NCBI GenBank assembly: GCA_900556975.1 | Contig: USQZ01000003.1 | Span: 5,310 to 69,309 of the forward strand | Source: an uncultured Clostridium sp. | GTDB taxonomy: Bacteria; Bacillota; Clostridia; TANB77; CAG-508 | Length of the DNA stretch: 64,000 bases | Direction: 5' to 3' | Shown: piece by piece, positions 1 through 64,000 of the stretch | Numbering within the stretch: position 1 is the stretch's first letter | Layout of the letters: the number at the start of each line of letters is the position of its first letter | Program-made: the position numbers and the translations under genes | The notes under the pieces: model-generated | The model's input: the letters and a program-made list of their open reading frames with translations, nothing else | Database searches by the model: none | Told to the model about the DNA's origin: nothing

Positions 1-333
1 GTAATATTTTGAAATTGCATTGGGATTACCATATAATAATGCAATATATATTATTTCTAGCGTTAGATTGTCTAATTCCTTCGGATATAATGGTTCTGTT
101 GGTTCATCAGATGAGCTGTTCATTTGCTCTATTCTTTTTTCTCTAGCATCAAGAATATTTATTTCACCTTGCAGTTGATAAATGAATTCGTCTTTATCAA
201 ATTCATTTTTCATATTTTCTTCTTCTTTTTTTAATCTTTCTGCTTCCATTTGGGCTTTGCCCTTATTTAAAATTCTGTTTAAATTCTTCTCTAACTGTTT
301 GTACTGACTGTTTTCTTCTGTTATCACTTTCAT
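1..333 (-). CDS. hypothetical protein, N-terminal part only (gene runs off the left edge of the window)
   Basis: Minus-strand frame is open from 333 to base 1 (MKVITEENSQYKQLEKNLNRILNKGKAQMEAERLKKEEE...LEIIYIALLYGNPNAISKYY). GGAGG lies at 335-339. Start is either ATG 333 (very short spacing) or in-frame GTG 327. Missing from the ORF track because no stop lies inside the window. Confidence 0.45.
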   Translation of the reverse strand, partial: MKVITEENSQYKQLEKNLNRILNKGKAQMEAERLKKEEENMKNEFDKDEFIYQLQGEINILDAREKRIEQMNSSSDEPTEPLYPKELDNLTLEIIYIALLYGNPNAISKYY

Positions 334-352
334 ACCTCCTATCTTTTGTACT

Positions 353-1099
353 TTAATTATTATCTAAAAATCTTTTTGTTAATTGTTCTCTGCATTTTTC
401 TTCAAATTCGTCGTTCATTTTTGAAAGTTCTACATCTTCATTATATTTTCTTTTTAATGCATATTTTATTATGTGGTCTGCTATTTCTGGATTTTTTGAA
501 AGAAGTGGCCCATGCAAATATGTAGCAATTACATTTTTTCTCATGAATCCTTCCATTAAATCTCCAAATTTATTTCCATTTCCATATAGTACTGTTCCAA
601 AATTATCCTGTGTATCATATGTTTGTCCACCATGATTTTCGAATCCAATTACTTTAGTTTCTTTTCCGTCTATCATTGCTTCTATTACTATGTTTCCTAT
701 ACATCTTTTCTTTCTGTCTTCTATTGCTTCAGTATAATAATCAAATATTTCAAGTCCTGGAATTATGTTTCCTTCAACCCCTTTGTAGTATTTTCCAAAT
801 AATTGGTATGAGCCGCATATTAGTAAGAAGAAGACTCCTTCATCAACAGCTTTTTTTATTTGATCTTTATACTTAATTAAGTCTTCTGATAATATTTTTT
901 GTTCATTGTCTGCGCCACCACCTGAAAACACAATATCATATGATGAAAAATCTGGTGCTTCATCGTCTATTGAATATGTGTCTACAGTGCATTTTATGCC
1001 ACGTTGTTCTATTCTGTATTTTAATACTTTAATATTTCCTATATCTCCATATAAATCTAATATATCTGGATATAGGTACAATATTTTAATCTCTTTCAT
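353..1099 (-). CDS. gatD: lipid II isoglutaminyl synthase, glutamine amidotransferase subunit GatD (CobQ/CobB-type GATase)
   Basis: Has the GATase nucleophile context LLICGSYQLFG and the C-terminal YLHGPLL histidine. Overlaps the upstream murT stop, which is the classic murT-gatD pairing. ATG at 1099 follows GAGGGA; the ORF track extends to a GTG at 1111. Confidence 0.8.
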   Translation of the reverse strand: MKEIKILYLYPDILDLYGDIGNIKVLKYRIEQRGIKCTVDTYSIDDEAPDFSSYDIVFSGGGADNEQKILSEDLIKYKDQIKKAVDEGVFFLLICGSYQLFGKYYKGVEGNIIPGLEIFDYYTEAIEDRKKRCIGNIVIEAMIDGKETKVIGFENHGGQTYDTQDNFGTVLYGNGNKFGDLMEGFMRKNVIATYLHGPLLSKNPEIADHIIKYALKRKYNEDVELSKMNDEFEEKCREQLTKRFLDNN

Positions 1100-2432
1100 G
1101 GTTTCCCTCACTTTTTTCTTTGAATTTTATTAATTCATGTCTTGTTGGTTGTACTGATGTATAGTTTGTTATTACGTATTTTTTTCCTTGTGTTTCATAT
1201 AAGTGATTAACTGCTTCTTCTATTGTTGTACAAGGTATAATTTTTTCTGCTGGGTATCCACTAACCTTTATTCTTATTGCTATATCATATGGTCTTGTCC
1301 CTGCTGTTATTATTCTGTCAACATTTTCTAAATCTTCAAAATTTATATCCCAAATCCATGATACGTCTTTACCGTCTGCTATATTATCATTTAGTACAAA
1401 TAATAATTCTTTGTTATTCTTATCTTCTTTTAATAAACGTAAGCTAACGTTTGCACCTGTAGGATTTTTTGCAAGATTTATTATTGTTTCACAATTGTTT
1501 ATTTCCATTTTTTCTAGTCTTCCGTTATTAAGTACGAATTTTTCAATTGTTTCTTTTACTGATTTTTCTTTAATTTTAAATAATTTAGCTACTGTTGTTG
1601 CAGCTGCAATATTGTAAATTGCATAAATATTATTAAATTGTGTTTTGTATTCTTGATCATTAATTTTAAATGTTTTGTTTTCTAAATCTACATCTGTTAT
1701 TTCGTTATATATCTCATTTTCTCCATAGTTGCACTTTGGACATTTGAATTTTCCGATATGGGCATATTGATAATATTCATATTGCAAACGTGTATTGCAG
1801 AAAGGGCAGAACTTTCCTTCGCCTGCTTCTTTTAACTCATTTGTAGCATATTTGTATTTATCAACTCTGAAATAATAAACGTTTTTATTGTTTTTATTTG
1901 CTTTTCCTAGTCTGCTTACATTTGGATCGTCTGCATTTAATACTAACTTTCCTTTATATTTTTCTAGGAATTTTTTATTTTTTAGTATAATAGTTTCAAC
2001 TTCGCCAGCTCTATCTAATTGATCTCTAAAGAAATCTAGTATTACTAAGCAATCTAAAGGAATCATTTTATATAAGATTGGAACATAACTTTCGTCTGTT
2101 TCAAATACAAAATAATCCGCCTTAACTTTTCCTGATAATGTACAATTTTTTATTAAAACTGATAATATTCCTGTTTCCATGTTGTTTCCTTCAGCATTTG
2201 TTATTATTGTTTTTCCACTATCAGTAAGAATTTTACCTATCATGTTGTTTGTCATTGTTTTTCCGTTAGTTCCTGTTGTCGCTATTACTTTTCCTTCAAG
2301 TTTCAAATATTTAAATATATTTGGATTTAACTTGTATGCAACTTTTCCTGGTAAATTTCCACCTTTTTTTCCAAATACTTTTAATATTATACAAATTATT
2401 TTAGTTATTAATATTGTAAAAAAATTTCTCAT
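1086..2432 (-). CDS. murT: lipid II isoglutaminyl synthase, Mur-ligase-like subunit MurT
   Basis: Mur ligase P-loop TGTNGKTMT. Cys4 ribbon CPFCNTRL...KCPKCNY typical of MurT. C-terminal DUF1727-like region. Followed by gatD. Confidence 0.85.
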   Translation of the reverse strand: MRNFFTILITKIICIILKVFGKKGGNLPGKVAYKLNPNIFKYLKLEGKVIATTGTNGKTMTNNMIGKILTDSGKTIITNAEGNNMETGILSVLIKNCTLSGKVKADYFVFETDESYVPILYKMIPLDCLVILDFFRDQLDRAGEVETIILKNKKFLEKYKGKLVLNADDPNVSRLGKANKNNKNVYYFRVDKYKYATNELKEAGEGKFCPFCNTRLQYEYYQYAHIGKFKCPKCNYGENEIYNEITDVDLENKTFKINDQEYKTQFNNIYAIYNIAAATTVAKLFKIKEKSVKETIEKFVLNNGRLEKMEINNCETIINLAKNPTGANVSLRLLKEDKNNKELLFVLNDNIADGKDVSWIWDINFEDLENVDRIITAGTRPYDIAIRIKVSGYPAEKIIPCTTIEEAVNHLYETQGKKYVITNYTSVQPTRHELIKFKEKSEGNHERD

Positions 2433-2479
2433 TTATTTTCCTCTTATATTATTATATATATTTTTCAAATTACTATTAA

Positions 2480-2508
2480 ATTATATTTCTAATGTCTTTT
2501 CATGTCAA
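2480..2508 (-). promoter_or_regulatory. sigma-A-type promoter for murT-gatD
   Basis: Minus strand reads TTGACA (2508-2503), a 17-nt spacer, then TATAAT (2485-2480), about 50 nt upstream of the murT start. Confidence 0.6.
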
Positions 2509-2660
2509 TGGAAACAACGGTTTTAAATTTATCTTTGTGATAGATTTTTGTATTGAATTTTCTGCAATCAGTTTTTATAAGGAATTGTATGTTATCAAGA
2601 AAAGTTAAAACGGATTACATTGTTATTATTGTAGAAAAGCTTTATATTTTACCTATAATA

Positions 2661-2742
2661 GAACAAAAGCGGACTATTTATAACATTTTTAAGTCCGCAT
2701 CTTTTGTTCATGTGCTAAATTTGTTTTACAAATTCTGTGCAT
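2661..2742. repeat. intergenic two-hairpin repeat, family A, copy 1
   Basis: gaacaaaagcggac...gtccgcatcttttgttc hairpin followed by an aatttgt-ttt-acaaatt hairpin. Homologous to 30711-30810 and 51815-51913. Confidence 0.75.
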
Positions 2743-2757
2743 TTTTTTAATCTTATT

Positions 2758-3342
2758 TTACAATTGCATTAGTATTGGCTGAATTTGCTTTCCTTCTAAA
2801 GCAAGTTCCAATGTTGGAATTATATATTCACTGTCAAATACAACTGAGCGTGGCTTAGTTATCGGATTATCTTGTTTAAATGGTACAAAATAATAATTTC
2901 TCATATTTAGTAATTTTGCTATATTCATTGCATTTCCACTTAATCCATTATTTGTTGATGGTGCAATTACAAGTGGATTCTCGTTTCTTAAATGCGATTT
3001 TGCAGCCATCACTGCTGGTGTATCTATTATATCATTTGCTAATTTTGCCATTGTATTTCCTGATGCTGGAGCTATTATCATTATATCTGTTAAATGTTTA
3101 GGTCCAATTGGCTCTGCACCTTGAATTGTGTTTATAATTTTATGTCCTGTTATTTCTTCAATTTCTTTTATAAAATCTTCTGCTTTTCCAAATTTCGTAT
3201 CTAAATTATATGAGTTATATGACATTATTGGAATTATCTCAGCTTTTTGTTTAGCTATTTTTTTTAGTTGTTCTATACTTTTCTTAAATGTACAAAATGA
3301 TCCTGTAAATACATAACCTATTTTTTTGCCTTCTAGTATCAC
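2758..3342 (-). CDS. dpaB: dipicolinate synthase subunit B-like flavoprotein (DpaB/SpoVFB family)
   Basis: 194 aa. The flavoprotein-fold N-terminus GKKIGYVFTGSFCTF and ...IAPASGNTMAKLANDI... match the DpaB pattern. GTG start with AAGGAGGT upstream. Confidence 0.65.
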   Translation of the reverse strand: MILEGKKIGYVFTGSFCTFKKSIEQLKKIAKQKAEIIPIMSYNSYNLDTKFGKAEDFIKEIEEITGHKIINTIQGAEPIGPKHLTDIMIIAPASGNTMAKLANDIIDTPAVMAAKSHLRNENPLVIAPSTNNGLSGNAMNIAKLLNMRNYYFVPFKQDNPITKPRSVVFDSEYIIPTLELALEGKQIQPILMQL

Positions 3343-3433
3343 ATGGTGACCTCCTTTTTTACGGATTTTTCTTCTCCGTTTAATATATTTTATGAAATTA
3401 TGTAAATCTTTGATATATTATTTGCAAAAAACA

Positions 3434-3462
3434 TTGATTTTTAAAGGTTTCCCTTGTATAAT
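3434..3462 (+). promoter_or_regulatory. sigma-A-type promoter for the PhoH-like gene
   Basis: TTGATT (3434-3439), 17-nt spacer, TATAAT (3457-3462). Confidence 0.55.
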
Positions 3463-3536
3463 ATTTATGTAACCCAATTGAATTGTATTTCTAATTACTA
3501 AGAAATACTTATGCATCTATGAAAGGAGTTTTCATT

Positions 3537-4904
3537 ATGAAGAAGACATTTGTGTTACTTACTGAGGCAACATTGTCGTCTGAAAAAGCCACTCTTAACT
3601 TTGGTTCTGATAACGACATTGTCGTTCCGTTAGCTGTCGTTGAGAGGATTTACCGGTACGATAAGTCACCAGAGAAGGCTAAAATAGCCAGCAAGTTTGT
3701 TGACTACATTTCTACATTCTCTATGAAGGATTTGCTTTCTTCGAAAGGAGTTAAGCAGAGCAACGGCTCTTCTTTGAGAATCGTGGACTGCGAAACAATT
3801 TCTCCGGAGGTAAACTCACTTCACAACATGACTGAGCTTTACAAGAGAGCCTTTCAGGTTTGCTTGGATCTGGCTAAGTCAAGCAAGTACCCAGTAGTCT
3901 TGATTTCACAGAATCCGTCTGTACGTTTAAAGGCAGAAAAACTTGGTATCAAATCACAGGAATTTAAGGACGAGATTTTTCCTCTTCCTCGTGATCAGTA
4001 CAAAGGTCGTGCAGAAGTGTTTGCAGCGAAATCAGCCATCGACAAATTGTATGCCGACAGATCTCTGTCGATCAATGCAATTTATCAGTACAATAATATT
4101 GCATGGCATGAGAACATGTTTGTTACGATTTCGTCAGAAGGCTCTTCCACTATTGCAAGATATACAGATGGTAAGCTTGTACCGTTGATGTATCAGGACA
4201 ACAAAGCGTTTAAACCAGATAACGCTGAACAGAAAATGTTCATGGAATGTCTGCTCGCACCTCCTGACATTGCACCTTTGGTTATTGTTAAAGGCGGAGC
4301 TGGTACAGGAAAGACTTACTGTGCTTTGGCTGCAGCGTTGCATTCTCTTGCTTCATATGGCCCTGTGAGTACCTATGAGCAGATTCTTGTTGGTGCTCCT
4401 ACTGTTACTATCGACGAAGATTTAGGTTATCTTCCTGGTGACATCAATGATAAGGTTAGTCCTTACATTAATGGTGTGCAGAATAACCTCATTGAAATCT
4501 TCAAGCAGAATGGTGAGAACATTACAGGCGGAAAGGAAAAAGTAACCAAGAAAGAGTGTAAGGAAACTGTTAATATGCTGTTTGAAAAAAGTCTCATTGA
4601 GATTCAGGCGATAGGTTTTCTTCGTGGTTCTTCTATCGCGAACACTTTCTACTTCCTTGACGAAGTGCAGAACATCAAGCCAGAAATTATGAAGGACATC
4701 ATTACTCGTTTGGCAAGAGGTTCTAAGCTTGTTTTGGCAGGTGACCCAACACAGGTAAATACTCCTGGCCTTAATGAAAGACGTAACGGCCTGGTGTATG
4801 CATCTGAAAAGTTCAAAGACATTAGCAGATGCTGGCAGATTGAGCTTGACAGTAAGAAAACAGTAAGATCAGAGCTGGCTATGATTGCACAGGAGATTCT
4901 GTAG
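3537..4904 (+). CDS. PhoH-family ATPase with PIN-like N-terminal domain (YlaK/PhoH2 architecture)
   Basis: Walker A GGAGTGKTYCALAAAL, Walker B FYFLDEVQN, then LAGDPTQ. The N-terminal roughly 130 aa has PIN-like topology. ATG 3537 follows AAAGGAG. G+C is clearly above the flanks. Confidence 0.8.
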   Translation: MKKTFVLLTEATLSSEKATLNFGSDNDIVVPLAVVERIYRYDKSPEKAKIASKFVDYISTFSMKDLLSSKGVKQSNGSSLRIVDCETISPEVNSLHNMTELYKRAFQVCLDLAKSSKYPVVLISQNPSVRLKAEKLGIKSQEFKDEIFPLPRDQYKGRAEVFAAKSAIDKLYADRSLSINAIYQYNNIAWHENMFVTISSEGSSTIARYTDGKLVPLMYQDNKAFKPDNAEQKMFMECLLAPPDIAPLVIVKGGAGTGKTYCALAAALHSLASYGPVSTYEQILVGAPTVTIDEDLGYLPGDINDKVSPYINGVQNNLIEIFKQNGENITGGKEKVTKKECKETVNMLFEKSLIEIQAIGFLRGSSIANTFYFLDEVQNIKPEIMKDIITRLARGSKLVLAGDPTQVNTPGLNERRNGLVYASEKFKDISRCWQIELDSKKTVRSELAMIAQEIL

Positions 4905-4954
4905 AGCAATGTAGCTTGCAATGTAACAAAATGTAACTCGTAAACTCTAATAAC

Positions 4955-4991
4955 AAAGAGATCCAAGTTGTAATATGACTTGGATCTCTTT
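4955..4991 (+). terminator. hairpin terminator after the PhoH-like gene
   Basis: Perfect 14-bp stem aaagagatccaagt / acttggatctcttt with a 9-nt loop. The downstream T-run is weak. Confidence 0.6.
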
Positions 4992-5058
4992 GCTTATGTA
5001 ATTTTAATTTATTATAAATAATAAAACCCTTTAATTTATGTTCTCATTAATATTTGTG

Positions 5059-6795
5059 CTAGCGTGCTAATCCATCGTATTCCCAAGAATTTAACCATTC
5101 TGTCTTTTGAATATATTCAATACTAACAGGTTTTCCCGAATATATAGGATAAAAATAAATAAATGTTCCTAAGAAAATTAGTGCTAGTATAGGCATTATA
5201 TAATCTATTTTTTCATTTAATTTTGCTAGTCTGCTTATCATAAATGGAATTGTAAGTATCATAAATGGTAATGTTATAAAATAGTGGTATATAAACATTA
5301 TTCTTCCAATAAGGGCATATGTAAACCATGTGATTGCTATCATTACGAACAAAATTGCTCCTTCTCTATCTTTTTTAATTATAGTATAAATTAATGTAAA
5401 TATTGCTGTAACTATTGATAGCCACCATATTGCTGGATTTCCCATGCACGCGATTGTTCCTACTTTTCCATCATCAAATCTTGAAATATAAAACCATAAT
5501 GGTCTTTTCATAACTGGCCATTCATACCATTTACTTGTATATGGATGATCAGCATTTAAAGTTGAATGATATTTATACATTGCTTGTTGATATTTTATAA
5601 ATGATTTTACGTCTGTTATCTGCACATATTCGCAAATCTTTTCTCCATTTTTATCTTCATGTTCATAGTATAGTTTTGCGTTTGGATTCATCATAATTGG
5701 TATGTATGACGCAACATATATAGTTAGTGGAATAATTACAAATGATAATATTGACCAAAGGATTAATTTTATATCAAATCTTTTTGATTTTATCATCTTA
5801 GCTAAATATATTATTCCCATTCCTGCACCTACAAATGCTGATGTCCATTTTGTTGCCATTGCCATTCCCCAGAATGTTCCTGATAATAACAGTGGTAATC
5901 TTTTCTTTTTCCAATCTTCTTCGGCGGGTATTTTTAAAAATCTTAGGAAAAAGTAGAAAGATGTTAAGCAAAATAGTAGCAATAAACTATCTACAGTACC
6001 TATTCTAGTTTGAACAAAGTGCATTCCATCTAATGCTATTATCAATGCTGAAAATAAAGCATATCTATCTCTTTTAAATAATTGTTTAGCTATTAGGTAG
6101 ATTACTAATATCATTAATATTCCTGCAATATTTCCACATAATCTATATGCAAACGGTGTTAAGCCTAAAAAATGAACTGGAATTGAGATTATTAATTTTC
6201 CTAATGGTGGGTGTGTGTACTCATAAATTGGTAATTTGTTTAATATTTCATATGATGTTCTTGGGAAATATACTTCGTCAAAGTATGTACTATTCATGTA
6301 TGAATATTCTTCTGGTACTAAACTTTGTTCATCTAATAGTTCTTTTCCCTTTTCGTCCATTGCTGTTATTGGTATTTCTTTACCGCTTTCATCATATATT
6401 TTTATTTCTCCTAAAGCTGTTGTGTTTACATTTGATTCAAACATTATATATTTATAATCGCATGATTTAGAATTAAAATATATTTCATTCCATTTAAAAA
6501 GGTTTGCATAGTTTATTTCAAAATATGTATCATACTCATATTGGTCATATGTCTTGTATTCATTTACAAAGAATATTGATACATTTGATTCATCGTTTGC
6601 TGAGTATATCATCATTTTTTTAGGAATCTGATCTGAATCTATTCTAAATGTTAATTGTTCGTTGTCCTTTAAATTAACATATGTTTGTGGATTTTTTGTG
6701 TTTCCTAATTTGTAGAAAGATATAATTGTATATGCTACTAAAATTATTATTAATGCTACTGTTGCTGGTTTAATTTTTTTCATCTTTTCCCTCAT
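5059..6795 (-). CDS. GT39/PMT-family phospholipid-carrier-dependent glycosyltransferase
   Basis: Loop-1 motifs FDEVYF and YTHPPLGK, many TM segments, and a C-terminal HPYTSKWYEWP motif typical of PMT-type GT-C enzymes. A second ATG at 6783 has the better RBS. Confidence 0.75.
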   Translation of the reverse strand: MREKMKKIKPATVALIIILVAYTIISFYKLGNTKNPQTYVNLKDNEQLTFRIDSDQIPKKMMIYSANDESNVSIFFVNEYKTYDQYEYDTYFEINYANLFKWNEIYFNSKSCDYKYIMFESNVNTTALGEIKIYDESGKEIPITAMDEKGKELLDEQSLVPEEYSYMNSTYFDEVYFPRTSYEILNKLPIYEYTHPPLGKLIISIPVHFLGLTPFAYRLCGNIAGILMILVIYLIAKQLFKRDRYALFSALIIALDGMHFVQTRIGTVDSLLLLFCLTSFYFFLRFLKIPAEEDWKKKRLPLLLSGTFWGMAMATKWTSAFVGAGMGIIYLAKMIKSKRFDIKLILWSILSFVIIPLTIYVASYIPIMMNPNAKLYYEHEDKNGEKICEYVQITDVKSFIKYQQAMYKYHSTLNADHPYTSKWYEWPVMKRPLWFYISRFDDGKVGTIACMGNPAIWWLSIVTAIFTLIYTIIKKDREGAILFVMIAITWFTYALIGRIMFIYHYFITLPFMILTIPFMISRLAKLNEKIDYIMPILALIFLGTFIYFYPIYSGKPVSIEYIQKTEWLNSWEYDGLAR

Positions 6796-6870
6796 TTTTA
6801 TTATTGACTAAAAGGGCGTTATAATATTTTTATATAACGTCCTTTTTCTTAATAATATTTATCTAACTTT

Positions 6871-8439
6871 TTATTTTAATTTTCTTCTTGTTAGCCATAC
6901 GCACATTCCTAAAACAATTATTGCTACTGGTATTACATATATTATAACTCTAACAATTGTGTCTTCTCTATCTGTTGGTGTGTATTTAGTGTATGATGAT
7001 GATTTTCTGATTGAATATAATTCACCTCTATTTGATGCAAATGCAAATGAGTTCATAATTATGTTTGCGTTGTATGCTACCATTGGTGTTTGATTATCTA
7101 ATGCATTATCAGAGAATGAAGATGTTGAAGCAAATACAACTAATCTTGATTCATCTCCTGATTCAACCATTTTTTGAATTGCTGCTCCTATTGTGTAATA
7201 GTTGCCTGAATTTTCTTCTGTTGTTTTAGTTGCTAAATCTGACACTGTAGCTTGTGTTGATGTCATTAATATTGATGTTGCTGTTATGTTGTCTTCTAAC
7301 ATTTTATTTGAATCCATTTCAATAATTCCAGATGCTAAGAATAATGGCTTTACACTAGCTCCATTTTGATTTGTTCCAGATGCATCATAATTATATAGTA
7401 ATCTTGTTATTTCATGATCTGAAGCAATATTGGCTTGGAATACTAAATTGTTATAGCCTGATACTTTGTTTTTGTCTGAATTTTCTTGAACAACTTTGTT
7501 AGGCATTGATATATCATATTCATCTAATATTCTTTGGAAATTTGGATAATCTCTATTAACATTTGAATAGTCTATATCGTTTGTTATTATTAAATCTCCG
7601 CCTTTTTCAATATACTTACAAATGTTGTCTGCTTCTTGGCTTGTGAAATCAGATGATAGTCCCATTATTGCTAATACATCGCAATCGTCTGGTATTGTTG
7701 CGTCTGCCATAATATTTATTGTTCCAACTTCATAATATTCATTTCCTAGGTATTGTGTTAGGTAATAAATTCCGCTTTCAGTTGTGTAATTTGTTCTGCC
7801 TTCAACAAAATAAACTTTTGTCTCTTTTGTTGCTGCTAAATTATTTATTGCATTTGTTATTTTTTGTTCTGTTAAATCAACTACATTATAGCTATCATCA
7901 TATGTATAAAGGTCTGTTCCACTAATATATGATATTCTTCCATCTGATGCAACACCTACAACTTCTTGATATCCGCTTTCAAAACCATACTTACTTATTT
8001 CTTCTGCATCGTCTGTTGTAACAAGTTTATATGAGATTTTATTATTTTCTGTATTATATTGTTTTAAAAGGTCTATTATCTCGTCTGATTCCGAATATCC
8101 CCATACATAGAATGTCATTTCTTTATCTATTGTTCTAACAATATTTTTTGATTGATCTGTTAATGTATATCTTTTATCTTTAGTTAAATCTATTTGAGCT
8201 AAGTTAATTTGCCTTACTCCTAAATTTATAACTACATATACAGCAATCAAAATTGCAACAAGTAATATCATTCTACTTGTATCTTTTATGCATAATTCTT
8301 TTACTTTTCCGAAAAATGAAGCAATGTGTTCTTTTGGAGTTTTTTTACTTTTTTCTTTTTCTACTTTCTTTTCTTGCTTTGCTTTTTCTCGATTCATTTT
8401 CTTTAAAATCTTCTTGTTTTCTTTCTCTTTATTATCCAT
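6871..8439 (-). CDS. GldG-like auxiliary protein of an ABC-2 transporter
   Basis: K/E-rich N-terminus, an N-terminal TM, a large extracytoplasmic domain and a C-terminal TM (IIYVIPVAIIVLGMCVWLTRRK). Sits directly after the ABC ATPase and ABC-2 permease genes. Confidence 0.6.
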   Translation of the reverse strand: MDNKEKENKKILKKMNREKAKQEKKVEKEKSKKTPKEHIASFFGKVKELCIKDTSRMILLVAILIAVYVVINLGVRQINLAQIDLTKDKRYTLTDQSKNIVRTIDKEMTFYVWGYSESDEIIDLLKQYNTENNKISYKLVTTDDAEEISKYGFESGYQEVVGVASDGRISYISGTDLYTYDDSYNVVDLTEQKITNAINNLAATKETKVYFVEGRTNYTTESGIYYLTQYLGNEYYEVGTINIMADATIPDDCDVLAIMGLSSDFTSQEADNICKYIEKGGDLIITNDIDYSNVNRDYPNFQRILDEYDISMPNKVVQENSDKNKVSGYNNLVFQANIASDHEITRLLYNYDASGTNQNGASVKPLFLASGIIEMDSNKMLEDNITATSILMTSTQATVSDLATKTTEENSGNYYTIGAAIQKMVESGDESRLVVFASTSSFSDNALDNQTPMVAYNANIIMNSFAFASNRGELYSIRKSSSYTKYTPTDREDTIVRVIIYVIPVAIIVLGMCVWLTRRKLK

Positions 8440-8470
8440 TTTTTATTTTCCTTTCTAAGATATTATTTCG

Positions 8471-9151
8471 TTATTTAACGCTTTTACGTCTTTGCAATAC
8501 TATGATTGTTAAGAATACAAATAATAGAATAAATGTTACATACCCTACTACTTCTTTTAATGAAATAATTCCTTGTGGAAATTTTTGATACATTTGAACT
8601 AATGAAAACATTTCTATAACACCTTGATAATTTTGTAAAAATGATATTATCAAGAAAAATCCAATTGATACAACTGCTGCTATTACTTGATTTTCTGTGA
8701 TTGATGATGCAAACATACCAAAAGATATGTAAGACATTGCAAGTAGTAAAAATCCTAGCATTGCAACTAAAGGTTCTGTTAAATTAACATATCCGAAATG
8801 TCTTAATATTCCATAATATACAAACATGAATAACATTCCTATTACAACAACTAATGATGCTGCAAAAAATTTACCAAATACTATGCATGTTATACTTTTA
8901 GGAGAAGTCATTAATAATTGGTCTGTCCCTGTTTTCTTCTCTTCTGCAAACATTCTCATTGTTAATACGGGAATTATGAATGCAAGTACTACTGTGCTGT
9001 CCCATATAATATATTCAAAATTTAAATAACCTGATGCGAATGTATATGTGTAAAATATAAAGCTAACTACAGCAAGGAAAAGTCCTATAAATATGTAACC
9101 TATAGGTGTAAAGAAATAGCTTTTTAATTCTTTTTTTATTATTGCTAACAT
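8471..9151 (-). CDS. ABC-2 family transporter permease (GldF-like)
   Basis: 226-aa polytopic membrane protein. Its start overlaps the stop of the ATPase gene. Confidence 0.7.
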   Translation of the reverse strand: MLAIIKKELKSYFFTPIGYIFIGLFLAVVSFIFYTYTFASGYLNFEYIIWDSTVVLAFIIPVLTMRMFAEEKKTGTDQLLMTSPKSITCIVFGKFFAASLVVVIGMLFMFVYYGILRHFGYVNLTEPLVAMLGFLLLAMSYISFGMFASSITENQVIAAVVSIGFFLIISFLQNYQGVIEMFSLVQMYQKFPQGIISLKEVVGYVTFILLFVFLTIIVLQRRKSVK

Positions 9152-10095
9152 TATTTATTTTCCCCCTCTTCTGTAATTTTTAAGAATGCATCTTCTAGTG
9201 ATACTTCTTTTTTCTTCATTTCTATTATTGTTATATTTTTTTCAACGCACTTTTTAAATAAAGTTTTTCTAATGTCTTTATCACCATTATATTTTAATGT
9301 ATATATTTTTTCGTTTCCGTTTTCTTCTTTCAATTCTATACTTGTTATTTCTTTAATTTCATCTTTGATTTCTGGCAATTTAATGTCTGTTTCTTCAACC
9401 GTTAATGTTACTTCTATCTCTTTTGATGCAGCTTCTTCTTCAATATTAGACATTTTGTCTGTTCTCATTATTTTTCCTTTATTAATAATAATGATTTTGT
9501 TACACATTTGGCTTATTTCAGCTAATATGTGTGAACTTATTAATATTGTGTGCTTTTTACCTAATTCTTTGATTAATGTTCTAATTTCTTTTACCTGAAT
9601 CGGATCAAGTCCAACTGTTGGTTCGTCTAATATTAGTATTGGAGGATTTCCAACTAAAGCTCCTGCTAAACTAACTCTTTGTCTGTATCCTCTTGATAAG
9701 TTTCTTATTAGTTTTCCTTTAACTTCTTCCAAACCTGTAGCTTTTAGTACTCTTTCAATTTCTTCTTTCTTTTCTTTTCTCTTGACTAATTTTAAATCTG
9801 CCATATAAGAAATGAATTCTTTTACTGTTAACTCCAAGTATAATGGAACGTTTTCTGGCATATATCCAATTTGCCTTTTAGCTTGTTTTGACTTTTGATT
9901 TATGTCAAAACCATTTACTATGATTTTTCCAGCTGTTGGCTCGATATATCCTGTTATCATATTCATTGTTGTACTTTTTCCAGCACCATTTGGTCCTAGA
10001 AATCCAACGACTTCACCAGCATCAATTTTAAAGCTAATATCGTCTACTGCTGTAAAATCATTATACTTTTTTGTAACATTCTGTAGCTCTATCAA
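9151..10095 (-). CDS. ABC transporter ATP-binding protein (GldA-like)
   Basis: Walker A GPNGAGKST, signature LSRGYRQRV, Walker B ILILDEP. Confidence 0.85.
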   Translation of the reverse strand: MIELQNVTKKYNDFTAVDDISFKIDAGEVVGFLGPNGAGKSTTMNMITGYIEPTAGKIIVNGFDINQKSKQAKRQIGYMPENVPLYLELTVKEFISYMADLKLVKRKEKKEEIERVLKATGLEEVKGKLIRNLSRGYRQRVSLAGALVGNPPILILDEPTVGLDPIQVKEIRTLIKELGKKHTILISSHILAEISQMCNKIIIINKGKIMRTDKMSNIEEEAASKEIEVTLTVEETDIKLPEIKDEIKEITSIELKEENGNEKIYTLKYNGDKDIRKTLFKKCVEKNITIIEMKKKEVSLEDAFLKITEEGENK

Positions 10096-10250
10096 TGTTT
10101 TTTCCTCCTTTTATTTATTGATTAACCACTTTATTAATCTTCTAGCACATTTTATTATTGAAATATTAAAATAAAATTAAAAATATTATACTAGTCGTGA
10201 ATTTTGCATGCTTGCAAAAGCACTTGCTTTAAAATTTATAATAAGCTTTT

Positions 10251-10916
10251 TTATATTTTAATTTTAGCAATTAATGCTTTTATTTTTATTCCTTGTTCTG
10301 AAAACATTTGCTCATGTTCTGTTCTGATATCTTCAAAAATCATTTCACTATGTAAGTCGTGTGTTATTTTTGTAATTTCAAATCCTTCTTCTTTGAAGTA
10401 TTCTATACTTTCTTCAAATAACTCATCATTATCTGTTTTGAAATAAATTTCTCCTTTTTCTTTATCAAGGAAAGTCTTATAATTAGCTAATTGCCTTGTG
10501 TGAGTTAATCTTCTTTTCTTATGTTTTCCTCTTGGCCATGGATTGCAGAAATTAATATATATTCTGTCCACTGTATCATTTTTATCAAATACATCTAATA
10601 TTCTTTCTGCATTCATACGTATTAATAATAAATTTTTTATTTCTAAATTATTATTTACATATTCTGTTTCAATATTTCTTTTTGATAATCCTAGCATTGC
10701 TTCAATCATGTCAGCTGCTATATAATTATTTTCTTGATGTCTGGATGCAAGTTTTGATATGAAGCTTCCTTTACCACATCCTATTTCTAAATAAAGTGGT
10801 TTGTGTGAATCTTCAAATTGTTGTTTCCATTTTCCTTTATATATGCTTGGATCATCTATATAAAATTTTGCTTCTTCTAATTCTTGTTTAGCCCATGGCT
10901 TTCTTCTTATTCTCAT
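10251..10916 (-). CDS. trmB: tRNA (guanine46-N7)-methyltransferase
   Basis: MRIRRKPWA N-terminus, SAM motif LEIGCGKGSF, and FCNPWPRGKHKKRRL, which is typical of TrmB. Confidence 0.85.
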   Translation of the reverse strand: MRIRRKPWAKQELEEAKFYIDDPSIYKGKWKQQFEDSHKPLYLEIGCGKGSFISKLASRHQENNYIAADMIEAMLGLSKRNIETEYVNNNLEIKNLLLIRMNAERILDVFDKNDTVDRIYINFCNPWPRGKHKKRRLTHTRQLANYKTFLDKEKGEIYFKTDNDELFEESIEYFKEEGFEITKITHDLHSEMIFEDIRTEHEQMFSEQGIKIKALIAKIKI

Positions 10917-10937
10917 TTTAATTCATTCCTTTTTATT

Positions 10938-12572
10938 TTAATGTGACGAATATTGATCTGTTGATACCAATTCTGATTTTATAAATTGACCATTTTTATA
11001 GTAATTCTTGAATGCTTGATATGTTAAAGATCCTATTCTTTTGCTTGATAATTGAATGTCATAATCATCATCAGTTCTTAATCCAATTATTTGAACTGTA
11101 CAATATCCACTTTCAACTGATGCTACAATTTTTATTGGATAATTTCTATTATTTTTAAATTTGAAATCAAGTGAACCATATGCTACTGTTGCATCTAATG
11201 AGCCTGGTGCATATGTTGCAAGGAACATATGAGGCGATCTTTCCATAACTTCCAAATCTGATTTTAAAACTGAATTGTATAATGTCGTTGAAACTTGGCA
11301 TATTCCTCCTCCGAGTCCATCTACAACTTGGCCATTCTCATATATCGCAGCATTTCTATAACCCGCTGCAATAGTCCTTTCTCCTACTATTGTGTTATAA
11401 GAAAATGTTTCACCAGGCATTAATACTGTTCCATTTATTTTGTTTGCTGCTAATCTCAAATTTGTTGTTCTGTTTGGATTATTTACATATGCTGTAGATG
11501 TAGTTGCAAGTTGGTCTGGAAACGCATCTGTTCCTAAATCATTTACAGTAACATTTGCTCTTGTATATTTTAAAGGCACTACATATTCGTCTTTTTTCTC
11601 ACTTTTAATTTGCTCTTTTACTGTGTCTACGCTTTCTTGAAAATCAATTCCTGTTTCGTCTGGATATAGAACTCTTGGTTCAACTGTATAATACGCATCT
11701 TTAACTTCTTTGTAGACTTCTGAATGTATTTGATCTACATCAATTTCATCTGGATATCTGTCATATGTTGGAATATCATAAAAAACATCTTTGTAATTCT
11801 TTTGATTTAGTGCATTTGCAACTATTTCTTTGGTTTCATCGCTTTTAGCTGCTTTCCCTATTTTTCCAGATGTAATAATCAAATCACTTCCTTCAATATA
11901 GTAGCTCGGTTGTTTCACTTGTTCTGGTAATTTCGCTGATATATCTAATATGCAAGCATCTAAAGCAACCTCATCATATGAAATATCTATTGTAATATTT
12001 TGAGTATTTTTAGTTAATTTTATTATTTCTAAATCTCTTTGAATAATGCTTCCTTCTCTTCCTAGCTTATAAGCTTTATCAACAGCTTCGTCCAATTTGA
12101 ATTTAGCACTTATTTGCTCTAGTGCAAGTGAATATTGGCTTTCTCCATATTGAAAATAAATTGTATCATCCAATGTGTCTAAAAATTGTTCTTGAACTTT
12201 TTGCTTAGCTTCCTCTTTAGATAGTTCAGAAACATCAACTCCTTCAATAGTTACTCCTTTTTTTATCTTGTCATCTTTATTATTTATCACTGAAAATGTT
12301 GTTAGTCCTGCTATACACAAGACGATAACTATTGAAAATATTATTGCTATAACTTTAAGTGCAATATGCTTTTTTACTTTTACTTGACTATTATCTATTT
12401 TGGTATTTGTGTCAGGTACAATTAACTGAGTATTCTCATCTTTTTTTGATGCTTTTTCACTTTTTTTATCTATTTTCTCTTTTTTATTTTCTTCAGCTTT
12501 ATTGTTTTTTTCTTTTTTCTCGTTTTCATCTTTATCATTTGAGTTACCGTGACTCAATATTTGATTTGCCAT
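10938..12572 (-). CDS. VanW-family protein with N-terminal membrane anchor
   Basis: C-terminal VanW core GETFSYNTIVGERTIAAGYRNA...GGGICQVSTTLYN. K/E-rich N-terminus followed by a TM segment. Confidence 0.75.
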   Translation of the reverse strand: MANQILSHGNSNDKDENEKKEKNNKAEENKKEKIDKKSEKASKKDENTQLIVPDTNTKIDNSQVKVKKHIALKVIAIIFSIVIVLCIAGLTTFSVINNKDDKIKKGVTIEGVDVSELSKEEAKQKVQEQFLDTLDDTIYFQYGESQYSLALEQISAKFKLDEAVDKAYKLGREGSIIQRDLEIIKLTKNTQNITIDISYDEVALDACILDISAKLPEQVKQPSYYIEGSDLIITSGKIGKAAKSDETKEIVANALNQKNYKDVFYDIPTYDRYPDEIDVDQIHSEVYKEVKDAYYTVEPRVLYPDETGIDFQESVDTVKEQIKSEKKDEYVVPLKYTRANVTVNDLGTDAFPDQLATTSTAYVNNPNRTTNLRLAANKINGTVLMPGETFSYNTIVGERTIAAGYRNAAIYENGQVVDGLGGGICQVSTTLYNSVLKSDLEVMERSPHMFLATYAPGSLDATVAYGSLDFKFKNNRNYPIKIVASVESGYCTVQIIGLRTDDDYDIQLSSKRIGSLTYQAFKNYYKNGQFIKSELVSTDQYSSH

Positions 12573-12635
12573 TTTTTTCTCCTTTTATGTCTAATTCATC
12601 TTTTTATATTATATTGGTCTGTATAGAAAAAGTCA

Positions 12636-12667
12636 ACAAAAGACTTGCTATAAATGCAAGTCTTTTG
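12636..12667 (-). terminator. intrinsic terminator after the histidine kinase gene (bidirectional-looking)
   Basis: Stem caaaagacttgc / gcaagtcttttg, with A/T runs on both sides. Confidence 0.65.
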
Positions 12668-12717
12668 TTTTATTTTCCATTGTTATATGTAATAAAATTA
12701 ATACTTATTTTTCTCTT

Positions 12718-14022
12718 TTAAATTTTTACTGTTACTACTGTTCCTTTAGGCTTATTGTGTGTTAATTTTATACTTCCTCCGTGACTTTTTACAATTGTAT
12801 GTGCTATTGATAATCCCAGTCCTGTACCGCCTTTAGATCTTGAACGTGCTTTGTCTTCTCTGTAGAATCTTTCAAAAATATGTTTTAATCCTTCATCGCT
12901 AATTCCAATTCCAGTATCTTTTACTACTATGTGTAGCTTGTCTTCGTGATTGTGAATGTCAACATCTATTACGTCGTTTTCTTCAGTATATTTTATAGCA
13001 TTATCTAGCAAAATAACTAATAGCTGTTTAATCTTATTTTTATCAATGTTTAGTTCTTTATCACAGTCAATATTTAAATTCATTGTCTTGCTTTGTAATT
13101 CTGCCATTTCTTTATATGGAATTACTACTTCTCTTGCCATTTGTTTTATATCTGTTTTTGACTTGTGAACTGTATTTCTGTTAGCATCTGATCTTGCTAA
13201 ATCCATTAATTCTGTTATCATCTTTGATAGTCTTCTTGTTTCATTTAGCGATAAGACTATATCTTGCGATTTATCAATTATCTTGCTTTCAGGCGATTGA
13301 AGTAACATTTCTTGTTTTGCTTGAATTATTGTTAGTGGAGTTCTAAGTTCATGTGATGCGTTTTGAACAAATTCTGCTTGCTTTTTGTATGCAGAAATTA
13401 TTGGCATTAAAGCTCTTTTAGATAGATACCAACTTGTTATTATTGATAGAACTATAACTATTCCTGTTCCTATAAGTAATGTTCTACTGAAGTTATCCAT
13501 CATTTCTTTTTCAGAGTTTATATTTATCAATACATCCATGTAATAAACTTCACCATTTGAGGCTGTTAACTTACATGTAGTTGCTCTGTAAAAATATTTT
13601 GAATTGACTTTTAGTTCGTATATTTCTCCTATATTTTTCATATTAAAATCATTTTTTCCTATATAATCTGCAAAATATTTTACGCTTAACGATGTTGCTA
13701 TTACATCTCCCGTTTCGTCTCTTAATATTGTTACAACTCTCGGATTGGCAATCTTATCAATATTTTTTTGTACTTCTGCTGTAAGCTCTTCGTCTGTCAA
13801 TTCGTCTGTAGATTTTGCCTTATTACTGTTAACGACAAAATCTGATATATCTTCGAGTTGCTGTTTGTATTGCATTATCTCTTGATCAACTGATTTATAT
13901 AAATAATTATTGAATTGGCTTAATATAAAAAAACTGAAAGCACCAAAAATTAATGTTAAAAGTATTAAATTAAAAATCATATTTTTAAATAATTCTATTT
14001 TTATTATTTTTTGTTCTTTCAC
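12718..14022 (-). CDS. sensor histidine kinase
   Basis: H-box SHELRTPLT, N-box LLDNAIKYT, G-boxes DTGIGI and GGTGLGLSI, two TM segments. Confidence 0.9.
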   Translation of the reverse strand: MKEQKIIKIELFKNMIFNLILLTLIFGAFSFFILSQFNNYLYKSVDQEIMQYKQQLEDISDFVVNSNKAKSTDELTDEELTAEVQKNIDKIANPRVVTILRDETGDVIATSLSVKYFADYIGKNDFNMKNIGEIYELKVNSKYFYRATTCKLTASNGEVYYMDVLININSEKEMMDNFSRTLLIGTGIVIVLSIITSWYLSKRALMPIISAYKKQAEFVQNASHELRTPLTIIQAKQEMLLQSPESKIIDKSQDIVLSLNETRRLSKMITELMDLARSDANRNTVHKSKTDIKQMAREVVIPYKEMAELQSKTMNLNIDCDKELNIDKNKIKQLLVILLDNAIKYTEENDVIDVDIHNHEDKLHIVVKDTGIGISDEGLKHIFERFYREDKARSRSKGGTGLGLSIAHTIVKSHGGSIKLTHNKPKGTVVTVKI

Positions 14023-14045
14023 TCTTGTTGCATTCCTTTCTTTAT

Positions 14046-14714
14046 TTAGTCTGATAATATATATCCAACGCCTCTTAATGTTTTAATATATTTATCATAT
14101 CCATATTTTTTTAATTCTTTTCTTAATGCACTTGCGTACACTTCAATTACATTTGTTGATGTATCAGAATCAAATCCCCATATTTTATCAAATATTTGTT
14201 CTTTTGTTATTATTGTGTTTTTTGAATGAATTAAATATTCTAGTAAGTCAAATTGTTTACCTTGTAGATTTATTTCCTTATCTTTTATATATGCCTTTCT
14301 GTTTTCCAGATTCATTTTTAAATCTTTGAATTCTATTGTATTATTCGCGTAAAATCCATGATTTCTTCTTATCAGAGCTTCTAATCTAGCTAAAAGTTCT
14401 TCTCTTTCGAAAGGTTTAGCTAAATAATCATCTGCTCCTATTGATAGTCCTTTTACTTTATCATTTAATGAATCCTTTGCACTTAATATAAGTACAGGTG
14501 TAAATATTTCTTCTTTCCTTAACTTACTTAATAAGTCATATCCGTTCATTTCTGGCATCATTAAATCAAGTATTATTATGTCATATATATTTTCTTTTGC
14601 AAACATATAACCTTCATATCCGTCAAATGCTTGCTCTACGCTATATTTCTTTTCGATACATTGCTTAATTGTATCTGATAAAATTTTGTCATCTTCAACA
14701 ATTAGTACTTTCAT
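14046..14714 (-). CDS. OmpR-family response regulator
   Basis: Receiver domain (VEDD..., IILDLMMPEMNG, K in AKPF) plus a winged-helix C-terminus (TLRGVGY). Confidence 0.9.
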   Translation of the reverse strand: MKVLIVEDDKILSDTIKQCIEKKYSVEQAFDGYEGYMFAKENIYDIIILDLMMPEMNGYDLLSKLRKEEIFTPVLILSAKDSLNDKVKGLSIGADDYLAKPFEREELLARLEALIRRNHGFYANNTIEFKDLKMNLENRKAYIKDKEINLQGKQFDLLEYLIHSKNTIITKEQIFDKIWGFDSDTSTNVIEVYASALRKELKKYGYDKYIKTLRGVGYILSD

Positions 14715-14848
14715 TTGATTCTCCTTTATTTTTTATTATACTATAGATTATAGATGCTGTAACTTAAAAAATTCTTAAATATCTTTTTGAAATCGAAAAC
14801 AGAGATTATTGGCAATAGCTTGTCAAAATCTCCGTTTTAACCTATACT

Positions 14849-16081
14849 TTATTTATTTTGTGTAAGTATTGGATTGCCAATAAAATATCTTTCATTTGTT
14901 CCTGATTTTAATACGATTTTTAATGTTTCTACTTTAGAAACGTCTATTGAAAAACTGTTATTATTTATGTTTTCAGTGGTGTAAAGTACTTTTCCATTTT
15001 GATCATATATTGTTATTTTAACGCTTGATGGGTTTGATGTTTCTGCTGTTTCTGGTGTACATATTATTCCTTCTAATCTTGAATAATTTTTATCTAATTT
15101 ATATTCCACTGCTTCTTCTGAATTATTTTCTGATGATTTTAATATATAGTTTTTGTATTCAGTTCCGGCTGTTGATTTTATAGGCGTGCTTCCGTCTGAT
15201 ATTTTTAAAGTATCAGATATTTTTTCTGCTTTTAATGTTGTTAAACTAACAGGTGTAGGGTCAGTTTGATTTAGTTCTTCTAATAAATTTTTAATGTCTT
15301 TGTCATCTGGCAAAGTTTTAAGTGCTGAATTGATGTTGGCTTTTGCTTTGGTGTAATTAGTTTTTAATAATTCACGTGTTTCTAAAACAAATTCATTCTT
15401 ATACTGTGTTTTCAATTCATCAACCGCATCTTTTATTTTTTCTATATTTTCTGTATCATAACTAGAAAGATAATCTAATATGCTTAATACTGATTGATTA
15501 GTTGTCATTGCTTTTATTTTTTCTTTTAATTCTGCAATTTTTATATCAGCTTTTTTATTTATAACTAAATCACTGTTTTGAAGATCGTCTTCTATTTTAC
15601 TTAATACATTTAGTGCTTTATCATATTTTTGGTTTTTTAAATATTCGTCAGCTTTACTTAAATATTCATTTAAATATAATTGCTCAACTTCTTTTAATTT
15701 TTTAGTAACTTCATTGTATTTTGGATAATTTTCGTCTATTGATTTTAGTAATTTAATAGCTTTTTTATAGTCATTTTCACTAATTGCTTGTTCAGATTCC
15801 TGGTATATTTGGTCCATTTTTTTGCTTGATAATTCATCTTGCTTTTGAATTAAAAATTGTTTTCCAAAATAAAATCCTACTAGTAATAATATTATTACAA
15901 AAATAATAGTTAAAAAGAATTTTCTAACTTTTCTGCCAAAAGAATTTTTTCTTCTTTCTTTTTCTTCTTTTATTGCAGCTTTTTCTTCCATCTTTTTCTG
16001 CTTTGCTTCTAGCTTCATTTCTTCTGCTTTAAGCTTTAGATCTTTTTTTGTAAGTACTTTTTCTTCTTTATTTTCTTCCAT
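14849..16081 (-). CDS. hypothetical membrane-anchored protein (K/E-rich tail, TM, helical repeats, C-terminal beta-rich domain)
   Basis: 410-aa ORF with one TM (FFLTIIFVIILLLVGFYFG) and TPR-like Y-KA-L repeats. No catalytic motif recognised. Confidence 0.55.
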   Translation of the reverse strand: MEENKEEKVLTKKDLKLKAEEMKLEAKQKKMEEKAAIKEEKERRKNSFGRKVRKFFLTIIFVIILLLVGFYFGKQFLIQKQDELSSKKMDQIYQESEQAISENDYKKAIKLLKSIDENYPKYNEVTKKLKEVEQLYLNEYLSKADEYLKNQKYDKALNVLSKIEDDLQNSDLVINKKADIKIAELKEKIKAMTTNQSVLSILDYLSSYDTENIEKIKDAVDELKTQYKNEFVLETRELLKTNYTKAKANINSALKTLPDDKDIKNLLEELNQTDPTPVSLTTLKAEKISDTLKISDGSTPIKSTAGTEYKNYILKSSENNSEEAVEYKLDKNYSRLEGIICTPETAETSNPSSVKITIYDQNGKVLYTTENINNNSFSIDVSKVETLKIVLKSGTNERYFIGNPILTQNK

Positions 16082-16144
16082 AAACTTTTTCGTCCTTTCA
16101 AGTTATATGTTTTTTCTATTTTATATCACAAATAAATTTTTTTC

Positions 16145-16651
16145 TCAACACTTCTGGCTGTTTTTCAAAAAATTTAATACTCTAATTATTTCATAAATGT
16201 TTCTTGGCATGTTACTTGGGTATTCAAAAATTGCTTCAACTGTTCTTTCTTTGTTTATTATTACTGTTTTGCTTATTATTTCATTATTATTCTCTTTTGA
16301 GTACATTCCATATTTTCTACAATTTTCGCCTATCTTATCTTCTACTATTGGGAAGTCAATTTCAACTCCTGCTTTATTTTTTATATTATTTATCCATGCA
16401 TAGTGTGAAAGCAAATTTCCTGCTGTCATTAATATAATTTCTGCTTCTAGTTCTTTAAAAATTGTTTCATTTTTCTTTAGTTCTAATATTTCCAATTCAG
16501 ATATGTAAAAAAAATCTTCTTTATATGAAAAAAGTATAATATTTTTGTCTATATTCTCTGTATTTATTATTCCCTTACTCGAATTTATTATTAACTCATT
16601 AAATTTCTCCCCTACTTTAATGTTCCCATTTTTTAATAATTCATAATCCAT
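16145..16651 (-). CDS. hypothetical cytoplasmic protein
   Basis: 168-aa ORF in the same orientation as its neighbours. No motif recognised. Confidence 0.45.
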   Translation of the reverse strand: MDYELLKNGNIKVGEKFNELIINSSKGIINTENIDKNIILFSYKEDFFYISELEILELKKNETIFKELEAEIILMTAGNLLSHYAWINNIKNKAGVEIDFPIVEDKIGENCRKYGMYSKENNNEIISKTVIINKERTVEAIFEYPSNMPRNIYEIIRVLNFLKNSQKC

Positions 16652-16683
16652 TTTAGAATCCTCCTATGGATATGATATTCTAA

Positions 16684-16716
16684 AAATAAAAAAACGCCAT
16701 CCTTTTTTAGGATGGC
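16684..16716 (-). terminator. intrinsic terminator after the metal ABC permease gene
   Basis: Minus strand reads GCCATCC-loop-GGATGGC followed by TTTTTTTATTTTT. Confidence 0.8.
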
Positions 16717-16816
16717 TTGGGGAAGAAAAAAATTTTCAAGACTATTTGTTTAGTCTTTATGTATTTATAATACAGTTATAAAATTAAAATAACCTTAAAA
16801 ATTTTTATTTTTTAAT

Positions 16817-17629
16817 TTATATTAAAACTTTTTTCACCACTTTTGTTATTAGTAGCAAAATAATATAGATTAAAACAATACTTGCTCCTGTTGGCAAATT
16901 CATAAAAAAACTTACTAACATACCTAATATAAAACATATAATTGAGATTATTCCTGAAATTATTATTAATTCTTTAAAACTGTTTGTTAAACTTCTAGTA
17001 ATTATTGCTGGGAAAACTATTAAGCTAGAAATTAATAATGTTCCCATCATTCTCATTCCTAATACAACAATTAATGCAGTTAAAAATGATATTAAAAATT
17101 GATAGAAAGTAACATTTATGCCTCTAGCTTTTGCAAATTTCTCATCATATGTTATCATAAATAATCTATTATAATAAATCATATATACTGCAAATACAGC
17201 TATAGATAGTATTACACTTATAATAACATCGCTTCTTTTCATTGATAAAATACTTCCAAACATATAGTTTGATACATCTATATTAAATCCTGTTGAAACT
17301 GATGTAATTATTATTCCTAACGCTAAAGCACCTGTAGATACTAATGCAATTTGTATATCTCCACTTTCACCTTTTTTTTGGCTTATTATCATTATTATAA
17401 CAGCTGCAATAAGTACTATTGGGATTGAAACTGATAGCGGTGGTAAATTAAGTGCTACTGCTAAAGTTAATGATGCAAAACCAACTTCACCCAATCCATG
17501 TCCTATCATTGAATAATTTTTAAGGACAAGAATAACGCCTATTAGTGCTGCGCAAAGTGATATTGCAATACCACAAATTAGTGCTCTTTGTATAAATGTA
17601 TAGCTTAGTAAATTAATAATTTGTTCCAT
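16817..17629 (-). CDS. metal (Zn/Mn-type) ABC transporter permease, ABC-3 family
   Basis: 270-aa polytopic protein with ZnuB/AdcB/TroC-like organisation. The matching ATPase and binding-protein genes lie at 20382-22021. Confidence 0.75.
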   Translation of the reverse strand: MEQIINLLSYTFIQRALICGIAISLCAALIGVILVLKNYSMIGHGLGEVGFASLTLAVALNLPPLSVSIPIVLIAAVIIMIISQKKGESGDIQIALVSTGALALGIIITSVSTGFNIDVSNYMFGSILSMKRSDVIISVILSIAVFAVYMIYYNRLFMITYDEKFAKARGINVTFYQFLISFLTALIVVLGMRMMGTLLISSLIVFPAIITRSLTNSFKELIIISGIISIICFILGMLVSFFMNLPTGASIVLIYIILLLITKVVKKVLI

Positions 17630-17643
17630 TTTTTCCTCTCTTT

Positions 17644-18087
17644 TTATTCTTCAATTAATTTCAATAATTCTTTTAAATCAACATTTATATTGCTATCAAC
17701 TTGTATCTCAGCATTTTCATCAAAGTTTTCTTGATGAGCTTTAATAAAGTTTCTAGCATTTTCTCTTGTGAAGAATACGTATGAATTATTAGATTTATCT
17801 ACTATTTTGAATAGATAAATGTTTTCTTCATTTTCTTCTGCTTTTCTCATGTGTTGATTGTTTAATTTTTCTATATATTCTTTTACTTTGTTATATTGTT
17901 CATTTTCTTTTTCAACTTTTGAAATTTTTTCGTATAATTTTTCCATATACTCTAGCATATTTATATCGCCGTCTGAAACATGTTCCATAAGCCAATATAT
18001 GACTTTTCTTTCTGCTTCATATTTTTCTTGTTCATTTTTAGTTTTTTCTAAAATTTCATTTGCTTTTCTTAATAATTCTTCTCTCAT
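17644..18087 (-). CDS. hypothetical coiled-coil protein
   Basis: ATG at 18087 follows GAAGGAGGAG (MREELLRKANE...). The ORF track extends to 18150. Confidence 0.45.
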   Translation of the reverse strand: MREELLRKANEILEKTKNEQEKYEAERKVIYWLMEHVSDGDINMLEYMEKLYEKISKVEKENEQYNKVKEYIEKLNNQHMRKAEENEENIYLFKIVDKSNNSYVFFTRENARNFIKAHQENFDENAEIQVDSNINVDLKELLKLIEE

Positions 18088-18210
18088 CGTACTCTCCTCC
18101 TTCATTCTTTCGTTATTTTTAATTTTACCATATACTTGTATTTTAGTCAAACAGTGGTATACGTAAGAGTAAAAGAAAAAAGCCTCTTTAAAAGAGGCCT
18201 TTACTTCATA

Positions 18211-18831
18211 TTAATAACCTTGACCAATTACTTTTCCTTTATATAGGTATAATGTCATATAGTTTTCAATTTTGCTTGTATAATCTTTTTCTTTTTTCCA
18301 AATTTCATCGTCATCGTCATCATCGTCATCTTTGTCTGGTTTAGTTGTTGCTCTATATTTTACAACAACTTTCTTTAAGTTTTTATTATCTTTAGCTGGT
18401 GAAACTGATACGACTTTTAATAGTTTAATTTTATATTTTCCTTTGTCGTCTTTATCATAACTATCTTTCAAATTATCTTTGTAACTATCTACTTCGTCAT
18501 CATCTACATCTTTTAAATTTTCTTCAAATTCTTTAACTACATCTTTGTTTGATTTTGAAGAATCTAAATATGAATAATAACTAGAACTTGAAGATTGTGC
18601 ATTTTTCCAAGCAACTGCTGCATCTAAATCCATTGCTTTAGCGACTTTACTGTAGTCACATGAATTTATTGCGTTAATATATTTTTTAACTGCTCTTTTT
18701 TCACTTCCTCCAAGTAATAAACTTGCTAGAATTATAACTACTACTAGTGCAACAACAATTCCTATAACTAATTTTGTGTGTGCTTTAATCCAAGCTCCAA
18801 TTTTGCCAAATACATTTTTTACTTTTTCCAT
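18211..18831 (-). CDS. hypothetical membrane-anchored protein with poly-Asp tract
   Basis: ATG at 18831 follows AAAGGAG. One N-terminal TM. A D8-9 run is encoded at about 18300-18330. Confidence 0.5.
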   Translation of the reverse strand: MEKVKNVFGKIGAWIKAHTKLVIGIVVALVVVIILASLLLGGSEKRAVKKYINAINSCDYSKVAKAMDLDAAVAWKNAQSSSSSYYSYLDSSKSNKDVVKEFEENLKDVDDDEVDSYKDNLKDSYDKDDKGKYKIKLLKVVSVSPAKDNKNLKKVVVKYRATTKPDKDDDDDDDDEIWKKEKDYTSKIENYMTLYLYKGKVIGQGY

Positions 18832-18915
18832 GTATCTTGCTCCTTTCATTTTGTTATTTTTTACATTACAAGTATATTATATAGAATTAAAAATATCAAT
18901 ATATAAATTATATTT

Positions 18916-20379
18916 TTATACACCTACTGGACATAACTCATCTGTCACAACATTTTTATCGCTTGAAAAGTCTAGTACTTCATTTTTTAATAGATTTTTA
19001 TACTTATTATACTCGTCATTTTTCTCAATTACGTTACCTTTAAAACCAACTAATATTAAATTTTGTAATTCATCATCATTAAACATTCCATTTTGGACCT
19101 TGAAAATTTTCACATCTTTGAAAACTTTTTTATATGTAGCATATTCATATTTAATAAAATTTGCATTTTTTCCGTCTAGTGCTGATATTATATTAGTTAT
19201 TACTATTCCATTTTCATTTAAGTTTCTTTTAGCTTGAATTAATGCTTCTTCTGTTGTTAATTGAAATGGAACATTTAGTCCTTTAAATGCATCTATTAAT
19301 ATGCAATCATACTTGTTTTGAGTTGTGTTTATATATCTTCTACCATCTTCGTGATAAATATTTAAATTTTCATTTTGTGTATTTAAATCGAAGTATTTTT
19401 CAGCTAGTTCTGTCATTTTCGAATCTATTTCTACTACATCTATTTTTTTATCTTTATATTGTTCTAAAAAATATGATGGATACGTATATGCAGCTCCACC
19501 TATCATTAAAACATTTTCTGTATTTTCTTGATAGTAATTAAATAAATCATAATATTTTAAGTAATCCGCTGTTAAATTTTTTTCACCACTAGCAATTGAT
19601 TCATATCCTGTATCTACTTCTAGCGTGTTATATTCTTTTCCAGAATTATTTGTGAATTTTTTTATCCAAATTCTACTGTATTCTGAATCTGTATCTAATA
19701 TCATGTCTTCATGTTTTTGTAAAAACATTTTCTTACCAACTAAAACAAGTGATACTAATATTACTAATGTTGCAATGATTTTGATTGTATATTTTATGTC
19801 TTTATCTTCATAAATTAAGTATGACAATATTACTAATACAATTACTACTAATAATATTATGTTTTTTACTCCCAATTTAGGAATTAATACAAACCCTGCT
19901 AAAAATGTTCCTACAATGCTACCAATTGTTGACAGTGCTGACATTCTTCCAGACACTCCACCTATTTCTTCCAAGTCTTTATCTTTTAATTTTACGGCAA
20001 ATGGTGATGCTGTTGCTAGAAACATACTTGGGATTCCAAATGTGATTGTAGAACATATTATTGCTAATAATGGTAAACTAAAATTTATCTTCGAAATTGG
20101 TTCTATTGCATAAATTTCTATCATTGGAATTAGGCTTATAAAAGTCGCTGAATTTAGCAAAAATAATGATAGCAAATTTCTTTTGGGATGTTTATCAGAT
20201 ATTTTTCCACCTATAAAATATCCAATGCTCATAAATGCCAACATCATTCCAATTATGCATGTCCATATTAAATTTGAATTTCCCAAATATGGTGATAGAA
20301 TTCTTGATGCAACTAATTCTATTATCATTCCAGTTGCTCCAGCTATGAAGGTTGTGATTTCTAATAGATATTTTTTCAT
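18916..20379 (-). CDS. fused polytopic membrane domain / spermidine-synthase-like (aminopropyltransferase-fold) protein
   Basis: N-terminal roughly 210 aa has about 7 TM segments. The C-terminal domain has the SAM-fold motif VLMIGGAAYTYP and DCILIDAF. Confidence 0.7.
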   Translation of the reverse strand: MKKYLLEITTFIAGATGMIIELVASRILSPYLGNSNLIWTCIIGMMLAFMSIGYFIGGKISDKHPKRNLLSLFLLNSATFISLIPMIEIYAIEPISKINFSLPLLAIICSTITFGIPSMFLATASPFAVKLKDKDLEEIGGVSGRMSALSTIGSIVGTFLAGFVLIPKLGVKNIILLVVIVLVILSYLIYEDKDIKYTIKIIATLVILVSLVLVGKKMFLQKHEDMILDTDSEYSRIWIKKFTNNSGKEYNTLEVDTGYESIASGEKNLTADYLKYYDLFNYYQENTENVLMIGGAAYTYPSYFLEQYKDKKIDVVEIDSKMTELAEKYFDLNTQNENLNIYHEDGRRYINTTQNKYDCILIDAFKGLNVPFQLTTEEALIQAKRNLNENGIVITNIISALDGKNANFIKYEYATYKKVFKDVKIFKVQNGMFNDDELQNLILVGFKGNVIEKNDEYNKYKNLLKNEVLDFSSDKNVVTDELCPVGV

Positions 20380-20381
20380 TT

Positions 20382-21056
20382 CTATTTTTCCTTTTCTGAT
20401 TTTATGTATTCTTCAATATTTCCATCAAATATTACTTCTTGATCAAGTGCAACAACACGTATGTTGGGATTATGAATTTCGTCCAAATCATGTGTTGCCA
20501 TTACAATTGTTATATTTCCCTTTTCATATAAATCATCTAATATTTTGTAAAAATTTTTGATTGTTACTTTATCTAGTCCACTACATGGTTCATCTAATAA
20601 CAGTAATTTTGGCTCGCCTATAAGAGTTCTAGCTAGTAAAACTCTTTGCCTTTGACCTCCTGATAAGTCTCCTATTTTTTTGTTTAATAGGTTCTCAATT
20701 TTTAGTTCTTTTACAATTTGCTTTAATTTTTCTTCGTCTTTTTTTGTGTAAAAAGGCATTATTCCATGCTTTTGTAATCCAGTCATTATAATTTCTTTTG
20801 ATGTTGCTGGAAAATTAATGTCTGTCATGTTGTTTTGTGCCAAGTATGATACTTCAGATCTATCCATTTTAAATTCAACTTTTCCAGAATCTTTTTTTAT
20901 AATTCCTGTTATTGTTTTTAATAATGTACTTTTTCCTGAACCGTTTTTTCCAACAAGACATATGTATTCTTTTTCTTTAACATTTAAATTAATATTTTTT
21001 AATGCAATATGTTCGTTATATTTTACAGATAATTTTTTTACTTCGATAATATTCAT
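20382..21056 (-). CDS. metal ABC transporter ATP-binding protein (ZnuC/AdcC-like)
   Basis: GKNGSGKSTLLK, LSGGQRQRV, LLLLDEP. Start overlaps the stop of the binding-protein gene. Confidence 0.85.
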   Translation of the reverse strand: MNIIEVKKLSVKYNEHIALKNINLNVKEKEYICLVGKNGSGKSTLLKTITGIIKKDSGKVEFKMDRSEVSYLAQNNMTDINFPATSKEIIMTGLQKHGIMPFYTKKDEEKLKQIVKELKIENLLNKKIGDLSGGQRQRVLLARTLIGEPKLLLLDEPCSGLDKVTIKNFYKILDDLYEKGNITIVMATHDLDEIHNPNIRVVALDQEVIFDGNIEEYIKSEKEK

Positions 21057-22021
21057 TAATCTACCTCACTTTGCATTGCTTGTTTTAAATTTTCCAAGTT
21101 TTTATACATTATAGATAAATATGTTTCACCATCATCTAATTGCTTTTGTGTCACAGTATGGACACTATTGAATTCTAAGCTCTTTGCTCCTGTTTCTTCA
21201 GCTATCGTTTTTACAATATTTCCTGATGATAGTTCTTTAAAAAATACTACAGGCAAATTTTCTTTTTTTATTTCTTGTACTACTTTAAATATTTTTTCTA
21301 CGCTTGGTTCTCCATTTTCTCCGCAAGAATCGTATGCAGTTACAAATTTTATGTTGTATCTTTTTATGAAGTAAGCATATGAAAATGGACCTCCAAAAGC
21401 TATTTCATCTTTTTTTGCATTTTTTACTACTTCTTGAAAATCATTATCTAATTTTTTTAGTTTGTTGATATATTCTTCTGCATTTTTTTCATAATATTCT
21501 TTGTTTTTTGGATCTTTTTGAACTAGTTCTTTCTCAATATTCTTAACAAGTTCAATTGATTTTGAAGGGTCTAACCATATATGTGTATCGTATTTTTCAT
21601 GTTCATCATGACCTTCATCTGTTTCTGGCATATATTCTTTTTCGAATTTCTCATTTTCTAGTAATTGTATTCCCTGAGAAATATCCTTTATATTATCTTG
21701 ATTATCTATACCAGATGTGATTGTTTCTCCCCAAGGTTCTAATTGCTTTCCTAAATATAAAAACAAATCTGAACTCTTGATTTCAATAATATCTTGAGGG
21801 GTTGGTTCATAATCATGTATTTCTACTCCAGCTGGAAGTAGCATTGTAACGTTTGCCTTATCTCCAACAATCTGTTTGGTAAAATCATATACTGGATATA
21901 TACTTGCTACTATGTCTATTTTTCCTTCCTGCTTTTCTGGTTTATTTGTTTTATTAAAAATGCAAATTGCTCCAATTACTATAATTATTAATATGATTAA
22001 TGATATACTGGCTTTTTTCAA
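21056..22021 (-). CDS. metal ABC transporter substrate-binding lipoprotein (ZnuA/AdcA/TroA family) with acidic/His-rich loop
   Basis: Signal/lipobox-like N-terminus, the loop ETDEGHDEHEKYDTHIWLDP, and a cluster-9 binding-protein pattern. Confidence 0.8.
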   Translation of the reverse strand: MKKASISLIILIIIVIGAICIFNKTNKPEKQEGKIDIVASIYPVYDFTKQIVGDKANVTMLLPAGVEIHDYEPTPQDIIEIKSSDLFLYLGKQLEPWGETITSGIDNQDNIKDISQGIQLLENEKFEKEYMPETDEGHDEHEKYDTHIWLDPSKSIELVKNIEKELVQKDPKNKEYYEKNAEEYINKLKKLDNDFQEVVKNAKKDEIAFGGPFSYAYFIKRYNIKFVTAYDSCGENGEPSVEKIFKVVQEIKKENLPVVFFKELSSGNIVKTIAEETGAKSLEFNSVHTVTQKQLDDGETYLSIMYKNLENLKQAMQSEVD

Positions 22022-22032
22022 AAGTATGCCTC

Positions 22033-23667
22033 CTATTTTTTATAAAATTCTTCTCCTATAAATTCATATTCAATGTTAGTTAGATTGCTTATATATGTAT
22101 CATAACTTGATACATTCTTTTTGTTGTCTATATAATAAACTTGTGAGTATGCTGGAGTATCTATTACTGACCCATCAGCATTTTTTAATGATATTTTATT
22201 TCCTGATAAATCAACTAAATCATACTGGATATTGCTTGGAAATCCTGATGAATTGAAATTTACTTTAGCTGGTAAATTAGCGCATATCAATATTTCCTGA
22301 TTTAATAACATTGGATTAATGTAGTCATATTCTATGTTTAACATTTTTTGAAATTCTTTATTTATTATAATATATTTATTATCCATGTTTTTTACTATAT
22401 AAGCATCATCAAGTACAAAAATATCTTTATATTCGTCTGATACTCTTTCACCGTTCTCATTTGCAAAGTAAATTATCTCTTTATCATAATCTTTTATTAA
22501 TATGTATTGATCAAAAAATTCTAATATCTGAATATTTCCTTCTAGTTCAACTCTTTTAGTTTCTTTTGTATACCATCCTTGCTTATTTTCTGATGTTTTA
22601 TAGAATGGTAGATATCCATTACTGTATACGTATAAGTTACTTCCGTCAAATTTTAAATTATCACAATCTATACTTACTTTAATGTTTGAATTATCTTTTT
22701 TCATAAACTCATATCTGTTTTTGGTGCCTGTTTGTGAAACAGTTATATAAATATCATATTCATCATTAAATGGATATCTATATGGATACTTATCATATGA
22801 TTTTATTGTAGTCATATTTCTAGTTGGTATTGTAGAAAATTTAGCTGTTATTTTCCCTGATTGATTAAATGTATCTGTATATAATTCTTGCAATTTTTCT
22901 ATTTGTTTTTCATAATTATCAATTGCTATATTGTTTTTATATGACATTACTGTTCTTTGATTCTTTAAAATAATTGATGCTGTATCATCTTGACATACTA
23001 ATGCTATATCAAAATCTTTATCATACATTGTTATAGTTATAAATGGTGATGCATAATCATATTTAAAATCTATTTTTGTCTCGCCATTTTTGTTGATATA
23101 TCCCCATTTTCCGTCTCTTTCTACATTAAGATAAAATTCGTTATCTTCTCCCAAAACGCTTATATTTTTGAAGTATTCTGTATTATATTCTAGATAACCT
23201 TTGCTTTCTTCTTTTACTATTTTCTTTACTTTGTCTTTATATGTTAATATATTCAAACCAAGTAAACCGATTGCAATAATAACAATTGCTACTACTACAA
23301 TATAAAATATATTGTTCATGTATATCATATTTTCTCTGAACATCTGAATGATCACCATTAAAGCTGATAAAATATATAAAACTCCTATGTATGGAACATG
23401 TACAAAATAAAAACATGATGAAAATATCGCAAGTATATATGTAAATAGCAATATTTTATCTTTTCTATTACAAATTAATGTTATTAAATTTATAATTGCA
23501 ACTGCTATTGTTAAGGCTAATATGTATCTATTAATTTCAGTTATAACTTTTAGTTCTTCTGTGCTTGCTCGTGATATGCTTGGCAAATAGAAATTAAAAA
23601 GCAAAACTAAAAGTCCAAAAAATAGGTTCATTCCAGCTACAACACTGTTAACAATTTTACCTCTCAT
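22033..23667 (-). CDS. WG-repeat (KWG) containing membrane protein
   Basis: About 5 N-terminal TM segments, then repeats of the type GKWGYINKNGE. Confidence 0.6.
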   Translation of the reverse strand: MRGKIVNSVVAGMNLFFGLLVLLFNFYLPSISRASTEELKVITEINRYILALTIAVAIINLITLICNRKDKILLFTYILAIFSSCFYFVHVPYIGVLYILSALMVIIQMFRENMIYMNNIFYIVVVAIVIIAIGLLGLNILTYKDKVKKIVKEESKGYLEYNTEYFKNISVLGEDNEFYLNVERDGKWGYINKNGETKIDFKYDYASPFITITMYDKDFDIALVCQDDTASIILKNQRTVMSYKNNIAIDNYEKQIEKLQELYTDTFNQSGKITAKFSTIPTRNMTTIKSYDKYPYRYPFNDEYDIYITVSQTGTKNRYEFMKKDNSNIKVSIDCDNLKFDGSNLYVYSNGYLPFYKTSENKQGWYTKETKRVELEGNIQILEFFDQYILIKDYDKEIIYFANENGERVSDEYKDIFVLDDAYIVKNMDNKYIIINKEFQKMLNIEYDYINPMLLNQEILICANLPAKVNFNSSGFPSNIQYDLVDLSGNKISLKNADGSVIDTPAYSQVYYIDNKKNVSSYDTYISNLTNIEYEFIGEEFYKK

Positions 23668-24499
23668 CTATCATCTCTCCATTTTCTTTTGTCTCTTCAA
23701 CCTTTTTATCTAGCTTAGTTATTCCTAGCATAGCTATAAAAAATACTATTGCTATAATTACTCCTATTACACCTTGTAATGGGCTCGTAAATTCTGGGAT
23801 AAACATAACTAATGATGTTAATGAAAATCCAATTATTGCATAATATGTAATTCCATAAAATTTTTTAAATAAATATGTAATCATTCCTGCTGTTGTTAAA
23901 GCTAAAGTTATATATCCTATTCCAAACGGAATTATTACTGCCATATTAAATGATGTAAATCCTTGAAGGATTGGTGCCAAAACACCCATATATATAAGAA
24001 TATGTATTGTAGTCATTCCTGGCATTACAGCTCCCCATGCATATATTGCTCCATATATTATTAACTCAATAGGGCTAACATATGTAACAGTTTCTCCTGC
24101 CTTAGTATTATTTGCAATCTGTGTACAAATAATTGTTATTATTAATGCAATTAATGTGCTTATTAAGTAAGATTTCTTAAATCCTTTTTTATTAGCTACT
24201 TTAAATAATGTAGGTATTCCTCCAATGATGATTCCTAAAAAAGCACATCTTGTAAAAGCATTGTATTCATTAAGTAAATATGTTACGAGCTTTGCACAGC
24301 ATGCAGCACTAAGTAATATTCCAAGTAGTATTGGCCAAATGTATTTTAAGTTCTCTTTAAAATTTTTGAATGGATTTGCTATAATCTCCATACATCTGTC
24401 ATAAATACCTAGTACAATTGCAAATGTTCCAGCGCCTGCAGTAAGTGCTGCTACTCCTATAATCATTCCTTTAATAAACTTTGTAATATTCTCTTTCAT
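23657..24499 (-). CDS. DUF368-like polytopic membrane protein (family linked to polyprenyl-phosphate recycling)
   Basis: 280 aa with about 8 TM segments. The N-terminal GMIIGVAALTAGAGTFAIVLGIYD resembles the DUF368 signature. Assignment is by eye only. Confidence 0.45.
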   Translation of the reverse strand: MKENITKFIKGMIIGVAALTAGAGTFAIVLGIYDRCMEIIANPFKNFKENLKYIWPILLGILLSAACCAKLVTYLLNEYNAFTRCAFLGIIIGGIPTLFKVANKKGFKKSYLISTLIALIITIICTQIANNTKAGETVTYVSPIELIIYGAIYAWGAVMPGMTTIHILIYMGVLAPILQGFTSFNMAVIIPFGIGYITLALTTAGMITYLFKKFYGITYYAIIGFSLTSLVMFIPEFTSPLQGVIGVIIAIVFFIAMLGITKLDKKVEETKENGEMIDER

Positions 24500-24514
24500 T
24501 TCTTTTCCTTTATA

Positions 24515-25078
24515 TTAATTATATAAATTATTTTCTATTATGTATTCTTTTACATCCTTTGAAACATATTTTTCAATGTCTTGATTTTTTCTTATCATGT
24601 TCCTTATTATACTTGAACTTATTTTTAAGTTTTCTTTATTTTCCATATATATAATATTAGGACTTTTTATTTCTAACGCTTTGTTTTCTCTTCTTTGAAA
24701 TATTAAATATTTATATTCTTTTAGCTTCTCATAGTTTTCCCATGAGCTCATTTTTTCGTAATTATCTTCTCCCATCAAAAAATATATGTCATCATTACTA
24801 TATTTTTCTTTAATTGTTTCAAATATTTCGTTTGCTTTAAAACTTCTATTCATCTCTTGTTCAATGTCTGAAACAAACATTTTTGAATTGTCTTTGCATT
24901 CTAAATTTAGCATATCAATTCTTTGAGATATATCTATTAGTCCTTGTTTTTTGTAAAAATTATTTACTGGCACAAAATAAATTGCATCAAAAGAATATTC
25001 TTTTAATGCCTCTTTTACTAAGTTAATATGTGCTATTGTCGGTGGGTTAAATGCCCCACCGAAAAAGCCTATTTTCAT
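24515..25078 (-). CDS. nadD: nicotinate-nucleotide adenylyltransferase
   Basis: GGAFNPPTIAH (the GxFxPxHxGH motif) and the ISSSIIR motif. ATG 25078 sits 9 nt after AGGAAGGA; the track start is 25087. Confidence 0.85.
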   Translation of the reverse strand: MKIGFFGGAFNPPTIAHINLVKEALKEYSFDAIYFVPVNNFYKKQGLIDISQRIDMLNLECKDNSKMFVSDIEQEMNRSFKANEIFETIKEKYSNDDIYFLMGEDNYEKMSSWENYEKLKEYKYLIFQRRENKALEIKSPNIIYMENKENLKISSSIIRNMIRKNQDIEKYVSKDVKEYIIENNLYN

Positions 25079-25104
25079 TTTTTTCATTCCTTCCTATATT
25101 GCTA

Positions 25105-25788
25105 TTATTCGTGTGTTTCTATTTCTTTTTTTACTATTTCAAAAATTTCTTCATGTATATCCTCAATAGTTCTAATTTGATTGTCTTTTACACAATTTAT
25201 TTCTTCCCAATCATATTCTTTTGCAAGCTCACATGCTGCCTTGTAACTCTCAGCTAAGTATTCTGCATCTTTTTCATGGATGTCTTTTTCCATTGTATGA
25301 CTAAATTTATTTTCTCTGTTTTCCATTAATTTCAAACTATTTCTTGGTGGCATGTTAAGGAAAAATACCTTATCTGGTTTTGGGATTTTATACATGTTAA
25401 ACTCTAAATCAAATAACCATTCTATGAATTTTTTTCTTTCTGTTTTGTCTTGAATTTTTCCTGCTTGATGTATCATATTTGATGTTGTATATCTATCAAC
25501 TAAAAGTATTCCTCCAGTTTCATAATATTTCTCAAGTTCTGTTTTATATGTTGCATATCTGTCTGCTGCATAAAATGTTGAAGCCACATATGCACTTACA
25601 TCACTTGGATGTTTTCCAAAGTCTCCTGATAAATACATTTTTACCAATGATGATGAAGGGCTTTCATAATTTGGAAATGAAGCTGTTTTATACTTTATTC
25701 CCATTTCATCAAATTTATTTTTTAATTTCAAAAATTGTGTTTGTTTTCCACTTCCATCAGTTCCATCAATAACAAATAGTTTTCCCAT
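25105..25788 (-). CDS. tmk: thymidylate kinase family protein
   Basis: P-loop IDGTDGSGKQTQ and the DRYTTSNMIHQ motif. Confidence 0.7.
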   Translation of the reverse strand: MGKLFVIDGTDGSGKQTQFLKLKNKFDEMGIKYKTASFPNYESPSSSLVKMYLSGDFGKHPSDVSAYVASTFYAADRYATYKTELEKYYETGGILLVDRYTTSNMIHQAGKIQDKTERKKFIEWLFDLEFNMYKIPKPDKVFFLNMPPRNSLKLMENRENKFSHTMEKDIHEKDAEYLAESYKAACELAKEYDWEEINCVKDNQIRTIEDIHEEIFEIVKKEIETHE

Positions 25789-25801
25789 TTTTTACTCCTT
25801 A

Positions 25802-27403
25802 TTAATCAATTTTTAATCTTTCGAATAGAGGTTCAATATTTTTGCTTGTTAAATCTATTTCTTTTTCTATATAGATAGGTTTCCAGCTTGGTTCTGGTAA
25901 CTCAAGATATTCTCTTATCTTTTTAGTTGTTGTAGGCATGATTGGTTCAAATAAGTTGCTTAAATTTGCAATTATATTTGCACAAGTAAATATTGTATTT
26001 TTAAATGCTTGCTTATCTTCTTTTATTTGTTTCCAAGGTTCTTGAGTATCATAATATTTATTAGCCTTTTCAACTAAATCCATTATTTTTTCTGTTGCTT
26101 CTCTAAATTCTAATCTTTCAATTAAATCACTAACTTCTGAATAAATTTTTTCAATCTCTTCTTTTATTTCTGAATCTAGTGTAGCAACTTCTATTTTTTC
26201 AATTCCTTTAAATTTCAATGTTCTGTTTACTAAATTTCCGAATTTGTTTAATAATTCTCCGTTATGTGTTGCAACAAAATCTTCTGGAGTAAAGTTTGTA
26301 TCTTTCTTTTCTGGTCCATTACTTATTAAGTGATATCTTAAAGAATCTACCGGATATTTTTCTAATGCTTCTAATGCAGTTATTCCAATCTTTTTACTCT
26401 TTGAAAATTTTTGATCATTATAATTTAGATATTCTGTTGATACTATTGTATCAACTAGATGGTAATTGTCTTCTTGACCAAGAAGTAATGCATTTAAAAT
26501 TATGCTGTGGAATACTATGTTGTCTTTTCCGTGGCACATATAAATTTTATTATTTCTTCCTTCTTTCCAGAAATCTTCCCAGTCCCATCCTCTTTCTTCA
26601 CAAACTCTCATTGTGTCTGTTAAATAACCTAGTACAGCATCTATCCATACATACATTCTTTTATCTTCATATCCTTCAACTGGTATGTCGACGCCCCAAG
26701 TAAGATCTCTTGTTACAGCTCTTTCTTTTAATCCTTGTTTTAAGTATTTCTCAGTTTCGTTTCTTGCATTAACTCTCCAACCATCTTTAACTTCTGCTGT
26801 GTGTTTTTCTATTTTTTCTTGGAATTTAGGTAATCCTAAATACAATATTTTATTATTCTTTTCAATAGTTTTAGTTCCACAAACTATACAATTTCCACCT
26901 ATTAATTCTTCAGAAGTTGGAACGTGTAAGCATTTGTCACATTGATCTCCTTTTGTTTCTTCTCCACATTCAGGACAAGTTAATATAACTTCTCTATCTG
27001 CTAAGAATTTTTCGCATTTTGGGCAATAGCATTGTGGCTCTATTTTTTCATAAATATATCCGTTATCATAAAGTTTTCTAAATAATTTTTGTACATGTTC
27101 TTTGTGATAATCTGTATCTGTGCTTGAAAACAAGTCATATGAAAAATTCATTTTATTAAAAACTTCTCTGAATTCTTTATCATAGCTATCTGCTATTTCT
27201 TTGGGTTCTTTTCCTTCTTTTCTTGCTCTTTCAGTTATTGGAGTACCATGGCAATCTGAACCAGAAACAAACATAACTTTATCACCTTTTAGTCTGTGAT
27301 ATCTTGCAAGTAAATCACCTGACATTAATCCAGCTATATGTCCTAAGTGTAATGAACTATTGGCATATGGCCAAGCATTTCCTATTAATACATTTTTACT
27401 CAT
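25802..27403 (-). CDS. metG: methionine--tRNA ligase (short form, no C-terminal EMAPII-like domain)
   Basis: HIGH-type motif SSLHLGH, KMSKS-type motif KFSKS, and zinc knuckles CPKC...CPEC...CDKC...CIVC. Confidence 0.9.
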   Translation of the reverse strand: MSKNVLIGNAWPYANSSLHLGHIAGLMSGDLLARYHRLKGDKVMFVSGSDCHGTPITERARKEGKEPKEIADSYDKEFREVFNKMNFSYDLFSSTDTDYHKEHVQKLFRKLYDNGYIYEKIEPQCYCPKCEKFLADREVILTCPECGEETKGDQCDKCLHVPTSEELIGGNCIVCGTKTIEKNNKILYLGLPKFQEKIEKHTAEVKDGWRVNARNETEKYLKQGLKERAVTRDLTWGVDIPVEGYEDKRMYVWIDAVLGYLTDTMRVCEERGWDWEDFWKEGRNNKIYMCHGKDNIVFHSIILNALLLGQEDNYHLVDTIVSTEYLNYNDQKFSKSKKIGITALEALEKYPVDSLRYHLISNGPEKKDTNFTPEDFVATHNGELLNKFGNLVNRTLKFKGIEKIEVATLDSEIKEEIEKIYSEVSDLIERLEFREATEKIMDLVEKANKYYDTQEPWKQIKEDKQAFKNTIFTCANIIANLSNLFEPIMPTTTKKIREYLELPEPSWKPIYIEKEIDLTSKNIEPLFERLKID

Positions 27404-27437
27404 CTTTAATCAGTCTCCTCTGTCTATAATTTATATT

Positions 27438-29120
27438 TTAACGTGGTCTTTGTCTTTTCATTCCATATTCATATTCTTCATCTTCAATTTCTCTTGTTGT
27501 AGCCCTTGCTTCATCTATATTTAACTGTGCTAATATAGTTGAACGTTGAGCATACAAATCTGGTAATTCTCTTTTTTCATCACCTAGTTCATATGACATA
27601 TCTACTTCTGTTTTTGAATCTATTGTTTCTTCATCATCTATTTCAATACAGTTTTCAACGCATTGCTCATTATGTCCTGTTCTGCTTTCTATTTCAATAA
27701 TTCTATCTTCAACTGTATTTAATCTTTCTAATAGTTCTTTTCTTTTTGATATATCTTCGAATTTAATTTGGTTTTCTTCGTATGGTGTTTCTTGTTCTTC
27801 TTTTCTCTCGATTACATCTTGTTTTTCCTCAACTTCGTCTTTAAATTGAGTTACTTTAACTTCTCGTTGTCTATCAGTATCTGCTCTTCCTTCCATATAA
27901 ATGCTTTCAGGATAAACTTTTGAAGTTTGTACGTTAACAAATTTACTATCTCCTGTGTTTCTACTTTCAATTAAGTTTAAATCAGTTTCTCCCATTTCAC
28001 CTATGAAAAGTAAGTAGTTATCTTCTTTAGTGTCGTCTACACCGCGTTTACGAATTTGAAAATAATTGTACTTAGTTTGATTTGGATTTCCTTTTCCTGC
28101 TCTTATTTCACCTGTTTTTAATTTAACAGGATTGTTTTTATTTGCCATTGTATCTCTTAATACATGTGCTACTTCTCTTGCAACAGGGGTTATTTCATAG
28201 CCTTGTAATTGTTCAAATTTTCCGTCCTCAGTTTCTCTTACTGTAATAAACTTACTAGAAACAGCTCCATCTCGTGTTCTAATTATATATTTTGTATCGT
28301 TTTTATCTGCCTTATCGTTTAAAAGCTTTGAGCCTTCATCTTTATCTTCGATTTTTATCATGCTTACAATATAGTCTGAATCTACGCCTAAATCTTTTGC
28401 AACTTTTTGCTTTTCTATTTCTTCCTTAGTTTTTTCAGCTTGCTTTTCTTGCAATGAAACAACCTTTAAAGAATTTCCTTTTTCTTTATCATCAGATTCA
28501 ACTTCTTTTACTACTAAGTCTTTTGATAATTTTATTAGACCTACTTGTTCAAATGGCTTTAGTTTTTCTTCTAATTCTGGATCAAGTCTTGTTAAGCCTC
28601 TTTCATCAACTTCTGCTAGTTCTTGTAAGTTTTTAACTTGAACAGTTCCATCTTTTAATGCCTTTATTTCAACGCCTTTTTTTCTCATTTCTTTTAATTG
28701 TTCTGGATTTATTTGTTTTCTTATCATCTCGCGCATTGTAGCACTATCCGCAATATCTTTAAAAGGTAAGTTATTCGCCATTACTTCAATTTGCTCTAGT
28801 CGTAATCCATCACGCATTAAAGACAAAATATCTTTCCTTTTTAATCCTGTTTCATCCATCAATTTTTGAATTTGTTCTTGTTCATAGCTATAATTAGTTA
28901 CATTTAGAATCTCTGATTTTCCTTCTGTGTTCTGCATTACGATTATATTTGGTATTTTTATACTGCCATCTGCTAGTTCTATATCAGACATTCTTCTGAT
29001 TGATGAAAAAGTTTCTCTTTCTCTTCCAGTTTTTAAAAGATAATCATGCATTAATGTAAGTTCAGAAAGTTCTTCTCCTAATAATTCTTTCTCTTTTTCC
29101 TTTAATAAACCTTTCGCCAT
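27438..29120 (-). CDS. hypothetical acidic protein
   Basis: ATG 29120 follows GAAAGGAA (MAKGLLKEKEKE...); the track start is 29150. About 560 aa, highly charged, no recognised motif. Confidence 0.5.
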   Translation of the reverse strand: MAKGLLKEKEKELLGEELSELTLMHDYLLKTGRERETFSSIRRMSDIELADGSIKIPNIIVMQNTEGKSEILNVTNYSYEQEQIQKLMDETGLKRKDILSLMRDGLRLEQIEVMANNLPFKDIADSATMREMIRKQINPEQLKEMRKKGVEIKALKDGTVQVKNLQELAEVDERGLTRLDPELEEKLKPFEQVGLIKLSKDLVVKEVESDDKEKGNSLKVVSLQEKQAEKTKEEIEKQKVAKDLGVDSDYIVSMIKIEDKDEGSKLLNDKADKNDTKYIIRTRDGAVSSKFITVRETEDGKFEQLQGYEITPVAREVAHVLRDTMANKNNPVKLKTGEIRAGKGNPNQTKYNYFQIRKRGVDDTKEDNYLLFIGEMGETDLNLIESRNTGDSKFVNVQTSKVYPESIYMEGRADTDRQREVKVTQFKDEVEEKQDVIERKEEQETPYEENQIKFEDISKRKELLERLNTVEDRIIEIESRTGHNEQCVENCIEIDDEETIDSKTEVDMSYELGDEKRELPDLYAQRSTILAQLNIDEARATTREIEDEEYEYGMKRQRPR

Positions 29121-29164
29121 TTTTAAATTCCTTTCACATAAATTATGCATAGAATAAAGCTAAT

Positions 29165-30532
29165 TTATTTTAATTTTTTCTCTATTAAATCTGCAATTTC
29201 TCTTGCTTTTTTAGTTATAACTTCTTGATCTTCTCCTTCAATCATAACTCTAACTAGTGGTTCTGTTCCTGATGGTCTTATTAATACTCTACCATTGCCA
29301 GAGAATTCTTCAGACACTTTTTCAATAGCTTCTTTGATTTCTTCATCTTTATCAAAATCATATTTTTTATCGCTATTGACTTTTGCATTAATCAATACTT
29401 GTGGATATATTTTAACAATTTTGCTAGCTTCTGAAGGTTTTTGATTTCTTTCAAGTAATATTTTTACTAACATTAATGATGTTAATATACCATCTCCTGT
29501 TGGGTTGTAATCTAAGTAAATAATATGTCCTGATTGCTCTCCGCCTAAGTTGTATCCATTTTTTAACATTTCCTCTAAAACATATCTATCTCCAACTTTT
29601 GTTTGCTTGAAGTTTATTCCAGCTTTTTCAGAAAATTTATTTAATCCTAAGTTGCTCATAACTGTTGCAACAAGTGTATCGTTTGCAAGTTTTCCTTCTG
29701 ATTTTAAATAGTTAGATGCAATAGCTAACATTATATCTCCATCAATCTCATTTCCGTTTTCGTCAACCGCTAGACATCTATCTCCATCGCCATCATAAGC
29801 TATTCCTAAGCTATATTTTCCTTCAACTACTTTTTTCTTTAACATTCCTAAATGTGTTGATCCACAATTATCATTTATATTAATTCCGTTTGGTTCATTA
29901 TTAATAATGTCATGTTTTATTCCTAATCTTTTATAAATTTTATCTGCTACTTTGTATGTTGCACCATTGGCTGTATCTATTAATACTTTAAAATCATCAT
30001 TCTTATTTTTTGTAATACTTTCATGGAATATACCTACTATAAAATCAACATAGTCTTCAATCATATCTTCTCTGTTCTCAGAAACTCCTATTTTTTCTGA
30101 TACAGCTGTTAATGCTGATAATTTTTCATCTGAATCCATGATTTCTTCTATTTCTTCTTCTAAGCTATCTGGAATCTTCATTCCTTTGTTGCTGAAATAT
30201 TTTACGCCATTAAATTCAAATGTATTGTGAGATGCTGATATTACAACACTTGCATCTGCATTATATTTTTTTGTTAAATATGCTACTGCTGGTGTTGGTA
30301 TAACTCCAAGTGATTTTACATTTGCGCCATAGCTTAAAAATCCAGCTATCATAGCACTTTCTATTAATGTTCCAGATATTCTGGTATCTCTTCCTATAAA
30401 AATTGTTGGCATATGGTCTGTATGCTTTGATAAAACTGAAGCTCCAGCCTTTGCAACTCTAAATACTAAATTAGGAGAAAGCTCTGTATTGGCTATTCTT
30501 CTGATTCCATCTGTTCCAAAATATTTTCTCAT
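29165..30532 (-). CDS. glmM: phosphoglucosamine mutase
   Basis: MRKYFGTDGIRR start after GGAAAGGA, active-site SASHN, DGDGDR, GGEQSGH. The track start at 30589 is probably too long. Confidence 0.9.
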   Translation of the reverse strand: MRKYFGTDGIRRIANTELSPNLVFRVAKAGASVLSKHTDHMPTIFIGRDTRISGTLIESAMIAGFLSYGANVKSLGVIPTPAVAYLTKKYNADASVVISASHNTFEFNGVKYFSNKGMKIPDSLEEEIEEIMDSDEKLSALTAVSEKIGVSENREDMIEDYVDFIVGIFHESITKNKNDDFKVLIDTANGATYKVADKIYKRLGIKHDIINNEPNGININDNCGSTHLGMLKKKVVEGKYSLGIAYDGDGDRCLAVDENGNEIDGDIMLAIASNYLKSEGKLANDTLVATVMSNLGLNKFSEKAGINFKQTKVGDRYVLEEMLKNGYNLGGEQSGHIIYLDYNPTGDGILTSLMLVKILLERNQKPSEASKIVKIYPQVLINAKVNSDKKYDFDKDEEIKEAIEKVSEEFSGNGRVLIRPSGTEPLVRVMIEGEDQEVITKKAREIADLIEKKLK

Positions 30533-30710
30533 AATTATTATCATTCCTTTCCCAAGGTCAATTTCTAATTGAAGCAATTTAATTTTCAACCTAAGACCTT
30601 TACATAGATGTTATTATTATACATATTTGCTCTTATTTTTTCAAGTAATTTATGGTATTTTAAATTGTTATTTTTATATGATAAGAAAGTTTTCCAAACT
30701 TCTTGTTATA

Positions 30711-30810
30711 GGACAAAAGCGGACTGTTTATAACATTTGCACTGATTATAACATTTTTAAGTTCGCATCTTTGTTCGCGCACGAAATTTGCAAAGCAAAT
30801 TTCTATGCAT
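30711..30810. repeat. intergenic two-hairpin repeat, family A, copy 2
   Basis: ggacaaaagcggac...gttcgcatctttgttc hairpin followed by gcacgaaatttgc-aaa-gcaaatttctatgc. See copies at 2661 and 51815. Confidence 0.75.
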
Positions 30811-30825
30811 TGTTAGTTTTATATA

Positions 30826-30884
30826 ATAGGAAGTTCTGAGAACTTTCCTATTATATAAAAAAGGCAAGGTTTTTTCCTTGCCTT
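30826..30884 (-). terminator. double hairpin after the SecF-like gene: intrinsic terminator plus a second perfect 12-bp hairpin
   Basis: aaggcaagg-ttttt-ccttgcctt (30861-30884) flanked by A/T runs, then aataggaagttc-tga-gaactttcctatt (30826-30851). Confidence 0.75.
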
Positions 30885-30891
30885 TTTTAAC

Positions 30892-31710
30892 TTATGCTGT
30901 TTTTTCAGTCTTTTTTTCTTCTTCTCTTAATTTATATTCTCTAAATCTTTTTTCATCTTGCATTGTTCTTGTTAATAATTCAAGTACCCATACAAGTAAA
31001 AGTATTGCAGAAATATATGATCCAACTGGTATTCTAGCAATTGCTAAAATTGCTAAAACAAATAATTGACTTATTACAAGTTCAAGACCTAATTGAACTG
31101 GTTCGATTATCCATGCATTTTTGTATAATTTATGATATCTGATTGCTACATAAAACATAACAATTACTAAACTTATTACAAGAGGTGCTATGAATTTTTT
31201 TATCATATCCCAAACACTAATTTTTGAAACATCATATACTTTAACTTGTGTACTTGAATCTTTTAGCTCTTCAGCTGTATATTCTAATCCATATTTTTCT
31301 CTAATTTGATTAACTAATTGTGCAACTTCATCATCAGATTTGTCGCTTATTGATTCTACTTGTTGTTCTTGCAAGATATCTTCTTTTTTTACATCTTTGA
31401 TGTTATATGATTTTGAGTATTTCTCATTTAATTTTGAAAATAATGCATTTAATTCATCGTCTGTTATATCTTTTGTATCAATAGAGACGCTTGTACCATA
31501 TAGAGTTGTTTTTCTAGTAACATGATCTTCTTTTATAGATTCATCAGCTATTTTTTCAATATCTTTTAATTCATATTCTTTTCCAATTATAATTTCAACT
31601 CTTTTATGTTCTGAATATAAAGTGCTATAATTAAAACCTTTTGTTTTTACAATAATTGCGCCTAATATGATAGCAATTACCATAATAATATATAATGATT
31701 TGTTCTTCAT
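30892..31710 (-). CDS. SecF-like membrane protein (divergent)
   Basis: One TM, a roughly 150-aa extracytoplasmic domain, then a C-terminal TM cluster. Directly follows the SecD-like gene. ATG 31710 has a GGAG 9 nt upstream; the track start is 31746. Confidence 0.35.
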   Translation of the reverse strand: MKNKSLYIIMVIAIILGAIIVKTKGFNYSTLYSEHKRVEIIIGKEYELKDIEKIADESIKEDHVTRKTTLYGTSVSIDTKDITDDELNALFSKLNEKYSKSYNIKDVKKEDILQEQQVESISDKSDDEVAQLVNQIREKYGLEYTAEELKDSSTQVKVYDVSKISVWDMIKKFIAPLVISLVIVMFYVAIRYHKLYKNAWIIEPVQLGLELVISQLFVLAILAIARIPVGSYISAILLLVWVLELLTRTMQDEKRFREYKLREEEKKTEKTA

Positions 31711-31711
31711 A

Positions 31712-33184
31712 TTATTCAACTCCATTCTTTTTTGCTTTTTTTCCATCTATTAAGAATATTGCTGCTATTAAAGTATATATAAGTCCAAATATACCCCATA
31801 TTCCAACAGAACCAATTGATTGTGTATTTATTTCTTTTCCTAATGCAAATACAACAATTGTAATTATAAATGGAATTATTGTTAATATAAAGTTTCCGAA
31901 TTTCTCTAATTTGTCTATTGCTTTTTCTGTTTTCATAAATGTAAGCAATAAGAAATAGTTGATTATTGACATAATAGCAATTGTTAAAATTCCTGACAAT
32001 GTTAAGCTTACAGATGCAGCTCTAATAATTAGTAGAAGAATTGCAATATATCCTATTTCTATAATACTTGCAAAGAACCCATCTTTTTTATTTTTTACTA
32101 TTGTAAGAACTATTACAATTGCAAGTATAACTATTCCAGCTATTGATAAACCTTTTACAAAGTTTTCTCCTAAATCTGATTCAATGAAACTTCCTGATGT
32201 TAATTTATATGTTATTGGAAATTCATCATTATTAAGTATTGTTTGTGTTACGAAACAATCTTTATAATCTGAATTAAATGTATCCATATCATCTGTTGAA
32301 ACACTTCTGTATAGTGGTATTGCAAGTTCAGTATATTCGCCATCTGGTGTAAAGTATGTTATATACTTGTCTTCTCCATCTATTTGAACAGTTATAGTTT
32401 TTTGTGAAGTTTCACCGTTTTCGTCAGTTGTTTCTATATATGTTTTACTTAATTCATTTAGTTTCTTTTGACCTTCTGATGTAAATGTTAATTTTACGCC
32501 TAAATTGTATGAAACTGTATCATTTGTTGTTGCTGTTGCTGAATCATTGTTATTAGCTTGTTGATAATATGCTGATGCTTTTTTTATCATACTTCTATCC
32601 ATCAAAACTTCTTTTGTTTCTGAATCAATTATTTCAATTTTTCCTTTTTGGCTTGCAAGTGCAGCTGAATAATCTGTTGTTCCTTCATATGGAACTGAAA
32701 CTGCTAGCTTTCCGTTTTTTTCATTTACAGTTACTTCTGCATCAGCAATTCCAAAGTCTTTTAATCTGTTTTCAACTATTTCCTTTGTTTTTAAATAATT
32801 TTCTTTTGTTAACGCTGTTGGATCATTTACTGGAACTTGCTCTGCTGTAGTGTTTGTTGAGTTTGTATCAGTTGTGTTGGCTGTATTATTCGTATTTTCA
32901 GTTGTTCCCTCAGCAACTGTATTTGTTGCGTTTTCTGTTGTATTTCCAGTTGTATTTTCTGCTGTGTTTTCATCTGAACTCTTGTCTTTTGTTGATGTAT
33001 CTACTGAAAATTCAAAAGTCCTTATTTCGCTAAGTTCTTTGCTGAATTGATAATCTGGTAAAATACTCTTCCATGTGTTTAAATTTCTCTTGTGAATTCC
33101 TAAAAAAGAAATTAAACTTACTAGCACTATTAGTAATACAACTATTAATTTTGCAAGTGCATTTTTTAATGTTTTCTTTTTCAA
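31712..33184 (-). CDS. SecD-like membrane protein (divergent, with T/N-rich low-complexity insert)
   Basis: N-terminal TM, a large external domain with the SecD-like segment RLKDFGIADAEVTVNEKNGKLAVSVP, and 5 C-terminal TM segments including SLTLSGILTIAIMSIINYFLL. Confidence 0.4.
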   Translation of the reverse strand: MKKKTLKNALAKLIVVLLIVLVSLISFLGIHKRNLNTWKSILPDYQFSKELSEIRTFEFSVDTSTKDKSSDENTAENTTGNTTENATNTVAEGTTENTNNTANTTDTNSTNTTAEQVPVNDPTALTKENYLKTKEIVENRLKDFGIADAEVTVNEKNGKLAVSVPYEGTTDYSAALASQKGKIEIIDSETKEVLMDRSMIKKASAYYQQANNNDSATATTNDTVSYNLGVKLTFTSEGQKKLNELSKTYIETTDENGETSQKTITVQIDGEDKYITYFTPDGEYTELAIPLYRSVSTDDMDTFNSDYKDCFVTQTILNNDEFPITYKLTSGSFIESDLGENFVKGLSIAGIVILAIVIVLTIVKNKKDGFFASIIEIGYIAILLLIIRAASVSLTLSGILTIAIMSIINYFLLLTFMKTEKAIDKLEKFGNFILTIIPFIITIVVFALGKEINTQSIGSVGIWGIFGLIYTLIAAIFLIDGKKAKKNGVE

Positions 33185-33197
33185 CTTTTGTTACCCC

Positions 33198-33860
33198 CTA
33201 TAATAAATTAGTATCATTTATTACTACTTCAAACCATAATCCTAGATACTTTGCCGCATGTTTACTCATCATTGTTCTGTCCATGAAAATTTCGAAATAA
33301 TCTAGAACAGGACACATTTTAGTATCTATGGTTAGATCTAAAATAATTTTCTTTTCTTCTTTATTTATTCTTAATTTTGCATCTGTTACCGCATAGTTCA
33401 CTCTATCATGTTTATCAAATAAAGACATATTTGTTTTTGAAACTCTACTTCTATGTGCATCAGATTTATCAGCTAATATAATTGCTGCTGAAATATCACT
33501 AACTGCCGTTCCTGTGCCTTCATCATGATTTCCAATTGCCATCATGATTTCTGCTCTGTCTTTGCAGTTCATTCCCATATCTTTTAATATATTGTCTGCT
33601 AAAATAGCACCTGTGTGTGCATGATTTGCTCTGTTAACAGCGTTGCCCAAATCATGCAAATATCCTGCTATTTGAGCAAGTCTAACTCTGTTTTCATCAT
33701 AACCAAGTACTTGAAGTATTTCTCCAGCTCTTTGAGAAACAATATTTAAATGTCTGTGTGAATGTTCTGTATATCCTAAAACGTCTAATTGCCTTTGCGC
33801 AGCAAGAATAAGTTGTTCAACTTCTTCATTATTTTTGACATCTTCTAATGTTATACTCAC
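33198..33860 (-). CDS. HD-domain phosphohydrolase
   Basis: The motifs H...HRH, YLHDLGN and NHAHTGA fit an HD superfamily metal-binding pattern. Confidence 0.7.
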   Translation of the reverse strand: MSITLEDVKNNEEVEQLILAAQRQLDVLGYTEHSHRHLNIVSQRAGEILQVLGYDENRVRLAQIAGYLHDLGNAVNRANHAHTGAILADNILKDMGMNCKDRAEIMMAIGNHDEGTGTAVSDISAAIILADKSDAHRSRVSKTNMSLFDKHDRVNYAVTDAKLRINKEEKKIILDLTIDTKMCPVLDYFEIFMDRTMMSKHAAKYLGLWFEVVINDTNLL

Positions 33861-33947
33861 GCTTTTTTCCTCCTTAGTTTTTCATTTTTTGATTGTATAT
33901 TAAAAAATGAAAAATATCAACCATTTTTTATAACTTTTAAAATGTTT

Positions 33948-34337
33948 TTAATTTTTCATATTTACTCCTACAATACCGCCTATGCAACCACAAATAAATG
34001 TTGAAGCAAGCATTATTCCTGAATATACATTTATTTCGAAATTTTTAAGCAAAATGCTTGATATCATATAAATTATTGAAAAATATGTTATGCCTATTAG
34101 TCCGCCTTTTATCATCCCTTTTTCACCTGTTTTTATCAAGCTAATTGATGAGCCGATTAATATGCTAACTCCTGTTATAATAATTATTGCTGGTGTTATA
34201 ATTTTCTCTGGAACACTTGTGTATGTTAATATTATACCTAATATGTAAAATAATATTATTGTAATTATAAAACTTATCATCACTCCTTTGATAAATAATA
34301 GTCCTTTTGAAATAATCTGATTTTCGACTTTCTCCAT
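33948..34337 (-). CDS. small four-TM membrane protein (YrzE/TIGR04086-like)
   Basis: 129 aa with four hydrophobic segments. Confidence 0.5.
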   Translation of the reverse strand: MEKVENQIISKGLLFIKGVMISFIITIILFYILGIILTYTSVPEKIITPAIIIITGVSILIGSSISLIKTGEKGMIKGGLIGITYFSIIYMISSILLKNFEINVYSGIMLASTFICGCIGGIVGVNMKN

Positions 34338-34420
34338 TTTTCTCTCCTTTATTATTTATTTAGGGCTATTTGTTATAATCTATATCTTAGTGTAACTCTA
34401 CTTTAGCACAAAATTTTGCA

Positions 34421-34458
34421 AATAAAAACCCTTTCCACATTTATATGAAAAGGATTTT
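34421..34458 (-). terminator. intrinsic terminator after the WG-repeat gene
   Basis: Minus strand reads atccttttc...ggaaagggt (two G-U pairs) followed by TTTTATTT. Confidence 0.55.
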
Positions 34459-34474
34459 TATTTATTCTATAAAA

Positions 34475-36199
34475 CTAATTATTTTGACCATTGTTGTTGT
34501 CATTGTTATCACTGCTGTTATTATCATTATTATCGTTGCTACTATTATTTTGATCACTATTATCACTGCTATTGTTGCTATTACTATTTGAAGAATCACC
34601 TTGGTTATCAGTTTGATTTGCTTTGTTAAGATATTCTTGTTCTCTTTTTTCTTCGTTAGCTTGTTCTTCTTTTGTTTTTGTTTGTTCAATTAACTCTTTT
34701 ACAGTTTCTCTCGTTGCTAATAGTTCTTTTAATGTTAGTAATTCATTATTATTAGATGGCTTATTAAAGTAATATGTTATATTACCATTTCTTTGCATAT
34801 AATATATTGCTGTATAGTATGCGTTTAGTACTACTGTTCCATTAGTTGTTATTATACCATATACAGTTGTGCCTGCTGCATTTTTCATGGCAAATACTAT
34901 TCCTGTCACCGTATCTGATAGTGGAATTGTTAGTGTTGGCATAGCTGATGTATTTTTTATTATATTATTTGGCTTTTCGCATCCAATTTCTGAAAATCTA
35001 GTACTTGCAAGTAATGTTCCGTCTGTTGAATATAATCCATAACTTCCGTTTCTCTTTACAGGTATACAATCTCCTCCAATAATATATTTGTCTTTTTCTC
35101 CTTGTGATTTATATGCAGAAACACTTGTTAATCCAATCTGGTCATATTCTGTTGGAATAATATCATTTCCTTCTGAATTTATAACACCATATTTTCCATT
35201 TTTTTCTACAATATATAATTTCTTTTTGGCGTCTAGTAATTCTATATTTTCGTATTCTAGTTTGATTGTAGGAGTCTCTAGACCTGGTTTTTGCATACCA
35301 TAATTTGAATTACTTGATACGATAAATTCTCCAATACTTTGTACATATTCAACACTATCATATTTTAAACTTATTATTTCTTTTTTAGTTGCTAAATCCA
35401 CTACCCCATATTCTTTATCTTTTCCTACAACAGCATATCCATCGCTTAATGCTCTTTGATTCTTAAAATTAGTAGTTAGTGTATAACCGCTTTTTGAAAG
35501 AGAACTTGTATATGCACTTGTTAAATCTTCTAATGTTTGTAATGTTATTGTTGTTCCTTGCTTTACGATTCTCATATTGAAACCTTTATCTATTGCTTCT
35601 TCTGAAGCATACAAAACATCTTCAAATTGTATTACAGGTTGTTCTAATGTAAATGACTCTTTGTCTAATTCTGCTGAATTTTCCGTTGTTGATGTCGAAT
35701 TATATTTTTTATTACTATATGGTGTTTTTAATTCTTCTGTGTATTGTTTAGCATTTTTTATATTTTTAGTTATTTCATTTGAATCAAGCAAATATGTTAC
35801 ATATTCTCCACCATTGTCAATATAACATTTGTCTTTAGTCTCATCTACTTCTTCGCCATATGCTCCATTATTATATTTATATCCAGCCAATTGAGTTACT
35901 GTCTCAATGTTATAATAAACTTTTCCATCTGGAGTAGTTACTGATATTGGCGTATATTTATTATTTATTAATATTTCTTTTTGTTCATACGTACCAGCTA
36001 AGTCTTCTCCTACCTCTCCTGGATTAATTGAAATGTATACAGATTTTGATTTATAAAGATTATTTTTTATTTGAAATTTAGTCTTTTTTCCTTCTTGTTG
36101 CATTAAAATTAATAAAACTATTAATGTTACTATAAAAATTGCAACTGTTACTACTATTCCTATTAATAACATTTTCTTCTTTTGATTTGTTTCATCCAT
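34475..36199 (-). CDS. WG-repeat (KWG) protein with N-terminal anchor and N/S/D-rich C-terminal tail
   Basis: Repeats GKYGVINSEGNDIIPTEYDQI and GSYGLYSTDGTLL. The tail reads ...NQGDSSNSNSNNSSDNSDQNNSSNDNNDNN... Confidence 0.65.
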   Translation of the reverse strand: MDETNQKKKMLLIGIVVTVAIFIVTLIVLLILMQQEGKKTKFQIKNNLYKSKSVYISINPGEVGEDLAGTYEQKEILINNKYTPISVTTPDGKVYYNIETVTQLAGYKYNNGAYGEEVDETKDKCYIDNGGEYVTYLLDSNEITKNIKNAKQYTEELKTPYSNKKYNSTSTTENSAELDKESFTLEQPVIQFEDVLYASEEAIDKGFNMRIVKQGTTITLQTLEDLTSAYTSSLSKSGYTLTTNFKNQRALSDGYAVVGKDKEYGVVDLATKKEIISLKYDSVEYVQSIGEFIVSSNSNYGMQKPGLETPTIKLEYENIELLDAKKKLYIVEKNGKYGVINSEGNDIIPTEYDQIGLTSVSAYKSQGEKDKYIIGGDCIPVKRNGSYGLYSTDGTLLASTRFSEIGCEKPNNIIKNTSAMPTLTIPLSDTVTGIVFAMKNAAGTTVYGIITTNGTVVLNAYYTAIYYMQRNGNITYYFNKPSNNNELLTLKELLATRETVKELIEQTKTKEEQANEEKREQEYLNKANQTDNQGDSSNSNSNNSSDNSDQNNSSNDNNDNNSSDNNDNNNGQNN

Positions 36200-36217
36200 T
36201 TTAGATTTTTCCTCCTA

Positions 36218-37342
<1,125 letters not shown>

Positions 37343-37364
37343 TTAATCTCCTCCGTTTTTATTT

Positions 37365-38387
37365 TTAACAAATATACATTGCATCTCCAAAGCTGAAAAA
37401 TCTATATTTATCTTTTACCGCTTCTTTATATGCTTCTAACATAAAATCTTTATCTGAAAGTGCTGACACTAACATCAATAATGTTGATTGTGGTAAGTGG
37501 AAATTTGTTATTAAATTATCTACGCATTTAAATTTATAACCTGGATAAATAAAAATGTTAGTATCACCTTCTATTTCTTTTACCAATCCATTCTCATCTG
37601 CTACAGTTTCCAAAACTCTGCATGATGTTGTTCCTACTGATATTATTCTCTTGCCGTTTTTCTTTGCGTTGTTTATTTTATCAGCATCTTCTTTTTTTAT
37701 ATAATAATGTTCTGTATGCATATCATGTTTTTCTACTTCGTCTTCTTTAACTGGTCTGAATGTTCCGATTCCAACATGTAAAGTAACATTAGCAATTTCA
37801 ATTCCTTTTTCTTTTATTTTTTCTAGCAATTCATTTGTGAAATGTAATCCCGCTGTTGGAGCTGCTGCTGATCCATCATATTTAGCATAAACAGTTTGAT
37901 ATCTATCTTTATCTTTTAATGTTTCATGTATATATGGTGGTAGTGGCATTAATCCGATTTGATCTAGTATTTCGTTGAATATTCCTTGATAATTAAATTT
38001 TACTTTTCTTGTTCCACCAGGCATTATATCTAAAATCTCTGCTTCAAGTAATCCATCTCCAAAAATTACTTTAGTTCCAACATGAAGCTTGTTTCCTGGT
38101 CTAACAATTGATTCCCAAATATCTCCTTCAATATTATTTAGAAGCAAGAATTCAACATTTGCTCCTGTTTCTTTTTTTCCATACAATCTTGCTGGTATAA
38201 CCTTCGTATTATTTCTAACTAAACAATCACCTGGTTCTAAATAATCAATTATGTCTTTAAAAGTTTTGTGTTCTATTGTTCTTTTTTCTCTGTTTACTAC
38301 CATAAGTCTTGACTCATCTCTATTTTTTATTGGGACTTGCGCAATCAACTCTTCTGGTAAATCATAATTAAATTCTGATACTTTCAC
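37365..38387 (-). CDS. queA: S-adenosylmethionine:tRNA ribosyltransferase-isomerase
   Basis: [18 protein letters not shown]-terminus and [14 protein letters not shown]. Lies upstream of tgt. Confidence 0.95.
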
Positions 38388-38405
38388 TTGTATTACTTCC
38401 TTTCA

Positions 38406-39770
38406 TTAATCAGTTGTTATTGTTACATAGTTTGTTTCATTTATTTCTGAATTATTGTTGCTTGACATTACTTGCTTAAAGTTTGATATTATTTGAGAAA
38501 CAATATCTATTATATTGTGTGGTACATTTTCAAATTCGATTTCTTGTGCATAATTAAAGTCACTTAATTGAATTGGCTTTGTTTTATACACTATTGGATC
38601 TAATCCAGTTTTTCCAACATTACTGTCAATGTTGCATCTCATGTAATCTCTATACCAATCTTTTAAACCTGTTTTATTTTGATTTTCATATCCAAACTTT
38701 TCATTATCATGTAAGGCTGGGAATGTATAACCTTTTTCAGTTAAATTTCTTTCTAGTGAATGTAGAAACTCATGTACAAATACTTCTTCTGGGAATGTGT
38801 CATTTTTAATATTATATTTATACATTGTACTATTTCTTAAATCATTTGGCATACGAATATTTGAGAATCCAATAGAATCATATCTCATGCTTCCTAGGCC
38901 AATCCATTCATTTACAGGAATTGAACTTAAAGTATCTCCCATTCTTATTCCAATGAATATATGATCATACTCATTTTTTTGTACATAATCATCTATTAAT
39001 GGTTTTACATCTTTTGCTGCAACATAATAATAATTTTCTTGATCATATGACAATGATGTTAAAGGTTCTTTAATTTCAACTGTTTGATATGATACTGTCA
39101 TTGCATTATTTGAAAAACTCTCTACTGTGTTTGCAAATCTTTTTAAATTATCTTTTAGCAAATCCTTATCTTCTTGTGTTAATGAATATGTATGATGCTT
39201 CCCTTCAATATTAACATCAATGTTGTCTATAAGAAAACATACTACATTCCAATCTGAAGTTTCATCTTTTATACCTTCTTCGACGTGAATATCTGAAAAC
39301 CATGCTTTTCCTTTTGAATATCCATCATATCCGCCAAGTCTAAATGATATATCTAGTGTATCTTGTTCTTTACTATCAACTAATAACGTAACTTTTTGCC
39401 AATCTGTTGTCCCTTGTATTGGAATTGTTTGATCTGCAGTTCCCATTATACTTATGCAAGCTCCAGATGTCTCAGGCTTGTCACTTTCAACATTCTCAGT
39501 TTTAACCATACAAGTTATTCTATATGGTGTATCTTTTTTTACACTTATTTCCTTAAAAAATAATGCATCATTATAATCTTTGTTTTCTATACAATAACTC
39601 TTTTGTCCATTATACTTTTGTGAGCTATCTCTATAATATGATGTTTCGCCTTTATTTTCGTTGGCTTTTATAAAGTCATTAAAATAATATTTATTATAGA
39701 TATATACTAGTGCAGTTATTAAACCAATCAATATTATTAATGAAAATATTCTTGATATCACTTTTTTCAT
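38406..39770 (-). CDS. hypothetical membrane-anchored extracytoplasmic protein with HExxH motif
   Basis: N-terminal TM, a beta-rich (carbohydrate-binding-module-like) segment, and a C-terminal FVHEFLHSLE. Start overlaps the coaE stop (ATGA). Confidence 0.5.
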   Translation of the reverse strand: MKKVISRIFSLIILIGLITALVYIYNKYYFNDFIKANENKGETSYYRDSSQKYNGQKSYCIENKDYNDALFFKEISVKKDTPYRITCMVKTENVESDKPETSGACISIMGTADQTIPIQGTTDWQKVTLLVDSKEQDTLDISFRLGGYDGYSKGKAWFSDIHVEEGIKDETSDWNVVCFLIDNIDVNIEGKHHTYSLTQEDKDLLKDNLKRFANTVESFSNNAMTVSYQTVEIKEPLTSLSYDQENYYYVAAKDVKPLIDDYVQKNEYDHIFIGIRMGDTLSSIPVNEWIGLGSMRYDSIGFSNIRMPNDLRNSTMYKYNIKNDTFPEEVFVHEFLHSLERNLTEKGYTFPALHDNEKFGYENQNKTGLKDWYRDYMRCNIDSNVGKTGLDPIVYKTKPIQLSDFNYAQEIEFENVPHNIIDIVSQIISNFKQVMSSNNNSEINETNYVTITTD

Positions 39771-40360
39771 ATCTTATCTATTATCTCCTTTAATGAAGTT
39801 TCTAATTTTTCTAAAGTACCATCATTATGAATTACAAAATCTGCTTTTTTTACAAAAAATTCGTTATCGTTTTGAATCTTTAATCTTTCTTTAGCTAATT
39901 CTTCAGTTATGTTGTCCCTTTGACAAATTCTATTAATCTTTTTTTGGTCTTCTGCAACTACTGCTATTACATAGTCACATATTTTTTCCATCTTTGCCTC
40001 ATATAATAATGGAACATCAATCCCTATATATTTGTAATCACACTTTTCAGCTTCTTTTATTTGATAATTTATATCATCTACAACATACTTAAAAGTTAAT
40101 CTGTTAAGTGCTCTTCTTTTTCCTTTATTTTTATAAATAGTTTTTGCTATCTCTTTTCTGTTAAGTTTTCCATCTTCTTTTAATATTTCTTTTCCAAAAA
40201 GATTTACCATTTCTTCGAAATATTTTGTTTGGTTATCGTTGCTTAATTTTCTTGCAACTTCATCTGCATCTATTATGAAAGATGAATAGTTTGACTTTAA
40301 AATTGTACTTAACGTTGTTTTTCCTGCCCCTGAAGGTCCTGTTATTCCTATAACTTTCAT
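39767..40360 (-). CDS. coaE: dephospho-CoA kinase
   Basis: IGITGPSGAGKTT P-loop and a CoaE-like length and pattern. Confidence 0.85.
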   Translation of the reverse strand: MKVIGITGPSGAGKTTLSTILKSNYSSFIIDADEVARKLSNDNQTKYFEEMVNLFGKEILKEDGKLNRKEIAKTIYKNKGKRRALNRLTFKYVVDDINYQIKEAEKCDYKYIGIDVPLLYEAKMEKICDYVIAVVAEDQKKINRICQRDNITEELAKERLKIQNDNEFFVKKADFVIHNDGTLEKLETSLKEIIDKI

Positions 40361-40371
40361 TTGAAAGCTCC

Positions 40372-40809
40372 TTAATCTAAATTTTTTATAGCATTTCTAG
40401 CTAACTCGTCACACCTATTATTAAATTCATTATCGCTGTGTCCTTTTACTTTTATGAATTCTACTTTATGAATTTTAGTGTACTTATATAATTCTTCCCA
40501 TAATTCTTTATTTTTTACAGGTTTTTTATCTGCTGTTTTCCAATTGTTTCTTTGCCAATTATAAATCCATCCATTATTAAATGCATTTACAACATATGCA
40601 CTATCACTATAAACTTTAACATTGCACTCAAATTTCAATAATTTCAATGCTTCTATAACAGCAGTGATTTCCATTATGTTATTTGTTGTATCTGGATTTC
40701 CACCTGATATTTCTTTTTTATTTTCTTTATACATTAAAATAGAGCCCCATCCTCCTGGTCCAGGGTTTCCTGAACAAGCTCCATCTGTATATATTGTTAC
40801 ATTTTCCAT
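40372..40809 (-). CDS. rnhA: ribonuclease HI
   Basis: [18 protein letters not shown] in MEITA, YSDS, and GH..N...D. Confidence 0.9.
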
Positions 40810-40922
40810 AAAAACCTCTTTTAAAAAAATTCTCTAAACTGCTATAATATTGCGATTTTATTAGATATATGCTATTATAACAGTAATTGATTAATTATAC
40901 AATATTTGAGAGGAGAAAAATT

Positions 40923-42113
40923 TTGTCTAGTAAACTTTGTATTATATCTGAATATAATCCTTTTCATTTTGGTCATTTGTATCATTTAAATGAATCTATT
41001 TCCCAGACGAATGCCGATTTTAAAGTTGCAATTATTTCTGGGAACTTTGTTCAACGTGGTGAACCTAGTATAATAAATAAATGGGAAAAGGCTAAAGTTG
41101 CGTTGTCCACTGGATTTGACTTGGTTGTTGAATTACCTACTTTATATGCAATTTCAAGTGCTGAAAACTTTGCTAATGGTTCGGTTAAAATTGCCAATCA
41201 GATTGGTAGTGATTATATTTCTTTTGGAACTGAGTCTGGTGATTTGAAAAAATTAAAAGATTTGTCTTCTCTTATTAATAAAAACGAAAAAGAATATATC
41301 GCAAATGTTAAAGAAAAAATTGCTGAAGGCTTTTCATATCCAAAATCTCAGGAACTTGTAATTGATAAAATGTTCGGAGATGAATTCTTAGGTGTTTGCA
41401 AACCTAATAATATTTTAGGACTCGAATATTTGAAGTCATTAAATGCTATTTCATCAAAGATTATCCCTATTACCGTTAAACGTGATTTTGAAAAATCATC
41501 TTCCTCAGATGTTCGTGCTCTGCTTAGAACTTCTGGATTTAAAATTGAAAATTTAAAAGATAAGATTCCTGATTTTTCTTATGAAATTTTGGCTGAAAAT
41601 ATTGATAATGGAAATGCTGTTTTGTCTTTAAAAGCTTTTGAAAAAGAAATTATATATATTTTAAGAACTATTGATAATGAGAAATTAAAGAATATTCCTG
41701 ATGTTCCTGAAAATATGCTTTCTAATTTGAAAAAAGTTGCTTGTTCTACTAACTCTTTAGATGAGTTAATTACTACTTTGAAAAATAAAAGCATTACTCA
41801 AGCAAGAATTCAAAGAATTTTGTTATATATTTTACTTGGAATCACTAAATCTGATATGGAATTGTCAAAAAGAATTACTCCTTATGTTAGAGTTCTTGGT
41901 ATGAGTGAGAATGGGAAAAAGATTCTTTCTGATATCTCTAAAGATATTAATGTTATTACTTCTGTTAAGACATTTGAGAAAAATTGTGATGATTCTGATT
42001 TCCTTAGAATGTTGGAGATTGATAAAAAAGCAACTGATATTTATACATTAGCGTACTCAAAAAATTCTGTTGCAAATCTTGACTATACAATGAGAATTCA
42101 AACTAATTCTTAA
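40923..42113 (+). CDS. tmcAL: tRNA(Met) cytidine acetate ligase (YlbM/UPF0348 nucleotidyltransferase)
   Basis: IISEYNPFHFGHLYHL motif. TTG 40923 lies 7 nt after GAGAGGAG; the track starts at an upstream TTG 40887. Confidence 0.75.
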   Translation: MSSKLCIISEYNPFHFGHLYHLNESISQTNADFKVAIISGNFVQRGEPSIINKWEKAKVALSTGFDLVVELPTLYAISSAENFANGSVKIANQIGSDYISFGTESGDLKKLKDLSSLINKNEKEYIANVKEKIAEGFSYPKSQELVIDKMFGDEFLGVCKPNNILGLEYLKSLNAISSKIIPITVKRDFEKSSSSDVRALLRTSGFKIENLKDKIPDFSYEILAENIDNGNAVLSLKAFEKEIIYILRTIDNEKLKNIPDVPENMLSNLKKVACSTNSLDELITTLKNKSITQARIQRILLYILLGITKSDMELSKRITPYVRVLGMSENGKKILSDISKDINVITSVKTFEKNCDDSDFLRMLEIDKKATDIYTLAYSKNSVANLDYTMRIQTNS

Positions 42114-42176
42114 ATTAATATGATTAAATAAACAAAAACACTTTGATTTAGCAAATATAAATATAGTACAGAAAAA

Positions 42177-42330
42177 GTTCATATAAACTTCCCTCACACC
42201 TTGCTGTCGCATTCCTCGGAATTTGAAAATAAAAAATTACCATTTTTATTTTCAAACCGGGTAGAATGCTTCAATCGAACTCACTTCGTTCGTTTGGTCC
42301 CTGCGCGGTGATTCGAAATTTTATATGAAC
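42177..42330. repeat. structured intergenic repeat, family B, copy 1
   Basis: Conserved arms CTCACACCTTGCTGTCGCA and TGCTTCAATCG.A..CACTTCGTT..TTTGGTC.CTG.GCGGTGATTC.AAA, a copy-specific central hairpin, and a copy-specific 11-bp flanking inverted repeat gttcatataaa / tttatatgaac. Confidence 0.8.
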
Positions 42331-42384
42331 CTTCTTCTTTTCTATTATAAATACAATTTCAAAAGCTAAATCAAGTGCTTTTGT

Positions 42385-43242
42385 TTATTTTAATACTATT
42401 TCTTTTTTGTTTAAATATTCTAATGCTCCGGAATCCGTTGCAAAATCAAATTTCATTTTATAATTTTCAAGCATCTGATATTTGCATTTGAATTTCTTGT
42501 TTATTTCGTTTATTCCGTATTTTCCGTCTCCTAAAATTGGATGACCTATATGTGCTAAATGAGCTCGTATTTGATGAGTTCGTCCCGTAATAAGCTCAAC
42601 ATCTAGTACTGATGTATTGCTTTTTTTATCTTCTGATAAAACTTTGTATTTTGTTAGTATTTCCATGTACCCCTTTTTAGGAGTGTCTGATATGTAGACT
42701 AATGATTTTTTATTATCTTTAAAAAGATATGCTTTTAGCAAAGCTTCTTTTTTATTTAAAATTCCGATTACTGTACATCTATAGTTTTTCTTTATCTCTT
42801 TGTTTTTGAATTTTGAAAGCAAAATTTCTAATGCTTCTGGATTTTTTGCAAATAAAACTAATCCTGTTGTGTTTCTATCAATTCTATGACATGGACTTAT
42901 ATATGTATATTTTTTGTTTAATATTTTTGTCAATGAGTCTGCAGTTGGTTCGTCTGTAACTACTTCTAGTTCTGCAGGTTTATTTACAACTAAAATATTT
43001 TCATCCTCAAATATTGTCTTAATGTTATAATTTTTATATAGCAATTCATCTACAATAAATATTGTTATTGTGTCAAATTCATGGACAATTTTATCTTCAT
43101 TTACTCTAACATCATTTATTCTTATATCTTTTTTTCTTAATGTTTTGTAGAATGTTGATGATGTTAAACCATTGAAGTGTGCATACATAAATGTGCTTAA
43201 TTTTTTGTTATTAAATTTGGGTTCTACAATTAGTTTTTGCAT
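42385..43242 (-). CDS. RluA-family pseudouridine synthase with S4-like N-terminus (RluD-like)
   Basis: HRIDRNTTGL and GRTHQIRAHL motifs. ATG 43242 follows GGAGGA; the track start is 43269. Confidence 0.85.
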   Translation of the reverse strand: MQKLIVEPKFNNKKLSTFMYAHFNGLTSSTFYKTLRKKDIRINDVRVNEDKIVHEFDTITIFIVDELLYKNYNIKTIFEDENILVVNKPAELEVVTDEPTADSLTKILNKKYTYISPCHRIDRNTTGLVLFAKNPEALEILLSKFKNKEIKKNYRCTVIGILNKKEALLKAYLFKDNKKSLVYISDTPKKGYMEILTKYKVLSEDKKSNTSVLDVELITGRTHQIRAHLAHIGHPILGDGKYGINEINKKFKCKYQMLENYKMKFDFATDSGALEYLNKKEIVLK

Positions 43243-43258
43243 GTTTCCTCCATTTTTA

Positions 43259-43807
43259 TTATTTTTCAAATATACTTAATATTTTTGCCACAGCATAAAT
43301 AATGTTTGTACATTTAGTTTTTGCAAAGTTTTTTCCTAAAGCCTTACCACCTACTGTAATTGAGGCAACAAGTGCACTCATTATGAATTGGATGTCAAAG
43401 CTCAATCCTATGCTTTGTGTAATTTTTACTGTTAACATGGCACTTATCGCACCACTAAGTACACCGCATATATCACCGATAACGTCATTACATATATTAG
43501 AAACTTTTGGCGCTGATCTAATTAATTTTATGGCTGTTTTTGCACCTTTTACTTTCTTTGACGCCATTGCGTGGAACTCTTCTTCTGTTGCACAAGTTAT
43601 GGCAACACCAACAATATCAAATACTACACCAATTAATATAACGATGATAAGTACGATTAAAGCTGGTAATGTTGCTAATCCATTTATACTTGTTGTTGAT
43701 ATGTATGAGAATGTCATTGACAATATAAATGTTACTATAAATATTGTGAAGAACCATTTAATAGCTTCGTTTTTCGGGTTCTTGTTTTTTTCGTTCTTTT
43801 TCTTCAT
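43259..43807 (-). CDS. oapA: small four-TM protein with DxxxD in TM3; candidate OLE-associated protein A
   Basis: 182 aa (about 20 kDa) with four hydrophobic segments. NDVIGD places Asp108 and Asp112 within TM3. Lies immediately downstream of the ncRNA candidate and has its own promoter. Confidence 0.5.
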   Translation of the reverse strand: MKKKNEKNKNPKNEAIKWFFTIFIVTFILSMTFSYISTTSINGLATLPALIVLIIVILIGVVFDIVGVAITCATEEEFHAMASKKVKGAKTAIKLIRSAPKVSNICNDVIGDICGVLSGAISAMLTVKITQSIGLSFDIQFIMSALVASITVGGKALGKNFAKTKCTNIIYAVAKILSIFEK

Positions 43808-43840
43808 TTCTTTTCCTCTCTTTGGTTCGTCTTTTCTTGC

Positions 43841-43869
43841 ATTTTAGCATAACAATTTTTGTATGTCAA
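43841..43869 (-). promoter_or_regulatory. sigma-A-type promoter for the oapA-like gene
   Basis: Minus strand reads TTGACA (43869-43864), 17-nt spacer, TAAAAT (43846-43841). Confidence 0.6.
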
Positions 43870-43904
43870 AATGCAATTTAAAACTTTTCATATTACTTGA
43901 TATA

Positions 43905-44547
43905 GAAAAAAGAATTTATATAAAACAGACACTTTCATCTGATTGTATAAATTCTTCACTATAATTATTATCGAATTAAAGATGGTAGAAATTTAAGTAA
44001 ATTTTACGGTATAAGGTCTAGCAGAATTTCTCTACTTTTTACTAAGCATTACTGCTTAGCTGTTTCCATTTAAAAAAGCATCCCTTAAAAGTTTCGGGCA
44101 GCTAGATCGCCACTAAAATCCGTACCTTAATCCCTAAATTTCCAAGCTTCTCGATTGAAACGAACATTCTAGAAGTTTTCCTTAATGTACTTGATCTATT
44201 ATTAGTTTCTTTTGCAATAATGATTTCATAGCCTTTCAAGAGAAAACGTGGCCGCGTCTTTTCATGAAATAATGACTAATCCCAAGATTACCACTCAAAA
44301 CAGATTTATCGCATACAATTCGATATGTACACTCAAAATAGATTATATCACAACAAGTAGAACTGGTGATAACGAATATAGGAATCCAAATATATGCCGT
44401 TATATTCTATCCTAAATTCTTTACTTCCCATACCCACGCAAAACTGGCATTTTGCGCATGACATAAGAAACTTTATCTAATAAATCATGTGTGGATTTTT
44501 AGCCCCACCTTCATAATAGATAGTACAACTAGAATAATGCACCATCG
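43905..44547 (-). ncRNA. large structured ncRNA candidate of about 640 nt, most consistent with OLE RNA
   Basis: No ORF of 60 aa or more on either strand across 43850-44770. A sample line has about 40% G+C against about 25% in the flanks. Bounded by a near-consensus promoter and a hairpin plus T6 (gaatttata...tataaattc TTTTTT). Followed by the four-TM DxxxD gene. Confidence 0.55.
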
Positions 44548-44553
44548 AGTTTT

Positions 44554-44582
44554 ATTATACCAGAATCCAAAAGTAAAGACAA
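44554..44582 (-). promoter_or_regulatory. sigma-A-type extended -10 promoter for the ncRNA candidate
   Basis: Minus strand reads TTGTCT (44582-44577), 17-nt spacer ending in TGG, then TATAAT (44559-44554). Confidence 0.6.
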
Positions 44583-44850
44583 ATTTGAAATTGAAACTTT
44601 TTTAATAGTTTTAATCAAATTTGTCTTGAAAGATTAATCTTGTTTTTATTTTTTACCATTATTTCTCGTTTTTTCTTAAATTTTCTTTATTTTTCTTTTC
44701 TTTTTATTTCTTGATTTTGTTTTTGCTTTTTGTTTTAATTTATATTTTTTAATTTAGTTTATTTAATATCCGTTGTTGTATCGTTCTTTTTTCTTTTTAT
44801 ATCTAAACAAGTGTCAGCATTTTTATTGTTGTGCTGGCACTTTTTGTATA

Positions 44851-47451
44851 TTATTTTTTCTTAGTTGTTTTAGCTTTAGTTGTAGTTTCTTTAGATTTTG
44901 TTTTTTTAGTTTCCTTTTTTGTCTCTTTATTCTCTTCAGCTTTATTTTCTTTTTCAGCAGTTTCTTTTTCTTTCTTTTCTGCTTTCTTATCTTTTTCTTC
45001 AGCTACTACTTTTTCTTTCTTTTCTGTTTTTTTATCTTTTTCTTCAGCTACTGTTTTTTCTTCTACTTTATCTTTTATTTCTTTAACGTCAGCTGCCTCT
45101 TCATGCTTTTCCTCTGGCACTTGAATTTTCTCCTCAATTATCTTCTCAGTTTCTTCTGGCTTTTGACCTTTTAAATATACATCATATTCTTCAATATAAA
45201 TTGTTAAAATACGTGGATATAGTGTTTCTGGTATATTAAAGTATCTGTTAGTTTTCATCTTTTCTTTTTTAACTAATTCATATTCAAACATATCAGCATC
45301 AATTATAACTTTTGATGTAACATCCATTCCATTTGGTAATGTATTATTTGTATTATCATAATATGTTGCATTAGTTAAGAAAACAGCTGGATAGCCTTCT
45401 TTAAAATTAAGTTTAAACAATTTAACTGCTGTTTCGAATTTGTTGTCATATGATTCAATTTCTCTTTCAGCGTTTATATTGAAAACACTAAAATCTGTTT
45501 TATGTAATTTTTCATTTATAGATCCAACTTTGTATATTGGCATATCATAATCAAATTTAATTTTATGCATTGCTTCATTTAATGAACTTGTCATTAGTTG
45601 TAATTTCTCTGTAAAATCAAATATATCAATTTTTTTGTTTATATTCAAAATTTGAAACTTGTCTTTTTCATTTTCTCTATGTGACTTGTTATTTAAGTAT
45701 TTAACCTGAGTTGGGTCATCTCTCATTGAACCAAATATATCAAAATCGACTTTAGAACTTAATGTTGAATTTGAACTTGTGAAATACTCGCTTTTTAAAC
45801 TTCTTAGTTGCTCTTCTATTACGTCTTTATCCATATCACCATTTTTCAACATATTAATTATTGGTAATACATTTGTACTAGCTACATAAATACTATCTAA
45901 TTCTTGCTTTGAAAATTTTGTTCTTTGCAACTTATCATATGCTATTCCTAAATCTTCAAAATCATATTCATAATCGAATTTTTTCTTTATTTTTTGAGCA
46001 TCACCATCATATATATCATCACCCGTATCAAGTTCTAACAATTCATCTTTATTAGCAAACTTCCAGAAATCAAATAAACTCTTTTTGTGTTTATCTATTT
46101 CTTGAATATACAATGTGGCATTTTCAATTTTCTTTTTAGTATTTAATATTTTTAGTTCCATTGCTTTTATGTCTTGAGTTAAATCTTTTACATATCTCTC
46201 ACTTTTTTCATATAAAGCTTGAACTGTTACTAAATCATCAATTGTATGATATTTTTTATCATCAGTATATCCTTGAATTGGTTTAGGTTCTTTTGTTTCT
46301 TCTTTCTTTTCAACTTCTTCAATTTCTTCTTTAGCCTTATTTTTCTTTTTAGAGAAGAAATATTTAACTTTACCGAAGAATGTTTTCTTACATTCTAAGT
46401 ATGTAGAAATTTCTTTTTGCTTAATGAAATATTCTGCTTCTTCTTTTTTTAGCTCAGCTTTCAAATCTTTTAATTTATTTTCTAATTTAAAAGATTTTTG
46501 ATTAAATTTCTTAATCTCAGCCTCTGTTTCAATATATTTTTCTTTTATGAATTCTGGCAAATCTCCATAAGTAATCTTTTTGCCTTCATAGAAAAATTCT
46601 ATACTATTTTTTTCATTAATCTGAGTAGTAAAATTATATCTGCTTCCAAGTTCTGTTTGTAAAATAAATAATGCTTTTATTAACTTATAAAATTCGTCAG
46701 CTTCCTCTTTGCTCCTTAAAATTATTTTATACATTGTTTTTAAGCTGTCATAAATTGGTGTCTCTCCAACAATTTGAATAGTCAATTTATCATCTAAATC
46801 GTGTACTTCATATGTTAAAGACCAATTTTTTGTGAATACCCATAAATAATTTTCAATATCATTTATTTCTTTATTGCTTAAGTATTGTTCACTATAATTT
46901 ACATATGAAATAGGTACAAAAATCTTTTCATTTTTATCTTTTTGCTCTGCTTCAATTTTCTTTCTTAATAAATAGAATAACTCATCAAATGTATCTTCTT
47001 TTAAAGATACTAACATGAAATATCTATCTGTATCTGCAGAATAGTATATTTGCCATAATTGATTTTTAGGATAATGTACTGTAAATGGTATTTTGTCTGC
47101 CATTTTACTTTGCTCTAGTGCTACTCTTTTTATGCTTATATCAGAAATTCTTTCAAAAACATTTAATAGTTCTGCTGATTTTTCACTATCATGTTCACTT
47201 TCTTCAATAAACCTTCCTAATGGCATTGATTTTGAATATTTTTCTTTTATTGGATCATCTCTATGTGCTGTTGTGCAGTAAATTTCTATATCCTTTATTG
47301 GTACATATTTGTATACTTTTAATTCTTTATCGTTATTTAATCTTGAAGGATTAAATATTATAGGTTTAGTTTCAGTTAAAAAAGTTGGTAAGTTTTCTAA
47401 ATCTAATCCTAGTACATTCAATTTTTCTTTTATATCTTCTTTAGTAGCCAA
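44851..47451 (-). CDS. hypothetical 866-aa protein with K/E-rich repetitive C-terminal tail
   Basis: TTG start at 47451, 8 nt after GAGGAGG. The long ORF carries no recognised catalytic motif. The last roughly 110 aa are K/E/T-rich. Confidence 0.6.
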   Translation of the reverse strand: MATKEDIKEKLNVLGLDLENLPTFLTETKPIIFNPSRLNNDKELKVYKYVPIKDIEIYCTTAHRDDPIKEKYSKSMPLGRFIEESEHDSEKSAELLNVFERISDISIKRVALEQSKMADKIPFTVHYPKNQLWQIYYSADTDRYFMLVSLKEDTFDELFYLLRKKIEAEQKDKNEKIFVPISYVNYSEQYLSNKEINDIENYLWVFTKNWSLTYEVHDLDDKLTIQIVGETPIYDSLKTMYKIILRSKEEADEFYKLIKALFILQTELGSRYNFTTQINEKNSIEFFYEGKKITYGDLPEFIKEKYIETEAEIKKFNQKSFKLENKLKDLKAELKKEEAEYFIKQKEISTYLECKKTFFGKVKYFFSKKKNKAKEEIEEVEKKEETKEPKPIQGYTDDKKYHTIDDLVTVQALYEKSERYVKDLTQDIKAMELKILNTKKKIENATLYIQEIDKHKKSLFDFWKFANKDELLELDTGDDIYDGDAQKIKKKFDYEYDFEDLGIAYDKLQRTKFSKQELDSIYVASTNVLPIINMLKNGDMDKDVIEEQLRSLKSEYFTSSNSTLSSKVDFDIFGSMRDDPTQVKYLNNKSHRENEKDKFQILNINKKIDIFDFTEKLQLMTSSLNEAMHKIKFDYDMPIYKVGSINEKLHKTDFSVFNINAEREIESYDNKFETAVKLFKLNFKEGYPAVFLTNATYYDNTNNTLPNGMDVTSKVIIDADMFEYELVKKEKMKTNRYFNIPETLYPRILTIYIEEYDVYLKGQKPEETEKIIEEKIQVPEEKHEEAADVKEIKDKVEEKTVAEEKDKKTEKKEKVVAEEKDKKAEKKEKETAEKENKAEENKETKKETKKTKSKETTTKAKTTKKK
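44968..45057 (-). repeat. in-frame 45-nt tandem repeat (2 units) inside the K/E-rich tail
   Basis: ttctttcttttctg(c/t)...atctttttcttcagctact occurs twice with a 45-nt period. It encodes (V/T)VAEEKDKK(A/T)EKKEK twice. Confidence 0.8.
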
Positions 47452-47691
47452 TTTGTTTTCCTCCTCGTCACATTTGAGCCTAGTATATCATAATATAAAT
47501 TAATTTCCAAGTAATACTCATATTTTTTTCACATTTTTTCACTATTGTACATTCAACAAAAATCAGAATATAATTCATATAACTATTTTGACTAATTCTT
47601 CTTCAAGTTTTTATATTCTGACATAAATTCATGTATTTTTCTAGATTAGATTTTATTCCTAGAATCTTTTATTTTAAACTCTAAAAGCGTA

Positions 47692-47739
47692 AAAAAGTAC
47701 GTTATCAGTATACTTGATATACTTAATAACATACTTTTT
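47692..47739 (-). terminator. imperfect AT-rich hairpin after thrS
   Basis: aaaaagtacgttatcagtata / tatacttaataacatacttttt, with one mismatch and one bulge. A/T runs form part of the arms. Confidence 0.4.
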
Positions 47740-47760
47740 AATCATGTATTACAATTGTAA

Positions 47761-49521
47761 TTACATAGCTTTTTCTTCAATTTCTTTTGAAATCATAGAA
47801 ACAAAATCTTCTATTGACATTTGACCAATGTCTCCTTCTTTTCTCTTTCTTACTCCAACTGCGTTTGCTTCTACTTCTTTTTCTCCTAAAATTAGCATGT
47901 ATGGAACTTTTTGTAATTGAGCTTCTCTAATTTTATATCCGATTTTTTCTTGTCTTGCATCTAATTCAACTCTTATTCCTTTTTCCTCAAGAATTGCTTT
48001 TATTTTTTCTGCATATTCTTTTTGGTTATCAGATATTGGTAAGATTGAAACTTGAACTGGTGATAACCATACTGGAAATGCTCCAGCAAAGTGTTCTGTT
48101 ATAATTCCTATAAATCTTTCGAAAGATCCGAATATTGCTCTATGAACTAATATTGGCGTTTTCTTTTCTCCGTTTGAGTCTATATATGAAAGGTTAAATC
48201 TAAGTGGTAATTGGAAGTCAACTTGAATTGTTCCCATTTGCCATTCTCTTCCTAAGCAATCTTTCATTTTTATATCAATTTTTGGACCATAGAAAGCTCC
48301 GTCACCTTCGTTTATTCTGTAGTTATCTTTTCCGCAAAGTTCATCTAATACTGATTTTAAGTTAGCTTCTGCTTTATTCCATAATTCGATGTCTCCCATA
48401 TAGTCGTCTGGTCTTGTTGAAAGTGTTAGTTCGAAATCTAATCCAAATATTCCATATAGGTGTTTTGCTATTTCGATTATATCTTTGATTTCTGCACCAA
48501 TTTGATCTTCTGTTATGAAGTTATGTGCATCATCTTGTCTGAACATTCTTACTCTGAATAAGCCATTTAATTGTCCTGATTTTTCATTTCTGTGAATTAC
48601 ATCAATATCGTTAAAACGCATTGGTAAATCCTTATAGCTTCTTAATTTTGAATCAAATATTTTAATTGCATTTGGACAGTTCATTGGTTTTAATGCTTGT
48701 TCTTTTCCATCAGAATCTGTTAAAACAAACATATCTTCTTTATAGTGATCCCAATGTCCTGATATTTTCCAAAGTTCACTACTATTTAATTGTGGACCAG
48801 AGAATTCCATGTATCCTCTTTTTTCATGTTCTTTTCTCCAGAAGTCTATTAAAACGTTCATCATTTTAAATCCTTTTGGCATCCAATATGCCATTCCTGG
48901 AGCTGTTTCATCAAAGAAGAATAATTCTAATTCTTTTCCTAATTTTCTATGATCTCTTTTTTTAGCTTCTTCTATCATATTTAAATATTCATCAAGTTCA
49001 CTTGCTTTTGGGAATGAAATTCCGTAAATTCTTTGTAGCATTTTGTTGTGTTCGTCACCTCTCCAATATGCTCCTGATGATGATAATAGTTTTATTGCTT
49101 TTACACATCCTGTTGATGGTAAATGTGGGCCTCTACATAGGTCTGTGAATTCTCCTTGTTTGTAGAATGAAATTACTTCACCTTCTGGTAGTTCTTTGAT
49201 TAGCTCTACTTTGTAAGGTTCTTCTCTTTCTTCCATAAGCTTTATAGCTTCTTCTCTTGGAAGTTCAAATCTTTCAATTGGTAAATCTTCTTTGATTATC
49301 TTTTTCATTTCTTCTTCAATTGCAGATAAATCTTCTTCTGTAAAAGGTTTTTCTACATCAAAGTCATAGTAAAATCCTTTTTCAATTGATGGACCAATTG
49401 TTAGTTTTGCATCTGGGAATAATCTCTTGATGGCTTGTGCCATGATATGAGAAGTCGTGTGCCAATACATTGATTCCTCTACTTCTTGAGTTCTTCCTCC
49501 GCCAAGTTTAATTTTAAACAT
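47761..49521 (-). CDS. thrS: threonine--tRNA ligase (N-terminal TGS domain largely absent)
   Basis: HTTSHIMAQA editing-domain motif, class II core (FRVRMFRQDDAH, GAFYGPKID), anticodon-binding C-terminus, and a Thr T-box leader upstream. Confidence 0.95.
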   Translation of the reverse strand: MFKIKLGGGRTQEVEESMYWHTTSHIMAQAIKRLFPDAKLTIGPSIEKGFYYDFDVEKPFTEEDLSAIEEEMKKIIKEDLPIERFELPREEAIKLMEEREEPYKVELIKELPEGEVISFYKQGEFTDLCRGPHLPSTGCVKAIKLLSSSGAYWRGDEHNKMLQRIYGISFPKASELDEYLNMIEEAKKRDHRKLGKELELFFFDETAPGMAYWMPKGFKMMNVLIDFWRKEHEKRGYMEFSGPQLNSSELWKISGHWDHYKEDMFVLTDSDGKEQALKPMNCPNAIKIFDSKLRSYKDLPMRFNDIDVIHRNEKSGQLNGLFRVRMFRQDDAHNFITEDQIGAEIKDIIEIAKHLYGIFGLDFELTLSTRPDDYMGDIELWNKAEANLKSVLDELCGKDNYRINEGDGAFYGPKIDIKMKDCLGREWQMGTIQVDFQLPLRFNLSYIDSNGEKKTPILVHRAIFGSFERFIGIITEHFAGAFPVWLSPVQVSILPISDNQKEYAEKIKAILEEKGIRVELDARQEKIGYKIREAQLQKVPYMLILGEKEVEANAVGVRKRKEGDIGQMSIEDFVSMISKEIEEKAM

Positions 49522-49614
49522 ATAAATTCCTCCTTTACCTATCTTTTGATAGGCTAAACAAAATTTATTTGAAGCCTTACTTATAGAGGTTTTTGCATAT
49601 TAAATGTTTATAAT

Positions 49615-49843
49615 ATAACAAAAACCCCTATAAGCCTTTTAGACTTATAGGGGTAAGTTTATTTTCTTACGGTTCCACCCTAATATTTAACTTGTTTACC
49701 GTTTTAACGCAACTTCTACGCTTTTCTTTCGAAAAGAAACTCCGGGGTAGTTTTTCAAAATCGTTTGTTAAGATTAGCTTTCAGCCGGTGACTAATCATC
49801 TCTTTTAATAACCTTATTTTTACTTTGTCCCATCACTGTTTAC
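49615..49843 (-). promoter_or_regulatory. T-box leader (Thr specifier) of thrS
   Basis: The minus strand shows an AGAGA box (aaaagagatg), GCTGAAAGC, the specifier region gaaaaACUACCccgg (ACU/ACC are both Thr), the T-box sequence attaGGGTGGAACCGtaag, and the terminator ccctataagtct...ggcttatagggg + TTTTTG. Confidence 0.85.
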
Positions 49844-49849
49844 ATTTGT

Positions 49850-49878
49850 ATTTTACTACTTTATTCCAGTTATGTCAA
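49850..49878 (-). promoter_or_regulatory. sigma-A-type promoter for the thrS leader
   Basis: Minus strand reads TTGACA (49878-49873), 17-nt spacer, TAAAAT (49855-49850). Confidence 0.6.
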
Positions 49879-49902
49879 TTGTTTTTTAGAATTCCAGTCA
49901 AA

Positions 49903-50043
49903 AAGTATTATTAATATTTTCTCACACCTTGCTGTCGCAATCTTTTTGAGCCTTCGGCTCTTTTTATTGTAAAGATTGCTTCAATCGCAGTCACTTCGTT
50001 TCTTTGGTCGCTGTGCGGTGATTCAAAAACCATTATAATACTT
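49903..50043. repeat. structured intergenic repeat, family B, copy 2
   Basis: Same conserved arms as 42177-42330. Central hairpin gcaatcttt-[gagccttcggctc]-aaagattgc. Copy-specific flanking inverted repeat aagtattattaat / attataatactt. Confidence 0.8.
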
Positions 50044-50098
50044 TCTTGAGACATCTAACTTATCTTATTTACTCTAAAAATGTGCCATTCGCTAATAT

Positions 50099-50800
50099 TT
50101 ACCTTTGATATAATTGTTCTAGTTCTAATGTTGTTAATTCTCTGATTCTTCCTGGTGTTAAATCTTTAGGTAACTTTAGGTTTCCCATTTGGGTTCTATG
50201 GAGTTTTGTAACTTTGGCACCGTAGCATCCGAACATTCTCTTAATTTGGTGATATCTTCCTTCTGTTAATGTGACTTCTGCTGTGTATTTACCTGTTATT
50301 ATCATTTCTGAGCTTTTGCATTTTCCGTCTATTAGTTCTATTCCTTCTTTAAATCCTTTTTTCATTTCTTCTGTTACAGGAATGTCTATTGTTACTTCGT
50401 ATTTTTTTGATACGTGTTTTTTAGGTGCTAGTATGTTATGGGCAAATTTTCCGTCATCTGTTATTATCATTAAACCTGTTGTGTTTTTGTCTAGTCTTCC
50501 TGCTGGAAATAGTTCTCTTTTTTGATATTCTTGTGGAACTAGTTCTAATACTGTTTTATCTTTATTGTCTTTTGTTGCTGAGATATATCCTTCTGGCTTA
50601 TTTAGTATTAAATATATGTTGTCTTTTATAGTTATTGGATTATCATCTATTTTTATTTCTGATGAATATTTATCAATTTTTATGTCAGATTTCAATACTA
50701 TTTTGCCATCTACCTTTACTCTTTTTTGTTGTATAAGTTTTTTTACATCACTTCTCGAATAGTTCCCTTGTGATGATATTATTTTATCAATTCTTTCCAT
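50099..50800 (-). CDS. RsuA/RluB-family pseudouridine synthase with S4 domain
   Basis: GRLDKNTTGLMI and GRYHQIKRMF motifs, with an N-terminal S4-like segment. Confidence 0.85.
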   Translation of the reverse strand: MERIDKIISSQGNYSRSDVKKLIQQKRVKVDGKIVLKSDIKIDKYSSEIKIDDNPITIKDNIYLILNKPEGYISATKDNKDKTVLELVPQEYQKRELFPAGRLDKNTTGLMIITDDGKFAHNILAPKKHVSKKYEVTIDIPVTEEMKKGFKEGIELIDGKCKSSEMIITGKYTAEVTLTEGRYHQIKRMFGCYGAKVTKLHRTQMGNLKLPKDLTPGRIRELTTLELEQLYQR

Positions 50801-50860
50801 TTTAAACCTCTTATTTTAAAGGAATTATAATATTTTTTTGCTTTTTCTTCAAGTGTAATT

Positions 50861-50901
50861 TATAAAACAGAAAATCGCCCTTAATTACTGGCGATTTTCT
50901 G
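50861..50901 (-). terminator. intrinsic terminator after sigma paralog 1
   Basis: cagaaaatcgcc-cttaattact-ggcgattttctg with a T-run on the minus strand. Near-identical core to the hairpin at 51925-51954. Confidence 0.75.
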
Positions 50902-50918
50902 CGATACATTTACTACAT

Positions 50919-51683
50919 TTAATTTTCGATTACATTTAAGATTTTTGCCACGAATGGCATTGACTCTGGGTCGCCCGGAACTTTGATTTTAAGTTTCTCA
51001 CCATCATAATTGATAGTGAATTTAGGCACAGCCTCTCTGAAGTCAATTTTTCTCATAACTTCATTCATCTGTTCTTCAGTCCCGGTGCAGGTGATTTCTA
51101 CCATGCTGTCTTTTATAGACACATGATACGGTCCTGTTACTTCTTTGTCGAAATTAATTAATTTTTTTAATTTTTTAATTGCTTTTTTCTCTATACGAGA
51201 TGCAAAACTTTGAGAAACTTTGAACTTTTCTGCAAGCTCATCTTGTGTAACTCCGCCTGCTCTGCAAAGCAAAACGTAACGTTCCCGTGAGCTCAAAGTG
51301 TTCATAATATGCTGTAACACCCTCTCAAGATACTCTGTGATTTCTCCTTTCTTTTCGAAATCCTGCCGCTCATCTGCAATTGTGTCAGCGACATGAACTC
51401 TAGTGTCATCTTGCTTTCTTATTGGCGAATCAAGAGAAATATCATCTTGATACTTATTTTTTCTCTTGAGTTCTTGCCACACTTCGTTTTGTATGCATAT
51501 TATGGCATACGTTGCAAACGAAATGTTCCTTGATTGGTCGTATGATGCCGCAGCCTTGATTAATCCCATGCTTCCTGCCTGTACAAGATCATCCATGTCC
51601 TGGTAATTTACTGCATATTTTCTTGCAATAAAAATCACCAAACCATAATTGCTTGTTACTAATGATGTACTCTTCTCATTCAT
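50919..51683 (-). CDS. sigma-70 family factor (sporulation SigE/K/F/G-like regions 2 and 4) with extra C-terminal module, paralog 1
   Basis: Region 2 DLVQAGSMGLIKAAASYD...FATYAIICIQNEV. Region 4 HTH LSSRERYVLL...VSQSFASRIEKKAIKKL. Then a roughly 65-aa extension ...PESMPFVAKILNVIEN. ATG 51683 follows GGAGGAAAG. Confidence 0.8.
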   Translation of the reverse strand: MNEKSTSLVTSNYGLVIFIARKYAVNYQDMDDLVQAGSMGLIKAAASYDQSRNISFATYAIICIQNEVWQELKRKNKYQDDISLDSPIRKQDDTRVHVADTIADERQDFEKKGEITEYLERVLQHIMNTLSSRERYVLLCRAGGVTQDELAEKFKVSQSFASRIEKKAIKKLKKLINFDKEVTGPYHVSIKDSMVEITCTGTEEQMNEVMRKIDFREAVPKFTINYDGEKLKIKVPGDPESMPFVAKILNVIEN

Positions 51684-51741
51684 GTAATCTTTCCTCCGTT
51701 GTCTGTTGTAATATATCATTAATTAATAGTATCTACTAATT

Positions 51742-51770
51742 ATTTTACCATTTTTTCTTTTCTTTTTCAA
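51742..51770 (-). promoter_or_regulatory. sigma-A-type promoter for sigma paralog 1
   Basis: Minus strand reads TTGAAA (51770-51765), 17-nt spacer ending in TGG, then TAAAAT (51747-51742). Confidence 0.5.
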
Positions 51771-51814
51771 CGTTAGAATTAATCCTCAGTATAACATGGG
51801 TGTTATCATTAAAA

Positions 51815-51913
51815 GAACAAAAGCAGACATTAATAGCATTTATACTGATTATAACATTTTAAAATCCGCGTCTTTGTTCGCGCCCAGAAATTTGCAAAGC
51901 AAATTTCTGGCAT
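51815..51913. repeat. intergenic two-hairpin repeat, family A, copy 3
   Basis: gaacaaaagcagac...tccgcgtctttgttc followed by gcccagaaatttgc-aaa-gcaaatttctggc. Confidence 0.75.
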
Positions 51914-51916
51914 TGT

Positions 51917-51954
51917 ATAAAAAAGGAAATCGCCATTAATTACTGGCGATTTCC
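51917..51954 (-). terminator. intrinsic terminator after sigma paralog 2
   Basis: ggaaatcgcc-attaattact-ggcgatttcc, then TTTTTT on the minus strand. Confidence 0.75.
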
Positions 51955-51964
51955 ACTCGACACT

Positions 51965-52744
51965 TTATTTTTCTACTACTCTAAGGATTTTTGCAATAAA
52001 CGGCAACGATTCCTGATCTGCTGGCACTTTGATGACAACATTTTCTTTATAATACTCGACTAAAAAACTTTTAACATACAACTTGACGTCAATTTCACAA
52101 AGGACATTGTGCATGAGTTCTTTGTTTCCATCAAGACTTAAACATATGTCTCCGTTTTTTATTTTTACTTTATACCGTCCATCAGTACAAACATCTGCCA
52201 TCATAGATACTCGATCAAGGTTATCACTAGCTTTGCTTCCAATTCGTGAAACAAAACTTTGGGAAATTCCTAAATCAGCTGCAATTTCTTCCTGATTTAT
52301 TCCCCCAGCTCTGCATAACACGATGTATCGTGCTCTGCATTCAAGTTTGTTCATTATGTAGTTAAGCACTTCTTCGAGCATCTCAATGCATTCTTTCTGT
52401 TCCTCGAAGTTCTGCTTCTGATCAGCAATCATATCGCCAACCACAAGTTTTTTCTCTTCGTTGTTTTGTTTAATTGGAGCTTCAAATGAAAGTGTAGGTG
52501 CATTTCTGCTCTTACCTCCCTGTCTTCGAAACTCCATTAAAATTTCGTTTCGAATACACTGAGCAGCGTACGTTGTAAACTTGATGTTCTTTGTTTCATC
52601 AAATCCATTTGCGGCCTTAATCAGTCCTATAGAACCAATTTGAAACAAATCGTCTCTTTCCTGATTTTCTTTGACAAGGTCGTTTACTACTAGTCCGACT
52701 AAACCTAAGTTTTGTTTGACTAGTTCATCTGTCCGTCTTTCCAT
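51965..52744 (-). CDS. sigma-70 family factor with extra C-terminal module, paralog 2
   Basis: DLFQIGSIGLIKAANGFD...FTTYAAQCIRNEI. HTH ISQSFVSRIGSKA. Extension ...QESLPFIAKILRVVEK. Confidence 0.8.
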   Translation of the reverse strand: MERRTDELVKQNLGLVGLVVNDLVKENQERDDLFQIGSIGLIKAANGFDETKNIKFTTYAAQCIRNEILMEFRRQGGKSRNAPTLSFEAPIKQNNEEKKLVVGDMIADQKQNFEEQKECIEMLEEVLNYIMNKLECRARYIVLCRAGGINQEEIAADLGISQSFVSRIGSKASDNLDRVSMMADVCTDGRYKVKIKNGDICLSLDGNKELMHNVLCEIDVKLYVKSFLVEYYKENVVIKVPADQESLPFIAKILRVVEK

Positions 52745-52797
52745 AATGGTCCCTCCATTGTAAATAAAATATCTTGTTAATAAAGTACCCTGTAGTT

Positions 52798-52826
52798 ATT
52801 CTATCACATGTTTTATGTAAATTCAA
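52798..52826 (-). promoter_or_regulatory. sigma-A-type extended -10 promoter for sigma paralog 2
   Basis: Minus strand reads TTGAAT (52826-52821), 17-nt spacer ending in TGA, then TAGAAT (52803-52798). Shares TGTGATAGAATA with the paralog 3 promoter. Confidence 0.5.
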
Positions 52827-52844
52827 GACTTATGTAAATAAGTG

Positions 52845-52876
52845 AAAAGACTGTCGATATTCATCAACAGTCTTTT
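52845..52876 (-). terminator. hairpin terminator after sigma paralog 3
   Basis: aaaagactgt-cgatattcatca-acagtctttt. Confidence 0.6.
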
Positions 52877-52916
52877 TAGACGTTTTATTCTTTTTCTGCC
52901 TCCTCTTTTTGTTCTT

Positions 52917-53693
52917 TTAGGGTAACTCGTCCAATGCGTTCAAGACCTTCGCTATAAAATGCATCGAATCTAATTCCGCTGGTAAACTTATGCAAGCTTT
53001 TTCATTATCATAAGTAATTTCAAATACAGGAATATAGTCTGGGAAATCTATTTCGTATATCCTACTTTCTATTTTCTCTTGCGTTCCATAGAAACTAATA
53101 AACATCTTATCAGAAACTACTTTAATATTATATTTTCCAGAATTTTTTTCATACGTTGGAGAGTTCATTCTCGCTCTAACTCTTTTGCCGGCTTTCGTTG
53201 TTATCCGTGATACATAGCTTTGTGAAATATTTATTTCCTCGCAAATATCTCTTTGCGTCATGCCTGCTGCACATGATAGAGCAATGTATCTCTCTCTTGG
53301 TGATAAATAGTTAATGATTATGTCCATCACTTCTTCAAAAGCTTCGTTATCCAAAAAAGCTGCTTCGATATTAGCTTTTTCATCTTCAATCAAATCGCCA
53401 AGAACTAAATTTTCTCTTTCTTGCTCTTTGATTGGTGTTTCTATCGAAACGTCTTTACTATATCTTTTTCTTCTTCGAAACTCCATGAAGATTTCGTTAT
53501 TGATACACCGGCACGCATATGTTGCAAATTTGATTTTTTTACTTTCATCAAAACTTTGTGCTGCCTTGATAAGTCCAATAGTACCAATACTAAACATATC
53601 TTTAACTTCTTCAGGAAAAATAGCTATTTTTTTTATGCAATCGCCAACCAGTCCTAAATTGCCTTCAACCATTTGTTTAATCCGATCGTCCAT
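52917..53693 (-). CDS. sigma-70 family factor with extra C-terminal module, paralog 3
   Basis: ATG 53693 follows GGAAAGGAG (MDDRIKQMVEGNLGLV...). DMFSIGTIGLIKAAQSFD...FATYACRCINNEI. HTH ISQSYVSRITTKA. Extension ...LDSMHFIAKVLNALDELP. The track start at 53783 lies inside the predicted promoter. Confidence 0.8.
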   Translation of the reverse strand: MDDRIKQMVEGNLGLVGDCIKKIAIFPEEVKDMFSIGTIGLIKAAQSFDESKKIKFATYACRCINNEIFMEFRRRKRYSKDVSIETPIKEQERENLVLGDLIEDEKANIEAAFLDNEAFEEVMDIIINYLSPRERYIALSCAAGMTQRDICEEINISQSYVSRITTKAGKRVRARMNSPTYEKNSGKYNIKVVSDKMFISFYGTQEKIESRIYEIDFPDYIPVFEITYDNEKACISLPAELDSMHFIAKVLNALDELP

Positions 53694-53754
53694 TGTGGTA
53701 TACTCCTTTCCTTCGAAATAAAACATCCAAGTAATAATTTTACTCGTGGTTTCT

Positions 53755-53783
53755 ATTCTATCACAGTTTGCTTTATTTATCAA
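53755..53783 (-). promoter_or_regulatory. sigma-A-type extended -10 promoter for sigma paralog 3
   Basis: Minus strand reads TTGATA (53783-53778), 17-nt spacer ending in TGA, then TAGAAT (53760-53755). Confidence 0.5.
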
Positions 53784-53859
53784 TCAATTTATGTTAACTT
53801 TTGTATACCACTAATTTTATAAATTATCATATTCTTCATCTGTTACTGGTTCACACCAT

Positions 53860-54099
53860 TCATTTTTCGTATTTTCTCCTGGATTTTTTGAATAGAGTCA
53901 TATAATCTAACAATATTTCTATCGTCATTCCTGCAGATCTCATGCATTTTATAAATTCTACCCATTTGCAAGACTCTTCATCAAAATCTCTAATACCAGA
54001 TTTTGTTCGAGGTACTTCTGGTAGTAAACCAATTCTCTCGTAATATCTAAGAGTATCTTGAGTTATGTCATACTTTTTACTAACCTCAGCAATTGTCAT
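53860..54099 (-). CDS. MerR-family HTH protein, unusually short (79 aa; dimerisation helix and effector region missing)
   Basis: MTIAEVSKKYDITQDTLRYYERIGLLP is a MerR HTH. The ORF ends shortly after an A6 run (ttcaaaaaatcc). Confidence 0.6.
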   Translation of the reverse strand: MTIAEVSKKYDITQDTLRYYERIGLLPEVPRTKSGIRDFDEESCKWVEFIKCMRSAGMTIEILLDYMTLFKKSRRKYEK

Positions 54100-54327
54100 A
54101 TTCTCACTCCCTTCTTATGTCAAAAATGAATATTATATTTTTAACATCCTTATATTATATAACACTTAGAGTTTACTCTAAGTCAATAGTTTTTTATAAT
54201 ATTTTTATTTTTTAACATAAATGTGCAAAACATTGTTTCTGTCAATAGTAAAAAATAAATTTGACATATTTCTTGCTTGTTGATAGACTGATTGTTATAT
54301 TAAGATGTTTCACAAGGAGAAGTGTGT

Positions 54328-55039
54328 ATGAGAAAAAAATAGCTGTTTTTTCCGATATTCATGGAAATCTTCAAGCTATATTAGAAGATATAAAAAAGGA
54401 ACCTATAGATAGTATAATCTGCTTAGGGGATGTTATAGGAATTGGTCCTAATTCTAAGGAAACTCTACAATTAATAGAAGAGAATAAAATTGAAATGATT
54501 CTTGGAAACCATGAAATATATTTTTTAAATAATTTCAAAAAAATGAAATTTTTGAAGCTGGAAAAAATCATACGGAACATCATAAATGGATAGCAAGTTT
54601 GTTAGATAATAATGATAGAGCTTTTTTATCTAATTGTAACTTATCATAAGACTTTGAAAATTCTAATCTCATATTAAGTCACTTTTTTCTAAAAGATTCT
54701 ATTTCAACAGGTGTTTATCCTTTTTTTGAAATTGATATAAGAAAAAAAGAAAATCAAAATGATGTTAGAATACCAAATAAAAGAAAATATAATTTATTTG
54801 GCCACATACATAATAAATTCTACTTTGAAAATGGCGAAAATAAATATTATTGTTTAGGATCTAGTGGCTGTGTCCATGATGATAAAACTTTTTATAATGT
54901 AATTTATGTTGATAATAAAATTGTTGAAATAAAAGAAAAAATAATTAAATTTAATAGGGATGCTTTTGAAAGCAGTGTTCAAAAAATTAATTATCCTGAA
55001 AAGCAAGAAATTTATAATAAATTTTTTAAAATATTATAA
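54328..55039 (+). pseudogene. calcineurin-like metallophosphoesterase (YfcE-like), disrupted
   Basis: Motifs VFSDIHGN, LGDVIG, GNHE and later GHIH lie in different frames. ATG 54328 (7 nt after AAGGAGA) runs into TAG after an A7 run. There is a frame change at the A6 run 54562-54567 and an in-frame TAA at 54647-54649. Confidence 0.7.
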
Positions 55040-55087
55040 TAAAAACAGTAGTAAGATTGAATATAATTCTACTTACTACTGACTTTT

Positions 55088-55792
55088 TTATATTAGTTTT
55101 TCTTCTTTTTTATTCTGATTATCATCTACCGAAAAATCATTCTTAAAAAACCATTTATATGCTCTGTTTGCGATTGCTTTAGTTTCAAAATAATCAATTC
55201 CACCTCCAGCAACTGCTCCTACAACTGGAACAACCCTAGATAAATTAATAATTCCTGTCGTTCCTGCTTTAGTAATAAATGTAAATCCTACTTTTTGATT
55301 TATTTTAATCAAAGCTTTTCCTGGTATTTTCTTAATTGTAGCATTTGTTAGTTTTATTCCGAATTTAATACCAGCTTGCTTTATTACATCAGTTACTGCC
55401 ACTCCTGCCAAGCAAGCATATACTAAAGTTTGAACTTGATCAGATTTTAAATCATAACCTGCAAGATAAGCTATACAAGCTATCATTCTCATTTGAACAT
55501 ACAATACACTTCCGACATTAACTGGAATAGTTACAGGTAATGTTATTATTCCACCAAATCCTGTTAAAAAACCTGATGTTGTACATTTAACGACTTGATT
55601 TTTAATCATTGCCTTTGCTGCCTTATTATTATTTGTTTCTTTGTCCAAATAATTTTTAGCAAATTCTTCTATTGATGGACTTACTTTTGGTACACCATTT
55701 AATGCTTTCTCATAACAATTATTTAGCACTTTCATAATGTCTTCCTGTGTAACTAGTTTCTTTTTATTTTCTTCTTTTTTATCTTCTTTCAC
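55088..55792 (-). CDS. EcsC-family protein
   Basis: GTG start 10 nt after AAAGGAG. The pattern TSGFLTGFGGIITLPVTIPVNV...MIACIAYLAGYD is typical of EcsC. Confidence 0.65.
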   Translation of the reverse strand: MKEDKKEENKKKLVTQEDIMKVLNNCYEKALNGVPKVSPSIEEFAKNYLDKETNNNKAAKAMIKNQVVKCTTSGFLTGFGGIITLPVTIPVNVGSVLYVQMRMIACIAYLAGYDLKSDQVQTLVYACLAGVAVTDVIKQAGIKFGIKLTNATIKKIPGKALIKINQKVGFTFITKAGTTGIINLSRVVPVVGAVAGGGIDYFETKAIANRAYKWFFKNDFSVDDNQNKKEEKLI

Positions 55793-56025
55793 TTTAAATC
55801 AACTCCTTTATTTTTTCAGTACAGGCTATGTTTTTTTCGCGAATTATTACTAAAATACAGATTACTATTTTCAATACTAGATATATTTATCTCTTAACCA
55901 TTTACATTTTTCTATGTTGCTCTTTCTTAATTTTGTATGAATTATATTTTTAAATTCATTATCATTTTCCTTCTTTATTACTATCATGAGATTCCTCCAA
56001 AACTATTATTTTTCAATTATTGTGT

Positions 56026-56469
56026 CTATGGAAACTCTTTCATAAAAGCTTTTTCCGCATTCATGTCGTAACCTAGACTTTTATAAAATTCATGTGCGCC
56101 TACATTATCACTTTCAGATGTAAAATAAATTAATTCACAATTACTTTCTACTGCAATTTCTTCTATTTTTTTGAAAAGTTTAGTTGCAATTCCTTTGTGT
56201 CTATATTCTGGATGAGTTCCAACCCACCATAAGGTCATAAAAGGTCTCTTTCCATCAAATAAATTATACGCTATAGTTACTGATGTATATCCAACAGTTT
56301 TTCCTTCTGATTTTGCTACTAAAAATCTATACATATTTTTGTTTTTATATAATTTTAAATATAAATCTTTTACATCATCTAAACCATATTCTTCGTTAAA
56401 TATCATTTTATTAAGATAATAACATTCTTCAATATCCTCATATTTTAAATCTTCAATAATTATTTCCAT
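56026..56469 (-). CDS. GNAT-family N-acetyltransferase
   Basis: Acetyl-CoA binding pattern HPEYRHKGIATKLF. Confidence 0.8.
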   Translation of the reverse strand: MEIIIEDLKYEDIEECYYLNKMIFNEEYGLDDVKDLYLKLYKNKNMYRFLVAKSEGKTVGYTSVTIAYNLFDGKRPFMTLWWVGTHPEYRHKGIATKLFKKIEEIAVESNCELIYFTSESDNVGAHEFYKSLGYDMNAEKAFMKEFP

Positions 56470-56619
56470 AAATCATTCCTCATTTCATTGTCTGTTGTAT
56501 ACATTATAAAGTTATTTCACACAGTTGTACATATATAAATTTCATTTTTTTCCAAAAAAGCTTCAAGCTATTTTAGCTTGAAGCCCTTTTTATACTAAAA
56601 TTTTATTTTTTCAAAATAT

Positions 56620-57396
56620 CTATCCTAATGCAACATCTAGTATCATCATTATTACAAAACCGATTGCTACTCCTATTGTAGCTATGTTTGAATGTTCTCC
56701 TGATTGTGCTTCTGGAATCAATTCTTCTACAACTACATATATCATAGCACCTGCTGCAAATGATAATAAATATGGCAAAATTGGAACTACTGCATTTGTT
56801 AATAATATTGTTATTATTGCACCTATTGGTTCTACAATTCCTGATAGGGTTCCATATATAAATGCTTTAAATTTTGATGTTCCTTCACTTTTTAGTGGCA
56901 TTGAAATTATGGCACCTTCTGGAAAGTTTTGTATTGCAATTCCTATTGCTAATGCAAATGCTCCAGCCATTGTTATTCCTGCATTTCCAATTAATGCTCC
57001 CGCAAACGTAACACCTACCGCCATTCCTTCTGGTATATTATGTAATGTTACTGCAAATACAAGCATCGTTGTTTTCTTGATTTTGGCTTTTATTCCTTCG
57101 GGCTTGTCTGAGTGTAAGTGCAAATGTGGAACTATGCTATCTAGTGCTAATAAAAATAATATTCCTATTAGGAAACCCACTGATGCTGGAATCCATGAAA
57201 TTATATTTTGTGATTCTGCCATATCGATTGATGGCATTAATAGTGACCATACTGATGCTGCAATCATTACTCCTGAGGCAAATCCAAGTAATAATTTTTC
57301 TACAGTTGCATTCATTTTGTTTTTCATTAAAAATACTGTTGCTGCTCCTAATGTTGTTCCTAAAAATGGTATCAATAATCCTAAAAATAATTGCAT
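56620..57396 (-). CDS. ZIP-family divalent metal transporter (ZupT-like)
   Basis: HNIPEGMAVG and QNFPEGA motifs with 8 TM segments. Confidence 0.85.
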   Translation of the reverse strand: MQLFLGLLIPFLGTTLGAATVFLMKNKMNATVEKLLLGFASGVMIAASVWSLLMPSIDMAESQNIISWIPASVGFLIGILFLLALDSIVPHLHLHSDKPEGIKAKIKKTTMLVFAVTLHNIPEGMAVGVTFAGALIGNAGITMAGAFALAIGIAIQNFPEGAIISMPLKSEGTSKFKAFIYGTLSGIVEPIGAIITILLTNAVVPILPYLLSFAAGAMIYVVVEELIPEAQSGEHSNIATIGVAIGFVIMMILDVALG

Positions 57397-57449
57397 TTAT
57401 ATTTTCTCCTTTTTATGTATTGTATTTCATAACTTTTCGCTTGCACTAT

Positions 57450-59153
57450 TTATTCTTGTGATAATTTTTTAATAATTTCTTCATGTGAAATCTTTATTGT
57501 TGTTGGTCTTCCGTGTGGGCATGTATATGGATTCTTTAGTGTTAATAACCCATTTATTAAATCGTCAACTTCTTGTCTTTTTAAATCCATATGTGCTTTT
57601 ACTGCTGCTTTACAAGCTACTGTTGCTATAAATCTTTCTTCAACGTCTTTTGAATTACTTCTTTGTCCTGTTAACATTTCGTCTAATATGTCCATAAAAA
57701 TATTTTTACTATTTGTTTTATATTCTAAATTTGGTATACCGTTTATTTTTATTGTATTTTCTCCAAATGTATCTAACTCAAATCCTATTTGCTTAAAAAG
57801 TTGCATATTTTGTTTTACAAATTCTGCTTCTCTATGTGAAAGATTGATTATCTCTGGTATTAGCATCATTTGACTGCTATTTTTTATGTTGTTTTTATAA
57901 TTTGCTTTGATTTGTTCATACAAAATTCTCTCGTGCGCAGCGTGTTGATCAATCAAATATATTTCATCATTTATTTCTACAATTATATATGTTCTAAATA
58001 AAATTCCTATAAATTTATACTCTATTTTTCTTTTTCCTTCTCTTGTAATCTCAGTTGCATCTGTTTTTTCTTCTGTTTCAGTCTTTTCAAAATGGTTTGT
58101 TAAAAAAGTATATTCATTTTCTACATAATCTTTTTCTACTTCTCTTTCATTATTGCCTAAAAATTCGCTACTTAAAATTGCCTCTTTTATTGCATGATAA
58201 AAAATTCTGTAAAGCTTGTCCTCTTCTTTAAATCGTACTTCTGATTTTGTCGGATGGACATTAACATCATAACAATCTGCTGGCATTTCTAAATTTAAAA
58301 TAAAGAATCCATATTTTCCTATTCCTGTTGCACCTTTAAACGCTTGGTCTGCACTACTATATAATATTTGATTTTTTATATTTCTTTTATTTAAAAATAT
58401 TATTTGATCTTTTCTTGAATCTTTTGCAATCTTTGTATTTCCTACTACTCCTGTTATCTTAATTTTATCTTCTTCATAATTAACTTTTACAATATTTTCT
58501 TTAATTTCTTTGCCATAGATTTTGTAAATTATATCTTCTATTTTTCCATCGCCATTTGATTGAAAAACTAGTTTTCCATCATTTATAAATTTAAAAGAAA
58601 TATCAAGATTAGCAATTGCAGCTTTTTGAATCCATTCTTTTATTGCTCTTGTTTCTGTTTGATCCTTTTTCAAAAACTTGTATCTAACTGGTGTATTAAA
58701 AAATAGTTCTTCTACTATAATAGTTGTGCCTTTGTTTGCAGCAACTTCTTCCATTTCTTCAATTTCACCTGCTCTTGATACCATTTTTATTCCGAAATTG
58801 CTTTCTTTTGTTTTTGAAATTAATGTAGTTTTTGAGATTGCTGATATGCTTGCTAAAGCCTCACCTCTGAACCCCATGGTATATGTGGTTTCTAAGTCTT
58901 CTATTTCTTTTATTTTACTGGTAGCGTGTCTTTCTAATGCAATAGGCATGTCTTCTCTTGACATGCCTTTCCCATTGTCTGAAACTTTTATTAATCCTTT
59001 TCCACCTTTTTTTATTTCAATAGACACAGATGTAGCACCTGCGTCTATTGAATTTTCTACTAATTCTTTTACTACATTTGCAGGTCTTTCTATAACTTCA
59101 CCTGCAGCTATTTTGTTTATTGTTAAATCATCTAATATTACAATATCGCTCAT
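57450..59153 (-). CDS. mutL: DNA mismatch repair endonuclease MutL
   Basis: N-terminal GHKL motifs IAAGEVIERP, DNGKGM and GFRGEAL. Endonuclease motif DQHAAHERILYE. C-terminal CPHGRP. Confidence 0.9.
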   Translation of the reverse strand: MSDIVILDDLTINKIAAGEVIERPANVVKELVENSIDAGATSVSIEIKKGGKGLIKVSDNGKGMSREDMPIALERHATSKIKEIEDLETTYTMGFRGEALASISAISKTTLISKTKESNFGIKMVSRAGEIEEMEEVAANKGTTIIVEELFFNTPVRYKFLKKDQTETRAIKEWIQKAAIANLDISFKFINDGKLVFQSNGDGKIEDIIYKIYGKEIKENIVKVNYEEDKIKITGVVGNTKIAKDSRKDQIIFLNKRNIKNQILYSSADQAFKGATGIGKYGFFILNLEMPADCYDVNVHPTKSEVRFKEEDKLYRIFYHAIKEAILSSEFLGNNEREVEKDYVENEYTFLTNHFEKTETEEKTDATEITREGKRKIEYKFIGILFRTYIIVEINDEIYLIDQHAAHERILYEQIKANYKNNIKNSSQMMLIPEIINLSHREAEFVKQNMQLFKQIGFELDTFGENTIKINGIPNLEYKTNSKNIFMDILDEMLTGQRSNSKDVEERFIATVACKAAVKAHMDLKRQEVDDLINGLLTLKNPYTCPHGRPTTIKISHEEIIKKLSQE

Positions 59154-61519
59154 TATTCATTTCCTTTTAAACTTGTTACCATATCTATCTTATTTACTTT
59201 CTTAGCTAATATATATGATGAGAATATTGATACTAATGCTGTTCCTATTAATGCATATATATATGATAATGTATTTATGTGCGCTGGCATATCATATGTT
59301 TCTGCAATTGCCATTTTAAAAATATAATCTGCTAAGAAAAATCCTGCCGGTAATCCAATTATTATTGATATAATTGTTATCCAGTTATTTTGCTTTATAT
59401 AAATTTTTCTTATTTGTTTATTTTTAAATCCTAATACTTTTAATGTTGCAAATTGGTATTGCTTTTCTGAGAATGATAATACACCTAAATTATAAATTAT
59501 TACAATTCCAAGTAGTGATGCAATTACAATTAATAAAACAATCATTGTTTGCATTGTGTTTAGCATATTGTTCATTCCGCTTCTTATTGCAACTTTATCT
59601 TGTATTACTTCTACTCCGTCTATTTCTTTAACATCTTTTAAATTTTGGTTGGTATATATACTATCCGCTCTGTATGTTATTCCTAGTGATTCTAAATACT
59701 TTCTTGTCATTTTTATATTTTGATTTTGTGGATCACTATCTAACCCAACAATTTTACTTTCGTGATATGTGTCATCTCCATAAATGTGCCATCTGATTGT
59801 GTCTCCAACTTTATATCCTTTAGTTTTGGCTAATTTTCTTGTTACAAAAACTCCATCATCTTTTAAATTTACATAGTTTCTGTCTCCATCTGTAAATCTT
59901 ATATATCCATTACTATCATCTACGAACGCATTGTTTGCTTCTTTCTTGTCTCCATTTTCAATTTCAATACCTAATGTTTCTGATGTTTCAGTTCCATATT
60001 CGTCTGTTAATTTTTTGAATTGTTCATCTGTATAATCTGCTTTTAATGATAATTTATAATCAAAATTATATAGGTCTTCGAATTGCCATTCCATGAAATT
60101 GTTCATTGTATCTCTTAATCCAAATGCACATGTTAGTATCATTGTACAGCTTGTTATTCCTACTATTCCCATTAAAGTTCTCATTTTATTTCTTAGGATA
60201 TCTCTTAGATTCCACTTGCTTGAGAATTTCATTTTTTTGAATATACCTTTTGATGTGAATCTGCTTCCTTTTACAGTTGGCATTTTTTCTCTTAATGTTT
60301 CTGCTGGTGATTCTTTTAATTCTGATCTACATGTTAAATACGTTACTAATGATATAATTAGTATTGAAACTAGTGCAACTATTACACTGCTATCTTCTAC
60401 AACAGCTCTTCCATTTGGAACTTCAAAATAAGACATTTCCATTTTTATAAACATTGTTCCAATTAGTAATGGTCCTGCTATGAATCCTACAATTCCTGCT
60501 AATACTGATATCCAGAATCCATATCCAACGTAGTGTGCTGTTATTTTTCCATTTTTAAATCCTAACGCTTTTAATGTTCCAATTTGAACTCTCTGCTTTT
60601 TTACTACTCTTGTCATTGTTGTTATTACTGATAATATTGCTATAAATAGAAATAGTCCAGTAAATACACCTACATATGTTTCTCCTTCTTCAATTTCTCC
60701 TTGATATGTTGAATATGATGTTGAATCTTTAATATCAGTAACTGCTAATGCTGATTTAACTTCATTTTCAATATCAGATTTTACTTGGTCTTTATTGCTT
60801 TCTTCATTTACATCAACAAGTACATAGTTAAATGTAAGATAATCTTTGTAATTAAAATTCTTTGCAACTGAATCAAAAATTTCTTCATTATCTATATTCA
60901 TTTTTTTCATTACAGATTGTTTAATGTAATCTTGTGGAAATTCATTTATTGATACATATGCAAATCCGAAATCTGTATGGTCTGGGAAAAGTGATGCTTC
61001 GTCTTTTACATCATATACATGATCTGGTACATTTATTAGGCCAAGTACTTTTTCTGTTATTTTTGTGCCATCATATTTTAAAGTTATTGTATCTCCAACT
61101 TTTACATTATTTTTTTCTGCATAGAAGTTATCTAGCCATATTCCGGCTTTATCTTTAGAAAATTCTTCTCCATCAATGATATAGAATTTTGAAATATTAT
61201 TAGATTCAATAAAACTTAATTCCATTGTTTTTTCTTCATGTGAATCTACTGTTGTTCTAATTGTTAGTTTTCTTTCAGCATCTTTTACATTTTTTATTGA
61301 TTTAATTTTGTTTAAATCGTCTTGTGTAAAATTTTCTCCCATAACTGTTAAATCTTCTAAATTACATTCTGAGTAAAATTTATTTGCTGACTCTGTCATT
61401 CCTCCCATATATGAGCGGACTCCACAATAAGCGAATACTCCTAAAAATACCATTAAAAAGATTGCTATAAATTGTGATTTATTTAATTTCATATCACGAA
61501 TCATTTTCTTTTTTAACAT
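59153..61519 (-). CDS. ABC transporter permease with two FtsX-type domains (MacB-like)
   Basis: 788 aa with two 4-TM FtsX modules separated by extracytoplasmic domains. Its stop TAA shares one base with the mutL ATG. Confidence 0.8.
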
Positions 61520-61520
61520 T

Positions 61521-62231
61521 TTACCATTTCACCTCATCAATCTTTTTAGGATTTTCATTTGCAGTTACACTTTCTATTTTTCCGTTTTTTACTCTAATTA
61601 CTGTGTCTGCAATTTCGGCAAATAAACTGTTGTGTGTTACTATTATTACTGTGTTTGCTCTGTTATTTCCATCGCATTGTTTCTTTAATAATTTTAATAT
61701 TTCTACACCAGTTTTTGAATCAAGGGCTCCTGTTGGTTCGTCACATAATAAAAGTTTTGGATTTTTAGCAATTGCTCTTGCAATTGAAACTCTTTGTTGT
61801 TCCCCTCCTGATAATTGGCTTGGAAATTTGTTCATATGTTTTTCAAGCCCAACTGCTTTTATTGCTTCTTTGCTGTCTGTTCCTTCTTTTACAACGTCTT
61901 TAATTAATTCAACATTTTCTAAAACAGTTAATGTTGGAAGTATGTTATAGAATTGAAAAATAAATCCTATATTTTCAGCTCTATACTCGCTTAGTTTTGT
62001 ATCGTTGTATTTTGATATATCTTCTCCATCAATTTTTATACTTCCACTACTTGGTGTATCCATTCCTCCTATTAAGTTCAGTAGTGTTGATTTTCCGGCT
62101 CCTGATGGCCCAAGGACAACAACAAATTTTCCTTTTTCTATTTGTAAGTCTATGTTGTCTAAAGCTTTGAATTCTTGTTCTCCTGTTTTGTAGACTTTGC
62201 TTATTTTTTTGATTTCAACTATGTTTTCCAT
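61521..62231 (-). CDS. ABC transporter ATP-binding protein (MacB/LolD-like)
   Basis: [38 protein letters not shown]. Confidence 0.9.
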
Positions 62232-62280
62232 ATCTCATTCCTTTCTAAGTTATATGAAACTTATTTCACATTTCAGAAAT

Positions 62281-62309
62281 ATTATATTTATTTAACATTT
62301 AATTGTCAA
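62281..62309 (-). promoter_or_regulatory. sigma-A-type promoter for the ABC-mutL operon
   Basis: Minus strand reads TTGACA (62309-62304), 17-nt spacer, TATAAT (62286-62281). Confidence 0.6.
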
Positions 62310-62337
62310 TGGAAATACGAAACAAATTTCATATTAA

Positions 62338-62366
62338 TTGACTTTAATTTTATTTGATATTATAAT
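62338..62366 (+). promoter_or_regulatory. sigma-A-type promoter for the TetR gene (divergent)
   Basis: TTGACT (62338-62343), 17-nt spacer, TATAAT (62361-62366). Confidence 0.55.
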
Positions 62367-62406
62367 GTTAATTGTTAAAACTAATACAAAGGAGTTTTAT
62401 TTGCGA

Positions 62407-63009
62407 ATGACTGAGAATGAAATTAGAGAACCTGTTCAAAAACGTTCAATTGAAAAGAAAGAAAAAATTATAAATGCTGGATTTGATTTAATATGTCAGA
62501 AGGGTTACTATAATACGAATACAGCTGAAATTGCTAAATCTGCAGGTGTTTCAACTGGAATTATATATCAATATTTTAAAGATAAACATGATATTTTAAT
62601 TGCAGGTGTTGAAAAATATGCATCTGACATTTTCTATCCTATGCTAAATATTGCAACAACAAAATTTGAAAAAAAAGATTTAGATAAAATTCTTAGAACA
62701 ATGATTAAAAAATTTATAGAAAATCACAAACTTTCTCAAGAAGCTCACGAAGAAATAATGGCTATGACACATTCAGATAAAGAGATTGCAAAATATTTTC
62801 ATGAACATGAAATAGTGATGACTAATTCTGTTACAAACTTGCTATTGCAGAATGGATTTTCACAAGAAAATCTTTCAGAAAAAGTTCATATAGTGATACA
62901 TTTGATTGATGACCTTTGCCATGAGATTGTATATCATAAACATAAGGAAATGAATTATGATATTATGACGGATTTAACGATAAAAACAATTGAAGATTTG
63001 TTGAATTAA
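62407..63009 (+). CDS. TetR/AcrR-family transcriptional regulator
   Basis: HTH TAEIAKSAGVSTGIIYQYF. ATG 62407 follows AAGGAG; the track start is 62338. Confidence 0.85.
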   Translation: MTENEIREPVQKRSIEKKEKIINAGFDLICQKGYYNTNTAEIAKSAGVSTGIIYQYFKDKHDILIAGVEKYASDIFYPMLNIATTKFEKKDLDKILRTMIKKFIENHKLSQEAHEEIMAMTHSDKEIAKYFHEHEIVMTNSVTNLLLQNGFSQENLSEKVHIVIHLIDDLCHEIVYHKHKEMNYDIMTDLTIKTIEDLLN

Positions 63010-63011
63010 AA

Positions 63012-63054
63012 GCAAAAAGAGTATCTCTACTTAAAGTAGATTTACTCTTTTTGC
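63012..63054. terminator. bidirectional hairpin terminator between convergent genes
   Basis: gcaaaaagagta ... tactctttttgc with an inner tctactt/aagtaga stem. Confidence 0.7.
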
Positions 63055-63077
63055 AATTGTAAAATATGTTTTTAGCC

Positions 63078-63497
63078 TTATACTTCTTTTTCTCCTAAAT
63101 CCTGACTAAATCTTAATAAGTAGCCATTTGGATCTTGCACTAAAAATTCTCTACATCCTAGCAATGTATTTTCTTTTCTATACCAGTGGTCTTCTATTTC
63201 TACAAATATTTTATAATTAACTTTTTTCAATTTATTATATATTTCATCAATGTTTGGTACTTCTATTTGAAAGTTAATCCCTACTCCTAGTGGGTATTCT
63301 AGCTTTCCAGTCCCCCATTTATTATTTTCTATATCAATTTCTTGCAACATTATTTGCACATTTTCTAATTGTAAAAAAGCGAATTTATCTTCTTTTCTAT
63401 CATACTCTATATGAAATCCTATTAACTTTGTATAAAAATTCAAACTTTCTTCTAAACTAAAAACATCAAATTCTGGTATCATTTGATTCCAATTCAT
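63078..63497 (-). CDS. VOC-family (glyoxalase/bleomycin-resistance fold) protein
   Basis: 139 aa with a paired beta-alpha-beta-beta-beta pattern and ...DPNGYLLRF near the C-terminus. Confidence 0.65.
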   Translation of the reverse strand: MNWNQMIPEFDVFSLEESLNFYTKLIGFHIEYDRKEDKFAFLQLENVQIMLQEIDIENNKWGTGKLEYPLGVGINFQIEVPNIDEIYNKLKKVNYKIFVEIEDHWYRKENTLLGCREFLVQDPNGYLLRFSQDLGEKEV

Positions 63498-63524
63498 TCT
63501 TTCTCTCCATTCTGAAAATCAGTA

Positions 63525-63962
63525 TTATAAATATTTTGCTAAAAAGTATTTAGTCAATTTAGGATTTTCATCATCTTTTCTTACGAACTCAATTTTGAAT
63601 CCGCATTTTTCATAAAATTTAGGTGCTTGAAAATCATATGTTGTTAAATTAATATTACTAAAATCTCTACCTTTATAATGTTCCTCAACTGCTTTAATAA
63701 GATTACTTCCTATTTTTTTACCTCTATATTCTTCTGAGACTATAAGGTCTCCTATATGTATTTCTTTATAATACGAATGTCCTGTTATTACACCAACAAT
63801 TTTATTATCTTCTTTTGCTACAAAAACGAATGATTCATAATTGCACACTACACCTTTTTTCTCAGCATATTTCTCGAATCCTTCATCAATAAAATAATTA
63901 ATTTCTTCATTTTTATTATTTAGTAATTCAATATCTATCATTTTTTCTTCCCATATAATCAA
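63525..63962 (-). CDS. GNAT-family N-acetyltransferase
   Basis: EEYRGKKIGSNLI acetyl-CoA motif. The start may be the internal ATG at 63941. Confidence 0.75.
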   Translation of the reverse strand: MIIWEEKMIDIELLNNKNEEINYFIDEGFEKYAEKKGVVCNYESFVFVAKEDNKIVGVITGHSYYKEIHIGDLIVSEEYRGKKIGSNLIKAVEEHYKGRDFSNINLTTYDFQAPKFYEKCGFKIEFVRKDDENPKLTKYFLAKYL

Positions 63963-64000
63963 TCATATAAAAATAATTGATTAATTCCTTTCTCTTTAAT

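Follow-up and report, generated by a model that had tools for sequence, protein, structure and literature searches.

The window, i.e., the whole stretch of 64,000 nt that was analysed, contains two copies of a structured repeat that we term Family B. The features of both copies are compiled in Table 1, where + denotes the strand that gives the best fold of the core. Copy 1 is matched by our nhmmer profile with positions 6-173 (C3:47479-47644 in the source genome, which corresponds to 42170-42335 of the window). Both copies neighbour genes that encode PseudoU_synth_2 proteins (RluA-type at copy 1, RsuA-type at copy 2), as had been read before. Two further RNA features are located nearby. A full-length OLE (ornate large extremophilic) RNA is encoded on the - strand 1.6 kb from copy 1 (43966-44561; 249.5 bits); this RNA is abundant in gut metatranscriptome contigs (~200x, run X2). 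A T-box leader (49646-49845, - strand) reaches 73 bits, which is below the Rfam gathering score of 93; it lies upstream of a threonyl-tRNA synthetase gene (47761-49521, - strand) and is accompanied by a near-consensus promoter (49878-49850). The OLE RNA and the sub-threshold T-box are the only Rfam matches nearby. Over the element itself, Rfam, with its self-cleaving ribozymes and IS605-orfB motifs, provides nothing at the gathering score, nor at E-values up to 10 across 41800-50400.

A first-pass annotation had described the two loci as a two-copy family with conserved arms. Its sequence readings hold: the left arm CTCACACCTTGCTGTCGCA is identical at both loci (42193-42211, 49921-49939), the right arms are similar (85.7% identity over 56 nt), the central hairpins of the two copies differ from each other, and the 11-bp perfect inverted repeat gttcatataaa (42177-42187) / tttatatgaac (42320-42330) is present. 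The extent assigned to copy 1 was too short, since the element spans about 42166-42340. The family is also far larger than two copies, i.e., the nhmmer profile search identifies ~57 loci in the source genome, and relatives are found in other genera.

Table 1. Features of the Family B copies and of the adjacent outer inverted repeat (window coordinates).
Feature	Position	Strand	Basis
Family B copy 1, whole element (arms and core)	42166..42340	+	family alignment, consensus, nhmmer
Copy 1 left arm; pairs with 42315-42338	42170..42192	+	sequence reading, consensus
P2 5' strand CACCTTGCTG; partner 42301-42310 (CTGCGCGGTG)	42197..42206	+	compensatory changes
P3 central hairpin, closing stem GCATTC ... 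GAATGC, AT-rich apex	42209..42269	+	
P4 side hairpin ATCGAAC / GTTTGGT, loop TCACTTCGTTC	42274..42298	+	
P2 3' strand and junction CTGCGCGGTGATTC	42301..42314	+	
Copy 1 right arm: gaaattttatatgaac and weaker outer pairing	42315..42338	+	
Further outer inverted repeat aaacaaaaacactttgatttagc; pairs with 42360-42385	42124..42150	.	sequence reading
Partner of the outer inverted repeat, gctaaatcaagtgcttttgttt	42360..42385	.	sequence reading and run X1
Family B copy 2, arms aaaaagtattattaatatttt / aaaaaccattataatacttt	49900..50044	+	nhmmer match C3:55209-55339

Anatomy and copies of the Family B repeat

The source genome (G000) is a 94-contig MAG of 1.74 Mb with an estimated contamination of 6%. 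We counted copies with BLAST and with a profile trained on full-length copies. This results in 74 nhmmer matches with E-values down to 1e-50, which represent ~57 distinct loci (range ~50-60). About 20 of the matches sit at contig ends; that is, Family B breaks the assembly of its host genome.

The repeat unit measures ~180 nt, with a 178-nt consensus derived from 28 aligned full copies. AT-rich inverted arms of 19-39 bp enclose an asymmetric core. In consensus order, the left arm AAAGAAAAATACATAT.AAAATTTTTT is followed by the core, i.e., TCACACCTTGCTGTCGCA, an AT-rich central hairpin and TGCTTCAATCGAACTCACTTCGTTCGTTTGGTCCCTGCGCGGTGATTC, and by the right arm AAAAATTTT.ATATGTATTTTTCTTT. About 30 copies have identical 25-bp arms, with AAAGAAAAATACATAT.AAAATTTTT / AAAAATTTT.ATATGTATTTTTCTTT as their common terminal inverted repeats. 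Within the arms, the inner half follows the family consensus, while the outer half varies by copy yet remains complementary (e.g., C23:16350, C66:3533, C22:3600, C21:1487). The left arm of copy 1 combines a private outer part (gttcatat), which recurs in its G006 and G014 orthologues, with the inner consensus ataaa. The repeat flanking copy 1, formerly taken for unrelated sequence, is therefore private in its outer ~10 bp only; its inner part (ATAT.AAAATTTTTT / AAAAATTTT.ATAT) belongs to the consensus. On either side of the core stands AAAATTTT, simultaneously an inverted and a direct repeat, so that a precise loss of the core is easy.

The central hairpin P3 had been considered specific to each copy. 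Instead, its type follows the subfamily: copy 1 shows the AT hairpin of the family majority, and copy 2 is part of a diverged subfamily with the GC-rich P3 hairpin gagccttcggctc, most members of which have an extra hairpin in P4. The GC hairpin recurs, among others, at C22:3600 and at locus L044 of G014. The P3 apex accepts palindromic inserts (up to ~170 nt elsewhere in the family). The central hairpin of the copy 1 orthologue in G006 hosts a member of another repeat, which we call family X.

Family X is a second palindromic repeat of ~125 nt with ~45 copies in G000 (e.g., C5:22500-22625, C2:38891-39010, C6:31041-31164), none of which is in the contig of the window. It has Family B-like arms and a core with GACGCGCAG ... 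AAACGAAGTTTAG ... AGCAAGG; on its other strand, the motifs CCTTGCT, CTTCGTT and CTGCGCG are in common with Family B, whose copies it often adjoins. Family X is distinct from the repeat labelled Family A in the first-pass annotation (…gcggactgtttataacatttgcactgattataacattttta…; 30711-30810 in the window). The latter is also found inside the Family B copy at C13:14025-14249, where it is inserted in reverse orientation into the central hairpin. That is, the small repeats of G000 nest in one another. Beside several Family B copies we observe the recurrent small hairpin TGTCA(T/C)(G/A)GGGA(C/T)GT(C/T)CTTTTTGACA (in G000 at C56:~6735, C18:~170, C6:~20290 and C21:~1740; also in the arms of L144), and many central hairpins carry the related palindrome tgtcaat…attgaca as an additional insert at their tip. 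Furthermore, a 474-aa ThyX-like ORF (C2:39294-40718; RHR…S motif read by eye) lies between two Family B copies, and two copies at the same spacing are also present in G006 and G018.

Fold and covariation of the core

Both strands fold as a long arm-closed stem with a three-way junction of P2, P3 and P4. We evaluated this fold on 53 non-redundant copies for a structure composed of P1 (the arms), P2 (CACC.UGC.G with C.GCG.GGUG), P3 and P4 (AUCGAAC with GUUUGGU). Within the genus, 93.7% of the cells are paired, and 14 pairs with 76 cells are changed on both sides; none of 500 shuffles matches these values, and slid controls provide only ~7 cells. Across genera, 12 pairs are changed on both sides, which again is not matched by any of 500 shuffles. 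For P2, two-sided changes are found in 4 pairs within the genus and in 4 across genera, with CACC/GGUG, CAUC/GAUG, UACC/GGUA, CCCC/GGGG and CGCC/GGCG as compensatory variants. P4 is closed by a C-G pair (32 copies), by G-C (17) or by U-A (3). Covariation thus supports the core fold both within the genus and across genera. Of the structured RNA with covarying helices that had been proposed as one of two readings of the locus, the helices stand, i.e., the closing helix, P2, P3 and P4 are compensated. Its description as a two-copy RNA does not: the element is a dispersed repeat of ~57 loci in both orientations, and the (unstranded) metatranscriptome contigs provide no element-specific transcript.

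Three wobble pairs as well as the U·C and U·U mismatches of P2 are retained rather than repaired; P2 of copy 1 contains both conserved mismatches and a U·G wobble. The U·G and G·U wobbles are invariant or almost so on the + strand, and they are pairs on the + strand only. Within the arms, no G·U strand bias is observed (both strands counted). The junction strands are nearly invariant across genera. The asymmetric branch, the covariation, the fixed wobbles and mismatches and the near-invariant junction speak for selection that acts on how the single + strand folds. The conservation of the junction across genera, including its fixed mismatches, exceeds what a selfish repeat needs; a host function would also fit.

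Distribution, context and turnover of copies

An exact-pattern scan of 185,579 species genomes only results in matches within uncultured gut Clostridia MAGs (human Hadza, UMGS1672, rabbit, sheep) and in a handful of matches within unrelated MAGs (Chloroflexia, Thermomicrobia/Thermomicrobiales, Ottowia), which we take to be chance. Based on DNA similarity, Family B is present in 8 of the 21 genomes of the genus, with high copy number in 3. The covariance model yields full-length matches of 60-92 bits in 24/151 genomes of the order. These represent 11 of its 29 sampled genera, mostly from the same family, while 0 of ~290 genomes from other Clostridia families outside the order are matched. The number of copies per positive genome is at least 20 in several genomes and one in others. 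Copies from other genera have long arms (up to 57 bp) that are perfect and private, and the AAAATTTT repeat is missing from the copies with perfect arms of 45-57 bp. Given a source MAG in 94 contigs with 6% estimated contamination, one could suspect chance similarity or misassembly. This is hardly conceivable: Family B recurs in MAGs obtained independently from the gut of human, rabbit, sheep and pig, the repeat is present at orthologous loci in three species, and its E-values are as low as 1e-50.

All copies are intergenic, occur in either orientation and are mainly found just 3' of genes. We investigated the context of the 78 loci (orthologues included) for which both neighbours are called. 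Here, 41% are located between convergent genes compared to 9% in the background of intergenic regions, and copies between divergent genes are rare (2.6% vs. 10% in the background). Codirectional contexts (n=44) split into 25 sense and 19 antisense copies. No conserved partner gene emerged among the neighbours of Family B copies, including the single-copy elements of other genera, which adjoin unrelated genes (accA/fabI, sigma factor, FtsX-type). The placement of both window copies next to pseudouridine synthase genes, to which the first-pass annotation had drawn attention, is a coincidence. In metatranscriptome contigs, the element is joined to its flanks and to the RluA gene (run X10) with mRNA-like depth, and these unstranded contigs give no sign of an abundant discrete element RNA. 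When screening Family B for a promoter or terminator of its own, only weak AT-rich consensus matches are found.

For orthologous sites, we searched the flanks of sister-species elements in G000 and vice versa. The sites fall into four states, i.e., occupied, empty, reduced to one arm, or occupied by an inverted core. Where both species are occupied, the orientation is the same at 13/14 sites. Clean empty sites, at which both arms and core are absent, are observed for C22:19278 (in G006), C31:19404 (in G018 and G014) and C13:14750 (in G006, with G018 occupied). The insert at C22:19278 is flanked by the 7-bp direct repeat TATTTTA; the other empty sites are ambiguous in this respect within AT-rich DNA. 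At C4:37871 and C5:57955, species at a greater distance lack the element and show ordinary terminator hairpins instead. A one-arm site is given by C6:20324 of G000 when compared to L059 of G018. The locus of copy 2 is occupied in G006 and shows only one arm or hairpin in G014. Furthermore, G000 contains two bare palindromes of family arms without core (C20:8168, C40:15357). Such hairpin-only sites carry arm sequence derived from the element, and they look like loss products. Solo arms are not common footprints, since arm-like 15-mers (2 mismatches) are found at about chance level (71 vs. 56 per Mb).

Inversions are observed as well. At the RluA locus (copy 1), the core of G000 is flipped relative to G006 and G014 within the same private arm, and the orthologous arms differ by compensated changes. 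The core of C13:14031 is inverted relative to G006. In a relative from pig gut (run X1), the segment between 42124-42150 and 42360-42385 is flipped, and the joint 42143/42375 connects opposite strands. Whole units of arms and core are thus present or absent between sister species, where most sites can be read as gain or precise loss alike, and units can invert between their arms or lose the core, leaving one arm or a bare hairpin.

Interpretation and relation to known elements

We screened for a mobilising enzyme and for known element classes. In G000, no multi-copy transposase-like ORF is found; its multi-copy CDS are giant repetitive proteins of 1,000-4,500 aa, presumably surface proteins (C18:218-13615, C47:956-12028, C39:2-10201 and others), and a few paralogues. 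No parent IS with matching ends was found, i.e., there are neither Family B halves separated by an ORF nor autonomous copies in the MAGs, which often lose IS elements, so that the absence of a transposase is weak evidence. An IS630-type parent, as suggested by a possible TA target, was rejected given that PF13358 (DDE_3) is absent in 28/28 genomes tested. The same applies to a REP/RAYT system: PF01797 (Y1/RAYT) is absent from the high-copy genomes G000, G006 and G018 and, where present in the genus, does not track Family B. A phage origin is rejected, with no match in 50,697 phage records or in IMG/VR contigs, as is an integron attC site, since copies are scattered across almost all contigs next to housekeeping genes, with neither cassette array nor integrase. 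A literature search revealed no paper on repeats of this lineage.

Several known systems resemble Family B in part. REPINs are REP doublets that form hairpins and owe their mobility to RAYT transposases encoded in single copy (Bertels and Rainey 2011, PMC3116915; PMC3337134). Like Family B, they are intergenic, non-coding, ~100-180 nt long imperfect hairpins in both orientations, which are inherited within a lineage in tens to hundreds of copies and show conserved unpaired positions within the hairpin. In contrast to REPINs, the high-copy genomes of Family B are without a Y1/RAYT gene, a GTAG/REP-type head is missing, and the arms are AT-rich and private per copy. The core is a three-way junction, i.e., an asymmetric arrangement of P2, P3 and P4 and not two inverted REP units with a head tetranucleotide. 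Membership among the REPINs thus fails, given that neither a RAYT (in the high-copy genomes) nor a REP doublet was found.

Structured bacterial MITEs include bcr1 of the Bacillus cereus group, Correia of Neisseria and ERIC of enterobacteria. Family B shares with them terminal inverted repeats, a length of 100-200 nt, intergenic sites close to the ends of genes, strain-variable presence, internal indel variants and compensatory changes that preserve the hairpin. It differs in that neither a matching parent IS nor a clear fixed-length target duplication was found, by outer repeats that are private yet complementary (45-57 bp in other genera), and by a junction conserved across genera. Membership is therefore incomplete: no parent IS was found, and the target duplication, 7 bp at one site, is ambiguous at the others. 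Integron attC sites and the subterminal hairpins of IS200/IS605, both folded ssDNA substrates, are likewise imperfect palindromes in which mismatches or extrahelical bases mark one strand and in which the stem structure is more conserved than the sequence; long attC tips can branch. Here, Family B differs by its symmetric arms and the lack of cassette arrays, of an R/L box consensus and of an adjacent integrase or TnpA. Finally, Family B has in common with invertons that related genomes show both orientations of a segment flanked by inverted repeats. However, inverton repeats are conserved recombinase sites with a promoter inside, whereas the repeats of Family B are private, its interior is conserved, and its inversion is rare (2 of ~12 loci between species).

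Altogether, we consider Family B likely to be a lineage-specific, non-autonomous, palindromic and structured mobile DNA repeat of MITE/REPIN-like type, the mobilising enzyme of which was not found. Such an element would move as arms and core together, with copies being tolerated, or preferentially landing, at the 3' ends of genes, and copies would be lost again by recombination between the element's own repeats. We take the conserved junction, in which wobbles and mismatches are fixed, to be the putative recognition module of a trans-acting mobilising protein; it may act as folded ssDNA or as RNA. Arm-to-arm intramolecular conversion, i.e., template switching in the quasi-palindrome or recombination, would best explain how the arms stay complementary and why orthologous arms differ by compensated changes. 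It could push the repeat outward into the flanking DNA, making the outer arms private, and would also yield inversions. On the RNA level, any role of the long hairpin between A-tract and U-tract as a 3' stem or terminator is probably incidental.

The main rival is a host RNA function of the core. Family B would then be a functional structured RNA family, e.g., a protein-binding 3'-UTR module, a processing/stability element or an sRNA, which spread through the genome by copying, whose fold is maintained by selection at the RNA level and for which mobility is secondary or historical. Both the covariation of P2, P3 and P4 and the one-strand wobbles and mismatches, within the genus and across genera, are in accordance with this, as are the junction strands that are near-invariant across genera, the position of copies 3' of genes and the metatranscriptome contigs that join the element to its flanks and the RluA gene. 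Yet 19 of the 44 codirectional copies are antisense to their flanking genes, such that read-through would often make the wrong strand. Neither a conserved promoter nor a conserved terminator was found at Family B, the element's depth is mRNA-like compared to ~200x for the OLE RNA, copies are gained and lost between sister species, and no Rfam family matches. We thus regard a primary RNA function as rather unlikely.

The other earlier reading, a miniature mobile element inserting into the loop of terminator hairpins, holds in outline. Presence and absence differ between sister species, copies are enriched at 3' ends and between convergent genes, and one-arm or hairpin-only sites exist; insertion into a pre-existing hairpin loop is not the best fit. 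In its strict form, only the core would be mobile and insert into the apex of pre-existing AT palindromes, thereby duplicating the target AAAATTTT, and the arms would be hairpins of the host. The core is indeed flanked by AAAATTTT(T) as inverted and direct repeat, bare palindromes exist, the outer arms are private to each copy, gene 3' ends are strongly enriched, and, at C4:37871 and C5:57955, the sister species have a terminator hairpin whose stem ends resemble the outer arms. Against this stand the three clean empty sites, which are without arm or palindrome, and the ~30 copies with the same 25-bp arms compared to just 2 bare palindromes with these arms in G000. One-arm sites retain inner arm sequence of the element type, perfect arms of 45-57 bp far exceed terminators and belong to copies without AAAATTTT, and compensated differences between orthologous arms are left unexplained by insertion into a fixed hairpin. 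That is, insertion into terminator loops accounts for some sites but explains neither the clean empty sites nor the 45-57-bp arms, and mobility of the core alone appears quite improbable.

Most of what is known about repeats like REP/REPIN, ERIC, Correia and bcr1 comes from Proteobacteria and from a handful of cultured Firmicutes, and for most small palindromic repeats it is still a matter of debate which enzyme mobilises them or what the fold does. Family B is real, lineage-specific and not found in Rfam or literature searches. Its hosts are small (1.1-2.0 Mb), IS-poor genomes from an uncultured family of gut Clostridia, in which Family B and its sister family together reach ~100 copies per genome and break MAG assemblies. 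This makes it a clean case for asking by what means such repeats persist, which factor recognises them and what keeps the private arms perfect. The covariance model can be used to mask the repeats in RNA-discovery scans, to explain contig breaks and as a strain marker. The core may also serve, as folded ssDNA or RNA, as substrate or guide for a structure-specific mobilisation system that is particular to this lineage, has not been described before and uses a RAYT-like single-copy host enzyme, or may itself be catalytic. We deem this unlikely; if true, the core would stand for a new class of replicators that persist in Firmicutes by vertical inheritance.

Follow-up and report, generated by a model that had tools for sequence, protein, structure and literature searches.

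Three sigma-factor genes stand in tandem in a 64,000-nt stretch of DNA from an uncultured Clostridium sp. (contig USQZ01000003.1; the whole stretch is hereafter the window), and each of them continues well past the point at which the known models of sporulation-type sigma factors end. The locus raises the question of what the extra C-terminal sequence is, how the array came to stand where it does, and what the extension may do for the sigma factors that carry it.

Three sigma factors of the SigE/SigK branch

The three genes, here called g1, g2 and g3, lie on the minus strand together with their putative signals as follows.

50867..50902, minus strand: terminator hairpin 3' of g1 (-19.4 kcal/mol, z -6.3)
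50919..51683, minus strand: g1, sigma paralog with sigma-2, sigma-4 and C-terminal module (ORF, 254 aa)
51742..51770, minus strand: promoter-like site of g1, TTGAAA-17 nt-TAAAAT with upstream TG (consensus match)
51925..51954, minus strand: terminator hairpin 3' of g2, followed by a T-run (-19.1 kcal/mol, z -5.7)
51965..52744, minus strand: g2, sigma factor paralog (ORF, Pfam and NCBIfam, 259 aa)
52202..52408, minus strand: sigma domain 4 of g2, helices at residues 113-181 (Pfam region 4 match at 141-176, and AlphaFold)
52517..52723, minus strand: sigma region 2 of g2, residues 8-76 (Pfam PF04542, 9.9e-14)
52798..52826, minus strand: promoter-like site of g2, TTGAAT-17 nt-TAGAAT with upstream TG (conserved in relatives)
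52845..52876, minus strand: terminator hairpin 3' of g3 (-16.9 kcal/mol, z -5.4)
52917..53693, minus strand: g3, sigma factor paralog (ORF, Pfam and NCBIfam, 258 aa)
53755..53783, minus strand: promoter-like site of g3, TTGATA-17 nt-TAGAAT with upstream TG (conserved in the related loci L081, L084 and L086)

The starts of g1 and g3 were taken as MNEKST (254 aa) and MDDRIK (258 aa), and longer open reading frames could begin at 51719 and 53783, respectively. The proteins share 37-43 per cent pairwise identity (mean column identity 64 per cent), which bears out the original prediction of three alignable genes, and every motif that it quoted from region 2, the linker and the region 4 helix-turn-helix (HTH) is found in them; the lengths that it gave for g1 (255) and g3 (259) each exceed the present ones by one residue, which probably reflects inclusion of the stop codon.

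Sigma70_r2 (PF04542) matches all three proteins in Pfam with E values of 1e-10 to 5e-16, and the solved structures nearest in sequence to region 2 of g2 are SigF, the N-terminal domain of SigE, and SigK. Sigma70_r4 (PF04545) scores 36.3, 22.4 and 23.7 bits against a cut-off of 24.1 and so passes in g1 only (where region 2 reaches 4.9e-16 and region 4 reaches 3.9e-9); AlphaFold models a four-helix sigma-4 domain with pLDDT above 85 in which the region 4 HTH is present, and Foldseek with the full-length model returned sigma factors. The Pfam match to region 4 ends at residues 174-176 in g1-g3, and the NCBIfam models of SigK and SigE are exhausted at residue ~172-178 (model positions 222-238 of 227-241), where the end of a canonical sigma factor had been placed. 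Pfam and NCBIfam likewise agree on the proposed SigE/K/F/G type of the sigma domains. About 75-80 residues follow the sigma models in g1-g3 without any match.

SigE and SigK are the best-scoring named models for the three proteins (E 1e-29 to 1e-41), with an alignment that runs without gaps in length from region 2.1 through the end of region 4.2 and with both the region 2.4 motif CIxNEI(L/F)M and the region 4.2 HTH motif ISQS(F/Y)VSRI in common. The scores nevertheless fall far under the NCBIfam cut-offs for SigK and SigE (102-141 bits versus 252-349; for g1 against the SigK subfamily model, 120.7 versus 252), and the pro-sequence that SpoIVFB or SpoIIGA removes from those proteins is absent, given that alignment begins at model position 41-62; the N-termini lie only 2-6 residues ahead of region 2.1. 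Unlike SigE and SigK, which end shortly after region 4.2, g1-g3 run on for the ~75-80 residues noted above, and they form a tandem paralog array that evolves fast and lacks a sporulation gene context.

Each gene is preceded by a TTGAxx-17 nt-TGnTAxAAT promoter-like site (a consensus match only) and followed by a hairpin of -16.9 to -19.4 kcal/mol, in line with the expectation that each would have its own promoter and terminator. The g1 terminator is approximately a copy of the g2 terminator, with stem sequences common to both, and the conserved 5' leaders fold no better than shuffled sequence. The cluster is bordered by a truncated MerR gene and by rsuA, at a site adjoining rsuA-thrS, and the open reading frames of the window show neither an adjacent anti-sigma gene nor an adjacent phage gene, as had been claimed. 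Judged from their sequences, g1, g2 and g3 appear to be intact, separately expressed alternative sigma factors of a small SigE/SigK-like (group 3) clade within the sigma-70 family.

The module after sigma domain 4

The C-terminal sequence that follows sigma domain 4 in each protein was delimited as follows.

50922..51155, minus strand: C-terminal module of g1, residues 177-254 (profile envelope; no library match)
51968..52177, minus strand: C-terminal module of g2, residues ~190-259, beta-beta-alpha-beta-beta-alpha (AlphaFold)
52926..53159, minus strand: C-terminal module of g3, residues 179-256 (profile envelope; no library match)

A shared tail is thus present in all three proteins, although its size is ~75 rather than the about 65 residues first proposed. 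Modelled alone by AlphaFold, the g2 module forms a beta-beta-alpha-beta-beta-alpha sandwich (pLDDT 84.7, pTM 0.70) with strands at residues 192-196, 199-205, 228-231 and 235-241 and helices at 208-217 and 246-258; the full-length g2 model has pLDDT 80.3 and pTM 0.54, with low inter-domain confidence. On this modelling the tail is predicted to be a real folded domain. Among close orthologs the dN/dS of the module is 0.13-0.17, which indicates purifying selection. The modules in the window carry net charges of -4, 0 and -6, and the module, with a mean of -1.7, counts as neutral to acidic, a property that speaks against simple binding to DNA. Since the conserved positions of the module are mainly core residues, no conserved functional surface was recognised on it. 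To the eye, its sequence resembles two beta-beta-alpha repeats.

The tail had been described as unrecognised, and this description holds. Nothing significant was found in Pfam (E up to 10, with no match at E <= 0.06), NCBIfam, PHROGs or PADLOC, nor by a sequence profile against the PDB or by Foldseek against the PDB and BFVD, so that the combination of AlphaFold and Foldseek suggested at the outset has given a confident fold with no significant structural match.

Among 1.84 billion proteins, a profile of the module retrieved 109 representatives at E <= 1e-3, of which 26 also satisfy E <= 1e-10. All full-length carriers (85 of 85) have Sigma70_r2 with the module directly after the sigma part, at residues about 180-265. 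Unlike g1-g3, roughly half of the members extend beyond the module, first by a linker and then by one to three winged-helix domains. The module is therefore not peculiar to these genes but marks a small family, half of which continues into winged-helix domains. Among the loci listed, it occurs in 1 of 80 SigE/K-like genome loci and in 0 of 54 viral sigma loci. The clade of g1-g3 is missing from the protein-family libraries searched, and its hallmark is the fused ~75-residue domain right after sigma domain 4.

It might be supposed that the tails are artefacts, either misassembled fusions or decaying, functionless pseudogene sequence. Nothing speaks for this; P0021, in another strain, is one truncated allele. 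More than 100 independent assemblies share the sigma and module architecture, however, and the 109 representatives carry the module in the same position; together with the confident fold prediction and the purifying selection, these observations effectively rule that explanation out.

In the data searched the module is confined to sigma factors. Three short candidates for stand-alone copies were dismissed as fragments or a scaffold gap: two come from contigs of 501 bp and 733 bp that are covered about 1x, and the third is cut off from its own sigma gene where the scaffold has a run of N. A word-indexed search with the module profile returned four fragments only. The neighbours of distant family members include no generally conserved gene. 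The only recurring neighbour in the family, at three related loci, is a protein with a PemK-like N-terminus, and one long-form relative adjoins a relaxase, a Y-family polymerase and an XRE regulator.

Composition, synteny and change of the array

The atypical base composition claimed for the cluster was confirmed by computation within the window. Across the window the G+C content averages 0.285; for 50861-53783 it is 0.348, a value reached by only 0.08 per cent of equal-sized sliding windows, and GC3 is 0.36, 0.32 and 0.29 in the three genes against a gene mean of 0.18. GC3 is also raised in the copies of the cluster found in relatives. Three of these (L081, L084 and L086) hold a two-gene version at the same site by rsuA-thrS, with flanks 89-96 per cent identical, and one relative (L087) is without the cluster at this site, with 93 per cent nucleotide identity over thrS and the downstream gene; acquisition would accordingly be older and shared. 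No integrase, transposase or tRNA gene was found within 5 kb of the cluster, and the locus does not display the mobility genes, tRNA gene or repeats that characterize an island. No phage record covers at least 80 per cent of the protein, no IMG/VR locus has the module, and there is no plasmid nucleotide match. The proposal of a horizontally acquired cassette thus survives with respect to composition and variable presence, but not as a recent, strain-specific island.

Comparison with the two-copy relatives also defines the segment by which the arrays differ.

51284..52242, minus strand: segment of about 960 bp (3' part of g2, spacer, 5' part of g1), missing in two-copy relatives (blastn against L084 and L086)

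The second gene of these relatives is a chimera of the N-terminal part of g2 and the C-terminal part of g1 (proteins P0004 and P0014), and g3 shares 95 per cent identity with the upstream sigma gene in L084. From these sequences, the array appears to alter by unequal crossing-over between paralogs, exchanging sigma-2 against sigma-4 and the module. The g1-g3 proteins evolve 5-30 times faster than the products of the flanking genes, still under purifying selection.

What the module may do

Fused regulatory domains on sigma factors have, to our knowledge, been described mainly for the ECF (group 4) factors so far. ECF41 sigma factors have a fused regulatory C-terminal domain (PMC3426412), and factors of the ECF41 and ECF42 type (PMC3426412, PMC7826278) resemble g1-g3 in their two-domain sigma core, their fused C-terminal domain and the lack of a cognate anti-sigma gene. 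They differ in that the best models of g1-g3 are of group 3 (PF07638 gives 13-20 bits against a cut-off of 21.1, and the broad superfamily model TIGR02937 alone passes), in that the module, with no Pfam match and no significant fold match, is of none of the described ECF extension types (SnoaL-like, TPR, zinc-binding and others), and in that no conserved neighbouring gene was found. SigI is a further point of comparison, and the gene for RsgI adjoins that for SigI; unlike SigI, g1-g3 have a canonical region 4, no adjacent rsgI-type gene, and a module that matches no family. In the account of PMC6582324, SigI of Clostridia and Bacilli has multiple paralogs in Clostridia and an unusual C-terminal domain replacing or lying beyond sigma-4, and it acts with the membrane anti-sigma RsgI. 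Sporulation-type sigma factors on phage or viral contigs show 23-40 per cent identity to the sigma part of g1-g3 (the best phage family match being PHROG 351), but their loci are without the module, whereas g1-g3 are chromosomal and syntenic across species.

The reading that we favour, at a probability of about one half, is that the cluster was acquired anciently and is restricted to its lineage, and that its alternative sigma factors carry a regulatory or protein-interaction domain fused to them. Given that no anti-sigma gene accompanies the cluster and that its putative promoters look housekeeping-like, the module would provide post-translational control, or a partner specificity, that is otherwise given by a separate anti-sigma factor or co-factor, and by analogy with some ECF C-terminal domains it may gate sigma-4 or tie it to a partner. 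The cluster would probably have come from a donor of higher G+C, acquired by an ancestor of several related species, and may then have diversified through duplication and unequal crossing-over, together with rapid change of its proteins under purifying selection. The module is internal in about half of the family, before the linker and winged-helix domains, and an adaptor role fits at least as well as that of an inhibitory tail.

There is some reason to think that the module could instead be an oligomerisation domain, by which homo- or heterodimers of the paralogs would be held inactive or coupled, rather than acting in cis on sigma-4. Its best PDB fold matches (TM up to 0.58) are ACT-like domains of bHLH factors, type III secretion chaperones and a pterin-dehydratase-like protein, all of them alpha/beta sandwiches of kinds that form dimers, and several paralogs with related modules stand side by side. 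These matches are weak and none is significant (best E 0.009), however, and the open face of the sheet appears polar rather than hydrophobic when alternate strand residues are read by eye, so that we regard oligomerisation as rather unlikely. A little less likely again is a role as an adaptor or as a further point of contact with RNA polymerase or with upstream DNA, a built-in activator at the sigma-4 end that in the long forms would place the winged-helix domains upstream of the -35 element. The one to three such domains after the module in half of the family speak for this arrangement, as does the appearance of the T4 MotA activator among the weak viral fold matches (E 0.03-0.07), but the resemblance to MotA falls short of significance, the charge of the module is neutral to acidic, and the genes in the window have no winged-helix domains.

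The foreign-looking composition and the variable site, together with promoter-recognising regions that resemble those of SigE/K, may also suggest remnants of a mobile element or phage whose sigma factors mimic SigE/SigK to divert or block host sporulation, a behaviour that has been reported of phage sigma factors of the sporulation type. Phage sigma factors altering dormancy are known (PMC9429907), and the long-form relative beside the relaxase, polymerase and XRE genes is consistent with such an origin. This origin is nonetheless improbable, since the cluster is stably syntenic in several species, the 5 kb around it in the window carry neither mobility nor phage genes, and no phage or plasmid record covers the architecture.

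It is possible, although distinctly more tentative, that the module is a new sigma-specific switch (a built-in sensor, anti-sigma-like or partner-docking) that makes one-component regulators of SigE/K-type sigma factors, and that diversifying, recombining arrays yield new signal or promoter specificities in Clostridia. If the favoured reading is true, the principle of the fused regulatory domain would reach another sigma branch, the SigE/K-like group 3 clade, an extension made all the more notable by the winged-helix domains that often come after the module. The module would be a new entry among catalogued domain families, and its family offers a handle on the orphan "SigK-like" sigma factors of Clostridia without assigned function (for example those in PMC2530871). 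The locus itself would be a compact natural case of regulator diversification by duplication, unequal crossing-over and fast evolution.

Sigma genes and their C-terminal module

The three tandem sigma-factor genes, whose proteins align end to end at 37–43% identity, are placed as follows:

g1: 50919-51683, minus strand, 254 aa counted from MNEKST (alternative upstream ATG at 51719)
g2: 51965-52744, minus strand, 259 aa
g3: 52917-53693, minus strand, 258 aa counted from MDDRIK (alternative upstream TTG at 53783)

By domain content these are sigma-70 family members of the SigE/K type. Pfam recognizes Sigma70_r2 and Sigma70_r4 and nothing else, every motif quoted in the original prediction is found in the alignment, the top NCBIfam models are SigK and SigE (E 1e-29 to 1e-41), and the nearest solved structures by sequence are SigF, the SigE N-terminal domain and SigK. 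However, the proteins depart from the SigE and SigK equivalogs in score, pro-sequence and C-terminal end. They reach 102–141 bits against NCBIfam cut-offs of 252–349; model alignment begins at model position 41–62, and thus the N-terminal pro-sequence of SigE/SigK is absent; and the models are exhausted by residue ∼172–178, where canonical sigma factors had been claimed to stop, with 75–80 residues remaining. The tests run also place them outside the ECF and SigI groups.

These remaining residues fold into a further, dedicated domain, which selection has conserved. AlphaFold of the tail alone (13-sequence alignment) gave pLDDT 84.7 and pTM 0.70, with a predicted order of strand, strand, helix, strand, strand, helix that recurs in the full-length model (pTM 0.54). 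The two halves are alike in sequence by eye (aromatic-x-V-x-I, a hairpin, then a polar N-cap and an amphipathic helix), which suggests an internal duplication. The module carries a net charge of −4, 0 and −6 in the three window proteins and −1.7 on average in its family, and this neutral-to-acidic character argues against a plain DNA-binding role. As had been proposed, the tail appears to lie outside described domains: it has no match in Pfam (2025 copy, E up to 10), NCBIfam (June 2026), PHROGs or PADLOC, a PDB sequence-profile search was empty, and no published description was found in open-access text. Foldseek returned nothing significant from PDB (best E 0.009, TM ≤0.58) or BFVD (best E 0.003); the weak PDB fold matches were ACT-like domains, type III secretion chaperones, a pterin-dehydratase-like protein and ferredoxin-like designs.

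A small family on sigma factors

A module profile matched 109 of 1.84 billion representative proteins at E ≤ 1e-3. The module sits at about residues 180–265 in nearly all of them, and Sigma70_r2 is present in all 85 full-length matches; the tail therefore defines a small family that, in the data searched, occurs on sigma factors only. Approximately half of the matches are long forms of 340–540 aa, in which a low-complexity linker, often acidic, comes after the module and leads into one to three small winged-helix domains (weak MarR, AbiEi_4, HTH_24 and DeoR-type matches); g1–g3 are short forms. Short stand-alone module candidates were rejected as fragments on tiny ∼1x-coverage contigs or as a sigma gene split by a scaffold gap. 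In a control search of six-frame translations of all 152 fetched loci, the module HMM hit a single SigE/K-like locus among 80 taken from species-representative genomes, and none of 54 sigma-bearing viral contigs.

Neighbourhoods of distant family members are heterogeneous. Two loci (L085, L088) are chromosomal and housekeeping in character, and three distant members adjoin a protein with a PemK-like N-terminus. In locus L089 (6169-7425 and 8640-10136) a long-form gene lies beside what appear by eye to be a Mob/Pre relaxase, a Y-family DNA polymerase and an XRE regulator, and thus some family members, at least, seem to ride on mobilisable elements. In L001, a MAG labelled uncultured Clostridia bacterium, a 122-aa ORF (993-1361; Spo0E-type phosphatase by eye) lies ∼0.9 kb upstream of a long-form member.

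Exchange, constraint and origin of the cluster

Three relatives (L081, L084, L086), with flanks 89–96% identical in DNA and ThrS 98–99% identical to the window, have two sigma genes at this position, immediately upstream of rsuA-thrS; no sigma gene occurs at this position in L087, whose nucleotide identity is 93% over thrS and the gene downstream of it. The second sigma gene of L084 (10001-10780) and L086 (5873-6652) is a chimera, g2 at its N-terminus and g1 at its C-terminus, relative to which the window has ∼960 extra bases (51284-52242), the crossover falling inside the region 4 coding sequence. Other alleles (P0014, P0025) show g3-like patches exchanged into a g2 backbone. The paralogs thus swap sigma-2 and sigma-4-plus-module segments.

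Divergence between the window and L081

Flanking genes: dN 0.009-0.05, dS 0.37-0.63
Sigma genes: dN 0.26-0.28, dS 0.9-1.5
rsuA: dN 0.089, dS 0.92 (also raised)

Close orthologs give a dN/dS of 0.23 overall, and of 0.13–0.17 in the module, so the sigma genes evolve fast yet under constraint. More than 100 contigs are recorded for each of the exact window proteins and likewise for near-identical cluster members, and metagenome assemblies contain numerous near-identical variants of ThrS. Separately, rsuA (50099-50800) differs between relatives far more than the rest of the flanking genes do (protein identity 85–91% vs 98–99% for ThrS; nucleotide 78–82% vs ∼92–93% for the thrS region), which suggests that recombination or hitch-hiking reaches past the sigma genes.

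The atypical composition claimed for the cluster is borne out, with GC3 of 0.36, 0.32 and 0.29 in g1, g2 and g3 against a window gene mean of 0.18 and only one other comparable outlier ORF. Horizontal acquisition agrees with these values, but a recent strain-specific island is unsupported, since relatives hold same-site copies that are also raised (GC3 0.22–0.30 vs ∼0.13–0.20 for most neighbouring genes). Taken together, composition, synteny and recombination support an old acquisition from a higher-G+C donor, common to several species, followed by local duplication and recombination. No mobility or tRNA gene lies near the cluster.

From the sigma genes to mutL/zip the sequence is variable and scarred, and it lacks the cupin and flavodoxin genes that L081 has. 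Within 53812-54600 only 79 aa are left of a MerR-type gene whose L081 counterpart has 126 aa, and a 110-aa ORF (54261-54593) resembles by eye a truncated metallophosphoesterase. The same stretch encodes a 234-aa protein (55088-55792, minus) matching the PADLOC candidate defence family PDC-S29 (E 3.7e-78).

Elsewhere, the window, part of a 28% G+C Bacillota-like chromosome, has as its sole Rfam gathering-level match an ornate large extremophilic (OLE) RNA of full length (43966-44561, minus, 249.5 bits), with a 182-aa ORF (43259-43807) just downstream. The strongest compositional outlier is a 461-aa ORF (3519-4904, plus; G+C 0.415, GC3 0.42 vs a mean of 0.18), which by eye resembles a PhoH-like ATPase whose N-terminus is PIN-like; its composition and its strand, opposite to flanking genes, indicate that it may be foreign.

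Expression and possible mode of control

Each sigma gene has a promoter-like TTGAxx-17 nt-TGnTAxAAT site ahead of it and a strong hairpin behind it (−16.9 to −19.4 kcal/mol, z −5.4 to −6.3). The claim of individual transcription holds as far as these elements are present at every gene; as consensus matches, they are compatible with separate transcription rather than proof of it. The g1 and g2 hairpins are near-copies of each other, and thus the duplicated unit included the terminator. Downstream, rsuA has its own promoter-like site. The promoter-like sites and the ∼60-nt leaders that follow are conserved in relatives, with 80–88% identity to L081 against 72% in the coding sequence; the leaders of g3 (53694-53752) and g2 (52745-52795), equivalent to L081 8885-8950 and 9935-10000, show this conservation across species and have in common the pattern TTATTAnC..GAT.TTTTATTT.C. 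The leaders gave no significant RNA fold, so this pattern may be an operator or translational signal.

In line with the original prediction, the sigma genes have no linked anti-sigma gene, and a linked partner gene is absent as well. Given this and the housekeeping-looking promoters, control most likely acts post-translationally through the fused domain, whose role would be to gate sigma-4 or to dock a partner or ligand. The analogy is with ECF sigma factors bearing fused C-terminal regulatory domains (PMC3426412, PMC7826278).

The long forms, which hold the module internally with winged-helix domains after it, would fit an adaptor or built-in activator equally well. The module may also serve oligomerisation, as its weak fold neighbours (ACT-like domains, type III secretion chaperones and pterin-dehydratase-like folds) are dimer-forming sandwiches. 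It is possible that the genes came from a mobile element and mimic SigE/K (compare PMC9429907), but the genomic context is unsupportive; no phage record covers the sigma-plus-module architecture, and the sigma-gene DNA has no plasmid match. Fused domains on sigma factors form an established theme; the observation itself is solid, and this particular domain appears uncatalogued.
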